Below are positions 1-64,000 of a stretch of DNA of 64,000 nt, piece by piece. The DNA comes from a virus. Where the stretch lies: positions 1-64,000 of IMG/VR virus record IMGVR_UViG_3300048924_000619. One strand, 5' to 3'. The first letter of the stretch is position 1; the number at the start of each line of letters is the position of its first letter. The position numbers and the translations under genes were made by a program. Below the pieces are notes generated by a model that worked only from the letters and a program-made list of their open reading frames with translations, had not been told where the DNA came from and did no database searches.

Positions 1-1296
1 ATGATCACGGAAGCCGCCATCAAGGCCGCTATGAAGAAGCTGCCGGCCACGGGAAAAAAGAGCGTCGAGTTGCGCGACGGTGGGGCGCGCGGAGGCGGTC
101 GCCTGGTGGTCGCGATCCGCATGAGGGATCAGACCTTCACCGCGGAATGGTACGCCGTGTGGTGGCGCGACGAGGCGCGCAAGACGCTCAAGATCGGCGT
201 CTTCCCGGACATGACCGTGGCGGAGGCCCGCCAGTCCTTCCAGAAGGACTATGCGCCGCAGATCCTCGCTGGCCTCGATCCTGTCGGCCCGAAGGCCCGG
301 CGCGAGCGGCGCGGCGTGACGGTCAAAGACCTGTTCGATGGGTACGTCGCTCATCTGAAGGGGCAGGGTAAGCCATCCCACAAGATGGCCAACCATGTCC
401 TGCTCGGGAACCTGGGCGCCGTCAACGACCTCGGCAAAACGAAGCGGGCGGCCGACGTCACGGTCGAGGACATCCGCGAGCACCTCGCCTCGATCTATGA
501 CCGCGGCGCGATCGTCCTGGCGCGGGACGCGCGCGCCTACCTTCATGCGGCCTACGCGTGGGCGCTGACGTCGGCGAACACATACACTAGCGACGTGGGC
601 CGGACCGATTGGGGGATCAAGGTCAACCCCGTTTCGGCGATTCCGACGGACAGGAGCGAGGAGGCGAACCGCGCGGGCGATCGCCACCTGACGCCGGCCG
701 AGCTGCGGCAGTTCTGGCAGTGGCTCGACAGCCGGCAAGAGCAATACGTGGCCGCGCCGGTTCTCATGTTGATCGCCGCAACCGGACAGCGGGTCACTGA
801 GATCCTGCAGCTGACCGACACGGCCTATGACCGGGCGGAGAAGATGTTGGATTGGTCGAAGACCAAGAACGGGATGCCGCACGCGATCCCCCTTCCCCCG
901 CAGGCGGTCACGCTCCTCGACGGCGTCGTTAAGCGGCCCAAGGCTCGGCCAATGCTCTTTCCGCACGTCACGAAGCCGGGCGAAAGCGCCTCGGTCGCGG
1001 CGATCGAGAAGATGGTGAAGCGGTATTTGAAGGACCATCCTGACGTGCCGCGCTTCACGCCGCGCGATCTCCGTCGGACTTGGAAGACGCTCTCCGGCGC
1101 CGCGGGGATCTCAAAGGAGGACCGCGACAGGCTCCAGAATCACGCGCGCAACGACATCTCAAGCCGGCACTACGACCGGTACGACTATCTGACGGAGAAG
1201 CGCGCGGCGATGGAGACGTGGTCTGCCTATCTGGATCGCATCCTCTCTGGTCAGCTGGACAATCCTGTCGCGCGCCTAGGGGTGGTAAATGGTTAA
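1..1296 (+). CDS. int: Tyrosine recombinase/integrase with N-terminal arm-binding domain
   Basis: N-term 'LKIGVFPDMTVAEAR'; catalytic R (TGQRVTEI), K (KTKNG), RDLRRT, H (LQNH), Y (RHYDRY). Confidence 0.95.
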   Translation: MITEAAIKAAMKKLPATGKKSVELRDGGARGGGRLVVAIRMRDQTFTAEWYAVWWRDEARKTLKIGVFPDMTVAEARQSFQKDYAPQILAGLDPVGPKARRERRGVTVKDLFDGYVAHLKGQGKPSHKMANHVLLGNLGAVNDLGKTKRAADVTVEDIREHLASIYDRGAIVLARDARAYLHAAYAWALTSANTYTSDVGRTDWGIKVNPVSAIPTDRSEEANRAGDRHLTPAELRQFWQWLDSRQEQYVAAPVLMLIAATGQRVTEILQLTDTAYDRAEKMLDWSKTKNGMPHAIPLPPQAVTLLDGVVKRPKARPMLFPHVTKPGESASVAAIEKMVKRYLKDHPDVPRFTPRDLRRTWKTLSGAAGISKEDRDRLQNHARNDISSRHYDRYDYLTEKRAAMETWSAYLDRILSGQLDNPVARLGVVNG

Positions 1297-1398
1297 GATT
1301 CCCTTAGCGCGCGAAGGGGCTGGACAGGGGAGCCCGAAGCGAGTTCTTCCTAGCGCTCGGCGAGAATTACCCTTTTCGCCTGAAGTTCCGATTGACTT

Positions 1399-1429
1399 AG
1401 CGCCTCCCTCCCCAGGGAGGCGCTTTTTT
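1399..1429 (+). terminator. Intrinsic terminator after integrase
   Basis: AGCGCCTCCC-N6-GGGAGGCGCT followed by a T-run. Confidence 0.8.
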
Positions 1430-1626
1430 CATGGTCCGCAGGTGTCGATCACCTTGAGGATCGACCCGCGCCAAGCCGGACGATAGCCGAGCTGCGCTGC
1501 AGCGGCGTTCTCTGCTGCCTCGCGCCCCAAACCGCTGTCGGCCTCAATGATGGCGGCGCGCTCCTCCCAAGCAGCAATGTCCTCTGCCAGCCGACGGCGA
1601 TCCTCGGGCGTGGCGGGCAGCGTCAC
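1429..1626 (-). CDS. Small hypothetical phage protein
   Basis: 65 aa; 'WEERAAIIEADSGLGREAAE' resembles a common phage primase-adjacent motif. Confidence 0.55.
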   Translation of the reverse strand: MTLPATPEDRRRLAEDIAAWEERAAIIEADSGLGREAAENAAAAQLGYRPAWRGSILKVIDTCGP

Positions 1627-1633
1627 GGACGCA

Positions 1634-1661
1634 CAAACGCCGGACCCTTTCGGGCCCGGCG
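1634..1661 (-). terminator. Probable terminator of the leftward recombination/xis operon
   Basis: Minus strand CGCCGGGCCC-GAAA-GGGTCCGGCG-TTTG. Confidence 0.55.
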
Positions 1662-1687
1662 CTCGGCGTCACTGGTAGTGCGGTGGA

Positions 1688-1921
1688 TCACGCAGCGAGC
1701 GGCTGCTCGGGCCGCTTCCCGTAGTCGCGGGTGGTCCCGAACTGGTTGGCGTTCTCGTACTGCTCCACCAGGGAGACGGGGTAGAGGATCTTGTTCCCGA
1801 ACCGGCGGAACTTCGGGCCCTTGCCGATCGGGTCGCAGCGCCAGTTGGCGAGGGTCTTCACCGAGATCTTGCGCTCCCAGCGGTCGCTGAGTTCCTTGGG
1901 GGTGAGGTAAGAGTCGGCCAT
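1688..1921 (-). CDS. Excisionase-like HTH (AlpA/HTH_17-like)
   Basis: 'YLTPKELSDRW...KTLANWR...GPKFRRFGNKILYP'; next to integrase. Confidence 0.85.
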   Translation of the reverse strand: MADSYLTPKELSDRWERKISVKTLANWRCDPIGKGPKFRRFGNKILYPVSLVEQYENANQFGTTRDYGKRPEQPLAA

Positions 1922-1923
1922 CT

Positions 1924-3006
1924 CTAGAACACCGCTTCTTCGCTGGCGGCCGCCGCTTGGGCGGGCTGCTGTTGCGGGGCAGGCTCGGCAGCGGCCTGGG
2001 CGGGCTCTTGCGCGGGCTGCTGGGCGGGCTGGGCGGCTTCCTGCGGCTTGGCGGCCTCAGTGGGCTTGTCTGCGGCCGGAGGGGCCTCCGCGGGCTTCTC
2101 CTGGGCCTTCGTCTCGCTCTTGGCCTCGGTCTTCGTCTCGGCCTTCGCCTGGCTGGCCGGCTTCTTCGGCGCTGCGTCGTCCTTGCCGGCGCTGGCCAGG
2201 GCGGCTGCAGCGTCGTTGTCCACCTTCTCTCCGCCGAAGAACTCGGAGGCCTTCGTCCCCTCGCGAATGGCGTTGAAGATGCCAGCGAGGTCGGCGAGTT
2301 CGTCGATGGTGGTCTCGTCGAGCTTGTGGGTGAGGTGCTTCTCCAGCATGGCGGCGGTCACGCCGATCTTGGAGAAGGCCACTGTCATGTCGACGATGCG
2401 CTGGCTGACCGGCTTCTCATTGCCGCCGGCGAGGGTTTTCTTGCATTCCGCCTTGCCGGCCGCCACGAGGGCTTTGGGCAATAGAGCCAGGATCCGGCCC
2501 CGGACCTGCTTGCTGGCGACGTTGGCGATGCGGTTGTCGATGTCCGCCTGGTCGCGGAGCACCTTCGGGCCGTTCTTCGTGTCGACCACATGCATGATCG
2601 TGATCTGGCGCCGGGCGAAGTTATTGCGCTCGACGTCCCACGCGTAGACTTCGACCTCGGACTTGCCGTCGCTGCGGGACAACTCGCGGTGGCCGAACTC
2701 GAAGTTGCCGTAACAGCGGGCGGCTTCCTCGGCGAACCGGATGGACTCGCCGCTACCGCGGTTCGGGACCGCGTAGAACGCCGCGGTCGCGAACTCGGGG
2801 CTCTTGCAGGCGTCGAGGAATTCGACCGTCACCTCGGCGTTGTTGCGGCGGAATTTCTTCGCGACAGCGATTTTCCCCTGGGCTTCAGCGACGGCGCGTT
2901 CCTGTTCGATCATCACCGCGCCGGCGTTCACGACGGCCGGCATGCCATGGCGAGGGAAGGCAGGCTCGATAACCTGCTCTTCCACCCTGACTACGTCTTG
3001 AGTCAT
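1924..3006 (-). CDS. Putative single-strand annealing/recombination protein with Ala/Pro-rich tail
   Basis: 'AEAQGKIAVAKKF...AFYAVP...SIRFAEEAARCYGN...AWDVERN'; same operon as RecE-type exonuclease. Confidence 0.6.
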   Translation of the reverse strand: MTQDVVRVEEQVIEPAFPRHGMPAVVNAGAVMIEQERAVAEAQGKIAVAKKFRRNNAEVTVEFLDACKSPEFATAAFYAVPNRGSGESIRFAEEAARCYGNFEFGHRELSRSDGKSEVEVYAWDVERNNFARRQITIMHVVDTKNGPKVLRDQADIDNRIANVASKQVRGRILALLPKALVAAGKAECKKTLAGGNEKPVSQRIVDMTVAFSKIGVTAAMLEKHLTHKLDETTIDELADLAGIFNAIREGTKASEFFGGEKVDNDAAAALASAGKDDAAPKKPASQAKAETKTEAKSETKAQEKPAEAPPAADKPTEAAKPQEAAQPAQQPAQEPAQAAAEPAPQQQPAQAAAASEEAVF

Positions 3007-3070
3007 CGATTACCCTTTTCGATATTGTTTTTGTTGAAGTTCCGTTGCGGGGTCTAACGCCCCATTTTCC

Positions 3071-4381
3071 TCAGCCCTCGGCGCGCACGGCGAATTCGCC
3101 GTCCGAGACGCGGGTGACGATCAGTTGCAGGCCGGAGGCGATCGCCTGGGCCTGGAATTCTGCGAAGTGCTCGCTGTCGAGCATCTCCAGGTCGTCGACG
3201 CAGATGAGCTTCAGCTCGCCCGCGCGCTTCTTGGCGATCTCGACGGCGATCTCGACCTGCTGGGCCTTGTTCAAGCGGTCGAAGGTCACGCCGTTGCGGT
3301 AGATCTCGCCGTCGCGCACCTCGAGGCCGGAGATGGGCAGGGCGCCGAGCAGCTCCGACTTGTAGGCGTCCAGGTCAGCGATGGCCTTCGTCTGGCGGGC
3401 GGAGTCCGCGCTCAGGTCTTCGACCTCCTCGCGCAGCTTGGCGAGGGTCTCGCGGGTCGTCTTGGCCCGCACGGCGGCCTCCCGATCGGCGCGGATGGCG
3501 GCGAGGGCGGCGACGTTGGGCGCGAGCTCCTGGTTGAAGCGGTCGGCCGAAATCTCGCGCTGCCTCGACGCCTTGGACTGGATGTCCGCGAAGGCCTGGG
3601 AAGTGGTCGCGATCTCGGCCTGCAGCTCGGCGATGGCGGCCCGGTAGCCGGCGACGGCTGTGTCGTGGTCCGAGCGCAGGCCGTCGAGCTTGTCGTCGAT
3701 CCGCTTCATCTCGGCCGCCTTCAGGGCCTCGATGTTCTGGACCCGCAACACGAGGGATTCCTCGGTCTCCAACTCGCCCGCCGGGCCGCGCTCCGGTGGG
3801 AGGGTGGCGGTCAACTGGCTGATCGTGGACTGCTTGTCCTTGAGCGCCCTGTTGGTGCCGGTGCGGTCGTCGTAGACCGTCGTACGAGCGTGGTCGATTT
3901 GACGAAGAGCGTGGTCGCCGACGGGCTCGAACGTGGCGTCGCCGATGATGGCCTGGATGCGGGTCGTCTCGGCCTGCATCGGCATGCTCTCCAGCATGAC
4001 GTTGACGCGGCGCTTGGGCTCGGCCCGTAGAAAATCTACCGGGTTCATGCTCAGCATGTCGAGCCAGCCCTTGATGGTCGTTTGGGCCTTCGGCTCCCGC
4101 TTGCCGTCCTTCTCGACGGTTACGGTCTGCGACTTCTCCGTGACACGCTTGCGGACCGTGGTCCCCTCGTCGAAGAGCCAGACGATTTCGCCCTCGGTGG
4201 CTCCGTTACGGAGGAGAGTGGCGTCCTCGCCGCCCTTGGCGACGGACTTGATGGCCTCCAGGGCGGAGGTCTTTCCCTTGCCGTTCGGGCCTTCGATCAC
4301 GGTGAAGGCGCCGGCGTCGAAGTCCAATTCTTCGATGCCGAGGATGTTGCGAATGCGGACATGTGTGAGGCGCATGGCCAA
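3071..4381 (-). CDS. SMC/SbcC-like AAA ATPase
   Basis: Walker A GPNGKGKT, long coiled coil, C-terminal 'LNKAQQ...ICVDDLE'. Confidence 0.85.
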   Translation of the reverse strand: MAMRLTHVRIRNILGIEELDFDAGAFTVIEGPNGKGKTSALEAIKSVAKGGEDATLLRNGATEGEIVWLFDEGTTVRKRVTEKSQTVTVEKDGKREPKAQTTIKGWLDMLSMNPVDFLRAEPKRRVNVMLESMPMQAETTRIQAIIGDATFEPVGDHALRQIDHARTTVYDDRTGTNRALKDKQSTISQLTATLPPERGPAGELETEESLVLRVQNIEALKAAEMKRIDDKLDGLRSDHDTAVAGYRAAIAELQAEIATTSQAFADIQSKASRQREISADRFNQELAPNVAALAAIRADREAAVRAKTTRETLAKLREEVEDLSADSARQTKAIADLDAYKSELLGALPISGLEVRDGEIYRNGVTFDRLNKAQQVEIAVEIAKKRAGELKLICVDDLEMLDSEHFAEFQAQAIASGLQLIVTRVSDGEFAVRAEG

Positions 4382-4466
4382 GCTTCCTAACGTGGTTCGG
4401 TAGGTTGTCTACCGTAATTTGTTCTGGAAGTGTTCTCGTTCTGGGCTACGTCCAGTTCGGACGCAG

Positions 4467-5378
4467 CTAGGCGGCTTCGCGCCTTGCGAAGGGGCGGATC
4501 CGCAACGGTTGCGGCCCCTTGTCGGCGGCGAAATCGGGCCAGGAATTGGCGGCCGTGCACTCCAGGATCCGCCGCAGGTCGCGCCGCCCCATCCGGCGGC
4601 CGAACGCCAGCTGCTCGGGCGTCGAGTAGTAGAGGCCCACCTGGAAGGGCGGCTTGGACTCGACGGCGACGAACCCGAACTTCTCGACCACGCCCTGCGT
4701 GCCAAGCGCGAGGTCGACGACGTCCCGATACCAGGGGTCCTGCACGTCGTAGCGGAACTTCGTCGCAGACCCGCCGAAGCCTTCCGGGCTGGCGTCCTGC
4801 GTCGACTTCACGTCGACAATCATGCCGTCGTAGTTCAGGCGGTCATAGTCCGGCCGACACTTCACCAGGGCGCCGGTTTCCGGGTCGATTCCGAAATAGC
4901 TGACCTCGGCCTCGCCGCGTGTGAACAAGCCCTTGACCGAGGGGTGCGTCAGCACGGCGTCGCGGGCGCCCAAGATGTTTGCCCAGGTCTCGGCCTCCAT
5001 GATGATCTTGCCGGCCGCTTCCTTCGTGAAGTCGGACCAGAACTCGATCGCCTTGATCGTGTCGGGCGAGGGCTTCTTGGCGTTGATCTGCCGGCTCGAC
5101 GGGCGGGGCGGCGCATCCTCCGGAGCGACCACATAGCCGGCCGCGAAGCTGTCCGGCTCCAGGATCGCCGCGTGAATCGCGGTCCCGATCACCATCGACT
5201 CGGTCGGCTCGAACGGCCTCCGGTCGGGGTCAACATGCTTAGCGTAGTAAGTGCGTGGCGAGTTGCCACACTCTGGCGCGATGTCATCGCACTTCGACTT
5301 CGATGTGCCCTTACCTTGATGGTAGGCGTCATTGCTCATGCCCCGGACGAGTCCGGGAGCGACAATTGCTTCTAACAC
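4467..5378 (-). CDS. Exonuclease VIII/RecE-like PD-(D/E)XK nuclease (DUF3799-like)
   Basis: 'MSNDAYH', 'GTAIHAAILEP', 'KCRPD', 'IVDVKST', 'YDVQDPWY'. Confidence 0.9.
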   Translation of the reverse strand: MLEAIVAPGLVRGMSNDAYHQGKGTSKSKCDDIAPECGNSPRTYYAKHVDPDRRPFEPTESMVIGTAIHAAILEPDSFAAGYVVAPEDAPPRPSSRQINAKKPSPDTIKAIEFWSDFTKEAAGKIIMEAETWANILGARDAVLTHPSVKGLFTRGEAEVSYFGIDPETGALVKCRPDYDRLNYDGMIVDVKSTQDASPEGFGGSATKFRYDVQDPWYRDVVDLALGTQGVVEKFGFVAVESKPPFQVGLYYSTPEQLAFGRRMGRRDLRRILECTAANSWPDFAADKGPQPLRIRPFARREAA

Positions 5379-5441
5379 TTGGGGTGTTCCCCGTTTTTTT
5401 GAGTTCCGATTGATGGAGAAGCTGCCCCAATTCCGTCACCC

Positions 5442-5493
5442 TGTATAGGCGGAATCCATCCAAGTTCCGGCGTATACCCCGGAGTTCCCGGAG
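5442..5493 (-). promoter_or_regulatory. Candidate promoter (CCGCC-TATACA) with upstream GGAAC repeats for the recombination operon
   Basis: Minus strand ccgccTATACA at 5452-5442; upstream TCCGGGAACT/CCGGGGTATA/CGCCGGAACT. Confidence 0.5.
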
Positions 5494-5604
5494 CGCCATC
5501 AATACTCTCTAGTCACCCTCTATAATCACGTATTCGCCCGGCTTTGCTTAAGACGACTCCAATTGGATTCCGTAGGGTTGCGACGTCAGCCATGGATTAT
5601 TGGC

Positions 5605-5860
5605 GTCTACCGGCAGCCCTGCGATGCTCCTCCTTAGACGGAATACCACCCGAACGGGTACATTTACTCAGGCTCAGCCTTGGCTGTGCCCTGCGGATAG
5701 CTCCGCTTCGTTAGCGTTAATCCGGGATTTCTCGTCTACCGGTCGACTTTATCCAACCCTGGAAAAGTGTGGTTCGAAGACCCACGCTCTGGTTGCGACG
5801 TTCGACCGCACACGCGGAACACCCCTTAGGTTACGTGCGCGGCGCGAATCTACTGGTAGC
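5605..5860. promoter_or_regulatory. Three degenerate TCTACCGGTAGA operators in divergent intergenic region
   Basis: GTCTACCGGCAG 5605, GTCTACCGGTCGAC 5734, ATCTACTGGTAGC 5848. Confidence 0.6.
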
Positions 5861-5871
5861 GGTGCGAATCA

Positions 5872-7095
5872 GTGACCGCTCCGGAGGACGTTCTCACCGT
5901 CTGTGACGGAATCGGGGCGGTGCATGAGGCGTGGTCGCCGCTGGGTTGGCGGTTCGTTCTCAGCTCCGAAATCGATGCTTTCCCACGCGCAGTCCTCGAG
6001 CAGCGCCAAGGCGCCGTCGATGCGCGGCTGACCGGCGTCGTCTGGCGGGGCTTGCCCCTTTGGGGCGATTTCACGGCAATTCGGGTGCGCCATTTGCGCC
6101 GGTTGGGCGTGACGCTTCCCTCTCTGCTGGCGGGCGGTACGCCCTGCCAGGCGTTCAGCGTCGCTGGCCTCCGCGAGTCCCTCGCTGATGCTCGCGGCAA
6201 CCTCACCCTCCAGTTCGTGAAGTTGGCCAATGCAATTGACGCTGTTCGGGTCCGAGCCGGCCTCAAGCCCCTCGTCATCGTCTGGGAGAACGTCCCCGGA
6301 GTCCTCAGCGTCGACGACAACGCCTTCGGCTGTTTCCTCGCGGGCCTGGTGGGAGCAGAAGCCCCCCTCGTTCCAGGCAAAGGACAGCGCTGGGACGACG
6401 CGGGTCTGGTTGTTGGGCCGCGAAGGGTCGCGGCGTGGCGCATCCTCGATGCTCAATACTTCGGCTTGGCCCAACGACGCCGCCGTGTGTTCGTTGTCTC
6501 AAGTGCTCGTGAAGGATTCGATCCCGCCGGGGTACTTTTTGAGCCCGAAGGCCTGCGCCGGCATTCTCCGCCGAGCCGAGATGCGGGGGGAAAACCTGCC
6601 GGCGACGCTCCGGTTGGCCTTGGAGTCGGCGTCGATCGTCCGTCAACGATAGCCTTCTCCAACAAGGATCATGGCCAGGACGCGGCCTTCGACCTATCGC
6701 CCACGCTGCGGGGCGGCAATGCGATCGAGCATGCCAACGCGGGCGTGCCACCGGCTATCGCATTCGCGCTGCGCGGCCGCGATGAAGGCGCCCTCCCGGA
6801 GGTCCACGGCGACGGCGACACGGTAGGCACGCTGCGCGCCGCCGACGGCGGGTCAAGCCGGGATTACGTGGCGGCCTCGGCCGTCCGCCGGCTCATGCCG
6901 GTCGAGTGCGAGCGCCTACAGGGCTATCGCGACGGCTACACGGCCATCGTCTGGAAGGGCCGGCTGCCGACGGAATGCCCGGACGGGCCTCGCTACAAGG
7001 CGCTCGGCAACTCCATGGCTATCCCCTGCATGCGGTGGATCGGCGAGCGCGTAGCGGTCGAAGAGACCCGCCGTCTCGCGGAGCTGGCGGCATGA
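5872..7095 (+). CDS. DNA (cytosine-5) methyltransferase
   Basis: Motif I 'VCDGIG', IV 'GGTPCQAFS', VI 'WENVPG', VIII 'AQRRRRVF', IX 'RRLMPVECERLQG', X 'YKALGNS'. Confidence 0.95.
   Translation: MTAPEDVLTVCDGIGAVHEAWSPLGWRFVLSSEIDAFPRAVLEQRQGAVDARLTGVVWRGLPLWGDFTAIRVRHLRRLGVTLPSLLAGGTPCQAFSVAGLRESLADARGNLTLQFVKLANAIDAVRVRAGLKPLVIVWENVPGVLSVDDNAFGCFLAGLVGAEAPLVPGKGQRWDDAGLVVGPRRVAAWRILDAQYFGLAQRRRRVFVVSSAREGFDPAGVLFEPEGLRRHSPPSRDAGGKPAGDAPVGLGVGVDRPSTIAFSNKDHGQDAAFDLSPTLRGGNAIEHANAGVPPAIAFALRGRDEGALPEVHGDGDTVGTLRAADGGSSRDYVAASAVRRLMPVECERLQGYRDGYTAIVWKGRLPTECPDGPRYKALGNSMAIPCMRWIGERVAVEETRRLAELAA
6230..6652 (+). CDS. Nested out-of-frame ORF resembling M.EcoHK31I beta-type subunit
   Basis: 'CSLSQVL...YFLSPKACAGILRRAEMRGENLPATLRLAL' in an alternative frame within the MTase gene. 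Confidence 0.55.
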   Translation: MQLTLFGSEPASSPSSSSGRTSPESSASTTTPSAVSSRAWWEQKPPSFQAKDSAGTTRVWLLGREGSRRGASSMLNTSAWPNDAAVCSLSQVLVKDSIPPGYFLSPKACAGILRRAEMRGENLPATLRLALESASIVRQR

Positions 7096-7571
7096 GCCCC
7101 GGCCAATTCGCCCGCAAGTGGTATCGCCTGGACGCCCGCTTCCGCCAGCTGGTCGCGGAGGGCGAGCGGCCGGCCGAGATCGCTCGGCGCCTGGGCGTGA
7201 CCCTGTCGGCAGTCCGCTGCCGGGCGTCGGTGCTGGGCCTGAAGCTGAACAACGAGCCGGTGGCGCGCCCTGACCGCGCTGGGTCGCCGGCGCCGAACGT
7301 GATCCCGCTGGTCGAGCGCGCCATCGCCGAGGATCCGGCTGCCGCCCCGCCCGCGCGGGTCAAGCGCTCGGCCTGGCCGCTGCACGTCGCCGCCTACGTC
7401 GCGAACGTCGAGCTCAACTGTTCCACCCGGTCCGTCGGCCTGCTGATCGGTCGTGACCGGAAGCTCGTCCGCTACGCGGTGCGCCAGATCGAGGAGCGCC
7501 GCGACGAGGACCCCGCATTGGACGCCTTTTTGGATCGCCTCGGTGAGCGGGCGCGGGAGTTGGCCGCGTGA
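7092..7571 (+). CDS. HTH protein: GcrA-like N-terminal HTH fused to DnaA C-terminal-like HTH
   Basis: ATG 7092 overlaps MTase stop; 'LVAEGERPAEIARRLGVTLSAV..RASVLGL' and 'HVAAYV...VGLLIGRDRKLVRYAVRQIEERR'. Confidence 0.65.
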   Translation: MSPGQFARKWYRLDARFRQLVAEGERPAEIARRLGVTLSAVRCRASVLGLKLNNEPVARPDRAGSPAPNVIPLVERAIAEDPAAAPPARVKRSAWPLHVAAYVANVELNCSTRSVGLLIGRDRKLVRYAVRQIEERRDEDPALDAFLDRLGERARELAA

Positions 7572-9004
7572 CGTTCACGCCGCATCCCCACCAAGTCGAG
7601 ATGATCCAGGAGGCCCGGCAGGCCTCGATCGAGCATTCCGGCGTCATCATCCAGTCGCCGACCGGCTCGGGGAAGACGGTCATCGGCTCGACGATTGCGC
7701 AATCGGCCGCCAGCAAGGGCGGCGGCGTCATCTTCACCGTCCACCGCGATTTCCTGATCGACCAGACCGCGCAGACCTTCCAGGCCGTCGGGCTCGACAA
7801 CTTCGGAATCATCGCCGCCGGCGTCACGCCGAACCCGCGGCCGCTCGCGCAAATCGCCGCGATCGACACGCTCAAGAACCGGCTCGACAAGGTGGCGGTC
7901 CCCAAGCTGCTGATCGTCGATGAGGCCCACCACTCCGTGGCCGCGGGCTGGGCGAAGGTGATCAACCACTTCAAGGCCCGCGGCACGAAGGTGCTCGGCC
8001 TGAGCGCCACGCCGATCCGGCTGGATGGCCGCGGCCTGGGCGAGCATTACGACTACATGGTCAAGGGGCCGTCGGTCCGTTGGCTGATCGACAACAAGTT
8101 CCTCTGCGACTACGAGGCCTACGTCCCCTCGAGCATCGACCTGTCCGGCGTGCACACGCGGATGGGCGACTTCGTCAAGGCTGAGGCCGAAGAGGTCGTC
8201 GACAAGCCGACGATCACCGGCGACGCGATCCGAGAATACAGCGCCAAGGCGCCGGGCAAGCGCGCGGTCGTCTTCTGCATCTCGATCGCCCACTCCGAGC
8301 ACGTGTGCGCGCAGTTCAATGCGGCCGGCATCCGGGCGGCGCACATCGACGGCACGACGCCGAAGGACGAGCGCAAGCGGATCCTGGCGGCGTTCCGGCG
8401 CGGCGAAATTCTGGTTCTCACGAGCGTCGACATCTTCGGCGAGGGCTTCGACCTGCCCGCGGTCGAGGTGGCGATCCTGCTACGGCCGACTCAGTCGCTG
8501 TCGCTTCACCTCCAGCAGATCGGCCGGGCGCTGCGCATGTTGGCCGGCAAGGACCGGGCGCTGATCCTGGATCACGTCGGCAACCTCATGCGCCTGGGCC
8601 TGCCCGACTCGGATTTCGACTGGTCGCTCGACGGCAAGAAGAAGCGGGCGAAGAAGCCAGGCGAGGAGCCGTCGGTCTTCGTGAAGCAGTGCGAGAGCTG
8701 CTACTCGGTGTTCTGGCCCCCGCCGCAATGCCCTCGCTGCGGCCACGTACACGAGACGCAGGCGCGCGAGATCGAGCACGTCGAGGGCGAGCTCCAGAAG
8801 ATCACGCCCGAGATGCGCAAGGCCATCTCCATGGCGAAGAAGCGCGAAGTCGGCATGGCCCAGTCCCTCGAGGATCTGGAGCGGATCGGCAAGGTGCGCG
8901 GCTACAAGGACGGGTGGGCCGAGAAGGTCTGGGCGTCGAAGGAGAATGCCGCGCAGCGCCGCGCAGAGGCTCAGGCCAGCGCCTACGGGAGGCTGAGCTA
9001 TTGA
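7568..9004 (+). CDS. SF2 DEAD/DEAH-box helicase with C-terminal zinc ribbon
   Basis: SPTGSGKT, DEAHH, LSATP, EGFDLP, QQIGRALR, CESC/CPRC. Confidence 0.95.
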   Translation: MTFTPHPHQVEMIQEARQASIEHSGVIIQSPTGSGKTVIGSTIAQSAASKGGGVIFTVHRDFLIDQTAQTFQAVGLDNFGIIAAGVTPNPRPLAQIAAIDTLKNRLDKVAVPKLLIVDEAHHSVAAGWAKVINHFKARGTKVLGLSATPIRLDGRGLGEHYDYMVKGPSVRWLIDNKFLCDYEAYVPSSIDLSGVHTRMGDFVKAEAEEVVDKPTITGDAIREYSAKAPGKRAVVFCISIAHSEHVCAQFNAAGIRAAHIDGTTPKDERKRILAAFRRGEILVLTSVDIFGEGFDLPAVEVAILLRPTQSLSLHLQQIGRALRMLAGKDRALILDHVGNLMRLGLPDSDFDWSLDGKKKRAKKPGEEPSVFVKQCESCYSVFWPPPQCPRCGHVHETQAREIEHVEGELQKITPEMRKAISMAKKREVGMAQSLEDLERIGKVRGYKDGWAEKVWASKENAAQRRAEAQASAYGRLSY

Positions 9005-9426
9005 CGCCGCTTGAGCGTGAGAACGCCGCGCTGCGGCGCGAGCAGGCGCGTCTGTGTCGGCAGGTCGAGGAGCTGATCGCCCGAGTCGAAGATATGCGGC
9101 GGGAGCTGCGAATCGCTCCGCAGGCCCGCACGATCGATCGACTCCGGACGGCATTCCCGGTTCTGCAGCCGGGCGACGCTTGGATCCTGGCAACCCTCTA
9201 CGCCGCGCGCGGCGAGATCGTCTCGACCGAGACCCTGCTTTCCCACCTTCCCACGAAGGATCAGCAGGAAGAGCGCCAGCCTAAGATCATCGGCGTCCGC
9301 ATTGCTCAGGTGCGGCGGGCGCTCGGTCGTGAGGCGATCAAAAATAGCTTCAGCGTCGGTTACGCGCTGACCCCGGCCGGCATTCAGTTGTGCCGCGCCG
9401 CACTCCGCAGGAAGGCGTCCCGATGA
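9001..9426 (+). CDS. Winged-helix (Trans_reg_C/CtrA-like) protein without receiver domain
   Basis: TTG 9001 coupled to helicase stop; coiled-coil N-term then 'PKIIGVRIAQVRRALG...SVGY'. Confidence 0.7.
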   Translation: MTPLERENAALRREQARLCRQVEELIARVEDMRRELRIAPQARTIDRLRTAFPVLQPGDAWILATLYAARGEIVSTETLLSHLPTKDQQEERQPKIIGVRIAQVRRALGREAIKNSFSVGYALTPAGIQLCRAALRRKASR

Positions 9427-9836
9427 AAGAGCAGAACGTCATGCATCGGGTGATGTTGGCGCTCTCGCAGGCGGGGGCGACCGTCTTCCGTCAGAACGTC
9501 GGCCAAGCCGTCGTGGGCGGCGTCGAGTGGATCCGCCAACGGAAGACCGTCACCGTGAACCCAGGCGACGCTGTCGTGCGCGGCGCTCGGGTTTTCCACG
9601 CGGGGTTCGTGGGACAGGGGGATGTCGTCGGCTGGTTCCCGATCGAGATCACGCCGGAGATGGTTGGCCGCAAGGTGGCGGTCGTGCTCTGGCCAGAGGT
9701 CAAGAAGGAAGAGGGCGGGCGCCGGCGTCCTGAGCAGGAGAAGTTCTGCGATCGCGTGGTGGAGGACGGCGGGATTTCCGGATTCGTCCGGAGTCCGGAA
9801 GAGGCTGTCGCCATGCTGCAGGAGTTCACGCGTTGA
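9423..9836 (+). CDS. VRR-NUC-like nuclease
   Basis: 'VFRQNVG...GQGDVVG...EVK..GGRRRPEQ..F...GG...FVRS'. Confidence 0.8.
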   Translation: MKEQNVMHRVMLALSQAGATVFRQNVGQAVVGGVEWIRQRKTVTVNPGDAVVRGARVFHAGFVGQGDVVGWFPIEITPEMVGRKVAVVLWPEVKKEEGGRRRPEQEKFCDRVVEDGGISGFVRSPEEAVAMLQEFTR

Positions 9837-12685
9837 ACGCTCTCCTGACGCAGGAACAACTGGATAGCCTGCTCGATGCGATGCGCTCGCACGGCATCGT
9901 TTACAACACGAAGGAAAACGGCCCGATCCTGGCCGACGGAAAGCTGCACCGCTTCCAGGTCGACGGCGACCGAAACGACCGGCGCAACGGCTGGTACTGC
10001 GTCCACGTCGACGAGCGGCCGGCGGGCGCGTTCGGCTGCTACAAGCGGTGGGGCGACCAGCGCTTCGCCTGGACGGCCAAGGGCACGGCGCCGCTGACGC
10101 GCGAACAGCGCGAGGAGATTGCGCAGCGCCAGCGCGAACAGCGCGAGGCGAACGCGGCCGCTGAGGCCGAGCGCCAGGCGCACGCCGCGACCCGATCGCA
10201 GGCGATGTGGGACGCGGCGGCCGAATGTACGGAGCATCCGTACCTGACCCGCAAGGGCGTAGGCGCGTACGGCGTGCGGATCGGGGACTTCTGGAAAGAG
10301 CGCCGGGAAGACGGCAAGCCCTTCCTGGCCGCCAAGGGCGCGCTCCTGATTCGGATGCGCGACGGGACCGGGACAACCGGCCTGCAGGCGATCTATGCGC
10401 AGCCGCTCAAGATGGGCGACGAGGCGCGCGACAAGGATTTCGTCTACGGGGCCAAGAAGGCCGGAGCCTGGGCCACGATCGGCAAGCCGATGGAGCTCAA
10501 CGGGTGCGTCACGCTGCTCGTGGTCGAGGGCTATGCCACGGGCGCCAGCGTGCACGAGGCGACCGGCCTGGGCGTGATCGTCGCGTTTGACGCCGGGAAC
10601 CTGATGGCCGTCGGGCGCGAGGTCCGCCGGCTTATGCCCAAGGTCCGGCTCGTGTTCGCCGCGGACAATGACCAGTGGACGGACCGGCCGGTGCGGAACC
10701 CGGGCGTCACGAAGGCGCGCGACGCCGCGGCGGCCGTCGGCGGCGAGGTGATCGCGCCGGCGTTCGCTAACGTCGAGCTGAAGCCGACCGACTGGAATGA
10801 CATGCATGCCCAGTCGGGCCTGACTGAGGTCCGCCGCCAGCTCATGGCCGCGCTCGATCCTCAGCCGGAACCGGCGCCGGAGCCTGATTCGGAGCCGGAC
10901 GAGCCGCCGCCGATCGAGAACCTCGACGACTTCGGGCCGATCGATCGGGACGAACCCGCGGCCCTCTTGCCGGCTGATCTCCCGGAGCCGGAAGAGGAGG
11001 AGATCGACAACCCGTATTTCACAGTGCGCGGCCACGATCGGACGCAGATCTTTATCTATCAGCACGAAAAGAAGATGATCACGGCCCGCGGCGAGGCCGA
11101 TTGGTCCGAGTCAGCGCTGACGGCGATCGCCCCGTTGCACTGGTGGGAGCTGAACTTCCCCGGCGACAAGGGCCTGAACAGGAAGCTGGCCGTGAATTGG
11201 CTCCAGCGCATGGCGTTCAAGCGCGGCTACTTCGATCCGAACTCGCTCCGCGGCCGGGGCGCCTGGCGCGATGACGGGCGGTTCGTCTTCCACTTCGGCC
11301 ATCAGCTCTGGGTCGACGGCCAGATGATGGACGTGACCAAGATCGATTCGACCTACATCTATGAGCAGGGGCGCCGGCTGCGGCTGCCCGCTGAAGAACC
11401 GCTCTCCACCGCGGACGGCAAGAAGGTGTTCGAGACCTTCCAGGGGTTCGCCTGGACGCGGCCTGCCTCGGCGATCCTCATGGCCGGCTGGTGCGCGCTC
11501 GCGCCCGTCGGCGGGGCGTTGCGCTGGCGGCCGCACGTGTGGATCACGGGCGGCGCCGGGTCGGGCAAGACGACCATTCTGAACTTCACGCACTGGCTGT
11601 TGAACGGGTCGAACCTGTACGCGCAGGGCAACTCGACCGAGGCCGGGATCCGGCAATCGCTGCGGACTGATTCGCTCGGGGTGATTTTCGACGAGAGCGA
11701 ACAGAACAACGAGCGTGAGGCGCTGCGTATGCAGAACGTCCTCTCCCTTATCCGCCAGTCGTCGACGGAGTCGGACGCCAAGACGTTCAAGGGAACGCAG
11801 GGCGGCGACTCCATGCACTTCATTATCCGGTCCATGTTCTGCATGGGATCGATCCAGGTGGGCCTGAAGCAACAGGCGGACATGGAGCGCATCTCGATCC
11901 TGGCGCTGAAGCCAAAGCGCGAGGCTGTCGGCGAGGAGGAGAAGGCCGCGGCGGCCTGGAAGCGCATCAGCGCAAGCATGACCGCGCTCCGCTCCGACGC
12001 TGAGCTGCCGGCCAAGATGCTGCGCCGCACGCTCACCCTTCTGCCGATCATCGTCCAGAACGTCGAGGTGTTCGCGCAGGCGGCCGCGGAGACGTTCGGC
12101 TCGCAGCGCGACGGCGACCAGTACGGCGCCTTGCTGGCGGGCGCGTGGTCGCTCGTGTCGACTAAGCTGGCCACGATCGACGAGGCCCGCGCCATGATCG
12201 CGCGCTACGACTGGTCGGAATACCTCGAGGGCAGCGACACCGAGGAATCGGACAAGGCCCTGGCCGCTCTCATGGGCCGCCTGGTGCGCGTGAAGTCGCA
12301 GGAGGTCAGCCTCTACGAGCTGACCCAGCGCGCGGCCGGCGTGGACTGCGAGATGAAGGACATCAGCACGAAGGAGGCGGACAACGTCCTGCGCCGCCAT
12401 GGGCTGATGATCGAGTGGAACGGCGCGCGGCACGTCGAGAATGGGACGCTGCTCGTCGCCTACAAGCACGGCGAGTTGGATCGGCTGATGGAGGCGACCC
12501 CCTATGCCGCCGATCTGAAGGGCCAGCTGCTGCGCATCGCTGGCGCCGGCCGCACCGCCGGTTCGGTGCGGTTCCTGGGTACGCCCTCACGCGCCGTAAA
12601 GCTCCCCTTGACGCTCGTGCTCTCCGGCGCCGGCGATGAATTGCCGGTTCCTGATGACGAGGACTTTGACCGGATCTCATTCTAG
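9833..12685 (+). CDS. Primase-helicase (TraC/P4-like N-term, TOPRIM, P-loop helicase)
   Basis: 'ADGKLHRF..NGWY..GAFG', 'EGYATGAS..AFDAGNL..ADND..DWND', Walker A GGAGSGKT, Walker B IFDE. Confidence 0.92.
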   Translation: MNALLTQEQLDSLLDAMRSHGIVYNTKENGPILADGKLHRFQVDGDRNDRRNGWYCVHVDERPAGAFGCYKRWGDQRFAWTAKGTAPLTREQREEIAQRQREQREANAAAEAERQAHAATRSQAMWDAAAECTEHPYLTRKGVGAYGVRIGDFWKERREDGKPFLAAKGALLIRMRDGTGTTGLQAIYAQPLKMGDEARDKDFVYGAKKAGAWATIGKPMELNGCVTLLVVEGYATGASVHEATGLGVIVAFDAGNLMAVGREVRRLMPKVRLVFAADNDQWTDRPVRNPGVTKARDAAAAVGGEVIAPAFANVELKPTDWNDMHAQSGLTEVRRQLMAALDPQPEPAPEPDSEPDEPPPIENLDDFGPIDRDEPAALLPADLPEPEEEEIDNPYFTVRGHDRTQIFIYQHEKKMITARGEADWSESALTAIAPLHWWELNFPGDKGLNRKLAVNWLQRMAFKRGYFDPNSLRGRGAWRDDGRFVFHFGHQLWVDGQMMDVTKIDSTYIYEQGRRLRLPAEEPLSTADGKKVFETFQGFAWTRPASAILMAGWCALAPVGGALRWRPHVWITGGAGSGKTTILNFTHWLLNGSNLYAQGNSTEAGIRQSLRTDSLGVIFDESEQNNEREALRMQNVLSLIRQSSTESDAKTFKGTQGGDSMHFIIRSMFCMGSIQVGLKQQADMERISILALKPKREAVGEEEKAAAAWKRISASMTALRSDAELPAKMLRRTLTLLPIIVQNVEVFAQAAAETFGSQRDGDQYGALLAGAWSLVSTKLATIDEARAMIARYDWSEYLEGSDTEESDKALAALMGRLVRVKSQEVSLYELTQRAAGVDCEMKDISTKEADNVLRRHGLMIEWNGARHVENGTLLVAYKHGELDRLMEATPYAADLKGQLLRIAGAGRTAGSVRFLGTPSRAVKLPLTLVLSGAGDELPVPDDEDFDRISF

Positions 12686-12693
12686 CAGGCACG

Positions 12694-12717
12694 AAAAAGC
12701 CGCCCGAAAGGGCGGCT
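12694..12717 (-). terminator. Terminator between convergent operons
   Basis: AAAAA-GCCGCCC-GAAA-GGGCGGC-T (U-tract on minus strand). Confidence 0.8.
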
Positions 12718-12738
12718 GAGTTCGTTGGGAGGGGACGC

Positions 12739-12918
12739 TTAAGCGGTGATCGCGGACCGCGAGGAGCGCATCTCGGCGACGGCCTCCATCGCCCGATCGT
12801 AGCAGTCGTGTGTGTCGCTGACGTCCACCTCCATTCCCTCCTCGAGCATGTGGGTCATCTTCACTTCGCCCACCACGGCCGGGTGCCCGGTGGCGTCGAT
12901 GACGACATAGAATTTCAT
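12739..12918 (-). CDS. Small hypothetical protein
   Basis: MKFYVVIDATG...; ATG coupled to upstream stop. Confidence 0.6.
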   Translation of the reverse strand: MKFYVVIDATGHPAVVGEVKMTHMLEEGMEVDVSDTHDCYDRAMEAVAEMRSSRSAITA

Positions 12919-13142
12919 GCGGCGGCTTCCTTTGGCGGGAGTTGGGAAAGACGTTCCTGGACGGCGTCCACCAGCTGGCGGAGCACGGCGCGGAGGTGTT
13001 CCTTGAGCACGGCTCGGTGCTGAAGGGCCTCCGCGGCGTTCCAAGCGGATTCGAGCTCGGCCCGGCCCATAGTGTGGACGCGGATCGCGAGCGACCCGGC
13101 CCACGTCAGAGCCGGGTCATATTCACGGTCGAGCGGGCGCAC
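12915..13142 (-). CDS. Small hypothetical protein
   Basis: 75 aa ORF tightly packed downstream of rtcB. Confidence 0.6.
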   Translation of the reverse strand: MRPLDREYDPALTWAGSLAIRVHTMGRAELESAWNAAEALQHRAVLKEHLRAVLRQLVDAVQERLSQLPPKEAAA

Positions 13143-13146
13143 GGCC

Positions 13147-14373
13147 TCAGCCCTTGACGCAGACGACCTGTCTGAGCGTGCTCACGATCTCAACGTGGTC
13201 GGCCTGGGCGGCCATCACGGCGTCGATCGACTTGTAGGCACCGGGCGTCTCGTCGATCACGTCGGCGTCCAGCCTGGCCTCAATCCCCCGCATCGCTACG
13301 GCGTGATCATCAAGAGTGAACCGGCGCTTCGCTTCGTTGCGGCTCATCGCCCGGCCGGCGCCGTGAGAGCATGAGCAGAAGGATTCCGCCAGCGGCGCGC
13401 CGGCCTTGCCGCGGACGATGAACGACTTCGCGCCCATCGATCCAGGAATGATCCCCAGCGTCTCGGGCGTAATCCGGACCGCGCCCTTGCGGGTGAGGTA
13501 GACGTCCTTCCCGAAGTGCTTCTCCTGGGCGACGTAGTTGTGGTGGCAGTTGACCGCCTCGCTGTCGCAGAAGAAGGGCTTGGCAACCGTGGCCTGCAGC
13601 GCGTCGACGGCGGCGCCCATCATCAGCGTGCGGTTGGCCTTGGCGAAGCGCTGGGCCCAGGACACCGCCTTCATGTAGTCGTTGAAGTGCTCGGTTCCCT
13701 CCGGGAGGTAGGCGAGATCCTGGTCCGGCAGGTTGACGAACCACTTCCGCATGTCGGCCTTCGCCAACTCGATGAAATAGGAGCCGATCCGGTTGCCGAT
13801 GCCGCGCGAGCCGGAGTGCAACATGATCCAGACCCGATCATCCTCGTCGAGGCACACCTCCACGAAATGGTTGCCGGTCCCAAGCGTACCGAGGTGGTTC
13901 GGCGCCTTCTCGGCGGCACGGGAGATCTTCGGATGTTTGGCGACGATGTCGGCCATCTCGCCGACGAGCGTCATCATCACCGTCGCGGCGGGCGACTGCA
14001 CTTCGCCCCAGGCGCCGCGGTCGCCAGTCTGGCCATCGTTGGTCCGGCCGTGGGGGATTCGCTTCTCAATGGCCGTCCGCAGGCCAAGCAGGTTGTCGGG
14101 CAGGTCGGCCGCCGTGAGGCTGGTCCGCATGGCCATCATCCCGCAGCCGATATCGACCCCGACGGCCGCCGGAATGACCGCGCCGGTCGTCGGGATCACA
14201 GAGCCGACGGTAGCGCCCATGCCCCAGTGGACGTCGGGCATGATCGCGACGTGGCGGTGGATGAACGGCATGGCCGCGATGTTGTCGAGCTGGGCGCGCG
14301 CGGTCTCCTCGACCTGAACACCTTCGACCCAGGCCTTGATGAGACCTCCGCGGCTACCTTGGATCACCTGCAT
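13147..14373 (-). CDS. rtcB: RtcB RNA-splicing/repair ligase
   Basis: MPDVH, VGVDIGCG, GTLGTGNHFVE, HSGSRG, HHNY, RKGA, PGSMG, SHGAGR. Confidence 0.97.
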   Translation of the reverse strand: MQVIQGSRGGLIKAWVEGVQVEETARAQLDNIAAMPFIHRHVAIMPDVHWGMGATVGSVIPTTGAVIPAAVGVDIGCGMMAMRTSLTAADLPDNLLGLRTAIEKRIPHGRTNDGQTGDRGAWGEVQSPAATVMMTLVGEMADIVAKHPKISRAAEKAPNHLGTLGTGNHFVEVCLDEDDRVWIMLHSGSRGIGNRIGSYFIELAKADMRKWFVNLPDQDLAYLPEGTEHFNDYMKAVSWAQRFAKANRTLMMGAAVDALQATVAKPFFCDSEAVNCHHNYVAQEKHFGKDVYLTRKGAVRITPETLGIIPGSMGAKSFIVRGKAGAPLAESFCSCSHGAGRAMSRNEAKRRFTLDDHAVAMRGIEARLDADVIDETPGAYKSIDAVMAAQADHVEIVSTLRQVVCVKG

Positions 14374-14563
14374 TTTGTGCGCCCTTCTGCTTTGGCGGTG
14401 AGGTCTTCTTGTGGGCGATCAGATCCTCAAGGAATCCGATCGCCCGGCGGAGTTCCGCGCGGTCCGGTTCCGGCGTCTCGCCACTCGCCACGTGGGTCCG
14501 GAGGTAGCCAAGGGCGACCTCCAGGGCGGCGACGGTGAGACGGGTTACGGACGGACGGCGCAT
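14354..14563 (-). CDS. Small hypothetical protein
   Basis: MRRPSVTRL... with GGAG RBS; overlaps rtcB start. Confidence 0.55.
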   Translation of the reverse strand: MRRPSVTRLTVAALEVALGYLRTHVASGETPEPDRAELRRAIGFLEDLIAHKKTSPPKQKGAQNAGDPR

Positions 14564-14835
14564 GAAAACTCCCTCAACCTGCGCTTCGGAGCACAGCGAG
14601 GGGTACGTGTGGCGCCGAGCCCGCGCAAGGTCTGGCGGAGTCCAGCGATCATGTTGTCGCGACCGCAGCCGCGTCGAAAACTCGGCGTGCCGGGGAACGC
14701 GAGGAACCGCGTCTGGCCGCCGAATTGGAGGATGAGGCGAGGATGCTTCGCGCCGCGCTCGAGCGAACACGAGACGCCAGGCCAATCGGCCAGCTCGCGT
14801 TCGAATGCCTGCTGCAGCTCGCGGACGTGGCTCAT
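14545..14835 (-). CDS. Possible HicA-like (dsRBD-fold) protein
   Basis: 'ERGAKHPRLIL...FPGTPS...NMIAGLRQ' pattern. Confidence 0.4.
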   Translation of the reverse strand: MSHVRELQQAFERELADWPGVSCSLERGAKHPRLILQFGGQTRFLAFPGTPSFRRGCGRDNMIAGLRQTLRGLGATRTPRCAPKRRLREFSCAVRP

Positions 14836-15257
14836 AGACCGAGCCTTTCCGCGCGCCGGCGCAGCCATGAGGCCAGCCAGCGGGGAGCCGCGCGCATCGC
14901 CGCCTCGGCCGCCAGCGCGCGTCCCTCCATGGATTCCCAAATCCACTTCAGGTCACGCACATCGTCCGTCAGGTGGACCCCCTGGCGCTTGGCCTCCCGC
15001 CGCACGATCTCGCGAACGTCCCAGCGCAGGTGGCTGTAGGCAGTGCCCGTCGCCTCATGATCGCGCTCGGACTCGAAGGCCCGTTCGCGCCACATACGGC
15101 GATCCTCAAGGATGGCGCGCTCGCCCTCAGTGAGGATCGCGACGCAGCCAGGGACCTCCAGTTCGTCCAGGCCGAAGTGATCGGCTGCCGACTGGCGCTC
15201 GATGAAGACCTCGTCGCAGTGGAAGCAGCGCCAGTGGAGGGCGGGGACGGCGTTCAC
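14832..15257 (-). CDS. Hypothetical protein with N-terminal C2H2-like zinc motif
   Basis: 'WRCFHCDEVF....AADHFG'; GTG coupled to upstream stop. Confidence 0.6.
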   Translation of the reverse strand: MNAVPALHWRCFHCDEVFIERQSAADHFGLDELEVPGCVAILTEGERAILEDRRMWRERAFESERDHEATGTAYSHLRWDVREIVRREAKRQGVHLTDDVRDLKWIWESMEGRALAAEAAMRAAPRWLASWLRRRAERLGL

Positions 15258-16111
15258 GCGCGCCTCCGCTTCGGCTTGGCCTTCGGGAGCTCGACGCCGA
15301 CCGACGACGCCATCTCCTCCACGGCCGCGCGCGTCTGGTCGAGGTGATGAATAAGGGAGTTGAGCGGGTTTCCCCATGACAGTGGGTCGGTCAGCCGCGT
15401 GGCTTTCAGCGCGGCGACGATCGATCCGACCTGCGAGCCGTTGGCGACCGTGAGGTATCCCCAGGTGGAATCCTCGTGCAGCAGGATGCCCGTCGCCTGT
15501 TCGAAGGCCTGGACCGTCTCCAGGAGCGCGCCGAGCTTGTCAGGGGTGCGCACCTTGAGGCGCTCCGCGACCCGCTTCTCAATGGTCGGCTCCATCTCGT
15601 CCCGGATTTCCCGGCGAGCGCGCTCCATGGCGCCTTCGGAGAGTCCGCCGGCGTTGCGCAGCAAGGACGCTAGGAACAGGCGGTTGACCGGCCTGGATTC
15701 CGTCCGGGCCGCCGCCTTCATGGTTTGCATCCGCTTGCCGTCCCAGACGCGCCAGCCCCAGGCCGGCGGGATCTCGGACTCGTCTTTGACGACGCCGGGT
15801 GAGGTGATCAGCCACCAGCGGTCGCAATGCTGAGCGATGTCCTCCGCCTTCTTCGGATTGCGGAGTTCGGACATCCAGTCGGAGCGCGAGACCTTGATCT
15901 CGACCCCGTGCAGCTCCAGTCCATCGGACGGCCAGCACGACATGATGACCGCATCGGCCGAGCGCGTGTGACTGGCGCCCGTGGCGTTGAGCACCTCGAA
16001 CAGGACCGCATACCGGCCGCCGGTCGCCTTGCCGCCGAACGTGGCCAGGATCCCGGCGCGCACGGCGTCGGCGGTGAGCTTGGCGGGCGGGGTTTGGATG
16101 ACGTCGCTCAC
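15254..16111 (-). CDS. MmcB-like PD-(D/E)XK nuclease-fold protein
   Basis: 'FEV...ADAVIMSCWPS..LELHGVEIKVSRSDW..E...K'. Confidence 0.75.
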   Translation of the reverse strand: MSDVIQTPPAKLTADAVRAGILATFGGKATGGRYAVLFEVLNATGASHTRSADAVIMSCWPSDGLELHGVEIKVSRSDWMSELRNPKKAEDIAQHCDRWWLITSPGVVKDESEIPPAWGWRVWDGKRMQTMKAAARTESRPVNRLFLASLLRNAGGLSEGAMERARREIRDEMEPTIEKRVAERLKVRTPDKLGALLETVQAFEQATGILLHEDSTWGYLTVANGSQVGSIVAALKATRLTDPLSWGNPLNSLIHHLDQTRAAVEEMASSVGVELPKAKPKRRRA

Positions 16112-16776
16112 CGTTGCACCCGCTCGAATGAGAGCGCCCAAACCCACGGGTTGGCCGCCCAGCTGCCGGGGCCGTTGATCTCCTCCCAGAGGCCGCGGTA
16201 GGCGGCGACGGCGCTCGTGTAGCCGGCCTCGTGTCCGCCTTCCCAGCGGTAGACGGCGACCCCATCGTGTCCAGGCAGTCCGATGGCTTCGCGCTGGTAC
16301 GTGATCCCCTCCGCCAGGGCGTCGGCTTCGCTGATCTTCTGCAGGCGTTCGAGGCGAACCTCGGTGATCGCCAACAGCAGGCGGGAGCCCACGCGTGGCA
16401 TGTGGATGGACGGGCGGAGCTTGCCGTACAGAGATCCAGTCGTTCGGGGCGGACCGTCCGCCTCGAAGTGGATCTTGACGTTCTCCTTCACGCTCGTTGG
16501 GCGGTTGCCATCGAACTGCTCAGGAAAGCGGTAGGTCTCCTTGACCCAGAGCCGGTCGCCACCGAGGCCATAGGGACAACGCCACCAGCGGAGGCCGCGG
16601 GCGTCGGTGTCGTCAGGCCCAAACGAGATCTCGGGCAAGCCGCGGTTGAAGCTGAGGAGCGGCTTGTAGCCGACGCTTACGGGCTGTGGCTTCACGATCC
16701 GCCGCGTCTGGGTCTTCTGCCCGGCGAGGAGGGCGCGGACCATGGGCGCACTGAACAGGAGGGGACGCTCAGCCAT
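16108..16776 (-). CDS. ASCH/PUA-like phage protein
   Basis: 'LFSAPMVRALLAGQKTQTRR..CPYG..GDRLWVKE..PSIHMPR..NPWVW'. Confidence 0.75.
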   Translation of the reverse strand: MAERPLLFSAPMVRALLAGQKTQTRRIVKPQPVSVGYKPLLSFNRGLPEISFGPDDTDARGLRWWRCPYGLGGDRLWVKETYRFPEQFDGNRPTSVKENVKIHFEADGPPRTTGSLYGKLRPSIHMPRVGSRLLLAITEVRLERLQKISEADALAEGITYQREAIGLPGHDGVAVYRWEGGHEAGYTSAVAAYRGLWEEINGPGSWAANPWVWALSFERVQR

Positions 16777-17389
16777 GACGCGCCGCCATGAGGAGTTCGA
16801 AGTACCGGTCGAGGAACTGCCGGCGGGCGTACCGTGCGCCCCAGGCCCAAATCCGCTTTTCCAGCGGCGGGTATGCTTCCATCCCCGGCCAGGCGTGGTT
16901 GCGCGCGGTAGTGATGTCCCGCTTCTCGGTGTTGAGGAGGATGTAGTCCGCCCGCTTCACCAACGGGTCGAGCGTCTCCGGGAGGCCGAACTGCTTAAAG
17001 ATCGCGCGCTCGCCACGCTTCTCAACCGCCTTGTAGTCTGGGCAGAGCTGCTTGAGGGGCGAGACCATGTCTCCGCCAACCGATTCGAACGCGTCATGGA
17101 GGAGGCCCTGCAGCGCCAACTCCGGCGGCAGGATCTCCGAGACGTGCACGCTGTGCTGGGCCACGCTGTAGTGGTCGATGTGGTCCGGCAGTTGGCCGCT
17201 GTACCTGCAGCAGCGCGACAGGCCCGCGGCGATATCCTCGATCGTGAGCGGCGTGCTCTCCGGGTTGAGGAAGTCGAAGTAGGTGCCGCTGCGGGTGATG
17301 ATCGTCGCGCCGATGCAGCCGGGCGGAGACGTAAGGCCGGCGGCGGCGAACGGGCCGCTGTATGCCTCGGGGGTCTGGAGGGCGCTCAC
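16769..17389 (-). CDS. YfbR-like HD-domain nucleotide phosphohydrolase
   Basis: 'IEDIAAGLS..CRYSG..HYSVAQHS..LLHDAFE..GD..PLK..AD'. Confidence 0.85.
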   Translation of the reverse strand: MSALQTPEAYSGPFAAAGLTSPPGCIGATIITRSGTYFDFLNPESTPLTIEDIAAGLSRCCRYSGQLPDHIDHYSVAQHSVHVSEILPPELALQGLLHDAFESVGGDMVSPLKQLCPDYKAVEKRGERAIFKQFGLPETLDPLVKRADYILLNTEKRDITTARNHAWPGMEAYPPLEKRIWAWGARYARRQFLDRYFELLMAARHG

Positions 17390-17658
17390 GCCCGGCCGCC
17401 GATCTGGCGGATGGTGGTCACGCGGCTCTCAAGCTCGGCGGCGAGCTTCTTTAGCGCGTCGCGGATCCCGGCCGGCACGGTAACGAGGTCGTCGCCTGAG
17501 AGGCTCAGAAGTTCGCCAGCCAAGTCGTCGGCAACGTCGAGGGCGCGGTTGATGCCCTCACTAGCGGTCATTGCCGCTTCCGCCTGGAGCCTACGAATTC
17601 TGTCGGCGCGTCGCTCGGTCGTCTGGGCTTCGGCGACTACGCTAAGTCGGGGTGCCAT
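17386..17658 (-). CDS. Hypothetical helical protein
   Basis: 90 aa, first gene of leftward operon. Confidence 0.6.
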   Translation of the reverse strand: MAPRLSVVAEAQTTERRADRIRRLQAEAAMTASEGINRALDVADDLAGELLSLSGDDLVTVPAGIRDALKKLAAELESRVTTIRQIGGRA

Positions 17659-17717
17659 GGGTGCTTCCTGTCTGGCCCGTGAGTGGGTGACAGGAGGGTG
17701 GCAGTGCCCCTAGTGCT

Positions 17718-17782
17718 ATTCTAGGCGGATTTCCGGGAGTTCGTGGGTAACTCCCGGAGTTTCCGGGAACTCCAGGGAACTT
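17718..17782 (-). promoter_or_regulatory. Promoter CCGCC-TAGAAT with five 10-bp direct repeats upstream
   Basis: ATTCTAGGCGG 17718; CCGGGAGTTC/GTGGGTAACT/CCCGGAGTTT/CCGGGAACTC/CAGGGAACTT 17733-17782. Confidence 0.6.
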
Positions 17783-17791
17783 GGCTCTTGC

Positions 17792-18100
17792 TTAGCTCTT
17801 CGGCTTGTCTCCGCGAGCGGCGGCCTCGGCCAACGCGTGAGTGATCGCTGCCTCGTTCGAGGCGAAGCCGAGTTTACGAAGCTTGCGAAGGTTTTCGACC
17901 GTATCGAACGGCAGCCACATAGTCACTTTCTTGTAGCCAGACTGCTTGAGGCGAGCAAAATAATCAGCCTGTACCTGAGAACGCGACTTCGGCACTTGGC
18001 GGTCCTCGACCTTGCCGGGCGATGATTCTTTGAGACGATCGCGATCGGAATCGTCTCTCGAACCACCGTCGTGTTGAAGGGAAGATAATGCCGAAACCAT
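17792..18100 (-). CDS. Small DNA-binding protein (RHH-like)
   Basis: 'QADYFARLKQSGYKKVTMWLP..VENLRKL..AAITHAL'; true start uncertain. Confidence 0.55.
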   Translation of the reverse strand: MVSALSSLQHDGGSRDDSDRDRLKESSPGKVEDRQVPKSRSQVQADYFARLKQSGYKKVTMWLPFDTVENLRKLRKLGFASNEAAITHALAEAAARGDKPKS

Positions 18101-18365
18101 ACTCCCTCCGATGCCGCTGACTAGATTTGTTTCCGCGGCGACACAAACACGTTAGCCGATTAAGCGATAGACGGGCATTAACGAATATTAACAGCTGTCG
18201 TTTTAAGCCGCTGACGCAGGCCCTGCCAAGAGGGCCTTAGAAGAACCTTGTGGAATTTGCCGAGGCTGCTCAAAGCCGGGCACTCCCGAAATTTCCGTCT
18301 GATCCCGATTTGGGCTCAACCCTCTATTGTTTTACTTGGCAACCGCGCTTGCACCTGCGGGATCA

Positions 18366-18626
18366 ATGCCATCTGCCCTTGCTGAACCCTCGTACGGTGC
18401 CTTTGTTCGTCGCATCATAGAGTTGAGGCGGAACAGTGGACTCACTCAACGAGAGGTAGCAGATCGCCTCGGGCGTCCGCAATCCTTCATTGCCAAGGTT
18501 GAGCGATTCGAGCGGAGACTCGACCCTGCAGAGTTCGCAGCTTTGGTGCAGGCACTAGGCTTCGATCCAGTCGAGGAGTTCGCGGCAGTGGTGGTCGAGC
18601 TTAGCGACGCCACACAGTCTCCTTGA
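18366..18626 (+). CDS. XRE-family HTH regulator
   Basis: 'LRRNSGLTQREVADRLGRPQSFIAKVERFERRLD'. Confidence 0.85.
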   Translation: MPSALAEPSYGAFVRRIIELRRNSGLTQREVADRLGRPQSFIAKVERFERRLDPAEFAALVQALGFDPVEEFAAVVVELSDATQSP

Positions 18627-18789
18627 GGAACTTCAGTAAGCCGAGGCGATCGGTGGGAACGTCGAGGACCGTGACGCGCGACGTTGGCTCTTCTATGGCG
18701 ATGCTGTTGGCCTCGCGCTGATTGGTAGCCCAATCTACCGTCTGGGCCATGGGCTCGTCGTCTTCCCAGTCTATGCGGTAGAATTTCAC
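18601..18789 (-). CDS. Small hypothetical protein
   Basis: 62 aa ORF, last of leftward operon. Confidence 0.55.
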   Translation of the reverse strand: MKFYRIDWEDDEPMAQTVDWATNQREANSIAIEEPTSRVTVLDVPTDRLGLLKFLKETVWRR

Positions 18790-18795
18790 GTGTGC

Positions 18796-19377
18796 TCAAG
18801 CCTCCTTCGCGGTGAGCGTGGTCTTCTTCGCCCACTCCCACGCGGCGTTCCACAAGGCGATGTCCGCCTCGGTCTCTGGCGAGGGGATCCCCTTCTCGTC
18901 CGTGCCATCCAGGAAACCCGGCTCGTGCCCCATGGTCTGGAAGAAAGCGTCGAGCATGATCATGTTCGCGTCGGCGAAGTCATGGGTGGCGCAGGCGCCA
19001 TCGTCGGCGTGGTCGACGTTGCGGCGCTTGACCTCCGCCATCTGATCCGCAGTGAACGCCTCGACACAGCGGGCGGTGAACGCGACGCCCAGGATCACGG
19101 CGAGTACCTCGTTCCAGTCGTCGGTCGCGGCAATGGGGTCATCGCTCAACGGCGCGCCACCATCGTCGATCCGGTAGAGCACGAACCGCGGCACATCCAC
19201 CGTGAACTCTCGGCGCTCGACGTCGACGTAATCGATCCAGACCCGCAAGCCTAAGGGCTTGCTCTCGAAATTCGGGCAGGCGTCGTTCTTCCAAGACGCG
19301 TCCACGAATCCCTCGGGCATCACGGGCATGTCGGCCTCAGGGAAGTCTGGGAATTCGGTCTGGTAGGTCACGCCCAT
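18796..19377 (-). CDS. Hypothetical phage protein
   Basis: 'DASWKNDACPNF', 'CATHDFADANM'; typical codon use. Confidence 0.75.
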   Translation of the reverse strand: MGVTYQTEFPDFPEADMPVMPEGFVDASWKNDACPNFESKPLGLRVWIDYVDVERREFTVDVPRFVLYRIDDGGAPLSDDPIAATDDWNEVLAVILGVAFTARCVEAFTADQMAEVKRRNVDHADDGACATHDFADANMIMLDAFFQTMGHEPGFLDGTDEKGIPSPETEADIALWNAAWEWAKKTTLTAKEA

Positions 19378-19565
19378 TTCCTTCCGATTTGTTCACCGGC
19401 CATCTTTGCAACCAGAGCCGTGAGGGGGAAAGCCAGCATCGGGCCGGCCATGTGCGAGGCGAGGATCCCAAGCGCGGCGGCGCCCGCGACCGTCGCGATG
19501 CATGCCGCGTGCGGCTGCCAGAGCTGCGGGATCAGGGGGAGGGAATTCTTTCTCCAATCGTTCAT
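19368..19565 (-). CDS. Small membrane protein
   Basis: Two hydrophobic segments; GGAGG RBS. Confidence 0.55.
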   Translation of the reverse strand: MNDWRKNSLPLIPQLWQPHAACIATVAGAAALGILASHMAGPMLAFPLTALVAKMAGEQIGRKWA

Positions 19566-19576
19566 CGTCGCGCCTC

Positions 19577-19960
19577 CTAAGCCGCGAAAAGGTCGATTTG
19601 GGCGGCGAGCACGGGGTCGAGCGCCTCGACCTCCTCGTCCTCCTCCACCACGGGGGCGGGGGGCGCTTCGATCGCGTCCACGCCCTCGGCGTCGAATTGG
19701 GCGAGGTGCGTCGGCCGGAACTCATCGACCTTCGCAGCCGCCTTGAGCTGAGCCTTCCAGACGTCGTCGTCGGCGATCCGGGCCGCGAGAACCCGCGAAT
19801 ATCCAGGCTCGCAGCCGTCACGGAAGGCGACCAAAACCCGGAGCGCCTCGTCCATAAATTCCACGGTCGAGACGCTGGTCTTGAGCAGCAGGCCGTTGAA
19901 GCGGCGCTCGCCCTTGCTGGGCCGGACCGCGAAAACCATGTCGATTTCGATGCGGAGCAT
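19577..19960 (-). CDS. Hypothetical protein
   Basis: ATG 19960 with AGGAG RBS, downstream of operator-overlapped promoter; ends 'QIDLFAA' (clamp-binding-like). Confidence 0.65.
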   Translation of the reverse strand: MLRIEIDMVFAVRPSKGERRFNGLLLKTSVSTVEFMDEALRVLVAFRDGCEPGYSRVLAARIADDDVWKAQLKAAAKVDEFRPTHLAQFDAEGVDAIEAPPAPVVEEDEEVEALDPVLAAQIDLFAA

Positions 19961-19982
19961 TTCGGGCTCTCCTTTCGAAAGC

Positions 19983-20034
19983 CAATCTACCGGTAGACGA
20001 CGCGGGCGCAACGAGAACCCGTCTACCGGTAGAT
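19983..20034 (-). promoter_or_regulatory. Sigma70-like promoter overlapped by two perfect TCTACCGGTAGA palindromes
   Basis: Palindromes at 19986-19997 and 20022-20033; minus strand TTGCGC-N16-TAGATT. Confidence 0.75.
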
Positions 20035-20257
20035 CACGAATTGTTTCGGAGGAGCGCTCGACACTTAAGCGAGGGGTTTAATATCGGCATTTCGGAATTA
20101 ATTCCGCGCGCCTGGCTGTCGGCGCTGGGCGTCGTGAACGCAGGGTGATCGCGTACACCGCGGGTCGGCCTCTGCTTCGGCATGCTCCCGCGGTCAGTAT
20201 GTTGAGACCCTACCAAGGGCAGGCGGGATGGCCTCCGCCTTCAGCAGTGCGCTCGGT

Positions 20258-20503
20258 TCACCGTAGGGGGGCCGGGCGTGCTGCGCTTGAGCCGGTTATA
20301 GCGCCACCGCGGCCGGATCGCTCGGCGATCAGCATGGCCTCGAGCTGCTCCACCTGCTCGCGGAGCTGCCAATTCTCCTGCAGCGTGAACTGCGGATCCC
20401 AATGGGTTTCGAGGTGCATGATGTAGCGCCGCAACGGATCGGGCAGGGCGTTGATTGTGTCGGCCGTGGGCGTCCAGTCGTCGGGGATCTCGATCGTGGT
20501 CAT
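20258..20503 (-). CDS. Hypothetical protein
   Basis: 'INALPDPLRRYIMHLET' plus coiled coil. Confidence 0.65.
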   Translation of the reverse strand: MTTIEIPDDWTPTADTINALPDPLRRYIMHLETHWDPQFTLQENWQLREQVEQLEAMLIAERSGRGGAITGSSAARPAPLR

Positions 20504-20739
20504 GGCGCAGCCCGCTCCTCGCTGATCGATCTGGCGGCCGCCGCGGCGAGCTTCGCTTCCAGGATCTCCAGCAGCAGTTTGCGGGCGAGGTTGTCGGCCT
20601 TGTGCCGGCCGAGTTTGGCGCTGCGGCACCCATAGGCGCTTCCGACGTGAAGCTCGCCCGCTGCGATCGACCAATCGCCGCTCCAGCGCGTCGTACCGAG
20701 CTGCATGGAAAAGGCGATGTAGCGGGTCTCCAGTCTCAT
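20500..20739 (-). CDS. Hypothetical protein
   Basis: Coupled to downstream gene (ATGA overlap). Confidence 0.5.
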   Translation of the reverse strand: MRLETRYIAFSMQLGTTRWSGDWSIAAGELHVGSAYGCRSAKLGRHKADNLARKLLLEILEAKLAAAAARSISEERAAP

Positions 20740-20808
20740 GGCTCGCGGCTCAGTGCGGGGCGTGGAACTGATGTAGGCGCCCGCGCGCGGAGACAAGCGG
20801 GGCCGCGG

Positions 20809-21387
20809 TTATGACTGGGAGAACGGAGGCCAGTCACCCGTTCCCGCGGCGCGCTCCTCCATCTCCTCGGCGGCGATCCTGGTCAGGAAGTTGAGGATGG
20901 CCTCGGCGTCTTCAAGGCGCGGCTCCCATCCGCCGATGCGCCAGTTCATCGCGGCTGCGAGCATGGAGATCGCCATATATTTGGAACAGGTGATGGTGAA
21001 GCGTTCCTGCTTCAGGTGCTCAGCGGGTTCTGGCGGCGTGTAGCGCCTCGCGGCCCCAGCGTATGCCAGCGCGGCATCGAGCATCAGACCCTCAGACTGC
21101 AGAGTTCGGCTCTTTTGATGCTCCAACAGCGCTTCGTCGGCAAAGCTCCGCGCCGCCCTCACTTCATCCCAGCTGTCGGTCACTTCGGCTTCCTTCGTCG
21201 GTCGTAGGCTAGCGGTCACCCTGCGCAGATTATCCTGGAAGCCGTCCGGCCCGTCGAAGAAGACGGAACGCGAAGTATCGATCTCCAGGTGTTCGATGAT
21301 GTCGATCTCGCGCCCATCCGCTTCGTTGAGCCAGTAGTCAGTCCATTTGCCCGGCGGCGGGACGAGCGGCTTCGGTTCGTCGGTCAC
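20809..21387 (-). CDS. Hypothetical protein
   Basis: GTG 21387 coupled to upstream stop. Confidence 0.55.
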   Translation of the reverse strand: MTDEPKPLVPPPGKWTDYWLNEADGREIDIIEHLEIDTSRSVFFDGPDGFQDNLRRVTASLRPTKEAEVTDSWDEVRAARSFADEALLEHQKSRTLQSEGLMLDAALAYAGAARRYTPPEPAEHLKQERFTITCSKYMAISMLAAAMNWRIGGWEPRLEDAEAILNFLTRIAAEEMEERAAGTGDWPPFSQS

Positions 21388-21713
21388 TTGCTCTCTCCCG
21401 GTGCCTTCGGCATGTCGGCGTATGGATCGCAGATGCTGACAACCGGCTTGGTGGCCAGCACCTCGGATAGGTCGAGTTCGGGCCCCACCGGACCTGGGTC
21501 GCCGGTGTGGACCATCGCCAGCGGGTGGCCGCCGCACTTCGCGCATCCGACCGGGTTCGCTCCAGGGATCGAGCGGTCCTCGCTGTATTCGTGGGTGATG
21601 AAGGGAAAGGCGCCGGACGTTTGGTTCAACTCGGCGAAGCGCTCGCCTAGCGGCCTGATGCCCGCGGACTCAATCATGCCGCTGCCGGTCGTGTACTTCG
21701 GTTCGACGGTCAT
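21384..21713 (-). CDS. Hypothetical protein
   Basis: GGAGGAG RBS, CxxC motif. Confidence 0.55.
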   Translation of the reverse strand: MTVEPKYTTGSGMIESAGIRPLGERFAELNQTSGAFPFITHEYSEDRSIPGANPVGCAKCGGHPLAMVHTGDPGPVGPELDLSEVLATKPVVSICDPYADMPKAPGESK

Positions 21714-21812
21714 GAGTAGAAGCTCCTCCGAAGCCTGCCGACTCGCTCATGACGAGTCGGACGTGAAAATTAAGTCGCGGAAATTGCTCGTGTTTGGAAT
21801 TTCCGCGAATTT

Positions 21813-22184
21813 TTACTGGCGGTTTTGCCGGCGGTCGCTCTCGGTTTTCCTCCAATAGAGCAGTGCGCGGCCCTTGAAAGTCCCGAGGTCGTCGCCGCCG
21901 AACCAGCGGCGCGACGCAAGCATGACGGCGCCGACGCGATAGTCGCAATCCAGGTCGGCGAGCGCAGCCGGCGAGTCGGTTCCCGTGACCGTCTCGGCGT
22001 GCCTGAGGATGCGCTCAAGGTCCCGCATCCGGATCCCTAGCGACTTGGCGGCTGCGGCCAGCTGGGCCAGCTCAAGCGCCTCGGCCGGCGTGGTCTCGGT
22101 GATTACGCCTCGACAGGTCAGGGCCGTGGCGAAGTTGATGGCCGCGTTCGTCACGATCATGCGGTGGACGGGATCCTCGTCCAT
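21813..22184 (-). CDS. Hypothetical protein
   Basis: 123 aa in tightly packed operon. Confidence 0.6.
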   Translation of the reverse strand: MDEDPVHRMIVTNAAINFATALTCRGVITETTPAEALELAQLAAAAKSLGIRMRDLERILRHAETVTGTDSPAALADLDCDYRVGAVMLASRRWFGGDDLGTFKGRALLYWRKTESDRRQNRQ

Positions 22185-22185
22185 T

Positions 22186-22398
22186 TCAGGTCTCCATTGG
22201 CGGCTTACCGGTCATCTGCTCTTCCAGCTGGGCGAGTAGCGCCGAGGCGTCGGCCATCTCGTGCCGGCCGAAGGCCCGCTCTTCGGTGTGCTCGCTCCCA
22301 TCCGGCATGCGCCAGACGCACGTGATCGCGACAGCGCCGCCGGCGTCGCGATGGCTGAACCGGACGAGCACCCTTTCCAGCGGCGGCTTCGCGCTCAC
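22186..22398 (-). CDS. Hypothetical protein
   Basis: Coupled ORF. Confidence 0.55.
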   Translation of the reverse strand: MSAKPPLERVLVRFSHRDAGGAVAITCVWRMPDGSEHTEERAFGRHEMADASALLAQLEEQMTGKPPMET

Positions 22399-22709
22399 GG
22401 ATTCAGCCTCTTCCGCATCGCCGCCGCCTTCCGCCGAAACGAGCCGGCGCCGAGCCGCAGCCCCTCGGCCTGGGCGGGCGACCGCGCGTCGGCGGCCTCC
22501 TGCTCCATCTGGCCAGCGCGGGCCTCGTAGAGGGTGGCGAGCTGCTCACTGTCCGGCTGCTCGGCCTCGGTGTCGACGTAGGGCGTGGGGATGTCGGTCA
22601 TGGGCGCAGGATAGCGCGCCGCGGCGGACCGCGACAGGCGCCGGCGGATCGCCTGGATGCGCGCGAACCGTTCGGCGACGCTCTGGCGGGGAAGGAACGG
22701 CGGCGACAT
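22395..22709 (-). CDS. Hypothetical protein
   Basis: Coupled ORF. Confidence 0.5.
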   Translation of the reverse strand: MSPPFLPRQSVAERFARIQAIRRRLSRSAAARYPAPMTDIPTPYVDTEAEQPDSEQLATLYEARAGQMEQEAADARSPAQAEGLRLGAGSFRRKAAAMRKRLNP

Positions 22710-22957
22710 CAGACGGCCCGCGTGATGCGGTAGGGCACGTCAGCGTAGCGTTCGGCCATCAGCGCTCGCACGAAGTTCCATTCGGCGATGTTGAAGAGGT
22801 CGAAGTGCAGCGCGTCGTAGCGGCCGGCGTGAACCGCAGCCGCTCCGGCCGCGCACATGTCGGTGAGCTGCTGGCGTGGCGTGTATGGCTCTGCGGGGCG
22901 CGGGGGCCCGTCGTGAAGCGGTCGATCCAGGAACGCTGCCTGCGCCTCGGGGGTCAC
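22709..22957 (-). CDS. Hypothetical protein
   Basis: GTG 22957 coupled to upstream stop. Confidence 0.55.
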   Translation of the reverse strand: MTPEAQAAFLDRPLHDGPPRPAEPYTPRQQLTDMCAAGAAAVHAGRYDALHFDLFNIAEWNFVRALMAERYADVPYRITRAV

Positions 22958-23181
22958 TTCTTCGCCCTCAGGATCTCGGTGCACCTGTCGAGCACGGCCT
23001 CGATATTATCCGCGGCGCGCTCGCCTTCGGTCTTCGGCCTGGTCGGCTGTTCCTCCGCCCGCGCCGCGTCGAGCAGTTTCGCGATGGCGCTGACCGTGAG
23101 CGTCACCTTCGGATCGCCGGCGGGGAGCGCGCGGCCGAATTTGCGCTCCAGGAGGGCGCGGTTGGCAGGGGAGATGGTCAT
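22954..23181 (-). CDS. Hypothetical protein
   Basis: MTISPANRALL...; shares 'SPANR.L...LLD.ARAE' with neighbour 23178-23660. Confidence 0.6.
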   Translation of the reverse strand: MTISPANRALLERKFGRALPAGDPKVTLTVSAIAKLLDAARAEEQPTRPKTEGERAADNIEAVLDRCTEILRAKK

Positions 23182-23660
23182 GCGTCGGACGCTCCCGTGA
23201 TCTTGACGAGGAGAGGCTCGCCGACATGCCGCCACCAGAGATCGTTGTAGGCGGCCCTCCAGGCGTCACGTTCTCCCTCCGCGACGACAGCGGCCCTCGA
23301 CCGGGCGCCGGCGTCGAGGATGAGCTCCCGAACCCGCATCACTGCCTCGTGCGAGCCGTACACGAACAGGCTGCCGGACCCGTCGCCGACGCCGATGGAG
23401 CAGCCGAGCTCGGCCTCCTTCTCGGCGCGGCCCTGCAGCCTCCCCTCGGCGCGGGCGGAGTCCAGGAGGGCGTTGAGCCTGTCGAAGCCCAACCTCGCCA
23501 GATCAACCACGCGCGTCTTCATGCCGACGTCGTGCTCGGGGATCAGGGCGAAGAGCTTCCGATTCGCCGGGCTGAGCGCCGCCTCGGGAACACGGGTGCA
23601 GGTCTCGCGCGGCCCAATGCACGCGCCGGCGCCGCAGGTGGGGCAGTCGGTCCAGCTCAC
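23178..23660 (-). CDS. Hypothetical protein with N-terminal CxxC
   Basis: 'CPTCGAGAC'; 'GDGSGSLFVYGSHEAV'. Confidence 0.6.
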   Translation of the reverse strand: MSWTDCPTCGAGACIGPRETCTRVPEAALSPANRKLFALIPEHDVGMKTRVVDLARLGFDRLNALLDSARAEGRLQGRAEKEAELGCSIGVGDGSGSLFVYGSHEAVMRVRELILDAGARSRAAVVAEGERDAWRAAYNDLWWRHVGEPLLVKITGASDA

Positions 23661-24022
23661 GGCTTCACCTCGGCCTCGGCCAGCACGGGCCGCAGGCAGG
23701 TCATCTCCCGCTCTTCCAGGATGATCGTGTGCGGCTCGACGCGCTCGGCCTGGGTGGCCAGGCGCTCCGCGGTCTCCAGCATGTGCGCCTCAAACCAGTA
23801 GGCGCCGCCGTGGCACTCGTCCGGCAGGTCCGAGAAATAGCCGGCTTCGAAGCACTGCTCAGCGAGGGCGCGGCCGATCGGCCGCTTGCGGAACACGCCG
23901 CGCTGCCGCTGGGCGACATCCTGGATCCACTTCTCCTTGCGGAGTTGGAATTCAGCGGACCAGTGATCGGCCGCGTCCAGGGCGGCCTTGCGCACGACGG
24001 CGCGGGGATAAATGCCGCGCAT
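23657..24022 (-). CDS. Hypothetical protein
   Basis: ATG 24022, coupled downstream. Confidence 0.55.
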   Translation of the reverse strand: MRGIYPRAVVRKAALDAADHWSAEFQLRKEKWIQDVAQRQRGVFRKRPIGRALAEQCFEAGYFSDLPDECHGGAYWFEAHMLETAERLATQAERVEPHTIILEEREMTCLRPVLAEAEVKP

Positions 24023-24024
24023 GG

Positions 24025-24315
24025 TCAGACGCTCTCGACCTTGACGCCGACGATCTGAGCGAGCGCCTGCAGGAGGTCGCCGCCGTACGAGCAACCGGAG
24101 CCGTATCCGCCGTCGCCGAGTGGCGGGTCAAACGCGTCGCTGTCAGACGCGAGGAGGTTCCCCTCTTCCCATTCTTCGTAGTCGTTGGGGGCTTTGCTGT
24201 AGGGAAACGGATTTTTGGACGGGTGCAAACGGTGCAGCGTCCACCCGTCGTTATCGACGATCGCGACGCAGCCGGGGTTCGCCTTGATGATCTCGGCGAG
24301 GTTTTTCGTGGTCAC
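24025..24315 (-). CDS. Hypothetical protein
   Basis: 'AIVDNDGW...GYGSGCSYGGDLLQALA'. Confidence 0.65.
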   Translation of the reverse strand: MTTKNLAEIIKANPGCVAIVDNDGWTLHRLHPSKNPFPYSKAPNDYEEWEEGNLLASDSDAFDPPLGDGGYGSGCSYGGDLLQALAQIVGVKVESV

Positions 24316-24369
24316 AGTCGTTGTCTCCGAGTCGGACTGAAATTCCAGCCCGCGGAAATTGCTGAGAGA

Positions 24370-24915
24370 TCAGGCGCGCTCGTCGACGCGGCTGGCGGTT
24401 TTGCTGGCGGTTTCGTTGCCCCGGCAGCACCAATGAGAGCCATCCCGGCCTCTCCAAAGGCGCATGCAGCGACAGCGAATTCCGGCGGTGAGCTTGCGGT
24501 AGCCGTCGGGCGGATCCCATGCGAAGGGGCCTTCTTTCGGCGGCTCAGGCGGCTCTGGGATGCGGGCGCCGATCTCCAGCTCGTTCGGTTGGAAGCGATG
24601 CGAGTCGCCGGGGAGCAGGAACGTGCCGGCGTCGAATTGTGCGGGCTCCCACGGGCTAGGTTCACCTTCGCCGCCGAGCACCCTCACCCAATAGGTGCCG
24701 CCCTCGACGGGCGCGTTCGGGTCGACGACGCGCAACATGATGTGAGAGCCGGAGCCGGACATGATGCGCTCTAGCTGCAGGCCGGGCTTCACCTTGATCA
24801 TGTCGGACATGCGGAGCGTGGTTTCGCCGTCGGCCCGCAGCACGAGCGCAATTACGAGCTCGCGGAGCTGCTCACGCTCCTGCTCGGGCGTGGGGACGTA
24901 CAGAACACTGGCCAT
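24370..24915 (-). CDS. Hypothetical protein
   Basis: GGAGG RBS; 181 aa. Confidence 0.55.
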   Translation of the reverse strand: MASVLYVPTPEQEREQLRELVIALVLRADGETTLRMSDMIKVKPGLQLERIMSGSGSHIMLRVVDPNAPVEGGTYWVRVLGGEGEPSPWEPAQFDAGTFLLPGDSHRFQPNELEIGARIPEPPEPPKEGPFAWDPPDGYRKLTAGIRCRCMRLWRGRDGSHWCCRGNETASKTASRVDERA

Positions 24916-24966
24916 GTCGGCCTCCAGGAAGGGGACGCCAGGCGCGAGGCCCGGCGCCCGTGGGGC

Positions 24967-25161
24967 CTAGGCGGCGCGGAGAGTGCTGGGGCGGGTCTTG
25001 CGGGTCTGGCCGTCGTCGCCCTTTACGTGGGCCCAGATGCCGCCGCCGCGAGCCTTGCCGAGATCCTCAAGGCGCTCGACGGTGCCGGTCACGTCCTTCG
25101 GATAGCGGCCCGTGGTGGTATAGGCGACCCGGTCACCGGCCTTGAAGTTCACTTCGCTCAT
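24967..25161 (-). CDS. Small SH3/KOW-like basic protein
   Basis: 'FKAGDRVAY...GTVE...WAHVKGDDG'. Confidence 0.65.
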   Translation of the reverse strand: MSEVNFKAGDRVAYTTTGRYPKDVTGTVERLEDLGKARGGGIWAHVKGDDGQTRKTRPSTLRAA

Positions 25162-25221
25162 CTGGACTTTCCTTGCATGCGTCTCTGAACGCTGCGCAAG
25201 GGTCGGGCGAATAGTTCCCGA

Positions 25222-25279
25222 ATTCTAGGCGGATACCGGGGACTTCGCGGGCAGTCGCGGGAACATGACCTCTGGAACC
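25222..25279 (-). promoter_or_regulatory. Leftward promoter CCGCC-TAGAAT with GGGAAC-like repeats
   Basis: ATTCTAGGCGGAT identical to 17718; CCGGGGACTT/CGCGGGCAGT/CGCGGGAACA. Confidence 0.6.
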
Positions 25280-25398
25280 TTGACTTTTGGGCCCGCCTGT
25301 GAGCATATTGGGGCTTCGGGCCCCCTGGGTCTGTCCACATGCGGGCGTCGTAACCCGCGGGCAGATCCAGGGGGCCTTCGCCGTTCCTGGATCCGGAC

Positions 25399-25769
25399 CG
25401 GTACACATCCGACCCTTGAATTAATTAGGGATTTCGAGATTTGTACCGGCCGCCCGGAAAGCGGTACAAAATCCGGTACACGCTAAGGCGTTGAACCGAA
25501 ACGCGAAATCGCGATTTGTACCGATGTACCGGCCATCTCCGAAAATATACCCAGCATGCGCGTGATGGATCCCCATCGCGTGATACCCCATGCCTGATAT
25601 ATCCCTCTCACGGGGGGTCTATATTTCTATTTATATCGGTACATCGGTACATATAGATAATAATAGAGCAAAAACAGATAGTTAGATTGTACCGCTTTTT
25701 GTACCGGTTTTTCGCTCCGTGGGACAAATGCAGAAAAGCCCAGCGAACTCTGAGGCTTGCACTGTACCG
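25399..25769. other. Candidate replication origin: 11 TGTACCG iterons around an AT-rich core
   Basis: Copies at 25399r, 25442, 25462r, 25474r, 25517, 25525, 25637r, 25645r, 25688, 25700, 25763; AT-rich 25595-25690; gene orientation switches here. Confidence 0.8.
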
Positions 25770-25823
25770 GTCTGGCCTCGCAGGCCCATCAAGCCCCGCC
25801 AACCCGGCGAATATGCATCCCCC

Positions 25824-25890
25824 AGGTTCCCGCGACTTCCCAAGTATTCGCCTGCCGCTCTGCGAGTGCCCGCGAACGCCCGCCTATCCT
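25824..25890 (+). promoter_or_regulatory. Rightward promoter CCGCC-TATCCT with GTTCCC repeats
   Basis: Inverted counterpart of 25222-25265 (GGTTCCCGCGACTTCCC; CGAGTGCCCGCGAA). Confidence 0.55.
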
Positions 25891-26008
25891 TGAGACAATA
25901 AAGCCCGACGCGTGAGACCCCTTTTGGCAGGGGTAAGGCCGTCCAGTCTCCAGCGGCCCTCACCGGTCTAGTCAACCGGGCCCCCTCCACCTTCCGAGGG
26001 GTTCGCAC

Positions 26009-26611
26009 GTGGCTCACGCCCGCAAACAGGTCGAGACGCTTCCGCCGCCGCCGGGCCCCGCCCGCGACGCTGACGGCGTCTCGTACCTGGAGGACGCCAG
26101 CGCTCCGGGGCTGAAGTTCTTCCGGTGCGAACCCCACCGCGCCACGCTGTCGATGAAGGGGTGCGCCGGCCGCTGGATCGAGGCGCAGGTTGCGAGCGGG
26201 GAGGCCAGCGAGCGCCTCACAGCCTGCCGCAGCTGCCCGATCGGCGCCGCGCACGCCGGATATGCGCCGGTCCGATATTCCCCGTATTTCGGGACGTCGA
26301 TCTGTCCCCGCCACGGGGGCGGCACGACGCGCATGATCGGCAATCGGGTCTGCGTCAGCTGCTACAACCGCCAGCGGGAAATGAAGGCGGGGAAGAACGC
26401 TCGCGGCAATAAGCCCGTTGAGCTGCTCCAGAACCCGCTGCGCGCCCTCGAGCTTCGCCTCGAGGTCGACGGGACCGCGCGCCGCTTCCGCGACCGCGAG
26501 ACGTCCAGCTCCACCGAAACCATGGTCCAGGTGCTCCGCACGACGAAGGGCGAAATCGCCTTCGGCTTCTCGGGCTCGGACCGCCAACTCCGTCAAGGGA
26601 GGCTGTTTTGA
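26009..26611 (+). CDS. Cys-rich zinc-binding hypothetical protein
   Basis: Several CxxC/CxxH motifs; ends 'QGRLF' (clamp-binding-like). Confidence 0.7.
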   Translation: MAHARKQVETLPPPPGPARDADGVSYLEDASAPGLKFFRCEPHRATLSMKGCAGRWIEAQVASGEASERLTACRSCPIGAAHAGYAPVRYSPYFGTSICPRHGGGTTRMIGNRVCVSCYNRQREMKAGKNARGNKPVELLQNPLRALELRLEVDGTARRFRDRETSSSTETMVQVLRTTKGEIAFGFSGSDRQLRQGRLF

Positions 26612-26778
26612 GCCTGTCAGATCAGGCCGACGCGCTCGCGTCGTTCTTCGCTATCGCCATCGCGGTCGGGGCCTTCGTCAAGGCCGTGATCGACACGGTG
26701 GCCGGGCGCCTGACGCCCATGGTGGTTGCGCTCTTCCTCATCGGCCTGGCGGTCGTCTTGCGCTGGATCGGCGAATAA
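26608..26778 (+). CDS. Small two-TM membrane protein (not in ORF track)
   Basis: TTG start with GGAGG RBS; MSLSDQADALASFFAIAIAVG...LRWIGE. Confidence 0.55.
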   Translation: MSLSDQADALASFFAIAIAVGAFVKAVIDTVAGRLTPMVVALFLIGLAVVLRWIGE

Positions 26779-26936
26779 TGGCGGCCGTCCTCACCCTGGC
26801 GATGCTGTTCGTCTTCGCCGGCGCGGCGACCGCCTGGTCGCTGTTCGTCTGGCTCCTAGTCGCGATCATGTTCTGGGTCATCGCCCTGCTGGCGGCGGCC
26901 TGGGAGCGGGTCGCCCGGACCTTCCGCCGTGGCTGA
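26778..26936 (+). CDS. Small hydrophobic membrane protein
   Basis: TAATG coupling; MAAVLTLAMLFVF... Confidence 0.55.
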   Translation: MAAVLTLAMLFVFAGAATAWSLFVWLLVAIMFWVIALLAAAWERVARTFRRG

Positions 26937-27198
26937 ACACGTCTGGGCCATCACGGACCATGTGTGCCTGAGCTGCTTCGGCCGGGTGCTGGAGTCCAAG
27001 CCCAAGGACGGTCCGCGGAAATTCCGCTGCTCGAATTGCGGTGTCGAGGGCGAGGGGCGGCAAGGCCTCTCGCACCCGCCGATCTGCGCGTGCGGGTCGA
27101 GGCTCGGGAAGCGCGACGCCGGGATCCGCTGCGTCCGCAATGAGCGGCCGCGGCCCGAATTTCCCTCTGAAATTATTGCTCGCGAGGTCCGCTCATGA
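26929..27198 (+). CDS. Small zinc-finger protein
   Basis: 'DHVCLSCFGRVL..RCSNCG..ICACG'. Confidence 0.7.
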   Translation: MAEHVWAITDHVCLSCFGRVLESKPKDGPRKFRCSNCGVEGEGRQGLSHPPICACGSRLGKRDAGIRCVRNERPRPEFPSEIIAREVRS

Positions 27199-27392
27199 AT
27201 TTCGGAAAAATCCTCTTGGGCGTGGCGGCCGTGGTCGCAGCCTGGAAATTCGGCGAGGCGGCCAAGTCGGTCGGCCGGGCGCAGGAGATCCGCGCCCACG
27301 GCTATGCGGAGCTGGCCGAAGCGCATGCCACGGCGATCATCGACGAAATCGGCCTCGGCGCCGATGACGACGAAGAGCCGACGGTGCACTGA
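27195..27392 (+). CDS. Small protein with N-terminal TM
   Basis: Coupled ORF. Confidence 0.55.
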   Translation: MNFGKILLGVAAVVAAWKFGEAAKSVGRAQEIRAHGYAELAEAHATAIIDEIGLGADDDEEPTVH

Positions 27393-27808
27393 TGCGCACC
27401 CGGTTCGAGCCGATGCGCCCCTGGACGCGGTCGCACGAGAAATTCGCCGACGCCTGGGGCGAGCTCGGAATTGCGTGCGCGGCGAGCCCCTGGTGGGCCG
27501 GTGGCAAGCTGTCGAATTGGCTGTTCGTCCGCTGGGGCGTCCACACGATCCGGGAGTTGACGCCGGCGCAAGCGCGGGCCGGCTGCCGTCAGCTGAACGC
27601 GTGGCGCGCCAGCGTCGAGGGGCGGACGCAGGGCTTTCGCGAATATCCCCGCCAGTGGCGGCGTAACCGTCGGGTGGCTGCAGCGTACCGGACCGCCAGC
27701 AAAACCGCCGGTGCCACCCTCGAGAAATCCGAAAACCTCATTGTTGGCGTGGCCTTAGCGGGCCTTGGCCGACTCATGCCGACCGAGTCTGATCATGCTG
27801 AACGCTGA
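27392..27808 (+). CDS. Hypothetical protein
   Basis: Coupled ORF. Confidence 0.55.
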   Translation: MRTRFEPMRPWTRSHEKFADAWGELGIACAASPWWAGGKLSNWLFVRWGVHTIRELTPAQARAGCRQLNAWRASVEGRTQGFREYPRQWRRNRRVAAAYRTASKTAGATLEKSENLIVGVALAGLGRLMPTESDHAER

Positions 27809-28052
27809 AGACCTCCGCCGGATCGGCGAAGCCGCGCACGCTGCTCCCTTCCATACGCGCGTCGAGATCTGGCCCAGCGGGCTGGAAATCCGCGCGGTCA
27901 GTCGCAGCATCCCGGACGCCAAGTTCGTGACGGCGGCGAAAATGGTCGCCCACGATTGGATCTCGACGCTCAGCTGTCCTGTCGACGTCGTGCTCAAGGA
28001 AATCGAAAGCGTCAACGCTCAGGTCGCTGCCGAGCTGAGGGCGGCGCGCTGA
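27795..28052 (+). CDS. Hypothetical protein
   Basis: MLNAEDLRR...; coupled downstream. Confidence 0.55.
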   Translation: MLNAEDLRRIGEAAHAAPFHTRVEIWPSGLEIRAVSRSIPDAKFVTAAKMVAHDWISTLSCPVDVVLKEIESVNAQVAAELRAAR

Positions 28053-28798
28053 TGCCCCACGGCAAAAACATCGCCGGCCGGACGTTCGGCGGCCTGACCG
28101 CGGTCGCTCCGACCCCGCGCCGCACCCATGGGTCCGTGGTCTGGCAACTCCGCTGCGGATGCGGAACGTCGGTAGAGCGGGCCATGCGCTACCTCTCGGC
28201 GTCCGAGGAAAAGGGGTGGGCGCCAAGCTGCGGCTGCCTCACCCGCGGACGAGCAAGTGCATTTGCGATCGACCTGACCGGTGCACGCTACGGCCGGCTC
28301 AAGGTGATCTCCTGCGAGGACGCGAAGGGGCAGGGCCTCCGCTGGCGCTGCGAATGCGACTGCGGAAATTTCACGATCGCCCGGACCAAGGATCTCCGCG
28401 CCGAGACGACGACCAGCTGCGGGTGCGGTCGAGGTGCGGGCGCCCGCCGCCGCCAGCCGGCCGAGTGGCGCGGCGGCACGATCGAGAACGGCGAGAAATT
28501 CGGCCGCCTGACGGTCGGTTTCTTGGTCTGCCTGGAAAATGGCGCGCGCCACTACTGGTGCGACTGCGCCTGCGGCGGGGGGAAGGTCGTCCGCGGCGGC
28601 CTTCTGGTCAGCGGTCAAACGAAATCCTGCGGCTGCCTGCGCGGCCGGCCGGCGGCGGCGAAAAAGGCCGAAGCCCGCCAGCGCGCCATTCAAACCGCCG
28701 GCAAAACCGCCAGCTCCCTGAAGGCTGACGCCAAAACCCGCTTGGAACTCAACGCGGAAATGGGCCGCGGCCGATTCACCTCCAGCGAGTCCGCCTGA
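28052..28798 (+). CDS. Protein of three tandem HNH-associated zinc repeats, no nuclease domain seen
   Basis: 3x 'G.xFG.L.V...W.C.C.CG...SCGC'. Confidence 0.7.
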   Translation: MPHGKNIAGRTFGGLTAVAPTPRRTHGSVVWQLRCGCGTSVERAMRYLSASEEKGWAPSCGCLTRGRASAFAIDLTGARYGRLKVISCEDAKGQGLRWRCECDCGNFTIARTKDLRAETTTSCGCGRGAGARRRQPAEWRGGTIENGEKFGRLTVGFLVCLENGARHYWCDCACGGGKVVRGGLLVSGQTKSCGCLRGRPAAAKKAEARQRAIQTAGKTASSLKADAKTRLELNAEMGRGRFTSSESA

Positions 28799-29355
28799 TG
28801 TTCACGGTCCCCGCAAAAGACGAGGCCGGCTCGCCCTGGCCGATTTTCGAGGCGCTGCTGCGCTCAACCGACGAGCTCTCCGAGCTGTCCGCCATGATGG
28901 AGTCGGAAATCACCGTCGCCTTCATGTTCCGCTTCGGCGAGTGGAGCAGCCAGGGCCGGGAAATTCTCGGCAAGTGCTACTGCGGCCCGTCGGCGCAAGG
29001 CGACCTGCGGCCGCTGTTCGAGCAGCTGCTCGAGGATACGCTCGGCTATTACCCGAATTTCCTGATCCTGCTGAACGGCCAGTGGTGGGAAGACGCCAGC
29101 GATCTGCAGCGGGAAATCCTGGTCTGCCACGAGGCGCTCCACGCCGGGCACGCCAAGGACAAATTCGGGTCGCCGCGCTTTCACCGCGAGACCGGCCAGC
29201 CGATCCCGTGCATCCGCCCGCACGACGTCGAGGAATTCACCTCGATCGCTGAGCGCTACGGCCCGTGGAAATCCGACGTGGCCGAATTCGCGGCGGCGCT
29301 CGCCCGCCATGCCCAACCCAAAGCTCCGTCGGCGCCGCCGGCGGACGTGTTCTGA
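28798..29355 (+). CDS. Putative phage metallopeptidase
   Basis: 'LVCHEALH' (HExxH), 'HDVEEF...ERYG'. Confidence 0.8.
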   Translation: MFTVPAKDEAGSPWPIFEALLRSTDELSELSAMMESEITVAFMFRFGEWSSQGREILGKCYCGPSAQGDLRPLFEQLLEDTLGYYPNFLILLNGQWWEDASDLQREILVCHEALHAGHAKDKFGSPRFHRETGQPIPCIRPHDVEEFTSIAERYGPWKSDVAEFAAALARHAQPKAPSAPPADVF

Positions 29356-29592
29356 AGCGGTGACACGGGTGTCAGCGTCACCTCTGGGTCGTGACACTCC
29401 CTTGTCACCTGGAGGCGCGGCCGATTCGGCCCGCCAAGGGAAATTCCAGGTGCGTACGAAAAATCCCCCAAAGCCCCCGGCGAATAATCCGTACCGGCTG
29501 CGCGCCATGCTGCTGGCCAGCCATTCGCGGGGCGCGATGCTCCACTGTCTCGGCGCCTACCAGATGCTCGCCGACATGAAGGCGACCGCCCA

Positions 29593-29964
29593 ATGAGCGG
29601 CCGCACGGAAGATTACGTCCGCGTCGAGGGTGCGGCGATGCGCCAGAATATTTCGAGGGTGGCGCTGTCGCATGGGTCTGAGATCGCCCTCCTGGTGGCC
29701 AAGCGGGTCGTCTGGGAATTGGCCGATCTGATCGGCGAGACCCACGGCCCGACCGTGGTTCACGAAATGCTGGGCGAGGCCAAGGCGGGGTTCCAGCTCG
29801 ACATGGCGCCGCCGATCAAGTTGGACCGCGGCCCCGATACGATCGAGCTGCTCGTCAACGCGGTCGAGGGCCTCTCGACCATCACCAACCAGAACCGCGA
29901 AGTCATCGTGACCCTGGCTTCGGCGATCGGCGCGCTCGCGGACGAGGTGCGCCGTGGTCGCTAA
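29593..29964 (+). CDS. Hypothetical protein
   Basis: 123 aa coupled ORF. Confidence 0.55.
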   Translation: MSGRTEDYVRVEGAAMRQNISRVALSHGSEIALLVAKRVVWELADLIGETHGPTVVHEMLGEAKAGFQLDMAPPIKLDRGPDTIELLVNAVEGLSTITNQNREVIVTLASAIGALADEVRRGR

Positions 29965-30136
29965 GTACCTCGCGGACCATTGCGCCGGCGAATGCCTCTA
30001 CCCGCTGCCGGTCGCGGATGACCCGCCGGACCGCGACATGAGCCGCCAGCTGTTCTGCTGCGAGCCGGTCGAGGCCAAGGGCGAGCGCTACTGCCGCACC
30101 CACAACCAGATTTCTTACCCGGGGCGCCGGCGGTGA
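29954..30136 (+). CDS. GcrA C-terminal-domain-like protein
   Basis: 'ECLYP......FC...YCRTH' matches GcrA 'CxWP..FCG..YCxxH'. Confidence 0.65.
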   Translation: MVAKYLADHCAGECLYPLPVADDPPDRDMSRQLFCCEPVEAKGERYCRTHNQISYPGRRR

Positions 30137-30987
30137 ACCCGCCTGCCATTCAGGAGACGCATAGCATGCGCAAGGTCAAAAAGATGGCCATGCCGGGAAT
30201 TGAACCCGGCATGGCAGACACGCCGGAGCCGATTTTCGAGGACGTGGATCCGACCACGCTCCTGGTGGACGAGGTCTATCAGCGCAAGCTGTCCGAACGG
30301 TCCGTCTCGCTGATCCGGAAGATGGTCGGCACGTGGGATTGGCGGAAGTTCCAGCCGCCGACCGTGGCGAAGACCGACGCTGGTCTGATGGTGCTCGACG
30401 GCCAGCACACGGCGATCGCTGCTGCGTCGCACCCGATGATTTCCAAGATCAAGGTCAAGGTGGTCGCGGCGCCTGACGTCCAGGCTCAGGCTAAGGCCTT
30501 CGTCGGCCTGAACCGCGACCGCATTAACCTGACGACGACGCAGATGCACCAGGCGGCCGTCGCCGCCGGCGACGAGGACGCGCTGACCATCAAGCAGGTT
30601 TGCGAGCGGGCTGGCGTTAGGGTGCTGAATTGCCCGCCGGGCGGCGGCGCGTTCAAGCCCGGCGACACGATGGCCGTGACGGCGATCGGCGCACTGATCA
30701 GCCGCCGCGGGGCGAAGGGCGCGCGCGAGGTGCTCGAGGTACTCGCCAACGCCCGCTGTGCGCCGGTGAGCCAATCCGGGATCCGCGCTGTCGAGTGCCT
30801 GCTGTACGATCCGGAATATGCGGGACAGGTTCTGGCGCCGGACATCACATCAGCGCTGCTGAAGCTCGGCCAGGCGGCCGACCAGGAAGCGCGCGTGTTC
30901 GCGGCCGCCCACAACGTCCAGATCTGGCGCGCCTTGACCGTGGTGCTCTTCAAGGGAGCTCGCCGTGGACGTCGCCGCGCGGCTTGA
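30133..30987 (+). CDS. ParB/Srx-like N-terminal domain protein (DUF6551-like)
   Basis: 'LLVDEVYQR..WDW..F.PP.V..VLDGQHT..QAKAFVGLN'. Confidence 0.75.
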   Translation: MNPPAIQETHSMRKVKKMAMPGIEPGMADTPEPIFEDVDPTTLLVDEVYQRKLSERSVSLIRKMVGTWDWRKFQPPTVAKTDAGLMVLDGQHTAIAAASHPMISKIKVKVVAAPDVQAQAKAFVGLNRDRINLTTTQMHQAAVAAGDEDALTIKQVCERAGVRVLNCPPGGGAFKPGDTMAVTAIGALISRRGAKGAREVLEVLANARCAPVSQSGIRAVECLLYDPEYAGQVLAPDITSALLKLGQAADQEARVFAAAHNVQIWRALTVVLFKGARRGRRRAA

Positions 30988-31348
30988 GGGCCTCGAGGCG
31001 GAGAACGAGCGGCTCCAGTTCCGGGTGGAGGAATTGGAGCGCTGCCTCGGCATGGATGACGACTCCTGCCGGTTCCCCGTCGAATGGCTGCTGACAGCAT
31101 CCGAGTCGAGGCTGCTCGGATTTCTGATGACGCGCGAGATGGCCTCCAAGGAGGCGATCCTGCTGGCGCTCTACAGCCTGCGGGCTGACGACGCGCCGGA
31201 CATCAAGATCGTCGACGTCTTCGTGTGCAAGGCTCGGAAGAAGCTGAGCCGGTTCGGCGTCCAGATCGAGACGATTTGGGGGCAGGGCTACCGCCTCTGC
31301 AGGGCTTCGAAGGACCACATCCGGGCCCTCAAGGAGGACTCGGTGTGA
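30965..31348 (+). CDS. CtrA-like winged-helix protein lacking receiver domain
   Basis: 'PDIKIVDVFVCKARKKL...IETIWGQGY' vs CtrA 'PELKIIDVFICKLRKKL...IETVWGRGY'. Confidence 0.85.
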   Translation: MDVAARLEGLEAENERLQFRVEELERCLGMDDDSCRFPVEWLLTASESRLLGFLMTREMASKEAILLALYSLRADDAPDIKIVDVFVCKARKKLSRFGVQIETIWGQGYRLCRASKDHIRALKEDSV

Positions 31349-31494
31349 CGCCTCCCGCCAGCAAAACCGCCAGCGTTGCGGTCGAGGAGTCGGCCTCCCA
31401 CTCGGAGGATGGGGCGGAGGTCCGACTCGTGGGGGGCGAGTCGGCCGGTCTGTTGGCGGCCGGCCGCGGCGGTCGTGACGGCGCAATAGTCCGC

Positions 31495-31737
31495 ATGACG
31501 AATCACTCCGGGTCCTTCCCGCTGATGGCGATCGCCGCGGAGCACGGCGTCGAATACGGCGACGTGCTGCTGATGGCGGACCTCTATCGGTGTACCGTCC
31601 AACGCCTGCACGTCCCGCGTGGTCGCGCGGTGCTGGCCAGCCGGGCGGCGTATCGCGTTCAGAAGGCGGGCGGGGTCCGCGCGCTGGTGAGCCTCCGCAC
31701 GACTTTGGTGCGCCATGCGCTGGGCCGTTGGTCGTGA
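31495..31737 (+). CDS. Hypothetical protein
   Basis: ATG 15 nt after GTCGTGAC (31472). Confidence 0.55.
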   Translation: MTNHSGSFPLMAIAAEHGVEYGDVLLMADLYRCTVQRLHVPRGRAVLASRAAYRVQKAGGVRALVSLRTTLVRHALGRWS

Positions 31738-32039
31738 GTTGCTGCCCGCATTGCGGCGGCGTCCTCCCGCCTGTCATCGCCAGCAAGGGCGGCGGGAATC
31801 CGTCGCTCCCGGAAGAACTGCGCCGCGCCGGCCAAGAGGCCGGTGAGGTTGCGGTTCGGTTGGGCGATGATCTGGTCGGCTGGCGCGGCATGGTCTGGAG
31901 CCGGTGCTTGGCGCGCAAGCCAGCAGAATGCTGGGTCACGGGCGTCACGATCCCTGTGAGCGGGCCCGCGTGGCGGCCGATCACGAACGGTAAGGACCGA
32001 CCGCGGCGCGTGGCGGCGTCCGTCTGGGCGGCGATATGA
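31734..32039 (+). CDS. Hypothetical protein with CPHC
   Basis: GTGA and ATGA coupling at both ends. Confidence 0.55.
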   Translation: MSCCPHCGGVLPPVIASKGGGNPSLPEELRRAGQEAGEVAVRLGDDLVGWRGMVWSRCLARKPAECWVTGVTIPVSGPAWRPITNGKDRPRRVAASVWAAI

Positions 32040-33196
32040 CCCCGACGCCAGCACAGGCCGCGGCCATCCGCGCCATCGTCGAGTGGTACAAGGGCGGCCG
32101 GCGGACGCCTCAGGTGTTCTACCTCGCTGGCTACGCTGGCACGGGCAAGTCGACGATCTTCAAGGCCGCGCTCGAGGAGCTGCGCGAAAAGGGGGGCCTG
32201 AAAAAGCACGCCCTCGCGACATTCACCGGCAAGGCCGCGTCGGTGCTGCGGAAGAAGGGGAACTACGAGGCCCGCACGATCCACTCGCTGATCTACATCC
32301 GTGACGAGTCCGCGGACTCGAAGTGGATCCTCAACTGGGCGGGCGAAGCCGCGGACGTCGATCTGATCGCACTCGACGAATGCTCCATGGTCGATGAGGC
32401 GATGGGGCGCGACGTGCTGGCCTTCGGCAAGAAGGTGCTCGTCATGGGCGACCCTGGCCAGCTGCCGCCGATCCGTGGCCAGGGGTTCTTTACCACTCGC
32501 GAGCCGGACGTCTTCCTGGAGGAGGTGCACCGCCAGGCCGCGGAGTCGCCGATCATCCGGCTCGCCACGATGGCGCGCGAGGGGAAGCAACTCCCGCTCG
32601 GCGAATGGGACGCTGGCGAGCTCGGCTGCGCCCGGGTGCTCAAGCACGGGCCCGAGACGCAGCGCGAGCTGTATCGGGAGGAGACGCAGGCGCTCTGTGG
32701 CCTCCACCGCGTCCGCATCGGCTACACGCAGCGCATCCGCCGGATCCGTGGCTTTGAGGGCCCGCGGCCGATGGCTGGCGAGACGCTGCTCGTCCGCAAG
32801 AACGATCGCGAGCTGGCGATTTTCAACGGGACGTTCGCCGGGCTGCGCGCGGATCCGCGGCCGTACAAGCGCCGCGCCGGCGACGACGAGTCCGACGCGG
32901 CGCTGATCCGCCTCGACATCGAGCCCGAGGACGGCGCGCCGATCGAAGGCATGCTGACCGACCCGTACCTGTTCGACCGCCACTTCCGAGACGTCCAGGA
33001 GCCGCGGTTCCGCAAGGGCATCCAGTGGGTCGACTGGGGCAACGTCATCACCATGCACTCGGCGCAGGGCTCCGAGTGGCCGGACGTGACCGTCGTCGAT
33101 GACGGCGGCTCGTTCCGCGAAGACCAGCACCGTTGGCGCTACGTCGGCCTCACCAGGGCGAGCGAGCGCGTGACGTTTTTGGGGAGGATGGGATGA
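32036..33196 (+). CDS. RecD-like/Dda SF1B helicase
   Basis: GYAGTGKS, TIHSLIY, DECSMV, GDPGQLPP, HRQA, TMHSAQGSEW, YVGLTRA. Confidence 0.93.
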   Translation: MTPTPAQAAAIRAIVEWYKGGRRTPQVFYLAGYAGTGKSTIFKAALEELREKGGLKKHALATFTGKAASVLRKKGNYEARTIHSLIYIRDESADSKWILNWAGEAADVDLIALDECSMVDEAMGRDVLAFGKKVLVMGDPGQLPPIRGQGFFTTREPDVFLEEVHRQAAESPIIRLATMAREGKQLPLGEWDAGELGCARVLKHGPETQRELYREETQALCGLHRVRIGYTQRIRRIRGFEGPRPMAGETLLVRKNDRELAIFNGTFAGLRADPRPYKRRAGDDESDAALIRLDIEPEDGAPIEGMLTDPYLFDRHFRDVQEPRFRKGIQWVDWGNVITMHSAQGSEWPDVTVVDDGGSFREDQHRWRYVGLTRASERVTFLGRMG

Positions 33197-33429
33197 GGGG
33201 AATTGTGCGAGCGGTCGCGGCCGCAGCTCTTGCGATGGCGACGGGCGTTGGTCAGCCCTATCGGCCGGGCGCCCCGCGGAACTACGACCTGGACGAGCCC
33301 ATGGAGGCTTACGTGACGCGTCGCGCGCGCCGCAATGGTGGCAAGCGTCACAAGGTCGGCGCCTACAAGGGCTCGCGGTTCGCGAAGCGCGCGTCGAAGC
33401 GCGGCGGCAACCCGGCGGCGCACGGGTGA
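33193..33429 (+). CDS. Small basic hypothetical protein
   Basis: Coupled; Arg/Lys-rich. Confidence 0.5.
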   Translation: MRGIVRAVAAAALAMATGVGQPYRPGAPRNYDLDEPMEAYVTRRARRNGGKRHKVGAYKGSRFAKRASKRGGNPAAHG

Positions 33430-33662
33430 TGGCTATCGAGACGATGATGCGCACCGTCGAGCGCAGCGATGGATGGTGGATCGTCCAGAAGGGCTGGAAG
33501 GACTACGGCCCGTTCGGAAGCGAATCTGACGCCGAGGCTTGGGGTGACAAGCACATCGACGACCAAGTCTTTGGGGATCCGAACTCCTTCGCTCCGGAAC
33601 TCCGGACGCGCGCCGAAGAGCCGGTCGTCTTGCTCTTCACCGCCGGCAATACCGCCAGCTGA
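33426..33662 (+). CDS. Small hypothetical protein
   Basis: 'GWW...YGPF.SE..AEAW'. Confidence 0.6.
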   Translation: MMAIETMMRTVERSDGWWIVQKGWKDYGPFGSESDAEAWGDKHIDDQVFGDPNSFAPELRTRAEEPVVLLFTAGNTAS

Positions 33663-33755
33663 CCGCGCGGCCGCCGTGCTCGACAGAGGGAGTGGCGGCC
33701 GGCATCAGAATCAGTGGGAACGAGTCTGCCCGCCTGAAACCGCCGCGGCCGACCG

Positions 33756-33777
33756 GTCGTGACCGGACGATGCGACC
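33756..33777 (+). promoter_or_regulatory. Late-type promoter upstream of ssb-terS-terL
   Basis: GTCGTGAC-cgg-A-cga-T. Confidence 0.65.
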
Positions 33778-33795
33778 CGAACAAGGGAAGTACGC

Positions 33796-34257
33796 ATGGC
33801 TGGTAGCCTCAACAAGGTCACGCTGATCGGGAACGTCGGCGCCGATCCGGAGATCAAGTCGCTCAACAGCGGCGACCGGGTCGCGAACATCAGGCTCGCC
33901 ACCTCCGAGACCTGGAAGGACAAGGGCTCCGGCGAGAAGAAAGAGCGTACGGAGTGGCATCGCATCGTCGTCTTCGGCGACGGCCTGGTCCGGGTGATCG
34001 AGAGCTACGTCCGCAAGGGCTCCAAGATCTACATCTCGGGCGCGCTGCAGACGCGCAAGTGGAACGACCAAGCCGGCGTCGAGAAGTCCTCCACCGAGAT
34101 CGTGCTCAAGCCGTACAACGGCGAGCTGATCCTGCTCAGCGGCAAGGCTGAGGGCGGTTCCGACCATGGCGGCGGCTACAGCGGCGGCCAGTCGAGCGGC
34201 GCAGCCTCGGGCGGCGCCAACGCGGGCCCGGACGTCGACGACACGATTCCGTTCTGA
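33796..34257 (+). CDS. ssb: Single-stranded DNA-binding protein
   Basis: 'NKVTLIGNVGADPE..ATSETW..TEWHRIV..LQTRKW..DDTIPF'. Confidence 0.97.
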   Translation: MAGSLNKVTLIGNVGADPEIKSLNSGDRVANIRLATSETWKDKGSGEKKERTEWHRIVVFGDGLVRVIESYVRKGSKIYISGALQTRKWNDQAGVEKSSTEIVLKPYNGELILLSGKAEGGSDHGGGYSGGQSSGAASGGANAGPDVDDTIPF

Positions 34258-34264
34258 GTCCCAC

Positions 34265-34960
34265 ATGGCGGAGGCGTCCCCCGATCTGAAAGACCGGATC
34301 CTCGCGGAGATCGCGGCCCATGTGCGCGTCTACGGGCGCACGCAGTGGGACCGCGTCCGCGAGCGGCCGGAGTTCGCGCCCATCATCGGCAAGGAGTCCG
34401 GGGCCGGCGGCCGGCGGAAGTTCTTCCGCTGGGTCGACGTGGTCTGCGCGCCCCGGCCGGATGACGCCGTCGGCGCCGGCCGGCCGCATGAGGGGCGGGA
34501 CGTCGCCGCGGAGGCGCTGAGCGATGCGCAGCGGCGCGCGCTGCTCGCGGCCCAGAAGAACATCCCGGCCGCGCCGTCGCCGTCGTACATGATGCGCAAG
34601 GGTGCCCAGGCGGAAAACCAGATCAACTTCCTGGCGATCGTGCACGAGCTGATGGCCGACGTCGGCAAGCTGCGCGGAATGTCCGTCGTCGCGGACGAGG
34701 CGGCGGCTGACGGCGAGCGGGTCAAGAATCCGCACCTGTTCGGCCAGGCGATCGACAAGCGGCTCCGCGTGATGGAGACCGCGCTGAAGGTCATGCAGGA
34801 AATCTGGGACCTGCAGTACCAGCAGCGGTTCTACGACGAGATCACTGAGATCATCGTCACGGAGCTGGCGGCGATCCCTGACGTGCAGGAGCGCGTCATC
34901 CGGCGCCTCGCTGACCTGAACAACCGGCGGGGCATGACGCTCTACGCCGAGCCGACCTGA
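34265..34960 (+). CDS. Probable terminase small subunit
   Basis: Helical protein coupled immediately upstream of terL. Confidence 0.55.
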   Translation: MAEASPDLKDRILAEIAAHVRVYGRTQWDRVRERPEFAPIIGKESGAGGRRKFFRWVDVVCAPRPDDAVGAGRPHEGRDVAAEALSDAQRRALLAAQKNIPAAPSPSYMMRKGAQAENQINFLAIVHELMADVGKLRGMSVVADEAAADGERVKNPHLFGQAIDKRLRVMETALKVMQEIWDLQYQQRFYDEITEIIVTELAAIPDVQERVIRRLADLNNRRGMTLYAEPT

Positions 34961-37062
34961 TGGCGGGCCGGCCGCCGTCGCCATTCAACCGCCGCAAGCC
35001 GCGCCCGATCCCGCAAACGGACGCGCTGTCGGCGGCGATCGCCCAGCTCGAGGCGCGCACCGGGCACAAGGTGACGCCGGACCAGAAGGCGATCCCGGAC
35101 GGGATGACGTTCCGCCAGTGGTGCGAGAAGCTCGGGGCCGAGGGCCTCGAGGTGGACGGCAAGCCGTTCACGCTCCACGACCGGCCGGCGATGGCCTGGA
35201 TCTACGACCAGATCCCGTCGACGGCGGACGAGGCCTACAACCTCGTGCTCGTCCTGATGAAGTGCGCGCAGGTCGGGTTCACCGTCATGGAGATGCTGGC
35301 CACGGTCTACCTGGGGCTCAAGTTTGGGCCCTGCACGGTCGGCATGTTCCTGCCGGACATCAACTTGGCGGGCATGAAGTCAACTGAGCGCTTCATGCCC
35401 ATCATCCGGTCGATTCCGGATGTGCACGCGCTGATGACGCAGGACGCCGCCGACGGCTCCGGCAAGAAGCGGGGCGAGGGCAACGTCAACCGCCGGCGCA
35501 TCGCCAAGGCCCTGTTCGTCTTCTCCTGGACGTCCGGCAAGGCGTCGACCGAGTCCGTCCCGATGGACATCCTCTCCTTCGACGAAGTGCAGGAGATGAC
35601 GAAGGAGCAGCTGGAAAAGACCCAAGAGCGCCTGAGCGCCTCGCCGGTCCGCTTCACGCTGATGGGCTCGACGGCCAACTGGCCAGACGAAGACATCCAC
35701 TTCTGGTACAAGAAGGGGTCGCAGCACCAGTTTCACACCGAATGCCCGACGTGCCGGGTGAAGAAACCGCTCGACGACTATTTCCCGAGGTGCATCCAGT
35801 GGGATGCGGCGCGCCGGGTCTATCGCTACGTCTGCGAGGCCGGACATTGGATCGACGACCCTCAGATCGGCGAGTGGGTGGCCTTCAACGAGGAGGCTGA
35901 CCCGGCGATCGACTACACGATCCCGAAGAAGCACTGGCCGAAGCGGATCCGGTCCATCCACTTCCCCCAGTTCCTGTCGCCGACGATCAGCGCCTCGGAC
36001 ATGATGACCGCCTACAACGAGGCGAGCGACCTCAAGAACTACCACAACCGGAAGCTTGGGAAGCCGTTCCTCGACCCGACCGTCACGCCCGTGACGCTCG
36101 AGCATTGTGCGCGCGCCGTCGAGCTCGGCCGCGCCGCCGGCGTCCAGTGGAAGACTCGGGCGCGCGGGACCTTCATGGGCATCGACCAGATGGGCCAGTT
36201 CAACGTGCACATCATCAAGGAGCGCCTGCCCGACGGCCGCCAGGCCGTGATCCACTACGAGGAGACGTACGCGGAGGATCCGTTCGCACGCTCGAGCGAG
36301 CTCATGGAGGCCTACGGCGTCCAGGCCTGCGTCGTCGAGATCAACCCGAATTTCAACGACGCGCACAAATTCGCGAAGCGCCACCCGGGCAAGGTGTTCC
36401 TCTGCGACGGGTTCAAGGCGATCGAGGGCGACATGATCGTCTGGGGCGACGGGCCGAAGCTCGACGTATCGGACCGGCGAACCGATGAGGACTCACGGAC
36501 GCGCTACACGGTCAAGGCCGACCAGTACAAATGCATGCAGACGTCTCTCGCGCGCATCGTGAAGGGCCACTGCCTGTTCCCGGACCCGAAGGAGCTTATC
36601 CAGGAGGTCGTCGACAAGGGCGTTCGCCAGCTGGTGCCCATCCTGCCGCGGCTGTTCCTGCACTTCACGCGCACGGCGCTCGTCGCCGAGAAGGACAAGG
36701 AAACCAACAAGTACAAGCGCTCCGTCAAGAAGGTGGGGCTGGATCCACACGGTTCGTACGCTAACCAATTGTGCGACGTCGCCTGGGCGCGGGCCCACGG
36801 CACGGCGAGCTTCATCCTCCCGGAGACTGGCGACGTGGCAACTGATCAAGCTAAGCAATCTGCCGAAATGGGCATGGTCGGCCTTCCGAACCACGTCGTC
36901 AGCATGCTCAACGACCTGCCGCCTGGCGTCTGCGGCCGCTGCTCGGCCTATCCCTTCGGCGACGACAACGGGCCGCCGGCGCGCGGGATGTGCGCGGAGC
37001 GCGGGTTCGAGGTCGCCGCGGCGGATCCGGCCTGCCCGATGTTCGCGGCGGTCGAGGGCTAA
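34960..37062 (+). CDS. terL: Terminase large subunit (lambda GpA-like)
   Basis: 'KCAQVGFT' Walker A, 'SFDEV' Walker B, 'MGST', CPTC, 'FMGIDQ' nuclease. Confidence 0.9.
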   Translation: MAGRPPSPFNRRKPRPIPQTDALSAAIAQLEARTGHKVTPDQKAIPDGMTFRQWCEKLGAEGLEVDGKPFTLHDRPAMAWIYDQIPSTADEAYNLVLVLMKCAQVGFTVMEMLATVYLGLKFGPCTVGMFLPDINLAGMKSTERFMPIIRSIPDVHALMTQDAADGSGKKRGEGNVNRRRIAKALFVFSWTSGKASTESVPMDILSFDEVQEMTKEQLEKTQERLSASPVRFTLMGSTANWPDEDIHFWYKKGSQHQFHTECPTCRVKKPLDDYFPRCIQWDAARRVYRYVCEAGHWIDDPQIGEWVAFNEEADPAIDYTIPKKHWPKRIRSIHFPQFLSPTISASDMMTAYNEASDLKNYHNRKLGKPFLDPTVTPVTLEHCARAVELGRAAGVQWKTRARGTFMGIDQMGQFNVHIIKERLPDGRQAVIHYEETYAEDPFARSSELMEAYGVQACVVEINPNFNDAHKFAKRHPGKVFLCDGFKAIEGDMIVWGDGPKLDVSDRRTDEDSRTRYTVKADQYKCMQTSLARIVKGHCLFPDPKELIQEVVDKGVRQLVPILPRLFLHFTRTALVAEKDKETNKYKRSVKKVGLDPHGSYANQLCDVAWARAHGTASFILPETGDVATDQAKQSAEMGMVGLPNHVVSMLNDLPPGVCGRCSAYPFGDDNGPPARGMCAERGFEVAAADPACPMFAAVEG

Positions 37063-37212
37063 CCGCCCTCAGAACCGCCGGCGCCAGCGGCCTCGCATGG
37101 CGATCGCCGAGAGCGCGCGGCCGCTAATCCGACTCGGGAGCGACGAGTCTGTCGTGACGCCACCCTTTCCGGGTGACGGGCAGGAGCCCGCGCATCTGGA
37201 AAGGATGAACCC

Positions 37213-37911
37213 ATGAAGTATGCCTCTGAGCATGCGGGCGTGCTCACGTCCGTGCACCAGTGGAAGCCGGTCCCAGCCGACCGCTTCGCTCAACTCCTCC
37301 ACCACTATTCCACGTTCGTCGCTGATCTGAACGGCAAGGACGCCCTGTCGATCACAGCGATCGCGCTCGACCGCGACGCCACGGCGACCATCTACTACCG
37401 TCGCAAGGAGCGCGGCTCGCCCGTCTACTGCCCGGTCCTGATGACCATGGAAGGCGCCGGCGGAAAGACGCTCTGTTTTGAGACGACCAACCAGGATTCC
37501 GCCCTGGACCCTCAGCAGCCGGCGCTCGTGATCCGCTCGGCGATGGCCGCGCGGGACGTCTACAAGGCTGAGCGCATGAGTGAGGTCGCCCAGCGCGCCG
37601 CGGCGTCCCGCAGCGTCGTCGCCATTACCCCACGCAAGGCCGCGTTTGATGAGATCCGCCGCGCCTACGAGCGCGCAGGCGGCGAGCGCATCAACCTCGG
37701 CATCCACCTTTCGACGCAACTCGACCAGCTGCGCGCGATCAAGGGGCGGATCGATGGCGTCTGGCTGCACGACGCTGGCCATATCGGTGCCCTGGGCGAG
37801 GTCATGGACGTCATCGCCGAGCTGATGGGCGGCAAGGGCTGGATGGGGATGACCGGCCACACGCCCATGGGCTGGCCGGCGCCGGACGGATTGCCGGGAG
37901 AGCGCGCCTGA
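37213..37911 (+). CDS. Hypothetical late protein
   Basis: 232 aa downstream of late-type promoter at 37151. Confidence 0.7.
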   Translation: MKYASEHAGVLTSVHQWKPVPADRFAQLLHHYSTFVADLNGKDALSITAIALDRDATATIYYRRKERGSPVYCPVLMTMEGAGGKTLCFETTNQDSALDPQQPALVIRSAMAARDVYKAERMSEVAQRAAASRSVVAITPRKAAFDEIRRAYERAGGERINLGIHLSTQLDQLRAIKGRIDGVWLHDAGHIGALGEVMDVIAELMGGKGWMGMTGHTPMGWPAPDGLPGERA

Positions 37912-37945
37912 GCGCTCCGGCCCGTCGTGACGGCAGGCTGAGGCC

Positions 37946-38175
37946 TCATCACCGGGGCGGCGACTCCCGCCCAACAGAACCCACGAGCTCAACCATGAAG
38001 CTCTGAACCTGATCGGCGTCACCTGCCGCCCCTCTTGGGGAAAGTGGTCGAGCCGCCCGGAAGCAGAGCCGGCGCCTGAGGCCTAAGGCGAAACGATTTG
38101 GTTCCCTGCCGCTGGGGGTCAGTCAGCGGCGTGAGCACGGACGATACCGGCCGAGAGGGGTGAAATGCCCCCACT
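37946..38175 (+). ncRNA. Candidate structured RNA or long leader under late promoter 37924
   Basis: No ORF; hairpins GGGCGG/CCGCCC, GCCGCTG/CAGCGGC, CCCCTCT/AGAGGGG. Confidence 0.35.
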
Positions 38176-38200
38176 CCCTTTCCCTCAAATCGGGTGCTCC

Positions 38201-38752
38201 ATGTTCCCTGTGCTGCCGATCTGGCTCGCGCTGCTGTTATCCGCCCTATTCATCCCCCTGTTCAGCTTCTCCGACCGCGAAGTCGGCGACGGCAAAGAGG
38301 GACTCGTCTCACGCGTCCCGGCCATGGACATCGCCATCATCGGCGGCGGCATCCTCGGCGTCCTGGCATTCGGGCCGTCATTCGTCGCGGTAGGCGCGCT
38401 CTGGGCCGCAAGCCGGTCGATCGGCTTTGGTGACGGGGACCTCGACCCATCGACCCTCAAGGACGCGCTCCAGTGCGCCAAGCGCTACGTGATCTGGCTT
38501 CCTCTGTCGCTGCAGGCGTATTGGCGCGGCGACGACTGGCGGTTGCTCGCTGGGCCCCTGGCCGTGGCGATTGTGCTGATCATGCTCATGCGCCTGCACT
38601 TCGGCGCGATGACCCGCATGGCCCGGGCCGGCGGCTATGCACTGGTGGGCGACGAGAACGCCATCATCGAGAGGGTCGGCGGCGGCGTGTTTGGCGCCGC
38701 GCTCTTCGCCTACGGCCTGCTGAGGTCGGGCTTGCTGCACCTTCCAGGGTAG
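38201..38752 (+). CDS. Multi-pass membrane protein
   Basis: Four to five hydrophobic segments. Confidence 0.65.
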   Translation: MFPVLPIWLALLLSALFIPLFSFSDREVGDGKEGLVSRVPAMDIAIIGGGILGVLAFGPSFVAVGALWAASRSIGFGDGDLDPSTLKDALQCAKRYVIWLPLSLQAYWRGDDWRLLAGPLAVAIVLIMLMRLHFGAMTRMARAGGYALVGDENAIIERVGGGVFGAALFAYGLLRSGLLHLPG

Positions 38753-38816
38753 CGCGGGAACCTCCGGGTATACGGGGGACATGGGGTTGAGACGGCCGCT
38801 GGGGGGAGGGTAGCTT
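38753..38816 (+). promoter_or_regulatory. Sigma70-like promoter of RNA island with upstream 10-bp repeats
   Basis: TTGAGA(38787)-N18-TAGCTT(38811); CGCGGGAACC/TCCGGGTATA/CGGGGGACAT. Confidence 0.65.
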
Positions 38817-38822
38817 CCTCTC

Positions 38823-38899
<77 letters not shown>

Positions 38900-38929
38900 A
38901 TTCGCCCTTTCAGGGCATCCGAGATGCGG

Positions 38930-39294
38930 ACCACGCTCGAATAGGTGGCAATCCCTCCGGGGCCTGCGGACCGAAAGACTGGCGAGCATGGCGCTAAAGG
39001 CAAGCTTCTGGCCCGCGCCGGCTGAAAGGCCGGCAACAAGATCCCGTGCGAACGGGGCGCGCTTGATGGGAGGCCCGCGGAAGGGCCGAACGTAGCACCC
39101 CTAGTAGGCCGGCCCCGAGGCGGTTCGGGTGCCCGTTGGCGCCGGCGGTTACGGCGTCAGAGGCCCAATGGGCCGCAGTTGGTGGAAGCCCGGCGCCAGT
39201 TTCGCCCCTTCGGGGCGTCCGATGCGTCTTGTTGCAGGTGCAAGAGCCGGCTGCGGTTGCCCGACGGGGCCACCTAGCGAGTGCCGGACGTGGT
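38930..39294 (+). ncRNA. Unidentified ~365-nt multi-helix structured RNA
   Basis: Nested long-range helices plus GNRA/UUCG-type hairpins (see findings). Confidence 0.65.
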
Positions 39295-39344
39295 TGGTGG
39301 TTTGGTCGCCCTAGGCGGCCTCGTCCGCCAGCGATCAAAACCTG

Positions 39345-39674
39345 AGGGGTTAATGGGCGGTCACCGACGGGAGACCGCCCAAGACTTCCAAATGAGAATT
39401 CGCCCTTGCAGGGCACACAAGCTTTGGTTCGGACCCGGGTGCAATTCCCGGCGGCTCCACCCAAGCCCATCGACCGCCGCGAGAGCGGGCGGCGCCCGGA
39501 GCGAAGGGGCGTTGATGCTAACGGGACGATGGGCTTCGGGGGGCCGATCAGGATCGACGAGCCAGGGGCGCGGTGAAAGCCGCATTTGATAACTCTGAAC
39601 GACAACTATCCCATCGCTCAGGCCATCGCGGCCTAGCAGGAGCCCGGCGGGGGCTTGGCAACAGAACCCCGCCA
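39345..39674 (+). ncRNA. ssrA: Circularly permuted (two-piece) tmRNA
   Basis: Acceptor piece ends GGACCCGGGTGCAATTCCCGGCGGCTCCA (39459); coding piece starts GGGGCCGATCAGGATCGAC (39540); G3.U70; tag LNDNYPIAQAIAA* 39595-39636; GGCAACAGAA 3' motif; 5' boundary approximate. Confidence 0.92.
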
Positions 39675-39774
39675 CCCAGAGGCCTAGGCGGGCCAACCGA
39701 TCACCGAAAGGGACCACGGCGGCGCCGATCGTGGCGACTCCCCCGGCCGGTTGGTTCGACCCTAGGCCTCTGGG
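39675..39774 (+). ncRNA. 100-nt rod-like RNA closed by a 14-bp perfect stem
   Basis: CCCAGAGGCCTAGG/CCTAGGCCTCTGGG then CGGGCCAACCG/CGGTTGGTTCG. Confidence 0.5.
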
Positions 39775-40520
39775 CCAACGAGAAGACCGACAGCGCGCCA
39801 GCGTACCAGTCTTAGTAAATGGGTGAATCTGGTGGGAGCCTGACCGCTCCCGTTCCTGAGGGCTGGGGGGGAAGCGATTGATCGTCGCTGATACCGAAGC
39901 TCAAGGGCGACAAGATCAGGTTGGCTAGCCCGAACGCGCCGCAGCACCGCCGGCGCCAGTACGGAGGTCCCGGACCGGTTGCGCGTGCTGGCGCAGCCGC
40001 GGAATCCCCGCCCATCGTGGCTTCGGCCTTGAACGTGGGAAAGTCACCCCGGCTGCGTTCCACGCGGTCGGGCAGGCCCTTCCGGGGGATCCTGATGACC
40101 GGGGCATGAATTCGCCCGAACGGGCAACAGAGGTCTGTGCCGACAGACGGTCAGGGGCGGCCCCCGCGAGGTTTCGACTTCAGCGACGGGATCGTAAGTC
40201 CTTGGGCATCGGCCCGTGCGGTGTGCCGGCGGTTATCCGGTTGTCCGGGGGCAATTGACTGAACCCCCTCAACAAAGCTGTCAGGAGTTGCGCCCGAAGG
40301 GGCACACGAGTTGTCGGCGGGGAGGCGGTTAGCGCCGCTTCCAGCCAAGGTTGGCCAACCGGGTCAATGCTCTGCGCAGGGCGGCGACCTTAAGCGTGAA
40401 TGGCATCGCGGTTCGAGTCCGTGGCGCGCACATGGCAACCGCCGGCGAAACCATCTGGCGGCGGGGCATCCGAGCTATCGGAGTAGGGCCCCGCCGCTGG
40501 GGCAGACTTCCCCCGCCCCT
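39775..40520 (+). ncRNA. Further structured noncoding RNA(s), including a T-loop element
   Basis: GCGCAGCCG/CGGCTGCGT, GTCTGT/ACAGAC, CCCCCG/CGGGGG, CGCGG-TTCGAGT-CCGTG (40407), GCGGCGGGG/CCCCGCCGC; no credible ORF. Confidence 0.5.
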
Positions 40521-40529
40521 CCCAATTCG

Positions 40530-40552
40530 GTCGTGACGCCAGTATCGGCGCA
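40530..40552 (+). promoter_or_regulatory. Late promoter, leaderless start at portal ATG
   Basis: GTCGTGAC-gcc-A-gta-T-N6-ATG. Confidence 0.75.
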
Positions 40553-42297
40553 TGGCCGACAATCCCGCCGCCGTTGCGACAGATCCGAACGCGCCCGCGT
40601 CGGAGCGCCACGACGCGCAGGCTGAGTTCCAGAAGTCGCACGGCACGGCCGGGATCGCGTCCGAGCTGTTTCCATCCGCGGCGATGGAGCCGGTCATTGC
40701 CCGGATCCAAGAGGTTCTGTTCGAGCAGGATCTCAACAAGGCCGCGCAGGGAAACCTGATCGTCGGCCCCTGGAAGAACAAGCGGCCGCAAGACGGCGGC
40801 CAGTCCGTCTTCCTCGACAATTTCCAGATCCAGACGCAGGGCCCCTACTGGGATCGGCCTGGCGTCCTGGGCTTCGACGCCATGCGGTCGATGGTCGAGC
40901 AAACGCCGATCCTCAACAGCATCGTGCTCACGCGCATCCGCCAGGTCCGCCGCTTCTGCCGGCCGCGGATGGGCAACACGGGCCCCGGCTTCGTGATCGA
41001 ACACGTTGATCCGCAGGTCGAGCTCAACGACGACCAGCAAGCATCGATCCAACGCCTGACGCAGTTCGTGATCAACTCCGGTTGGGAAACGGACGCCAGG
41101 GCCCGCAAGCGCAAGAAGCGCGACCCGTTCGCGGCGATGATGGCGAAGCTCGTGCGCGACACGCTCACGATGGACGCCTGCCCGATCGAGACCGAGTTCA
41201 AGCGGTCGCGGAGCCTGGGCCTGGACGGTCTCTATGCGCTGGACGGCGCCACGATCCGCCTGTGCACCGAGGAGGGCTACAACGGTGACGACGAGTTCTT
41301 CGCCCTGCAGGTCATCCAGGGCAACATCCGGACCGCCTACACCTACGACGACCTGATCTATGAGGTGCGGAACCCGCGCACCGACGTGACCGCCTGCGGC
41401 TACGGCTACTCCGAGACGGAGATGCTGATCCGCATCGTCACCTACCTGCTGAACACGATGACGTTCAATGGGTCGTTCTTCGACAAGAACTCGATCCCGC
41501 GCGGCATCCTCAACGTCTACGGTCAGTTCACGAACGAAGACGTCGCGGCGTTCAAGCGCCAGTGGAACGCCATGGTTCGCGGGGTCCAGAACTCCCACAA
41601 CCTGCCCGTTCTGGTTTCCAAGGACCAGGAGTCCGGGACCAACTTCACCGAGGTCGGCGGCCAGCTCAACGAGATGGCCTTCGGGAAATGGCTCTCCTTC
41701 CTGACGTCGATCGCGTGCGCGATCTTCGGCGTCGCCCCCGAAGAAATCTCCATGGAGTCGTTTGCCACGACGAGCCGCGGGCTCGGCGGGAACGACACCG
41801 AGGAGAAGCTCGTCTCAGCGAACGACAAGGGCCTCGTGCCGCTGCTCAACTTCGTCGAGGACATCTACTCCGATTTCATCCTCCAGCCCTTCTCGCCGCA
41901 GTACCGGCTGACCTTCAAGGGCCTCGACGATGAGGACGAGGACAAGCGCTGGGAGCGTCAGAAGCTCTCGCTCACCTGGAACGAGGTGCGCGCGGTCGAC
42001 AGCATGGACCCGATCGATGGGCCGCTGGGCGACGCGCCCATGAACCCCACGCTGATCGGCATCTGGGCTCAGGAGTCCGGCGTCGGCCAGCCAGAAGAGC
42101 CGGAAGAGGACTTCGGCGACCCGGACGCCGCCGGCGCCGATGATGGCGTGCCCGCCAGCGGAGAGCTGGAGGCAGGCCCGCCCGAACAGCAGACAGAAGA
42201 CGCAGGCGCGCCGGATCTCGGTTCGCCTGCCGGCGGCGACGAAGTGGCCAAGGCCCTCGATTTCGGCCTGCCGATCTACGTCCTCGACCTGTCGTGA
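40552..42297 (+). CDS. Phage portal protein
   Basis: 'LVRDTLTMD..DGATIR..NPRTD..GYS.TE..FFDKNSIPRGIL..FKRQW..EM.F..W..IFGV.PEEI'. Confidence 0.9.
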   Translation: MADNPAAVATDPNAPASERHDAQAEFQKSHGTAGIASELFPSAAMEPVIARIQEVLFEQDLNKAAQGNLIVGPWKNKRPQDGGQSVFLDNFQIQTQGPYWDRPGVLGFDAMRSMVEQTPILNSIVLTRIRQVRRFCRPRMGNTGPGFVIEHVDPQVELNDDQQASIQRLTQFVINSGWETDARARKRKKRDPFAAMMAKLVRDTLTMDACPIETEFKRSRSLGLDGLYALDGATIRLCTEEGYNGDDEFFALQVIQGNIRTAYTYDDLIYEVRNPRTDVTACGYGYSETEMLIRIVTYLLNTMTFNGSFFDKNSIPRGILNVYGQFTNEDVAAFKRQWNAMVRGVQNSHNLPVLVSKDQESGTNFTEVGGQLNEMAFGKWLSFLTSIACAIFGVAPEEISMESFATTSRGLGGNDTEEKLVSANDKGLVPLLNFVEDIYSDFILQPFSPQYRLTFKGLDDEDEDKRWERQKLSLTWNEVRAVDSMDPIDGPLGDAPMNPTLIGIWAQESGVGQPEEPEEDFGDPDAAGADDGVPASGELEAGPPEQQTEDAGAPDLGSPAGGDEVAKALDFGLPIYVLDLS

Positions 42298-42330
42298 CGG
42301 GATAGTGGAGCTCTCATCCGAGGGGATCGC

Positions 42331-42612
42331 ATGGCTGTTTGGACGCCCGAAGGCCACGTCACGCTGAGTGCAACCTGGACCAAGCTTCTCGACGCGAACC
42401 CTCTGCGCCGCTTCCTCAAGTTTGCGCCGTCGACCTCCTTCTACGACGCCTACTGGACGACCGACGCGAGCGCCGCCGGCACGGCGAACGTCGAGGGCTT
42501 TCCCCTGACCGCGGGCGAAGATTTCGGCCTGCAGCCCGGCGTCTGCCCGACTGACGCGATCTACATGCGCAGTCCATCGGGCGAGGTCGTGACCTTCCGC
42601 GAGGGCTTCTAA
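42331..42612 (+). CDS. Small beta-rich virion protein (putative)
   Basis: Late promoter 42291, GAGG RBS; C-term 'VTFREGF' resembles 'FTFQEDF' at the end of the fibre protein. Confidence 0.65.
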   Translation: MAVWTPEGHVTLSATWTKLLDANPLRRFLKFAPSTSFYDAYWTTDASAAGTANVEGFPLTAGEDFGLQPGVCPTDAIYMRSPSGEVVTFREGF

Positions 42613-42615
42613 CCG

Positions 42616-45600
42616 GTGTCCAAGCTCCCTCCGTTCGGTCTTTTCCCGACCCCCATCCGGCTGCTCGGAAACAAGGTCGCAGCCGGCGCCGCAGCAAACA
42701 CGCGAGTCGGCCACCTGCTCTGCAGTGTGTCGGGCGTGGCGCTGACTGTTGTCTCGGGTCCGTTCTCGATCAGCGGTGGCGACCTCTATACCACCGGCGT
42801 CACGGGGGCTGCGGGGACCACGCAGACCGCTCGTATTCGCGCGACCGGCAGTCCGTTCATCGAGATCGATCAGGACTTCGTCATCTCGGCAGTGGGAGTC
42901 GCTGGTCCCCCCGACACGACGCCTGTCGCTTTTGATTTCGCCGACGTCTCGAACGCCGAGCTGTCCACCGACTATATCTACAGCTTCGTGGTCGCGGGCG
43001 TCGACGCGCCCTGTGCGGTCACGGCGACCGGGGCGGTTCAGGTCAAGATTAGTGGAGGAGCCTACGGGCAAGCTCCGGGAAATGCCGTCCTTGGCGATAC
43101 GATCACCGTCAAGGTTACTTCGTCGAATAGTTATTCCACGCCGGTAAGTGGTTCGTACACAGTCGGAACGCTAACCGATAGTGTCACGATTACGACGAAA
43201 CTGTCGAGCACGTCAGTCTATGGCGTCGAAATCGGTGCTACAGGAACCGGCCTCTACGCCGGAATGGCGCTCGATGTCGGCAGTGAATTCACCCAAATGC
43301 CGCAGCGGTGGCACCCGTCGAAGAACCCGGATGGGTTCTTCAAGAGCGGTCCGCTTTACACCTCAACTCTCGGCTTTCCGAGCCCGTGGTGCGCCGCCAT
43401 CGACCCCTATTGGTTGGGCGCGCGCTCTGAGGTCCCGGACGGCTTCGGTCTCGACGCCGTCACGCTGATCCCAGGCGGCGGCGCGAACCTGAACATGCGC
43501 GTGCCTGACGCCGCGCTGGTTCCCACCCTCCCGACGGTTTTCACCGGCGCCGGCGGCAAGCCCAACCTCTTGGCTGCGCAACTCTACTCGGCGCCTGGAT
43601 ACCTGATCTCGGCCAAGGGCGACTTCATCGTCGAGGCGATCATCCAGACGCCGGCGGGCAACCTCCTGGGGATGTGGTCCTCGTTTTGGACCTCGGGCCA
43701 GTTCTGGCCGAACGAGGCCGAGATCGACGTTCCGGAGTTCTTCAAGGCCCTGGCGATCGATACCGGGCCTGGCTCGTCGTCGCGCGCCGATGGCCAGACC
43801 TACATCCGGTACAACTCGATCACCAACGGGTCCGACGGCGGCGGCGCGGGCTCGGAAACACCGGCCTTCCTCGATATCTCGGACAGCCGACCCTACTGGT
43901 TTATGGCCAAGAAGACGTCGACCGGGGTCGCCTTCTACGACGACTTCGATGTTCAAGGGACGCTTGCCCTTCGCGGAACCGCCGTCAACAACATCAACCG
44001 GTACTCCGGTGCGCACGATATCCGCATCGGTATGGGCGCGGCGCCGTATGGCGCGTCCGGAGCGGCGACGCGGACCTTCGACGCTTCGCAATGGGCGGGC
44101 GGCAAGGATCATAAGATCCTCATGTTCCGCGCCTGGACGCCTGCCAGCCGGCCGCGCAACTTCCCGACCGTCGATCTGGGCACGGTGAACGTCGCGCCTG
44201 GCCAAACGGGCGTGACATTCCAGGTTCCCGCCGCAGCGACGCTGTGGGCCGGCAAGGTGCTGCCGAACCTCGAGGAGGTCATTGGCGGCTTCTATTCCTA
44301 CGACAGCCCCGGCGCGCCGACACGCAACGGCACGACCAAGCTTCCCGGCGGGATGACCTATAGCGCGACGACGCGTCAGATCACTTGGGATGTCCCGTCG
44401 ACCGAGGGCGGAACGGTCTGCGCTTACATCGTCGGGTCCTACACCGCCGGCGGCGCAGCGACGCGCGCCCGGGTCACTTTCAAGGTTGCGCCTGCGAAGC
44501 AGGGGACCTTCCCGTCGGTGATCGGGATGAACTCGGGGTCAGTCCTGAACCAGGCGGTCGCGTACACGGACTTCCACTCCGGCGACCTCACCCACTCCTA
44601 CCAGAGCGTCAGCGCCGACCAGTCCTGGGTCACGGTGACGATGGGGGCGAACAACCGCTCCTTCACCCTCACCGGGACAGCACCGGGGGTTGATCAAATC
44701 GTGACGGTATCAGGACAGGCGATTAACGGCGCGGGCCAAGTCACGCCGTTCACGACGACAATCAACGTCTCTTCGGCCTGGAGTTCGTCGGCTTGGTCGG
44801 CGCTGAAGCACGACTGGGATTTCACCGACACGACCAAGGTCTACTCGAACACCACGGGTAGCACGCTCGCCGATCCGACGGCGGGGACCGTCGCGATTGC
44901 GATGGTGAAAGACAAGAAGGGCACTGCGGACCTTACGAATGCCACGGCGAGCACGCGGCCGGTCTACATGAACATCGGCGGCATCCCGATGGCCAAGTTC
45001 ACCAAGGCCACGCCGACCCATCTCGACAGCGCCAACGCCGCGATCTCCTCGGAGTTCGGCGGCGTGAACAAGCCCTTCACCGTGGTCATGGCGGTCAAGC
45101 GCGGAACGGCCGGCGTCAGCGTGCGGCCTATGTCGCTCCAGGTCTCCGCGAACTCCTCGCCCGTGGCGGTCCTATACGGCAGCTCCAACTCCTTCGGCTA
45201 CCAGCGGAACGACGGCACGAACAACCGCACAATCGCCAGTGCGGGCGGCGTCGCGGCGGTCGATGAAATCCACGTCTGGACGCTCTGCTTCGACGGGACC
45301 AACCTCACGCTCCGGAAGGATGGCGTCGAGATCTTGGCGCCGACGCTCGTCAATGCGCCGCTCTCGATTGCGCTTGTCGGGATCTGCCTGGGGACCCTTC
45401 GGTCCAACGCGACGACCTGGGATACCGCCCTGGCCTTCGACGGGGCGATCGGCCGCGTCTTCGTGTCGACGGACACCTCGATCTCGACCGACGTGGTCCA
45501 GGCCGAAAACCTGCTCATGGCGCAGTTCGGCCTGGGCGGCACGCCGCCGGTCACGGTCACGGACAACACCCCGGTCATCACCGGGACCGTTGGAGCCAAC

Positions 45601-47316
45601 TACATCAGCTCCACCCCCGTCGCTTCGGGCGGCATCGGTCCATACACCTGGGACCTCGACCTCACTCTGGGGGGCCCGATCCCGGACGGGTCCACGATGG
45701 ATCCCGCGACGGGCATCATCAGCGGTGTCCTGACGACCGCGGCGACCTACGCGAACATCATCCGCCGCGCCACCGACAGTAGCCCGACGGCGAAGCAAGG
45801 GAGCGCGCCGGCGTTCACTGTCACCGTCGCTGCGGCGAGCTGGACTCCGGCAGCCTGGACGGCGCTCAAGCACGTCTACGACCCTTCCGATGCGACGGCG
45901 GTCTTCACCGACACCGCCGGCACGACCGCGGCCAGCCCGACGGCCGGGACCGACAAGGTCGCGCTGCTGAAGGACAAGAAGGGGACCGCGGACCTCTCCA
46001 ACGCGACCTCGACAACCCGGCCGGTCTATCAGCTGCTCAACGGCGTCCCGATGGTGAAATACACCAAGGCGACCCCGACGCACCTGGACAGCACCGCTTC
46101 GAACTGGGCGACCGAAATCGCCGGGACAAACACCCCGTACGCGATCGTCATGGCCGTTAAGCGCGGAACCTCCGGGGTCAGCGTCCGACCGCTCGCATGG
46201 TCGACCTCGGCCGGAAGCACGCCGATCCAGCATGTCATCGGTTCCAGCGGTGGCTTCGGCTGCCAGCGGAACGACGGCACGACCCGCACAGTCACGACGA
46301 GTTTCGGCGAGGCAAACCTCGACGAACTCCACATCTGGACGTTCATCTACGACGGCACGAACTACATCATCCGCAAGGATGGGGTGGCTGTTGCTGAAAG
46401 CCCTCTGGCGGCGCTGACGACGGCGGCGATCACCATCGCCAACTTCACCGTCGGCACGACCAAGAGCGCCGCCGCGACCTGGGATACGGCCTTCGCCTTT
46501 GATGGCGCCTTCGGGGCTATCTACTTCTCGACCGACACGACGGTGACCTCGGACATCGTCAACGCCGAGAAATACCTGATGGCGCGCCACGGGATCACGG
46601 TCGTGACCCCGACCGAGCTGGTCCCGGGCGCCGCGGTCCACGCAACGGCGGCGAACGCCAACGTCGACGTTCTTCCGAGCGCCTCGATCGTCGCCGGCGC
46701 GCTGGAGCAGTTGATCGTTCGCACTCCCAATCAGCCGATCGCAACACCTTCAGGTTGGACCCTCAAGGCCGCCATCGACAACCGCGGCACCCCCGGAGCT
46801 GCGGGGTCGGTCGCGGAGCAGCTGTTCGTGAAGTTCAGCACCGGCTCCGCCGCGGCTCTGACGATCACCGGCACCTACAACAACCTGACGGCGCGGCGCT
46901 ATGCGACCCTCGGAGTTGATCCCACCAATCCGATCGTCGGGATCTCGGCCAGCATCTCCGGAGACCCCATCAGCGGCGCGTCCGTCGCAACGACGGCGGT
47001 CACGGCCCCGGGGACCACGACACCGTCGGACCATTGCTTGGTCCGCACCTTCGTGGGTCTCGCTCTCGATGCGACGGCGGCGGGTCAATCGGGCTTCACG
47101 AACAGCAGCCTGTCGAACGTCCAGACGGCGGTCTCCTATGGGACCCAGATCGGCGTCGGCGGCGTGATCGCGACCAACATCGGCGAGAAGTCGGTGGCTG
47201 GGCACGTCAACCCCTGGGCCGGCGCCTTCACCAGCTCGAAGCAGGTGGCGATCACCTACGCGCTCACGCCTTCGCCGACGGCGGCTGACGTCTTCACCTT
47301 CCAAGAGGATTTCTGA
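42616..47316 (+). CDS. Large fibre/adhesin-like virion protein: GH16-like domain, Ig-like domains, duplicated LamG/ConA-like domains
   Basis: 'GMWSSFW..WP..AEIDVPE' GH16 motif; 'GGIGPYTW..PDGSTMDPATGIISG' Ig; ~250-aa internal duplication; Thr/Ser/Ala/Gly-rich. Confidence 0.75.
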   Translation: MSKLPPFGLFPTPIRLLGNKVAAGAAANTRVGHLLCSVSGVALTVVSGPFSISGGDLYTTGVTGAAGTTQTARIRATGSPFIEIDQDFVISAVGVAGPPDTTPVAFDFADVSNAELSTDYIYSFVVAGVDAPCAVTATGAVQVKISGGAYGQAPGNAVLGDTITVKVTSSNSYSTPVSGSYTVGTLTDSVTITTKLSSTSVYGVEIGATGTGLYAGMALDVGSEFTQMPQRWHPSKNPDGFFKSGPLYTSTLGFPSPWCAAIDPYWLGARSEVPDGFGLDAVTLIPGGGANLNMRVPDAALVPTLPTVFTGAGGKPNLLAAQLYSAPGYLISAKGDFIVEAIIQTPAGNLLGMWSSFWTSGQFWPNEAEIDVPEFFKALAIDTGPGSSSRADGQTYIRYNSITNGSDGGGAGSETPAFLDISDSRPYWFMAKKTSTGVAFYDDFDVQGTLALRGTAVNNINRYSGAHDIRIGMGAAPYGASGAATRTFDASQWAGGKDHKILMFRAWTPASRPRNFPTVDLGTVNVAPGQTGVTFQVPAAATLWAGKVLPNLEEVIGGFYSYDSPGAPTRNGTTKLPGGMTYSATTRQITWDVPSTEGGTVCAYIVGSYTAGGAATRARVTFKVAPAKQGTFPSVIGMNSGSVLNQAVAYTDFHSGDLTHSYQSVSADQSWVTVTMGANNRSFTLTGTAPGVDQIVTVSGQAINGAGQVTPFTTTINVSSAWSSSAWSALKHDWDFTDTTKVYSNTTGSTLADPTAGTVAIAMVKDKKGTADLTNATASTRPVYMNIGGIPMAKFTKATPTHLDSANAAISSEFGGVNKPFTVVMAVKRGTAGVSVRPMSLQVSANSSPVAVLYGSSNSFGYQRNDGTNNRTIASAGGVAAVDEIHVWTLCFDGTNLTLRKDGVEILAPTLVNAPLSIALVGICLGTLRSNATTWDTALAFDGAIGRVFVSTDTSISTDVVQAENLLMAQFGLGGTPPVTVTDNTPVITGTVGANYISSTPVASGGIGPYTWDLDLTLGGPIPDGSTMDPATGIISGVLTTAATYANIIRRATDSSPTAKQGSAPAFTVTVAAASWTPAAWTALKHVYDPSDATAVFTDTAGTTAASPTAGTDKVALLKDKKGTADLSNATSTTRPVYQLLNGVPMVKYTKATPTHLDSTASNWATEIAGTNTPYAIVMAVKRGTSGVSVRPLAWSTSAGSTPIQHVIGSSGGFGCQRNDGTTRTVTTSFGEANLDELHIWTFIYDGTNYIIRKDGVAVAESPLAALTTAAITIANFTVGTTKSAAATWDTAFAFDGAFGAIYFSTDTTVTSDIVNAEKYLMARHGITVVTPTELVPGAAVHATAANANVDVLPSASIVAGALEQLIVRTPNQPIATPSGWTLKAAIDNRGTPGAAGSVAEQLFVKFSTGSAAALTITGTYNNLTARRYATLGVDPTNPIVGISASISGDPISGASVATTAVTAPGTTTPSDHCLVRTFVGLALDATAAGQSGFTNSSLSNVQTAVSYGTQIGVGGVIATNIGEKSVAGHVNPWAGAFTSSKQVAITYALTPSPTAADVFTFQEDF
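44776..46593 (+). repeat. Internal domain duplication (44776-45534 vs 45838-46593)
   Basis: Shared 'KDKKGTADL.NAT..TRPVY', 'TKATPTHLDS', 'VMAVKRGT.GVSVRP', 'TWDTA.AFDGA.G'. Confidence 0.9.
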
Positions 47317-48122
47317 TGACCATCCTCCCGAAGCTCTGGCACCCGACTGCGCGGCCCAGCGGGACCTGGGAAACCTGCATGTGGGAGAACGATCCCTATG
47401 TGGGCTACGGGCACGCCGCCCACGGCCGTGCCCGGCCGATGGAGTGGCAGATCTTCGCCGATCCGACGGAACAGGCACTCAACGTCTTCTCCAACCCGGT
47501 CGCGGGCGAGTTGGCGATCACGCCGGCGGCGATCAGCGGCACTGGCGGGAACTTCGTCGCGCCGTTCCCACCGGGATCTGGACCTGGCGGGATCGACCCC
47601 ATCCTCGCGCAGGGTACGCCCTTCACCCGCGCCAGCGGCCTGATCACCTCGCGCCGCACCTTCTCCCAGACCAACGGCACATTCTCGTACGAGGCAATCT
47701 TTCCCCAGGTTGGAGACGGCGGGGCCTTCTCTGCCGGGTGGCTCGTCAATCTGGACACCCACAAGGAGATCGACATGCCGGAGGTGCTCTCGGGGCGTCC
47801 TCGGCAAATAGAATACAATATCCTGAGCGGCGGTAATCAGTTCGGGACGGTGATCAGCGGGAACCGCATCATCGTCATGCCGTCGACGTGGGATCCGAGC
47901 GTCTATCACGAACACAAGATCCTCTGGGACGCGACGCTTGTGGCCTTCTTCCTCGACGGGATCGAGCGCTACCGGATCAATCACGGCGGCGTTCTCATCG
48001 ACCCGCTGTACTGGGTCTTCAACAACTCGGCGCTCTATGACTGGGGCGACTACGTCACGCCCCCCGCGGCCGGCTTCATCGGAACGCCGATGAAGGTCCG
48101 CAAGGTGCGCGTCAAAGCGTAG
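47316..48122 (+). CDS. GH16-family glycoside hydrolase-like protein
   Basis: 'SGLITS...FSQTNG..AGW...EIDMPE...YHE..ILWD....FFLDG'. Confidence 0.8.
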   Translation: MTILPKLWHPTARPSGTWETCMWENDPYVGYGHAAHGRARPMEWQIFADPTEQALNVFSNPVAGELAITPAAISGTGGNFVAPFPPGSGPGGIDPILAQGTPFTRASGLITSRRTFSQTNGTFSYEAIFPQVGDGGAFSAGWLVNLDTHKEIDMPEVLSGRPRQIEYNILSGGNQFGTVISGNRIIVMPSTWDPSVYHEHKILWDATLVAFFLDGIERYRINHGGVLIDPLYWVFNNSALYDWGDYVTPPAAGFIGTPMKVRKVRVKA

Positions 48123-48139
48123 GCGTAGGCGAGGCGGAT

Positions 48140-49219
48140 CTAAGCGACCGCCTCGTCCGCCGCCCGGCCGACCTGCGGCTGGCGCTGACCGTACCGGAAC
48201 CGGTCCTTCAGCTTCAGAATGGGTTGCTCGAGCACCACCCACGACAGCGACGCGATAGCGACGGCGACAAGGAAGCATGCCGCGATGCGCGGGTAGATGG
48301 TCAGGCTGTCGTGGCTAAGCCGATCGACCAGCAGGGCGGCCACGCCATGATAGAGGTAGAGGCCGTAGGAGCGGCGACCGAGGTACTGCAGCGGCGCCCA
48401 GTTCAGCCAAGCAAAGCGGCGCTCATGCTGGCGCTGGACAACCGCGCCGAGGATAGCGAACGAGAACAGCCCGACTGCGAGGTTGAAGCCGACGCCGATG
48501 AGCGGCAGGTGGGACCGGCCCACCGTGATGGCCGCGTATCCAAGCAGGCCCGACACACCGATTAGCGCCAGCGTCTTGGTCGGAATACGATCGGTCTGCG
48601 TGATCGACGCGAGCAGGGCGCCCAAGCACAAGGTGTCCAGGCAGGACGGGAGCAGCACAGCGCTCTGGGTCTGGAGGTCGAAGCCTGCGAGGCCAAGGCC
48701 GAGGCGGAACGCGAGCGAGATCCCGATCAGGCCGAAGAGCAGGGGCCGAAACGCGGCGCGCGGCGTTAGGAACACGACCGCAGGCCACAGAAGATAGAAC
48801 TGCTCTTCGACGGCCAGGGACCAGAGGTGGCCGGTGGCGTGACCCCATTCCGCATTCTTGAAGACGTAGAAGTTGGAGAGGTAGGCTAGGTGCCACGGCA
48901 TGCCGGATGCGAGGTGGTGGCCGAGTAGGCCTGCCACGATGAACACCGCCAGCAGAGCGTAGTAGGGCGGGAAGATCCGCAGCGTTCGGCGGGCGTAGAA
49001 GGTCTTCATCTCCTCCCAGAAGCTGTCGCCGGCGTCGAGCCGGCCTCGACCCTTCAGCAAGATACCGGTGATCAGGAAGCCGGAGATCACGAAGAATAGG
49101 CGGACGCCGAAGCCGCCGGGGCTGAACTGCTGGATCCAGGAGGGACCCCAATGGGTCAGCATCACGCCTGAGACCGCTAGGGCCCTGAGCCCGTCGATTT
49201 CGGTCCACTTCTTTTCCAC
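48140..49219 (-). CDS. Acyltransferase-3 (OafA/YrhL) polysaccharide O-acyltransferase, moron
   Basis: 'IDGLRALAV..H..GVRLFFVISGFLI..FYARR.LRIFP..HLWSLAVEEQFYLLWP..SYGLYLYH..E.P'. Confidence 0.93.
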   Translation of the reverse strand: MEKKWTEIDGLRALAVSGVMLTHWGPSWIQQFSPGGFGVRLFFVISGFLITGILLKGRGRLDAGDSFWEEMKTFYARRTLRIFPPYYALLAVFIVAGLLGHHLASGMPWHLAYLSNFYVFKNAEWGHATGHLWSLAVEEQFYLLWPAVVFLTPRAAFRPLLFGLIGISLAFRLGLGLAGFDLQTQSAVLLPSCLDTLCLGALLASITQTDRIPTKTLALIGVSGLLGYAAITVGRSHLPLIGVGFNLAVGLFSFAILGAVVQRQHERRFAWLNWAPLQYLGRRSYGLYLYHGVAALLVDRLSHDSLTIYPRIAACFLVAVAIASLSWVVLEQPILKLKDRFRYGQRQPQVGRAADEAVA

Positions 49220-49236
49220 GCGACGCCCCCGAAAAT

Positions 49237-49274
49237 GTCTACCGGCATACTAACCGCGCGAATGGCGATCGCAA
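49237..49274 (-). promoter_or_regulatory. Sigma70 promoter of acyltransferase overlapped by operator
   Basis: Minus strand TTGCGA-N16-TAGTAT; GTCTACCGGCATAC 49237-49250. Confidence 0.6.
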
Positions 49275-49340
49275 CCAAAAATTCAACCTTCGGCAGAGTG
49301 CCGACGATAAGGCCTGTCGTGACCGCATATTCGGATTGCG

Positions 49341-50984
49341 ATGGTCAAGTCGACGAATTCCAAAAAACAGATGGCGGCCGATCTCTCGGAGGCTCCTGAT
49401 GTCGAGCGCCATGACGAGATCTATTTCCGCCATGCGTCGGGTCCCAAAACAGGGAAGGTGCTCTCCCGCGGCGCGCACGGCTGCGTCATCGAAGCGGACG
49501 GCTCCAGACACAAGGTGCGGTGGGAGAACTTCCTCGGCCACAAGGTGCGCGTCCGGCCCGACGTAAGGGTCGTCGATAAGGGCGAGGATGGGTTCCTGGT
49601 CGAGAGCCGCGCCGGCGAGCGCCGGTTCGTGCGCGACCCGATGGGCGAGGTGAAGGCCGACGGCCCGGCGATGCGGAAGGCGCTGCGTCCTACCGTCCTG
49701 TTCTTTGCTGAGCCCGAAGTGCTCGCGAAAGCCATGGGAAGGGGGATCAAGAATCGGCCGGGCCTGAGCCTGCAGGACGTGACCGATAAGAGCGGCCGGC
49801 ACACCAAGCGCTGGAAGCGCTCCGGGGGCGATGCGGGCGGCGCCGATGGAGACGACGGCGAGGCCGGAGCTGAGCACGGCTATGGCACGCACAACCTGCG
49901 GCCCGGCGACCACGTGCAGTTCGAGGCGGGCGACTTCAGCGGTGAAGGCGAGATTGTCGGCGCGCCCGGCCGCGATGGCGCCTATGTCCGCGACAAGTCC
50001 GGGCGTGATCACCGCGTCCTTTGGTCAGAGGTGCGTGCCCACCGGCCGCAGCCAGGCGCGGCCGGCCCGAAGGCCGAGCACGAGGTGCGCGGCAGTCAGG
50101 ACCCCATCGAGCCCGACAAGTTCAGCGCCGCCGACTACGCGCGGTCGCACGACGACGACAAGGTGACGCCGGAGAGTGTGCTCAGCCACTTCCCGCCGGA
50201 CACCGGCGAAAAGATCCACGCGGCGCAGGATCGGCTGGCCACCCTCGAGGAGACCTACAAGACGCACCGCCTGACCGGCGAGGGCGAGGACTCGATCTAC
50301 GCCGACAGCCGGGCGCCCGTGCACGCCAGTGTGCTGTTCGAGCCCTGGACCGACCCGAAGGGGAAAACGCACCCGGGCATCCTGTCTCCGGAGGAGGTGG
50401 AGCGGGCGACTCCGAAGGACGGCGAACAGCCTACCTTCATGCTGCTTGGCGGCCGCGGCGGGTCCGGCAAGAGCAAGCTCAAGGGGCGCGTCTACGACCC
50501 GAGCAAGTACCTCGTCCTGGACGCCGACGAGTTCAAGCAGCGCCTCCCGGAATATGAGGGCTGGAACGCCGGGCAGGTGCACGAGGAGTCGTCCGACCTG
50601 TTGGAGCGCGCACTCTCGTTCGCGAAGCTGCACGGGCTGAACGTCGTGCTCGACGCGACCATGAAAACCTCCAAGGGCGCGATGAAGAAGGTCGATGCGT
50701 TCAAGGAGGCTGGATACCGGATCGAGGCGCATTACATGCACCTGCCGCGTCAGGAGGCCGCCAAGCGGGCCGTTTCCCGATTCCTGGGGGCAACGCAGCG
50801 CTACGTGCCGGTGGACGTCGTGCTTGGGAACACGTCCAACGAGCAGACATTTGACGAAGTGCGTAAGCACGCCGATGCTTGGTCCTTCCACGACAACAAC
50901 GTCGGCGAGAAGGACGAGCCAAAGCTCATTTCCAAGGGTGAGCAGTCCGCGGCCGTTGCGGCCGGGCGCCGCCATCGGTCTTGA
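49341..50984 (+). CDS. Virion-cargo-type protein with C-terminal zeta-toxin-like P-loop kinase
   Basis: 'PTFMLLGGRGGSGKS..VLDADEFK..LPEY..VHEESS..NVVLDATM..R..QRYVP'; late promoter 49316. Confidence 0.85.
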   Translation: MVKSTNSKKQMAADLSEAPDVERHDEIYFRHASGPKTGKVLSRGAHGCVIEADGSRHKVRWENFLGHKVRVRPDVRVVDKGEDGFLVESRAGERRFVRDPMGEVKADGPAMRKALRPTVLFFAEPEVLAKAMGRGIKNRPGLSLQDVTDKSGRHTKRWKRSGGDAGGADGDDGEAGAEHGYGTHNLRPGDHVQFEAGDFSGEGEIVGAPGRDGAYVRDKSGRDHRVLWSEVRAHRPQPGAAGPKAEHEVRGSQDPIEPDKFSAADYARSHDDDKVTPESVLSHFPPDTGEKIHAAQDRLATLEETYKTHRLTGEGEDSIYADSRAPVHASVLFEPWTDPKGKTHPGILSPEEVERATPKDGEQPTFMLLGGRGGSGKSKLKGRVYDPSKYLVLDADEFKQRLPEYEGWNAGQVHEESSDLLERALSFAKLHGLNVVLDATMKTSKGAMKKVDAFKEAGYRIEAHYMHLPRQEAAKRAVSRFLGATQRYVPVDVVLGNTSNEQTFDEVRKHADAWSFHDNNVGEKDEPKLISKGEQSAAVAAGRRHRS

Positions 50985-51009
50985 CAGCGAATGTCTACCG
51001 GTATACGCG
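50981..51009 (+). promoter_or_regulatory. Internal TTGACA promoter overlapped by operator GTCTACCGGTATAC
   Basis: TTGACA 50981 (overlaps zeta stop), operator 50993-51006. Confidence 0.6.
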
Positions 51010-51034
51010 TGAATTGAGGCCAAGGGTTAGAGAG

Positions 51035-51184
51035 ATGGATAGGCCAGAAATCTACGACGACTACGACGTGCGGCCCGGCCCGGATAAGGTCCGGCCTGAA
51101 GCCGACGCCTACTGGGCGAAGGTCATGGCGGCGGCCAAGAAGCCTGCCGAGACCAAGCCCCAGAAGAAGCGGCGGGCGGCCTGA
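51035..51184 (+). CDS. 49-aa protein, candidate antitoxin
   Basis: ATG 51035 after purine-rich RBS; TGATG coupling to HD gene. Confidence 0.55.
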   Translation: MDRPEIYDDYDVRPGPDKVRPEADAYWAKVMAAAKKPAETKPQKKRRAA

Positions 51185-51747
51185 TGCTGTCGAGCCGGTA
51201 CGCAGACGCCGTCGCCTACGCGACCGACGCGCACGCCGGACAGGTCCGCAAAGGGACCTCGATCCCCTACATCACGCACCCCATCGCGGTTTCTGCGCTC
51301 GTCCTGGAGTTCGGCGGCGACGAGGACTTGGCCATAGCGGGCGTTCTGCACGACGTGGTCGAGGACTGCGGCGTGACGGTGGACGACCTGATGGGGAAGT
51401 TCGGTGAACGGGTCGCGGACCTCGTTGAGGCCTGCACCGACGGCGTACCGGACGAGACCGGCCGCAAGCCAGCATGGCGGACCCGCAAGGAGACCTACCT
51501 TAGCCACCTGCAGACCGCATCCGCCGACCTCCTGCTCGTCTCGATCTGCGACAAGATCCACAATGCACGGGCTATCGAAGCGGATCGGTCCACCATCGGC
51601 GACGCGGTGTTCGACCGCTTCACAGCCGGCCGGGCCGGGACCTACTGGTACTATTGGGCCCTGCACGACGTCTTCAAGGCGCGGCTTGGTGAGATGGCGG
51701 CGCCGGTCGTCGCGCTGCGCACGGCGCTGAACCGCACCTACAACTAA
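51184..51747 (+). CDS. SpoT/Mesh1-like HD-domain hydrolase (small alarmone hydrolase-like)
   Basis: 'AHAGQVRKGTSIPYITHPIAV..AGVLHDVVED..FGERVADLVEACTD..DKIHN'. Confidence 0.9.
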   Translation: MLSSRYADAVAYATDAHAGQVRKGTSIPYITHPIAVSALVLEFGGDEDLAIAGVLHDVVEDCGVTVDDLMGKFGERVADLVEACTDGVPDETGRKPAWRTRKETYLSHLQTASADLLLVSICDKIHNARAIEADRSTIGDAVFDRFTAGRAGTYWYYWALHDVFKARLGEMAAPVVALRTALNRTYN

Positions 51748-51778
51748 GCCTCTCCTGTCGTGACCTTAGCGTCGGCTC

Positions 51779-52939
51779 ATGGGCCGACCGCTTCTTCTCG
51801 ACATCGCCTGCCTTTGCGACGAGCACAGCGACGCTGCGCTTGAGGGGATCTACAAGGCGATCGGCGAAGAGCCGCCTGACGGCGACATCTGGGCCGAGCA
51901 TCCGAATCCCTTCGTCCGACGCATCGTCGAGCTCTTTACGCAGCGTGGCCTCGACCGCATCCAGGGCCTGCGCGCCGAGCTGACGCGCTGGCTGCGTGGC
52001 GAAGAGCATCAATCGACGCCTGAAGCTCCAACCCTGCGCCCCGATGGCGCGATGCGCCGCTGGGACGCGACCGAGCTTGGCGTCGTCCGCCTCTATCTCC
52101 GCAACCTGCCGGCCGGCGAGTTCGCGATCGACGACTGGATGCTGCTCGTTGACTACCTCGTGCAGCGCTACCTGCCGGAGGCGGACCTCCGCAGCGAAGC
52201 CGACTGGTTGGCCACGCGCTCCGGGCTCATGGGTCGCGTGCAGGCTGCGATGGGCGAGGCCAAGCCGGAGCAAGTGGACGTCATCCTGGCGACGCTCCCG
52301 AGCCTTGAGGACGCTATCGCCAGCTGGGGCATGACGGCGCCGCAGCGAGCGGCCATCGACTACGGGCGGGCGCGCTGCGCCGAGAGCGTCACGGGCCTCG
52401 CCGATTCCACCCGCCACCGGCTCCGGCGGATGGTGGTCGACCATCAAGAGGCGATCCACCTCGGCGATCGCGCCGCCGCAGCGCACGACATCCAGACGAA
52501 GCTGCTCGACGAATTCGGCCTCCTATCGCGCGACTGGCGGCGCATCGCCGTCACAGAGGCCACCGAAAACACCAATCAGGGCTTCATCGCCTCCATGCCG
52601 CCAGGCGCGCGGGTGCGCCGCGTCGAAAAGTACCGCGGGGCCTGCCCGTTCTGCCGCTCAATCGACGGGAAGGTCGTCACGGTCGTCTCGCCGACGGCGC
52701 CGGACAAGGACGGCGAGACGCAGATCTGGGTCGGAAAGACGAACGTCGGCCGGTCGGCCAGCCCGCGCAAGCGCGCCGGCGGAGCGCTCGTCGAGCGGGA
52801 GCCTCACGAAATGTGGTGGGTCGCCGCTGGCGCGATGCATCCGCACTGCCGCGGGGCCTGGGTCAAGGCCGGCGGTGCGTCGGCGGATCCAGAGTTTGAA
52901 GCCTTCCTCGAAAACCTCGGAAAGCGGAAGTCCACATGA
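51779..52939 (+). CDS. MuF/SPP1 gp7-like head morphogenesis (minor capsid) protein
   Basis: 'RDWRRIAVTE..ACPFC..G..HPHCRG'; leaderless late promoter 51757. Confidence 0.8.
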   Translation: MGRPLLLDIACLCDEHSDAALEGIYKAIGEEPPDGDIWAEHPNPFVRRIVELFTQRGLDRIQGLRAELTRWLRGEEHQSTPEAPTLRPDGAMRRWDATELGVVRLYLRNLPAGEFAIDDWMLLVDYLVQRYLPEADLRSEADWLATRSGLMGRVQAAMGEAKPEQVDVILATLPSLEDAIASWGMTAPQRAAIDYGRARCAESVTGLADSTRHRLRRMVVDHQEAIHLGDRAAAAHDIQTKLLDEFGLLSRDWRRIAVTEATENTNQGFIASMPPGARVRRVEKYRGACPFCRSIDGKVVTVVSPTAPDKDGETQIWVGKTNVGRSASPRKRAGGALVEREPHEMWWVAAGAMHPHCRGAWVKAGGASADPEFEAFLENLGKRKST

Positions 52940-53178
52940 GGAACAACGTCAACGGCGACGATATCAAGGTGAGCCGCGGGTCGCTCGCCGACCACATGGA
53001 CGCATACGACGCCCTGCCTCCGCGCATCCGCTGCCTTCTGGCAGGAATGTCGATCAACTGGAATGGTCACAACGTCCTGAAGGTCTACGACCTCCACGGC
53101 GAGCAGACGACGGCTGCGCTGCTGATGAAGACGGAAGCAGACGTCCAGAACGCCTACCGCGAACGGCTCCGCCTGTGA
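52936..53178 (+). CDS. Small hypothetical protein (DUF6525-like)
   Basis: 'MDAYDALPPRIR..L...W'. Confidence 0.6.
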   Translation: MRNNVNGDDIKVSRGSLADHMDAYDALPPRIRCLLAGMSINWNGHNVLKVYDLHGEQTTAALLMKTEADVQNAYRERLRL

Positions 53179-53687
53179 GCCTCCCCGTTGTCTTGCTTCG
53201 GCTGGATCTGACCGAACCCAGTCAGGCCCAACTGCGGTCTGGGCGCTACCCGAAGCGGCGCGTGCAGTGGAAGGGGCTGACGCTCGCGATCGAGAACGAG
53301 GCGGGGACCTATCGGCGCGGCCGCAAGCCGGACGGGGCCGAATGGGAAACGCTGATGCACTTCGCCTACGGCGAGGTGCTGCGGACCGAGGGCGTCGACG
53401 GAGATCCGGTTGACGTGTTCCTCGGGCCCTTCATGGAAGTCGCGCCGCTGGTCTACGTCATCCACCAGCGCAAGGTCGGCGCCTGGGACGAATACGACGA
53501 GGATAAGTGCATGCTCGGCTTCATGTCAGAGCAGGACGCGATTGACGCCTTCCTGTCGTCCTATGATGACCCGCGGTTCCTGGGCCCGATTACCCCGATG
53601 CCAGTGGCGGAGTTCGTAGCGAAGGCGAGGGCGACCCGCACGGCGCCGGCGATGATCAAGGCCGCGCCTCTTCTCATTTTCCCCTGA
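53175..53687 (+). CDS. Inorganic-pyrophosphatase-like (InPase) domain protein of phage polyvalent systems
   Basis: GTG 53175; 'IENEAGTYRRG..W...YG....GVDGDPVDVFLGP..DEDKCMLGF'. Confidence 0.85.
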   Translation: MSLPVVLLRLDLTEPSQAQLRSGRYPKRRVQWKGLTLAIENEAGTYRRGRKPDGAEWETLMHFAYGEVLRTEGVDGDPVDVFLGPFMEVAPLVYVIHQRKVGAWDEYDEDKCMLGFMSEQDAIDAFLSSYDDPRFLGPITPMPVAEFVAKARATRTAPAMIKAAPLLIFP

Positions 53688-53690
53688 ACA

Positions 53691-53724
53691 AAGAAAAAGC
53701 CGGGCGAGGTGACTCGCCCGGCTT
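53691..53724. terminator. Terminator between convergent genes
   Basis: AAGCCGGGCGAG-GTGA-CTCGCCCGGCTT with A-run on the 5' side. Confidence 0.8.
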
Positions 53725-53746
53725 CTGCTTGCGCGCTGTCCGCTGA

Positions 53747-54304
53747 TTAGGCGGCGGCAGGCTCCGCGGCCGGATCGGCGTCGGCAGGGGCTTCCGGAGC
53801 CGGATCGGCGACCGGAGCTTCCTCGGGGGCGTCGGCCGGAGCGTCCGCGACCGGGGTTTCCACCGGAGCTTCAACCGGGGCGTCGACCGGGGCCGGCTCG
53901 GGCGCCGGTTCCGGGGCGGGCTCGGGGGCCGGGGTGGGTTCCGGCGTCGGGACCACGTCGGACCCGGAGCTGCCGGCGACCGTATCGCTGCCCGCGGGGG
54001 CGGCCACGGTGTCTTCGCCTTCGATCAGGCCGTCGATGGTCTTCAGGCCGGCGTCGACGTCGTCGGCGCGGCTTTCGAGGGCGCCCGTACGCGCCTCCAC
54101 GGCGGCGAGGCGGGCTTCCACCGCGCCAAGGGCGGCGGCGACGGCGTCTTCAGCCTGGGCGGTGATCGAGGCGGTGATAGTGCCTTCGAACTGTTGGAGC
54201 TCGTTGGTCAGTTCGAGGATCTCGCTGCGCGCGACGTCGTCGACGCTCGAGGCGTGCAGGATCTTCTGCAGGGCGACGCCGATGCGGGTGTAGATGCTGG
54301 GCAT
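53747..54304 (-). CDS. Coiled-coil protein with acidic Pro/Ala-rich tail
   Basis: ATG 54304 with GGAGA RBS, minus-strand late promoter 54373-54366; PEPAPEPAP repeats. Confidence 0.7.
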   Translation of the reverse strand: MPSIYTRIGVALQKILHASSVDDVARSEILELTNELQQFEGTITASITAQAEDAVAAALGAVEARLAAVEARTGALESRADDVDAGLKTIDGLIEGEDTVAAPAGSDTVAGSSGSDVVPTPEPTPAPEPAPEPAPEPAPVDAPVEAPVETPVADAPADAPEEAPVADPAPEAPADADPAAEPAAA

Positions 54305-54357
54305 GTGGTGAAATTCTCCGGGATGGAATCGGGTGAGGGGCCCCCTCAGGCCGACCG

Positions 54358-54428
54358 ACCTTCCTGTCACGACGCTCTGGTCTAGGTGTCGCGTGTAGCT
54401 GAGCGGTCGTGACCCGAATCTCGGGTCA
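54358..54428. promoter_or_regulatory. Back-to-back late promoters
   Basis: Minus: GTCGTGAC-agg-A-agg-T; plus: GTCGTGAC-ccg-A-atc-T-N6-ATG. Confidence 0.75.
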
Positions 54429-57400
54429 TGCTGCTGCTCCTGATGAAGGCCGATCAGCTCGGCCTGTTCGAAAAGCTCGTGCCCGTGAAGGCGAGCATCA
54501 GCTCGTCTGGCCGTCTGATCTCCGCGCACACGGCGATCCGGCACGTCCGGCGCGTCGAGCCGACGAAGCGCCATGCCGAGGTGCTCGACCTCTTCGGACA
54601 CGCGCCGCAGCCGAAGCCGGCCCTGGTCACGCCGAAGAAGCCCGCGCCGGCACCGCAGGCGGACCTGTTCGAGCATCGGCCGGATCCGCCGAAAGCCGAC
54701 CTCAACGGCATGATGGCGCGGTCGCGCGATCAGCGCTTGGCGCGCGAGGCCAAGGCGAAGGAGATCGGTGCCGGCGTCGGGTCGGTCAAGCTGAAGCATG
54801 CTGACGGTCGCGCCGCGCTGCTTTCCCCGGATCTGCAACGCGACGGCGGCTGGCGATTCACCCGCCTGGATGCCGACGGGCCGGTGGGCCACTCCGAGTA
54901 CGACAGCAAGGAGGCCGCCGCTGCGGAGGCGCTGCGTGCCGGGTACTCAACCGACGCGCCGGAAGCGATCCAGCCGCACGCGCCGTTAGAACCGGCGGTC
55001 AGCCTCCAAAATCAATTACCCGCCTCCGGAATCGATTACTCCGAGGGCCTGCCGGCCGAGCTTCCTGCTTTCGGCGTCGCGCCGGGGACGACCAAGGGCG
55101 AGCGACGGGCGATCAATGCGCTGGCCGCCTCAATGGTCAACGGCCGGAAGTCCCTGCTCGACGAGGCGCCGGCACCGGTCAATCCGGAGGTGCTCCGTCA
55201 ATATTCGGGCTGGGGCGGCTGCGGCGACAGCCTGAACGAGTTCTACACCGATCCGAACGTGGCCGCGGCCATGTGGTCCGTCCTCCATCGCATGGGCCTG
55301 GGGGAGGGCGCGAGCGTCCTGGAGCCGTCCTGCGGCACGGGCGTCTTCCTCGAGCTGGCGCCGAAGGGCGTCAAGGTCACAGGAGTCGAGCTCGACGAAA
55401 CCAGCTCCAAGATCGCGGCCACCCTGCACCCGACCCACGAGGTGGTGAATTCCGCCCTCGAGGCTTTCGCGACGACCGACACGCGCCAGTTCGACGCGGT
55501 GATCGGCAACCCGCCGTTCGGCGATAGCCGTGGCTCCCTGGTTGCGGCCGACAAGCCGGACATCAGCCGGCCCGAGCAATATTTCGTCGATACCGCGCTG
55601 GACAAGGCGCGCGCCGGCGGCCTGGTCGCGCTCGTGCTGCCGACCGGGATCTTGGACAGTCGGTCTGCGCGCAAGCTGCGGGATCGCTGGATCCGCAAGG
55701 GCCAATTCCTCGGCGCCCTGCGCATGCCGAACACCGCGTTCGAGGCCAGCCACACGGGCGTGACCACGGACGTCGTGTTCTTCCGCAAGCGGCCAGACGA
55801 GGTCGCCGGCGCGCTGTCCGTGGTCGATCGCGACACCCTGAAACTGCTCGGCGCCTGGGACGAGGAATTCGTCGGCGGCGGCTACTTCAGCGGCCGCGGT
55901 GAGGGCAACATCCTTGGCACGCTGGAAGCCGGGTGGCGCTCCAAGGCCGGCATGGGCGACGACATCACCGTGGCAGGGTCGATGGTGGGCGTCCCGGAGG
56001 CGATCGCCAGCTTTGAGCCTGAACAGCCGTCGGGCCCGACGGGCGTGGAGGAGGTGCTCGGCGCCGTCCAGGACCAGGATCTGAAGGCTCGCATCCGCGG
56101 CGCGGCCGCGCGCAAGCCCTACGATCAGGCGAAGCGCGGCGACACCCGGGTCATCGACGGCGTGACGTACGTCCTGGAGGGCTCGCCGCTCCGCTGGCAT
56201 CGCGTGGACGAGTTCATGGCGGAGCAGGCCGTCGTCGACGCCGGCGCGCTCGGCGCCGACATCGAACGCGCGGTGCAGGGCGAAGACGTGCCCGGCCTGG
56301 CGGACCGCGTTCGCGCCTATGTCTCGGCGCACGGGATCCCGGCGAAGAATCCGAACCTCGTCATAGCGGCAAAGCAGGACAAGGCGATATATCGCCTGCT
56401 CGGCGCCGTTAAGCAGGACGGCTCGCTCTCTGACGTTGTCGAGGGCCGTCGCGAGTCCGCCGCCGTCTCCAACTTTGACACGGCGGCGAAGACCCTCGCC
56501 CTGGAAGTCGGCTACTTCTCGCCCTCCATGGTCGCCGGCCGCTGGCATGGCGGGACCGAGGATGTGGTGCTCGACCACCTCTATGCCTCGCCAGACTATG
56601 CGATCGATCCGCGCAGCGGGACCTGGACGAGCCTCGACCAGTACCTCTCCGGCGAGCTCTGGCCGAAGTACGACGACGCGAAAGCGGCGCTGGCCGAATC
56701 CGACTTGAAGCCGGAAGACCGGGCGAAGATCGAACGCCAGCTGGCCGCGCTGGACGAGGCGATTGCGCCGAAGTCGCTGGAGGACGTCGAGATCCAGGTG
56801 AATAGCGGCTTCGTGCCGCTGAACGTCGTGTCGGCTTTCTTCAACGAGGTCCACCCGTCGAGCTACGGCGACAAGACGCCGATGACCATCACCTATGACG
56901 AGGGCGTCTTCGCCGTCATGGGTGGCGGCTACGAGGCGCACACGCTGCGCAAGTACCTGAACCGCGACGGCGTGCGGAAGGACGACGATCTGCCGACGAT
57001 CGAACGGTGGAACCGGGCATTCAAGGAGTGGCTCTGCGCCTCCGCCTATCGCGACGAGGTCGAGGAGCTCTACAACCGGAAATTCCGAGGCTTCCGCCAG
57101 AAGGCCTATTCGGAGGAAGCGTTCGAGGTTCCAGGCCTGCGGTCCGACGGCCTGAAGAGCTACCAGTGGAGCGGGCTGCGCTGGGCTCTGGAGGCCGGCA
57201 AGGGGATCATCGCGGCCGACGTTGGCCTGGGGAAGACGGCCCGCGCGCTGATCCTCAACAAGCTGATGAAGATCACGGGGCAGGCCAAGCGCCCCATGAT
57301 CGTGGTCCCGAAGTCCGTGGCGGCCAACTGGATGCGCGAGGCGGAGAAGTGGTTCCCCGGCTCGTCCGTCATGGTGATCGGCGAGACCTACAGCCGCGAC

Positions 57401-60400
57401 AAGAACGGCGAGCTCAAGGGGCGTGGCGATACCGAGGCGGAGCGGAATCAGAAGTTCCACGACATCCGGCAGAACGACTACGACTTCATCCTGATCACGC
57501 AGCCGGCCTGGAATGCGCTCGACCTGGATCCGGAGACCAAAGAAAAATACGCCAGCTCCGACTTCTGGGAGAAGCGGAAGGAAGGCCTGGGCAAGGGCCC
57601 GAGCGCCAAACAGCTCGCCCGCCAGAAGGAAGCCCACGACGCCAAGATCGCGAAGCAGGACTTCCAAAGCCGCTCGGACGCGCTCTACTTCAATGACCTG
57701 GGCGTCGACGCCCTCATCTCCGACGAGATGCACGCCTACAAGAACCTGTTCGAGGCGCGGGACCGCTTCGGCCAGCAACCGAAGTTCCTCGGCGGTTCGT
57801 CCAGCTCAAAGCGGGCGGCGGACATGCGCTGGAAGACGGACTGGCTGCGCGACCAGACCGGCGGTCGCAACGTCTATGGCCTGACGGCCACGCCGACGAA
57901 GAATAGCCCGCTTGAGGTCTATTCGATGCTCTCGCATATCGCCCCTGAGGCGTTCCTGAACATCGGAATCCGGAACTCCGAAGACTTCCTCGACCGCTTC
58001 TGCGAGTTCAAGGAGGAGAACGTCCTGGACACGAATGGGCGGATGACCCGCTCGCTCTGCGTCAAGGGCTTCAAGAACCTGTCCGAGCTGCGCGAGATCA
58101 TGCGCCGCTACATCGACCGGAAGACGGCTGAGGACGTCGGCCTGCAGCTGCCGGCGAAGGACGATCGGCAACACCTCGTCGATATCTCGGCCTCCCAGAA
58201 GGAAGTCTACGCCGAGTTGCGCGAGCTTGCGGAGAAGGCGAAGCAGGCCGGCAACGACGCCAGCGGCGAGGCGCACCCGTTCTCCATCATGCACAAGATG
58301 GACCGGGCGACGCTCGACCTGGAGCTCTACGACCCGGTCCGCTACGCTGGCGCCCGGTCGCCCAAGCTGGAGCAGGCCGTCACCAACATCACATCGGGCA
58401 TCAAGGAAGGCGGCCAGATCGTCTTCTGCGACGCGATCGAGACCCATGACAAGCTGGTCGGCCTCCTCGTCGCAGCGGGGATTCCCCGCGATCAGATCGG
58501 AGTCCTGAACGCCAAGGTCGCGCCCACCTCGGCCAAGCGCCAGAACATCGCGGAGGCCTACCGGGCGAAGAAGCTGCGCGTGGTCATCGGCAACTCGACG
58601 ATGGAAGAGGGCGTCGATGGCCTGCAGGCCGACACGACCGACATTCACCACCTCAACATCCCCTGGACGCCGGCGGCCATCCAGCAGCGGAACGGTCGCG
58701 GCCTTCGCCAGGGCAACACCGCAGAGGCCGTGCGCCTGCACAACTACCTCGCGAAGGGCACGTTCGACGGCTACCGCTATCAGACGATCTCGGCGAAGAA
58801 GGACTGGCAGACCCTCCTCTGGGACGGCGGCGACCGCGTTGAGAACCTCGCGTTCGAAGGCGGCATGAACCACGAGGAGATGTTGATCGCGCTCGCCGAG
58901 GATCCGGACAAGGCGCGCGAGGAGTTGACGAAGAACAAGGAGTTGGCGCAGGCCAAGCTCGACGCGCAACAGTACGCCGACGCGGCGGAAGCGTACCGGG
59001 CCTATCGGAAGATGCGCGCCAGCCTCAAGAAGCTGGACGCGGGCTCGCGCGCCAAGGCCTCGGGCCAGCGCCTCGAGCACAAGCTGAGCATGATGCGGAC
59101 CTCGCTGGAGGCGAACCCGTACTTCAAAGCCAAATCCGCGATCGACGCCGACCATGAAATCATGATCGCGCCGGGGTCTGGCGACGCCATCGCGCCTGGC
59201 GCGGGCCTCGACGTGCCGCCCGAGGGCAAGATCACCACGGGCAGATATGTGGTCGAGAAGGTGTCGCCGGATCACGGTTGGGTTGAGCTGCGGCGCTGGG
59301 GCGAAACCGGGAAGGCCGGGCGCATGCTCGTCGATCTGGCCGACCTCTCCCACGCGAAGGTGACGGAGCACGACAAGGCGGCGGAGGACGCGCACATCAC
59401 GGCGAAGACGGCTGAGGTGCTCGCGGCCGGCGCCAAGGATCTCGACAGCTACAAGAAGCTGCGGGAGTTCCCGTCGGCGGCGATCGAGGCCAACCGGGAA
59501 GCGATCAGCCACACGGTCAAGCGCGGCCTGAAGGAATACAAATTCCGCGACGGCTACGAGGCGCGGATCGGGATCATCCGGCCAGAGGGCGCGCGAGCGC
59601 TGCCGAGTTACGAGGCCGGCAAGCTGACGGACGCCGACCTGCCCATGCTGCCGATCGACGAGCACAAGAAGCTCGCGTTCGACGCCTACGCTGCGGACGA
59701 GGCCGGCAAGAAGTTCACGAAGGTGCCCGAGACCGGTCGCCGCGGCGCCTCCACGGGGCGGTATCGCGATGAGCTGCGCTACCCGGGCGACCACTATAAC
59801 GGCGAGACGAAGAACCGCTGGGCGAGCGTGATCGAGAATCTCTGGGGCCCGGAGGGGTTGTCGGAGGCCCACCGCCAGTTTGAGTCTCGGCAAATGGAGG
59901 CCGCGCGCCGCGCACCGGACTTGAAGACGGCGATCGCCCACGCCCTGCCGACATCCATCCGGAAGGAAGGCTACATGCCGACGGTGAAGAGCAAGTGGGG
60001 CCGCAAGGCCTTGGCCACGCTCTACGCGAAGGCGAAGGCTGGCGGCCACCTGCGTACGCCGCTGCTCGACCACCTGGAGACCAAGGAGGTGCGTCAGGGC
60101 TACGGGCTCAGTGAGCGCCGCTACCAGACGCCAGTCGTCAGCGAGGATCACTTCTCCGATGGACGCACCTACGGATCCGTCGTCAAGGAGCCGGTCGGCT
60201 CGGCCCTTGCCAAGCTCGCCGTCGCCAACGGTCACGTCGACCTTGCATCGGCCATGGCCGTCGATCACGCCGAGACGCCGGAAGAGGCCATGTCCAACCT
60301 TGGCCGGCTGCCCGAGCACCCGGCGCGCGAGGACGCCAAGCGCCACCTGATCGCCAAGCATCCTCACCTGGGCCAACTCGAGGAGGCGCCGCGTGCAGCC

Positions 60401-60403
60401 TGA
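54428..60403 (+). CDS. DarB-like N6-adenine methyltransferase / SNF2 helicase polyvalent protein
   Basis: 'YSGWGG', 'EFYT', 'VLEPSCGTG', 'IGNPPF', 'DVGLGKT', 'DEMH.YKN', 'TATP.KN', 'QQRNGRGLRQGN'. Confidence 0.9.
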   Translation: MLLLLMKADQLGLFEKLVPVKASISSSGRLISAHTAIRHVRRVEPTKRHAEVLDLFGHAPQPKPALVTPKKPAPAPQADLFEHRPDPPKADLNGMMARSRDQRLAREAKAKEIGAGVGSVKLKHADGRAALLSPDLQRDGGWRFTRLDADGPVGHSEYDSKEAAAAEALRAGYSTDAPEAIQPHAPLEPAVSLQNQLPASGIDYSEGLPAELPAFGVAPGTTKGERRAINALAASMVNGRKSLLDEAPAPVNPEVLRQYSGWGGCGDSLNEFYTDPNVAAAMWSVLHRMGLGEGASVLEPSCGTGVFLELAPKGVKVTGVELDETSSKIAATLHPTHEVVNSALEAFATTDTRQFDAVIGNPPFGDSRGSLVAADKPDISRPEQYFVDTALDKARAGGLVALVLPTGILDSRSARKLRDRWIRKGQFLGALRMPNTAFEASHTGVTTDVVFFRKRPDEVAGALSVVDRDTLKLLGAWDEEFVGGGYFSGRGEGNILGTLEAGWRSKAGMGDDITVAGSMVGVPEAIASFEPEQPSGPTGVEEVLGAVQDQDLKARIRGAAARKPYDQAKRGDTRVIDGVTYVLEGSPLRWHRVDEFMAEQAVVDAGALGADIERAVQGEDVPGLADRVRAYVSAHGIPAKNPNLVIAAKQDKAIYRLLGAVKQDGSLSDVVEGRRESAAVSNFDTAAKTLALEVGYFSPSMVAGRWHGGTEDVVLDHLYASPDYAIDPRSGTWTSLDQYLSGELWPKYDDAKAALAESDLKPEDRAKIERQLAALDEAIAPKSLEDVEIQVNSGFVPLNVVSAFFNEVHPSSYGDKTPMTITYDEGVFAVMGGGYEAHTLRKYLNRDGVRKDDDLPTIERWNRAFKEWLCASAYRDEVEELYNRKFRGFRQKAYSEEAFEVPGLRSDGLKSYQWSGLRWALEAGKGIIAADVGLGKTARALILNKLMKITGQAKRPMIVVPKSVAANWMREAEKWFPGSSVMVIGETYSRDKNGELKGRGDTEAERNQKFHDIRQNDYDFILITQPAWNALDLDPETKEKYASSDFWEKRKEGLGKGPSAKQLARQKEAHDAKIAKQDFQSRSDALYFNDLGVDALISDEMHAYKNLFEARDRFGQQPKFLGGSSSSKRAADMRWKTDWLRDQTGGRNVYGLTATPTKNSPLEVYSMLSHIAPEAFLNIGIRNSEDFLDRFCEFKEENVLDTNGRMTRSLCVKGFKNLSELREIMRRYIDRKTAEDVGLQLPAKDDRQHLVDISASQKEVYAELRELAEKAKQAGNDASGEAHPFSIMHKMDRATLDLELYDPVRYAGARSPKLEQAVTNITSGIKEGGQIVFCDAIETHDKLVGLLVAAGIPRDQIGVLNAKVAPTSAKRQNIAEAYRAKKLRVVIGNSTMEEGVDGLQADTTDIHHLNIPWTPAAIQQRNGRGLRQGNTAEAVRLHNYLAKGTFDGYRYQTISAKKDWQTLLWDGGDRVENLAFEGGMNHEEMLIALAEDPDKAREELTKNKELAQAKLDAQQYADAAEAYRAYRKMRASLKKLDAGSRAKASGQRLEHKLSMMRTSLEANPYFKAKSAIDADHEIMIAPGSGDAIAPGAGLDVPPEGKITTGRYVVEKVSPDHGWVELRRWGETGKAGRMLVDLADLSHAKVTEHDKAAEDAHITAKTAEVLAAGAKDLDSYKKLREFPSAAIEANREAISHTVKRGLKEYKFRDGYEARIGIIRPEGARALPSYEAGKLTDADLPMLPIDEHKKLAFDAYAADEAGKKFTKVPETGRRGASTGRYRDELRYPGDHYNGETKNRWASVIENLWGPEGLSEAHRQFESRQMEAARRAPDLKTAIAHALPTSIRKEGYMPTVKSKWGRKALATLYAKAKAGGHLRTPLLDHLETKEVRQGYGLSERRYQTPVVSEDHFSDGRTYGSVVKEPVGSALAKLAVANGHVDLASAMAVDHAETPEEAMSNLGRLPEHPAREDAKRHLIAKHPHLGQLEEAPRAA

Positions 60404-60749
60404 ACACGTCATGCGCAACGATGGCTTGGACCCGATTGGTTTCGCGGCGAATGCCCGGACGCTGATCCTGGAGCAGCCGCGGAATTACACCGCGTTCGGC
60501 GCCTACTGGTTCCTCGTCAAGGCTCTGCTCCGGCGCGTCTACGAGCCGGCGGAAATTCCCCTGCTCGGCGTCTACGAGGATCCGAGCGTCATCGACCGCA
60601 TGCCCAAGGGCCTGGGTCTGGCGGATCTTCTGCAGCTCGCCGGCGAGGAGTATGCCGTCAACCGCTCGCTGGGCACGCCGCCCGACAAGCTGGAGGATCC
60701 GCGGGATGGCGAGTTCTTCACCTTGAGCGATCCCGACATGGGCGGCTGA
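60393..60749 (+). CDS. Hypothetical protein
   Basis: 'YTAFGAYWFLVKALL'; GAGGAG RBS. Confidence 0.7.
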   Translation: MQPEHVMRNDGLDPIGFAANARTLILEQPRNYTAFGAYWFLVKALLRRVYEPAEIPLLGVYEDPSVIDRMPKGLGLADLLQLAGEEYAVNRSLGTPPDKLEDPRDGEFFTLSDPDMGG

Positions 60750-60772
60750 TGTCGTGACCGCAGCATGCGGTC

Positions 60773-63700
60773 ATGCTTCAGAAGCCGCGCGTCATTCTGT
60801 TCGCCAGCACGGCGATGCTGAAAGCGACGGCGGCCGGCGAACGGTGGGTCACGGTCCACCCGCACGGCCCTGACTCCAAGGGTCAGCCGATACTGATCCA
60901 GCCACAGCCGGACGGCTCGGCCAAGGTAATCGGCGGCGCCGGCGGATCGCTGAACCATATGCGGCTCACCGGGATCAAACCGAAGACGGAATACACCGAG
61001 ACCCTCAAGGAGCGCGCGCGGGACCGCCGCGCCGCCCGGAAGCGACAGCGGGACCGTGACAAGGCGCTCGGTCTGCAGCAGGCCAAAGCCGACGCGCACA
61101 AGAAGGTCACGGAGAAGACCCAGGCCGCGCAGAGGGATTTCGTGAGCGGCGTCGCGCAGGCGATGGGTTGGGCGCCGGAGGACTATAAGTTCCAGCCGCC
61201 AGAGGGGCAGGCTGACCACGTCGTCGCGAAGATGCACGCGGCCCACCTGAAGGAGATGGTGAAGCGCGCCGAAGCCGCGGTGAAGCTGAACCGTGAGCGC
61301 ATCCTGGCCGACGCGTCGACCCGCGCGCACGAGGAGCTCGGCGAAGTCCCGCTGGACTCCGAGGATGCGAACACCCTGTCCGTTCAGGATCTCGACCCGG
61401 TCAGGACGGCCCCGCTCGGGCTGGGCTTCGCGACGGAATACAAGGCCCGCGCGGAGGCCAACGGCGCCGACGAGGCGGCCATCAAGGGCGAGGCCGCCGA
61501 GAACAGGCGCGAGCAGACGGAGGCCCAACGCAAGGCCGCCGTCCAGAACGGCGAGACCGCGCGGCTCGTCGCCGAAAACGTCGCCCTCCTGCGCGAGCCA
61601 GATCAGGTCGAGAAGCTCGCGCCCAAGCTAGTCGAGGCGAAACAGGCGCTCGACCTCTTGAAGCTGGAGAAGAAGCGCAAGATGGCGGAGCGCCAGGCCA
61701 AGCAGGCGCGTAAGCAGATCGACGACGCGATCGAGGCGCCCAAGGCCTATATCGTCGAGGTGGACGATGCGAAGGTCGACGCGAAGGTGGCGGAGGACGT
61801 CGCCAACGACCTTCGCACGATCTCCACGCGCGCCTTCCTGTCAGAGGTCGAGAAGACGGTCCCGGACGCGGCCGTCACGCTGCGCCGTCACGTGGGCGCC
61901 GGCGCGTACAATTCGGTCAACGCCCTGGCCCTGGCCGCCGGCGGCGCGGCGCTCGTCGACCGTAGCGTCGTGGATGTCCTGGGCATCGCCGGCGCGGCGG
62001 AGGTACTCGCCCGGCGGCTGCACGCCGATCTGACGCCCGACGAACTGCGCGACGTCTCCGAGGGCATGACCGCCTATCACCTCCATCATTACATGGAGGC
62101 GTCGGAGGAGGCGATCGGCCGGGCCCGTGAGCTTCAGGCGCAGGCGCGCGAGATGGAACTCGGCGCCGCGGAGAACGGTGAGGATCTCGCGGCGCTCCAG
62201 GAAATCAACCGCCAGCGCGGCGCGGCGCTGGGCGAGTCCCGAAAGGTGCTGGGCACGGCGCTGGGCGAGATGGAGGCGAACGCCGCGCTCGTCTATGCGC
62301 TCGGCCGCGGAAAGTCCGAGAAGCCGTTCGTCGTCCCGCTCGGCGACGTGTCGATGGAGTCGGCGATCGCGCAGGTTCGGGCCATCGGCCTCCAGCGCGG
62401 CGATTATTCGATCGAGACCGCCGCGGGCAACCGTGTGCTCAAAGTGAACCCACAGGGCCTTGACCGCTTGGCTGCGCCGGTCAACCGGGCCGACCTGGAG
62501 CAGGTGCGGCGCAACCTCGACATCATTTCCGGACGGTTCGACGAAGACGATTGGATGCCGCAAGGCATTTCGGACCGGCCGGACCTGGATATGAAGGCCA
62601 AGCCGGGCGTCGCTCCGCAGCTGGCCGAACCGTTCGCGCCGGGCGCTGACCTGGAGGCGTCCGTCCGCGACTACATTGGCGGGCGGGCGGCCGACGGCGA
62701 CGCGCCGGCGGACATCGTGGCCGACCTGCAGTCGGCTGATTTCATGCGCAAGGTCGGCGCGGACCGCGTCGATGACTACCGCGCGGCGCTGGATCGGCTG
62801 GCCCCGCTGGCCGACGACAAGGGCAACCTCCGCCAGCCGGAGGCCCTGCGGCCATCGTTCGAGGAGATGGCCGACGCCTTCGCCAGCGCCCGCGGCGCCG
62901 TCGAGCCGCTCCATCGCCAGAACTTCCACGTCGATGAAACCTCGATCGACGCGTTGCACCGCGCGCTCACGTCGGAGCCGACAGGCGTGGCCGCCTACAA
63001 GCCGGTCGGTGAGTTGACGCCGCAGGATCAGGGCGCGCTGCGGGACTTTTTCGCCAAGCACGTCGCGAAGGAATCGCCGGAAGTGGCTGGCCACCGCGCG
63101 GAGCTGGGCAAGCTGGAGGCCAGGGAGCCGGAGCGCCACGTCGAGGATATGTTCGGCGAGCAGGCGACGAATCCGGAGTGGTCGGATTGGCGCAACCGGC
63201 GCGACGAACTGCGCGGCCATGTGAACGCCGGGTCGATGACCTGGGCGAAGTATGTGGAGGCGATGCGCTCGCCGCAGGCGGCCTACGCGGCGACGCAGGA
63301 TCTTGTCCGGAGCCAGATCACGCGCGGTTTCGCGGACGCCTACAATACCCTGAAGCCGGCCTCACCGCTGAAGGTCGGTCGCTCGGTCATCCGCTCGAAC
63401 CTTGACCACCTGGACGCGGTCGATCCGGCCGCCCGGGACGCGCGCCTCGCGAAAGAGCGGGCGCTGTCGGACTCGCTGCGCAATCGCGTTGCTGGTCGGT
63501 ATGCCTCCGGTTCGGTGCGCGACCGGCTTGACGCTGCGCGTGAGGAGCAAGCAGGCCTCGAGGCGGCGCAGATGGGCTTCTTCGCGGACGAGCCCGCGCC
63601 GGCGACGGAGAAGCCCCTCGGTGGCGATGAGCGCTGGACGATCGGCCACGAGGCGGAGCGCCGCATTGCGGAAATGATGCCGCAGGTCGGCGCCAACTTC

Positions 63701-64000
63701 CGGCCCGGCCAGCCTGTGCACCTCTTCCGGCCGTCGATGAGCGGCGGGAAGAATTACCCGCGCCAGCGCGCGATCAAGATGCTCGAGGCGAACAAGCGCG
63801 TCGTGCTCTCGTTCGGCACAGGCTCCGGCAAGACGTTGATCGGCCTCGGCGGGTTCACGCAGCTGCACTCCAAGGGTGCCGTGAAGCGCGGGCTGTTCCT
63901 GGTCCCGTCGATCGCGCAGGGTGGCTTCGGGGCGGAGTCGCTGCGCTTCCTGAAGCCAGGCGCGTACCGCTGGCATGCCAAGCCGGGCGCGTCGCGTTCA
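60773..64000 (+). CDS. Giant protein with SF2/SNF2-type helicase motif I near window end (3' truncated; absent from ORF track)
   Basis: Leaderless ATG 14 nt after GTCGTGAC (60751): MLQKPRVILFASTAMLKA...; same frame gives 'RQRAIKML..VVLSFGTGSGKT..GLFLVPS' at ~63.8-63.9 kb. Confidence 0.85.
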   Translation, partial: MLQKPRVILFASTAMLKATAAGERWVTVHPHGPDSKGQPILIQPQPDGSAKVIGGAGGSLNHMRLTGIKPKTEYTETLKERARDRRAARKRQRDRDKALGLQQAKADAHKKVTEKTQAAQRDFVSGVAQAMGWAPEDYKFQPPEGQADHVVAKMHAAHLKEMVKRAEAAVKLNRERILADASTRAHEELGEVPLDSEDANTLSVQDLDPVRTAPLGLGFATEYKARAEANGADEAAIKGEAAENRREQTEAQRKAAVQNGETARLVAENVALLREPDQVEKLAPKLVEAKQALDLLKLEKKRKMAERQAKQARKQIDDAIEAPKAYIVEVDDAKVDAKVAEDVANDLRTISTRAFLSEVEKTVPDAAVTLRRHVGAGAYNSVNALALAAGGAALVDRSVVDVLGIAGAAEVLARRLHADLTPDELRDVSEGMTAYHLHHYMEASEEAIGRARELQAQAREMELGAAENGEDLAALQEINRQRGAALGESRKVLGTALGEMEANAALVYALGRGKSEKPFVVPLGDVSMESAIAQVRAIGLQRGDYSIETAAGNRVLKVNPQGLDRLAAPVNRADLEQVRRNLDIISGRFDEDDWMPQGISDRPDLDMKAKPGVAPQLAEPFAPGADLEASVRDYIGGRAADGDAPADIVADLQSADFMRKVGADRVDDYRAALDRLAPLADDKGNLRQPEALRPSFEEMADAFASARGAVEPLHRQNFHVDETSIDALHRALTSEPTGVAAYKPVGELTPQDQGALRDFFAKHVAKESPEVAGHRAELGKLEAREPERHVEDMFGEQATNPEWSDWRNRRDELRGHVNAGSMTWAKYVEAMRSPQAAYAATQDLVRSQITRGFADAYNTLKPASPLKVGRSVIRSNLDHLDAVDPAARDARLAKERALSDSLRNRVAGRYASGSVRDRLDAAREEQAGLEAAQMGFFADEPAPATEKPLGGDERWTIGHEAERRIAEMMPQVGANFRPGQPVHLFRPSMSGGKNYPRQRAIKMLEANKRVVLSFGTGSGKTLIGLGGFTQLHSKGAVKRGLFLVPSIAQGGFGAESLRFLKPGAYRWHAKPGASRS

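Follow-up and report, generated by a model that had tools for sequence, protein, structure and literature searches.

The spacer between tRNA-Met and tmRNA in a provirus is probably a chain of small RNA modules, one of them an uncatalogued motif shared among phages

Introduction

The tRNA regions of phages are usually annotated as tRNAs and empty spacers, and the locus described here raises the question of what such a spacer may hold. The window that we analysed is a stretch of 64,000 nucleotides (positions 1 to 64,000 of IMG/VR record IMGVR_UViG_3300048924_000619) and is included in a 94-kb provirus record, the DNA of which matches root-metagenome runs. Among the runs listed as matching the sequence of interest none was an RNA run, and no natural variants were seen in four root-metagenome DNA runs, at low depth. 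Between a tRNA and a tmRNA of this window, the original prediction had placed one ornate RNA of about 365 nt (38930-39294), with paired ends, multiple junctions and the scale of a ribozyme. Is this stretch one closed RNA, a row of smaller ones or a GC-rich spacer with chance hairpins? On the evidence of its relatives, we give a probability of about 0.7 to the reading that it is a modular chain, in which the first unit, module 1, is a real and uncatalogued RNA motif.

Results

The 365-base stretch belongs to the front part of a gene-free RNA island of 1.8 kb (38753-40551), located between the GpA-type large terminase gene (34960-37062, terminase GpA domain) and the portal gene (40552-42297, PF04860), whose start codon marks the end of the island. 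The island is co-directional with both genes, all features of the window are given on the plus strand unless stated otherwise, and no terminator-like sites were found on the plus strand of the island. Its order is tRNA-Met, spacer hairpin H1, module 1, module 2, hairpin H2, module 3, hairpin H3, a two-piece tmRNA and further modules, and the stretch spans three of these units, with the small hairpins as dividers.

The first RNA of the island is a tRNA-Met (CAU) with encoded CCA at 38823-38899, called by ARAGORN and matched by the Rfam tRNA model with 63 bits. Its sequence looks initiator-like and is close to bacterial initiator tRNA, but by our own reading it pairs A1 with U72, and the foot of its anticodon stem has two G-C pairs only. 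The two-piece (permuted) tmRNA, missed by ARAGORN and found by Rfam (RF04321, 58.6 bits; RF01849, 48.3 bits), is matched from 39417 to 39636, up to the stop codon of its tag; the tag frame reads ...NDNYPIAQAIAA-stop at its end, with the stop at 39634-36 (own reading). The tmRNA probably extends past the matched part to about 39790, and a perfect 14-bp inverted repeat (39675-88/39761-74) is present in the region 39417-39790. Two-piece tmRNAs encoded by phages are on record (PMC9004378).

Sequence comparison of the remainder of the island (39790-40551) gave two more spacer-type hairpins, a hairpin element shared with the relative L111 and a T-arm-like segment. The shared element (40243-40279, 37 nt; GGGGG...CCCCC, then AACAAAGCU) is 92% identical to L111 5624-5660 and is probably another shared RNA module. 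The T-arm-like segment (GCGGUUCGAGUCCGUGG, about 40409-25, within 40380-40440) lies just 5' of the portal gene; no tRNA was called there, and the segment may be a tRNA-like or truncated tRNA module.

Three near-identical hairpins, at 38900, 39200 and 39398, were the only strict matches to the form (A/U)UUCGCCC-triloop-GGGC on both strands of the 64-kb window, with looser copies at about 40110 and 40290. H1 (38900-38923; direct repeat family D1 and pattern scan) consists of AUUC, a stem (38904-08/38912-16) with the loop UUC and a linker AUCCGAG, which ends in a conserved AG; such a helix-plus-linker arrangement also precedes module 1 in relatives. H2 and H3 were recovered from the repeat family and by pattern scan as well. 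H2 (39199-39218; AGUUU, stem 39203-08/39212-17, loop UUC) lies inside the predicted 365-nt RNA, and a hairpin of its type is also found 3' of module 2 in L093. H3 (39398-39416; AUUC, stem 39402-06/39410-14, loop UGC) is directly 5' of the tmRNA. The same kind of hairpin frames modules in relatives.

All ten helix strands on which the original prediction was built sit at the coordinates that it gave, namely ACCACG 38930-35/CGTGGT 39289-94, TAGGTGGC 38942-49/GCCACCTA 39269-76, GCAACAAGAT 39033-42/GTCTTGTTGC 39226-35, GCACCC 39095-100/GGGTGC 39127-32 and TGGCGCCGG 39137-45/CCGGCGCCA 39190-98. The four hairpins that it listed are likewise present, and the minimum-free-energy fold of the 365-nt stretch uses most of the listed pairs. 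The energy of this fold was -192.8 kcal/mol, compared with -185.6 +/- 6 kcal/mol for dinucleotide shuffles (z = -1.2; 11 of 100 shuffles were as good), and the minus strand gave z = -1.8. The prediction had held that an energy no better than that of shuffles would speak against it, and with z = -1.2 the energy is at this level.

The expectation of covariation in homologs held for part of the structure: compensatory changes were present in modules 1 and 2, and the outer helices had no counterpart in any relative. The GAAA-capped hairpin was strongly supported by relatives and the GGCCC-N6-GGGCC hairpin moderately; the CUUCGG-capped stem proved to be one of the recurring set of spacer hairpins. 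In place of the GCACCC/GGGTGC and TGGCGCCGG/CCGGCGCCA helices, L093 and L129 have other pairings. The 5' part of the stretch (38924-38985) is more complementary to 39218-39300 than shuffles are (-60.9 vs -49.7 +/- 4.8, p ~0.02; p = 0.006 against genomic 83-mers). Comparison does not support this complementarity between modules 1 and 3: L093, the closest relative, shares the 5' sequence and has no 3' partner for it, and in L046 the corresponding pairing is no better than chance (p = 0.23). It is mildly unusual, specific to the window and unaccounted for by a purely modular reading. We regard the original prediction as partly confirmed: a structured RNA is present, and a single closed fold of 365 nt was not confirmed.

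Module 1 (38924-39037) was defined from alignment A1 with RNAalifold, from about 25 members and from covariation statistics, and scores 115.9 bits with model R1. In the window, P1 (38924-27/38986-89, AUGC/GCAU) is followed by a junction of GGA (38928-30) and CGA (38983-85) enclosing P2 (38931-82), then by the near-invariant 24-nt strand GGCGCUAAAGGCAAGCNUCUGGCC (38990-39013), P3 (39017-23/39028-34) with its GAAA loop (39024-27, U-GAAA-G) and the tail AAC. The window thereby shows the defining arrangement of the motif, P1 directly 5' of GGCG.UAA.GGCAAGC..C..GCC and then a hairpin, GNRA-capped in most members. In the layout common to members, an upstream helix (a small hairpin or the acceptor stem of a tRNA) and a 2-7-nt linker, mostly ending in AG, lead to a P1 of 4-8 bp, a junction, and a P2 varying in sequence and length; the junction is commonly formed by GGA before P2 and by CGA or UGA after it. 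The 3' strand of P1 passes at once into the conserved strand, after which come a 1-6-nt linker, P3 and a tail of CAAC or CAC. The GGA/(C/U)GA junction could, as a guess, form tandem sheared G-A pairs that would bend P2 back to the core.

The covariation of P1 and P3 carries the case for module 1. With the 5' boundary of P1 set partly by eye and by complementarity, and anchored by AG or tRNA CCA in most, not all, members, P1 was paired in 96 of 96 cells over 24 sequences, which hold 11 four-pair combinations (12 overall) and more than one Watson-Crick type at all four positions. Sliding the 5' strand by 1-3 nt left only 9-32 of the 96 cells paired, and permuted partners reached the observed value in 0 of 2000 trials. 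L085 and L091 (GUGC/GCAC) differ from the closely related L096 (AUGC/GCAU) by a double compensatory change, and the combination ACGC/GCGU is contributed by phage Mwe-JY13. P3 shows 17 distinct stems in 24 sequences, its loop being mostly a GNRA closed by U-G, and the G-U pairs in P1 and P3 are compatible with the plus strand only. These statistics were drawn from anchored sequences because the CM-made alignment A3 and the MAFFT alignment A4 misplace the 5' strand of P1 in several members. The evidence shows module 1 to be a conserved RNA motif, about 80-130 nt long and absent from Rfam, that folds independently.

Other readings of the same segment were rejected. The helix GCGGACC/GGCCCGC, chosen by the minimum-free-energy fold, has uncompensated breaks in L093, L087, L089, L090 and L098. 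A GCU/AGC hairpin within the 24-nt strand is not claimed, given uncompensated changes at positions 5 and 6 in L093, L113 and Mwe-JY13, and a short peptide was dismissed because the frame has a stop at 38942 and is shifted in L087.

Relatives chosen by their portal gene (L002-L004) were without the module 1 RNA, and among the 80 loci chosen by their terminase gene strong copies were present only in L045 and L046, with a divergent one in L040 and nothing significant in the rest. A 54-nt piece is common to the window, L045 and L046 at 87% identity. Patterns made from it were run on three collections, a looser pattern on the viral collection and blastn on the cultured-phage collection, yielding in total about 25 distinct phage or prophage loci. 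The prophage hosts are Xanthobacter autotrophicus, X. agilis and Phenylobacterium ferrooxidans, and the cultured Microcystis phage Mwe-JY13 carries the module just 3' of its terminase gene. L094, L097, L102, L118, L123 and L124 were discarded as chance pattern matches in unrelated or coding sequence, and the plasmid collection gave no match. The pattern found 5 stretches in 185,579 species genomes, 4 of them true; with the motif nearly absent from these genomes, an attP or integration core is unlikely. Module 1 was present in 2 of 151 Caulobacterales genomes (the known host of L093 and a weak match of 29.9 bits), in 0 of 150 genomes of other Alphaproteobacteria, and as a single copy in each of 5 near-complete phage records.

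About half of the module 1 loci have a tRNA or tmRNA on the same strand. Adjacency to a tRNA similar to that in the window was observed in L090, L096, L112, L113, L115, L120 and L125: P1 begins 2 nt after the CCA of tRNA-Met in L112, L113 and L115 and 24-25 nt past the tRNA CCA in the window, L090 and L096, and a tRNA-Thr is directly 3' of the module in L120. A start codon lies within about 45 nt 3' of the invariant strand in L109, L119, L117 and L127, so module 1 stands alone there; it is found without the other modules at more than 20 loci. It is always co-directional with the flanking genes and is near packaging genes in the window, L093, L119 and Mwe-JY13; in L119 the ORF next to it is followed by an HNH gene and then the portal gene. 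This distribution shows that module 1 has been exchanged among unrelated phages. Allowing <=3 mismatches, four host genomes contain no twin of the 24-nt strand and no complement to it, which disfavours a mimic of a host RNA and, for the complement, long antisense pairing.

Several loci of this survey have features of their own. L107 of Xanthobacter agilis has a second, divergent copy (1501-1615, 30 bits) that keeps P1 (GCGC/GCGC), the 3' half of the core and P3, with GGCGCUAAAGGCAAG replaced. The ORF right 3' of module 1 in L109 (3360-4010, minus strand) and L119 (2717-3364) ends in a PEP-CTERM sorting motif, which is unusual in a phage gene adjoining portal. L099 (1-1497) carries, in this order, a complete tmRNA of the alphaproteobacterial type (87 bits), module 1 and tRNA-like segments, which at 1347-1448 give a weak YrlA-like score of 21 bits. 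L003, a portal relative without module 1, has GGUCAGGUCCGGAA in its pre-portal gap (5817-5850); this resembles the conserved motif of SRP (4.5S) RNA and has no Rfam match.

Module 2 (39038-39199) is a multi-hairpin RNA of roughly 160 nt, with homologs at L093 6866-7036 and L129 118-296 and no match in the phage collection. It contains the GCGA-capped hairpin, a hairpin at 39071-86 and the conserved segments CCCCUAGUAGGCC and CCCGAGGCGGUUCGG. In L093 it lies 3' of module 1 with about 170 nt inserted between them, and in L129 it occurs alone, behind promoter-like sequence and without module 1. The consensus fold, from three sequences only, has 48 pairs, 7 of them with compensatory change, and keeps the hairpin around CCCGAGGCGGUUCGG and two variable hairpins. 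On these three sequences, module 2 is a second and narrower RNA family. A looser look-alike of module 2 (GAUCCC and a GNRA hairpin) is present in L085 and L087, with a spacer hairpin between it and module 1 in L087.

The L093 locus, a prophage of Phenylobacterium ferrooxidans, has a gene-free RNA island of 1.5 kb (5790-7280) from a tRNA-Met to the portal gene. Within it are several spacer hairpins, modules 1 and 2 and a T-arm-plus-acceptor fragment; a weak tRNA (33 bits) is scored at 7097-7165.

Module 3 (39218-39397), for which the evidence includes the inverted repeat I8 and the duplex test, contains a 12-bp hairpin (39354-81) and, in its first 80 nt, the 3' strands of the three outer helices. 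Searched with blastn, neither the fetched loci nor the phage collection contained a match to it.

At gathering threshold, the 4227 models of Rfam 15 report only the tRNA and the tmRNA in the window. At E<=10, 38700-39900 gave only noise on the stretch (10.9-17.6 bits against thresholds of 37-181) and nothing on 38924-39397, and six other module 1 members gave nothing on the motif at E<=5. With no Rfam match at E<=10, no conserved reading frame and compensatory changes in relatives, the stretch was rightly predicted to be non-coding, structured and outside Rfam. The earlier statement that signatures of RNase P, group I and group II introns are lacking was also borne out: no type A or B bacterial RNase P model matched, the P4 core sequences (GAGGAAAGUCC..., ...ACAGAA...) are absent from the stretch, no intron model matched, and the flanking tRNA and tmRNA are intact. 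GOLLD and ROOL models had no match, YrlA (Y RNA-like) had none in the window, and the 94-kb record encodes no Ro/TROVE domain. A full-length RtcB RNA ligase gene is present at 13150-14292 on the minus strand (417 bits). The suggested tie of the RNA to phage RtcB is unsupported: this phage has RtcB, and 0 of 5 near-complete phages with module 1 do.

Discussion

In this study, the stretch between tRNA-Met and tmRNA is read as a modular chain. We propose a tentative model for how such a chain may work. The absence of terminator-like sites on the plus strand suggests that the island would be transcribed as one precursor. As in tRNA operons, host RNases might then cut this precursor where A/U-rich sequence flanks the spacer hairpins and release small stable RNAs. 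In module 1, the invariant strand and the P3 loop, GNRA-capped in most members, would form a surface that some conserved component of the host recognizes, probably a protein or an RNA-protein machine; we infer a host target because the accompanying phage genes differ widely and the 24 nt do not. Pairing with a long antisense partner is disfavoured, because the strand has no complement at <=3 mismatches in the four host genomes. These processing and host-factor steps we hold to be less likely than not, well below the modular reading itself.

Module 1 may instead be a cis-acting leader, by put-like antitermination or as a riboswitch, that controls the downstream late or structural genes. This would fit its constant orientation with the flanking genes, its place about 45 nt 5' of a start codon in four loci and its proximity to packaging genes in the window, L093, L119 and Mwe-JY13; a conservation independent of phage proteins suits host RNA polymerase as the target, and a riboswitch attached to a phage tmRNA has been described (PMC9004378). 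However, the window has no terminator-like sites on the same strand downstream, no alternative terminator/antiterminator pairing was seen, and at many loci the next element is another RNA module or a tRNA, not a gene. We consider a leader function unlikely.

A still less likely proposal is that module 1 represents a new functional RNA class, either a ribozyme that cleaves itself or processes tRNA ends or an RNA that addresses a core machine of the host as aptamer or decoy, which would be passed among alphaproteobacterial phages as a single-copy cassette with the 24 invariant nt as its active or binding site. In a related reading, which we find improbable, module 1 would resemble the HDV-like theta ribozymes in function and, by cleaving itself or by guiding an RNase, would define its own 5' end or the 3' end of the tRNA upstream of it. 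The distance of P1 from the tRNA CCA (2 nt in L112, L113 and L115, 24-25 nt in the window, L090 and L096) and an invariant core typical of catalytic RNAs agree with this, and theta ribozymes most often adjoin tRNA-Met (PMC10879173). Against it, no Rfam ribozyme model, the HDV family included, matched any of 7 members at E<=5-10. P1 can be as short as 4 bp; by our own reading, P2/P1.1 pseudoknot partners are not evident, there is no P2 partner after P3, and no double pseudoknot can be drawn. About half of the members have no nearby tRNA and are located before ORFs. Moreover, the tRNAs here encode CCA, unlike most tRNAs associated with theta ribozymes (PMC10879173).

One closed, ornate RNA of about 365 nt, its ends paired by ACCACG/CGTGGT, is very improbable. 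The listed pairings are present in the sequence and the minimum-free-energy fold draws on them, and the complementarity of the 5' part to 39218-39300 exceeds that of shuffles, but the fold energy (z = -1.2) is ordinary, L093 keeps modules 1 and 2 without the 3' partner strands of the closing helices, two inner helices are not retained in L093 or L129, the complementarity in L046 is at chance, and a recurring spacer hairpin (39203-39217) lies inside an RNA whose parts occur separately elsewhere. A spacer that is GC-rich, forms hairpins by chance and encodes no functional RNA, for which the shuffle-level fold energy and the lack of relatives of module 3 would speak, can practically be dismissed, being contradicted by the near-invariant 24-nt strand with covarying P1 and P3 over about 25 otherwise dissimilar loci and by the conservation of module 2 with compensatory changes, and is possible for module 3 alone.

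On the modular reading, this spacer holds at least one RNA motif where annotation would leave it empty. Its 24-nt strand varies hardly at all between phages whose packaging genes are unrelated, which points to a host target that they share. Module 1 adds a clean family, short, single-copy and with clear helices, to the few known structured RNAs of phages, and it occurs in named strains of Xanthobacter and Phenylobacterium as well as in a cultured phage. Seemingly large ornate phage RNAs can be concatenations of small units, which affects the search for such regions and their modelling.

Among known systems, GOLLD and ROOL are also phage-borne structured RNAs, often beside tRNA genes and of unknown function; they are single conserved folds of 500-800 nt, whereas the chain described here consists of separately occurring units of 80-180 nt. 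The put antiterminator RNAs of phage HK022 are short, cis-encoded and protein-independent stem-loops. Like them, module 1 has conserved unpaired bases that could address a host machine, but its sequence and layout are dissimilar and downstream terminators are lacking here. Theta ribozymes share with module 1 a site directly behind phage tRNAs, tRNA-Met being the commonest; theirs are phages of Bacteroidota or Bacillota hosts, whereas the hosts here are mainly Alphaproteobacteria and the tRNAs encode CCA. Phage Melnitz encodes a permuted tmRNA of the alphaproteobacterial type with tRNAs and a glutamine riboswitch element (PMC9004378). The combination of a phage permuted tmRNA, tRNAs and an extra structured RNA element is thus common to both, but the extra element of Melnitz is a glutamine riboswitch and module 1 matches no riboswitch model. 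In kind, not as a homology family, the stretch is placed like the stable RNAs of T4-type tRNA clusters: on its strand, a tRNA-Met precedes it by 25 nt, the tmRNA follows it, and no terminator-like site is present. The tRNA gene cluster of phage T4 has small stable RNAs, species 1 and 2 and RNAs C and D. Both cases present non-tRNA structured RNAs of unknown function among phage tRNA genes of the same strand, presumably cut by host RNases from a common precursor; they have no relation in sequence or structure, and the locus described here differs from T4 in its tmRNA, its location between terminase and portal genes and its modules, which are swapped among unrelated phages.
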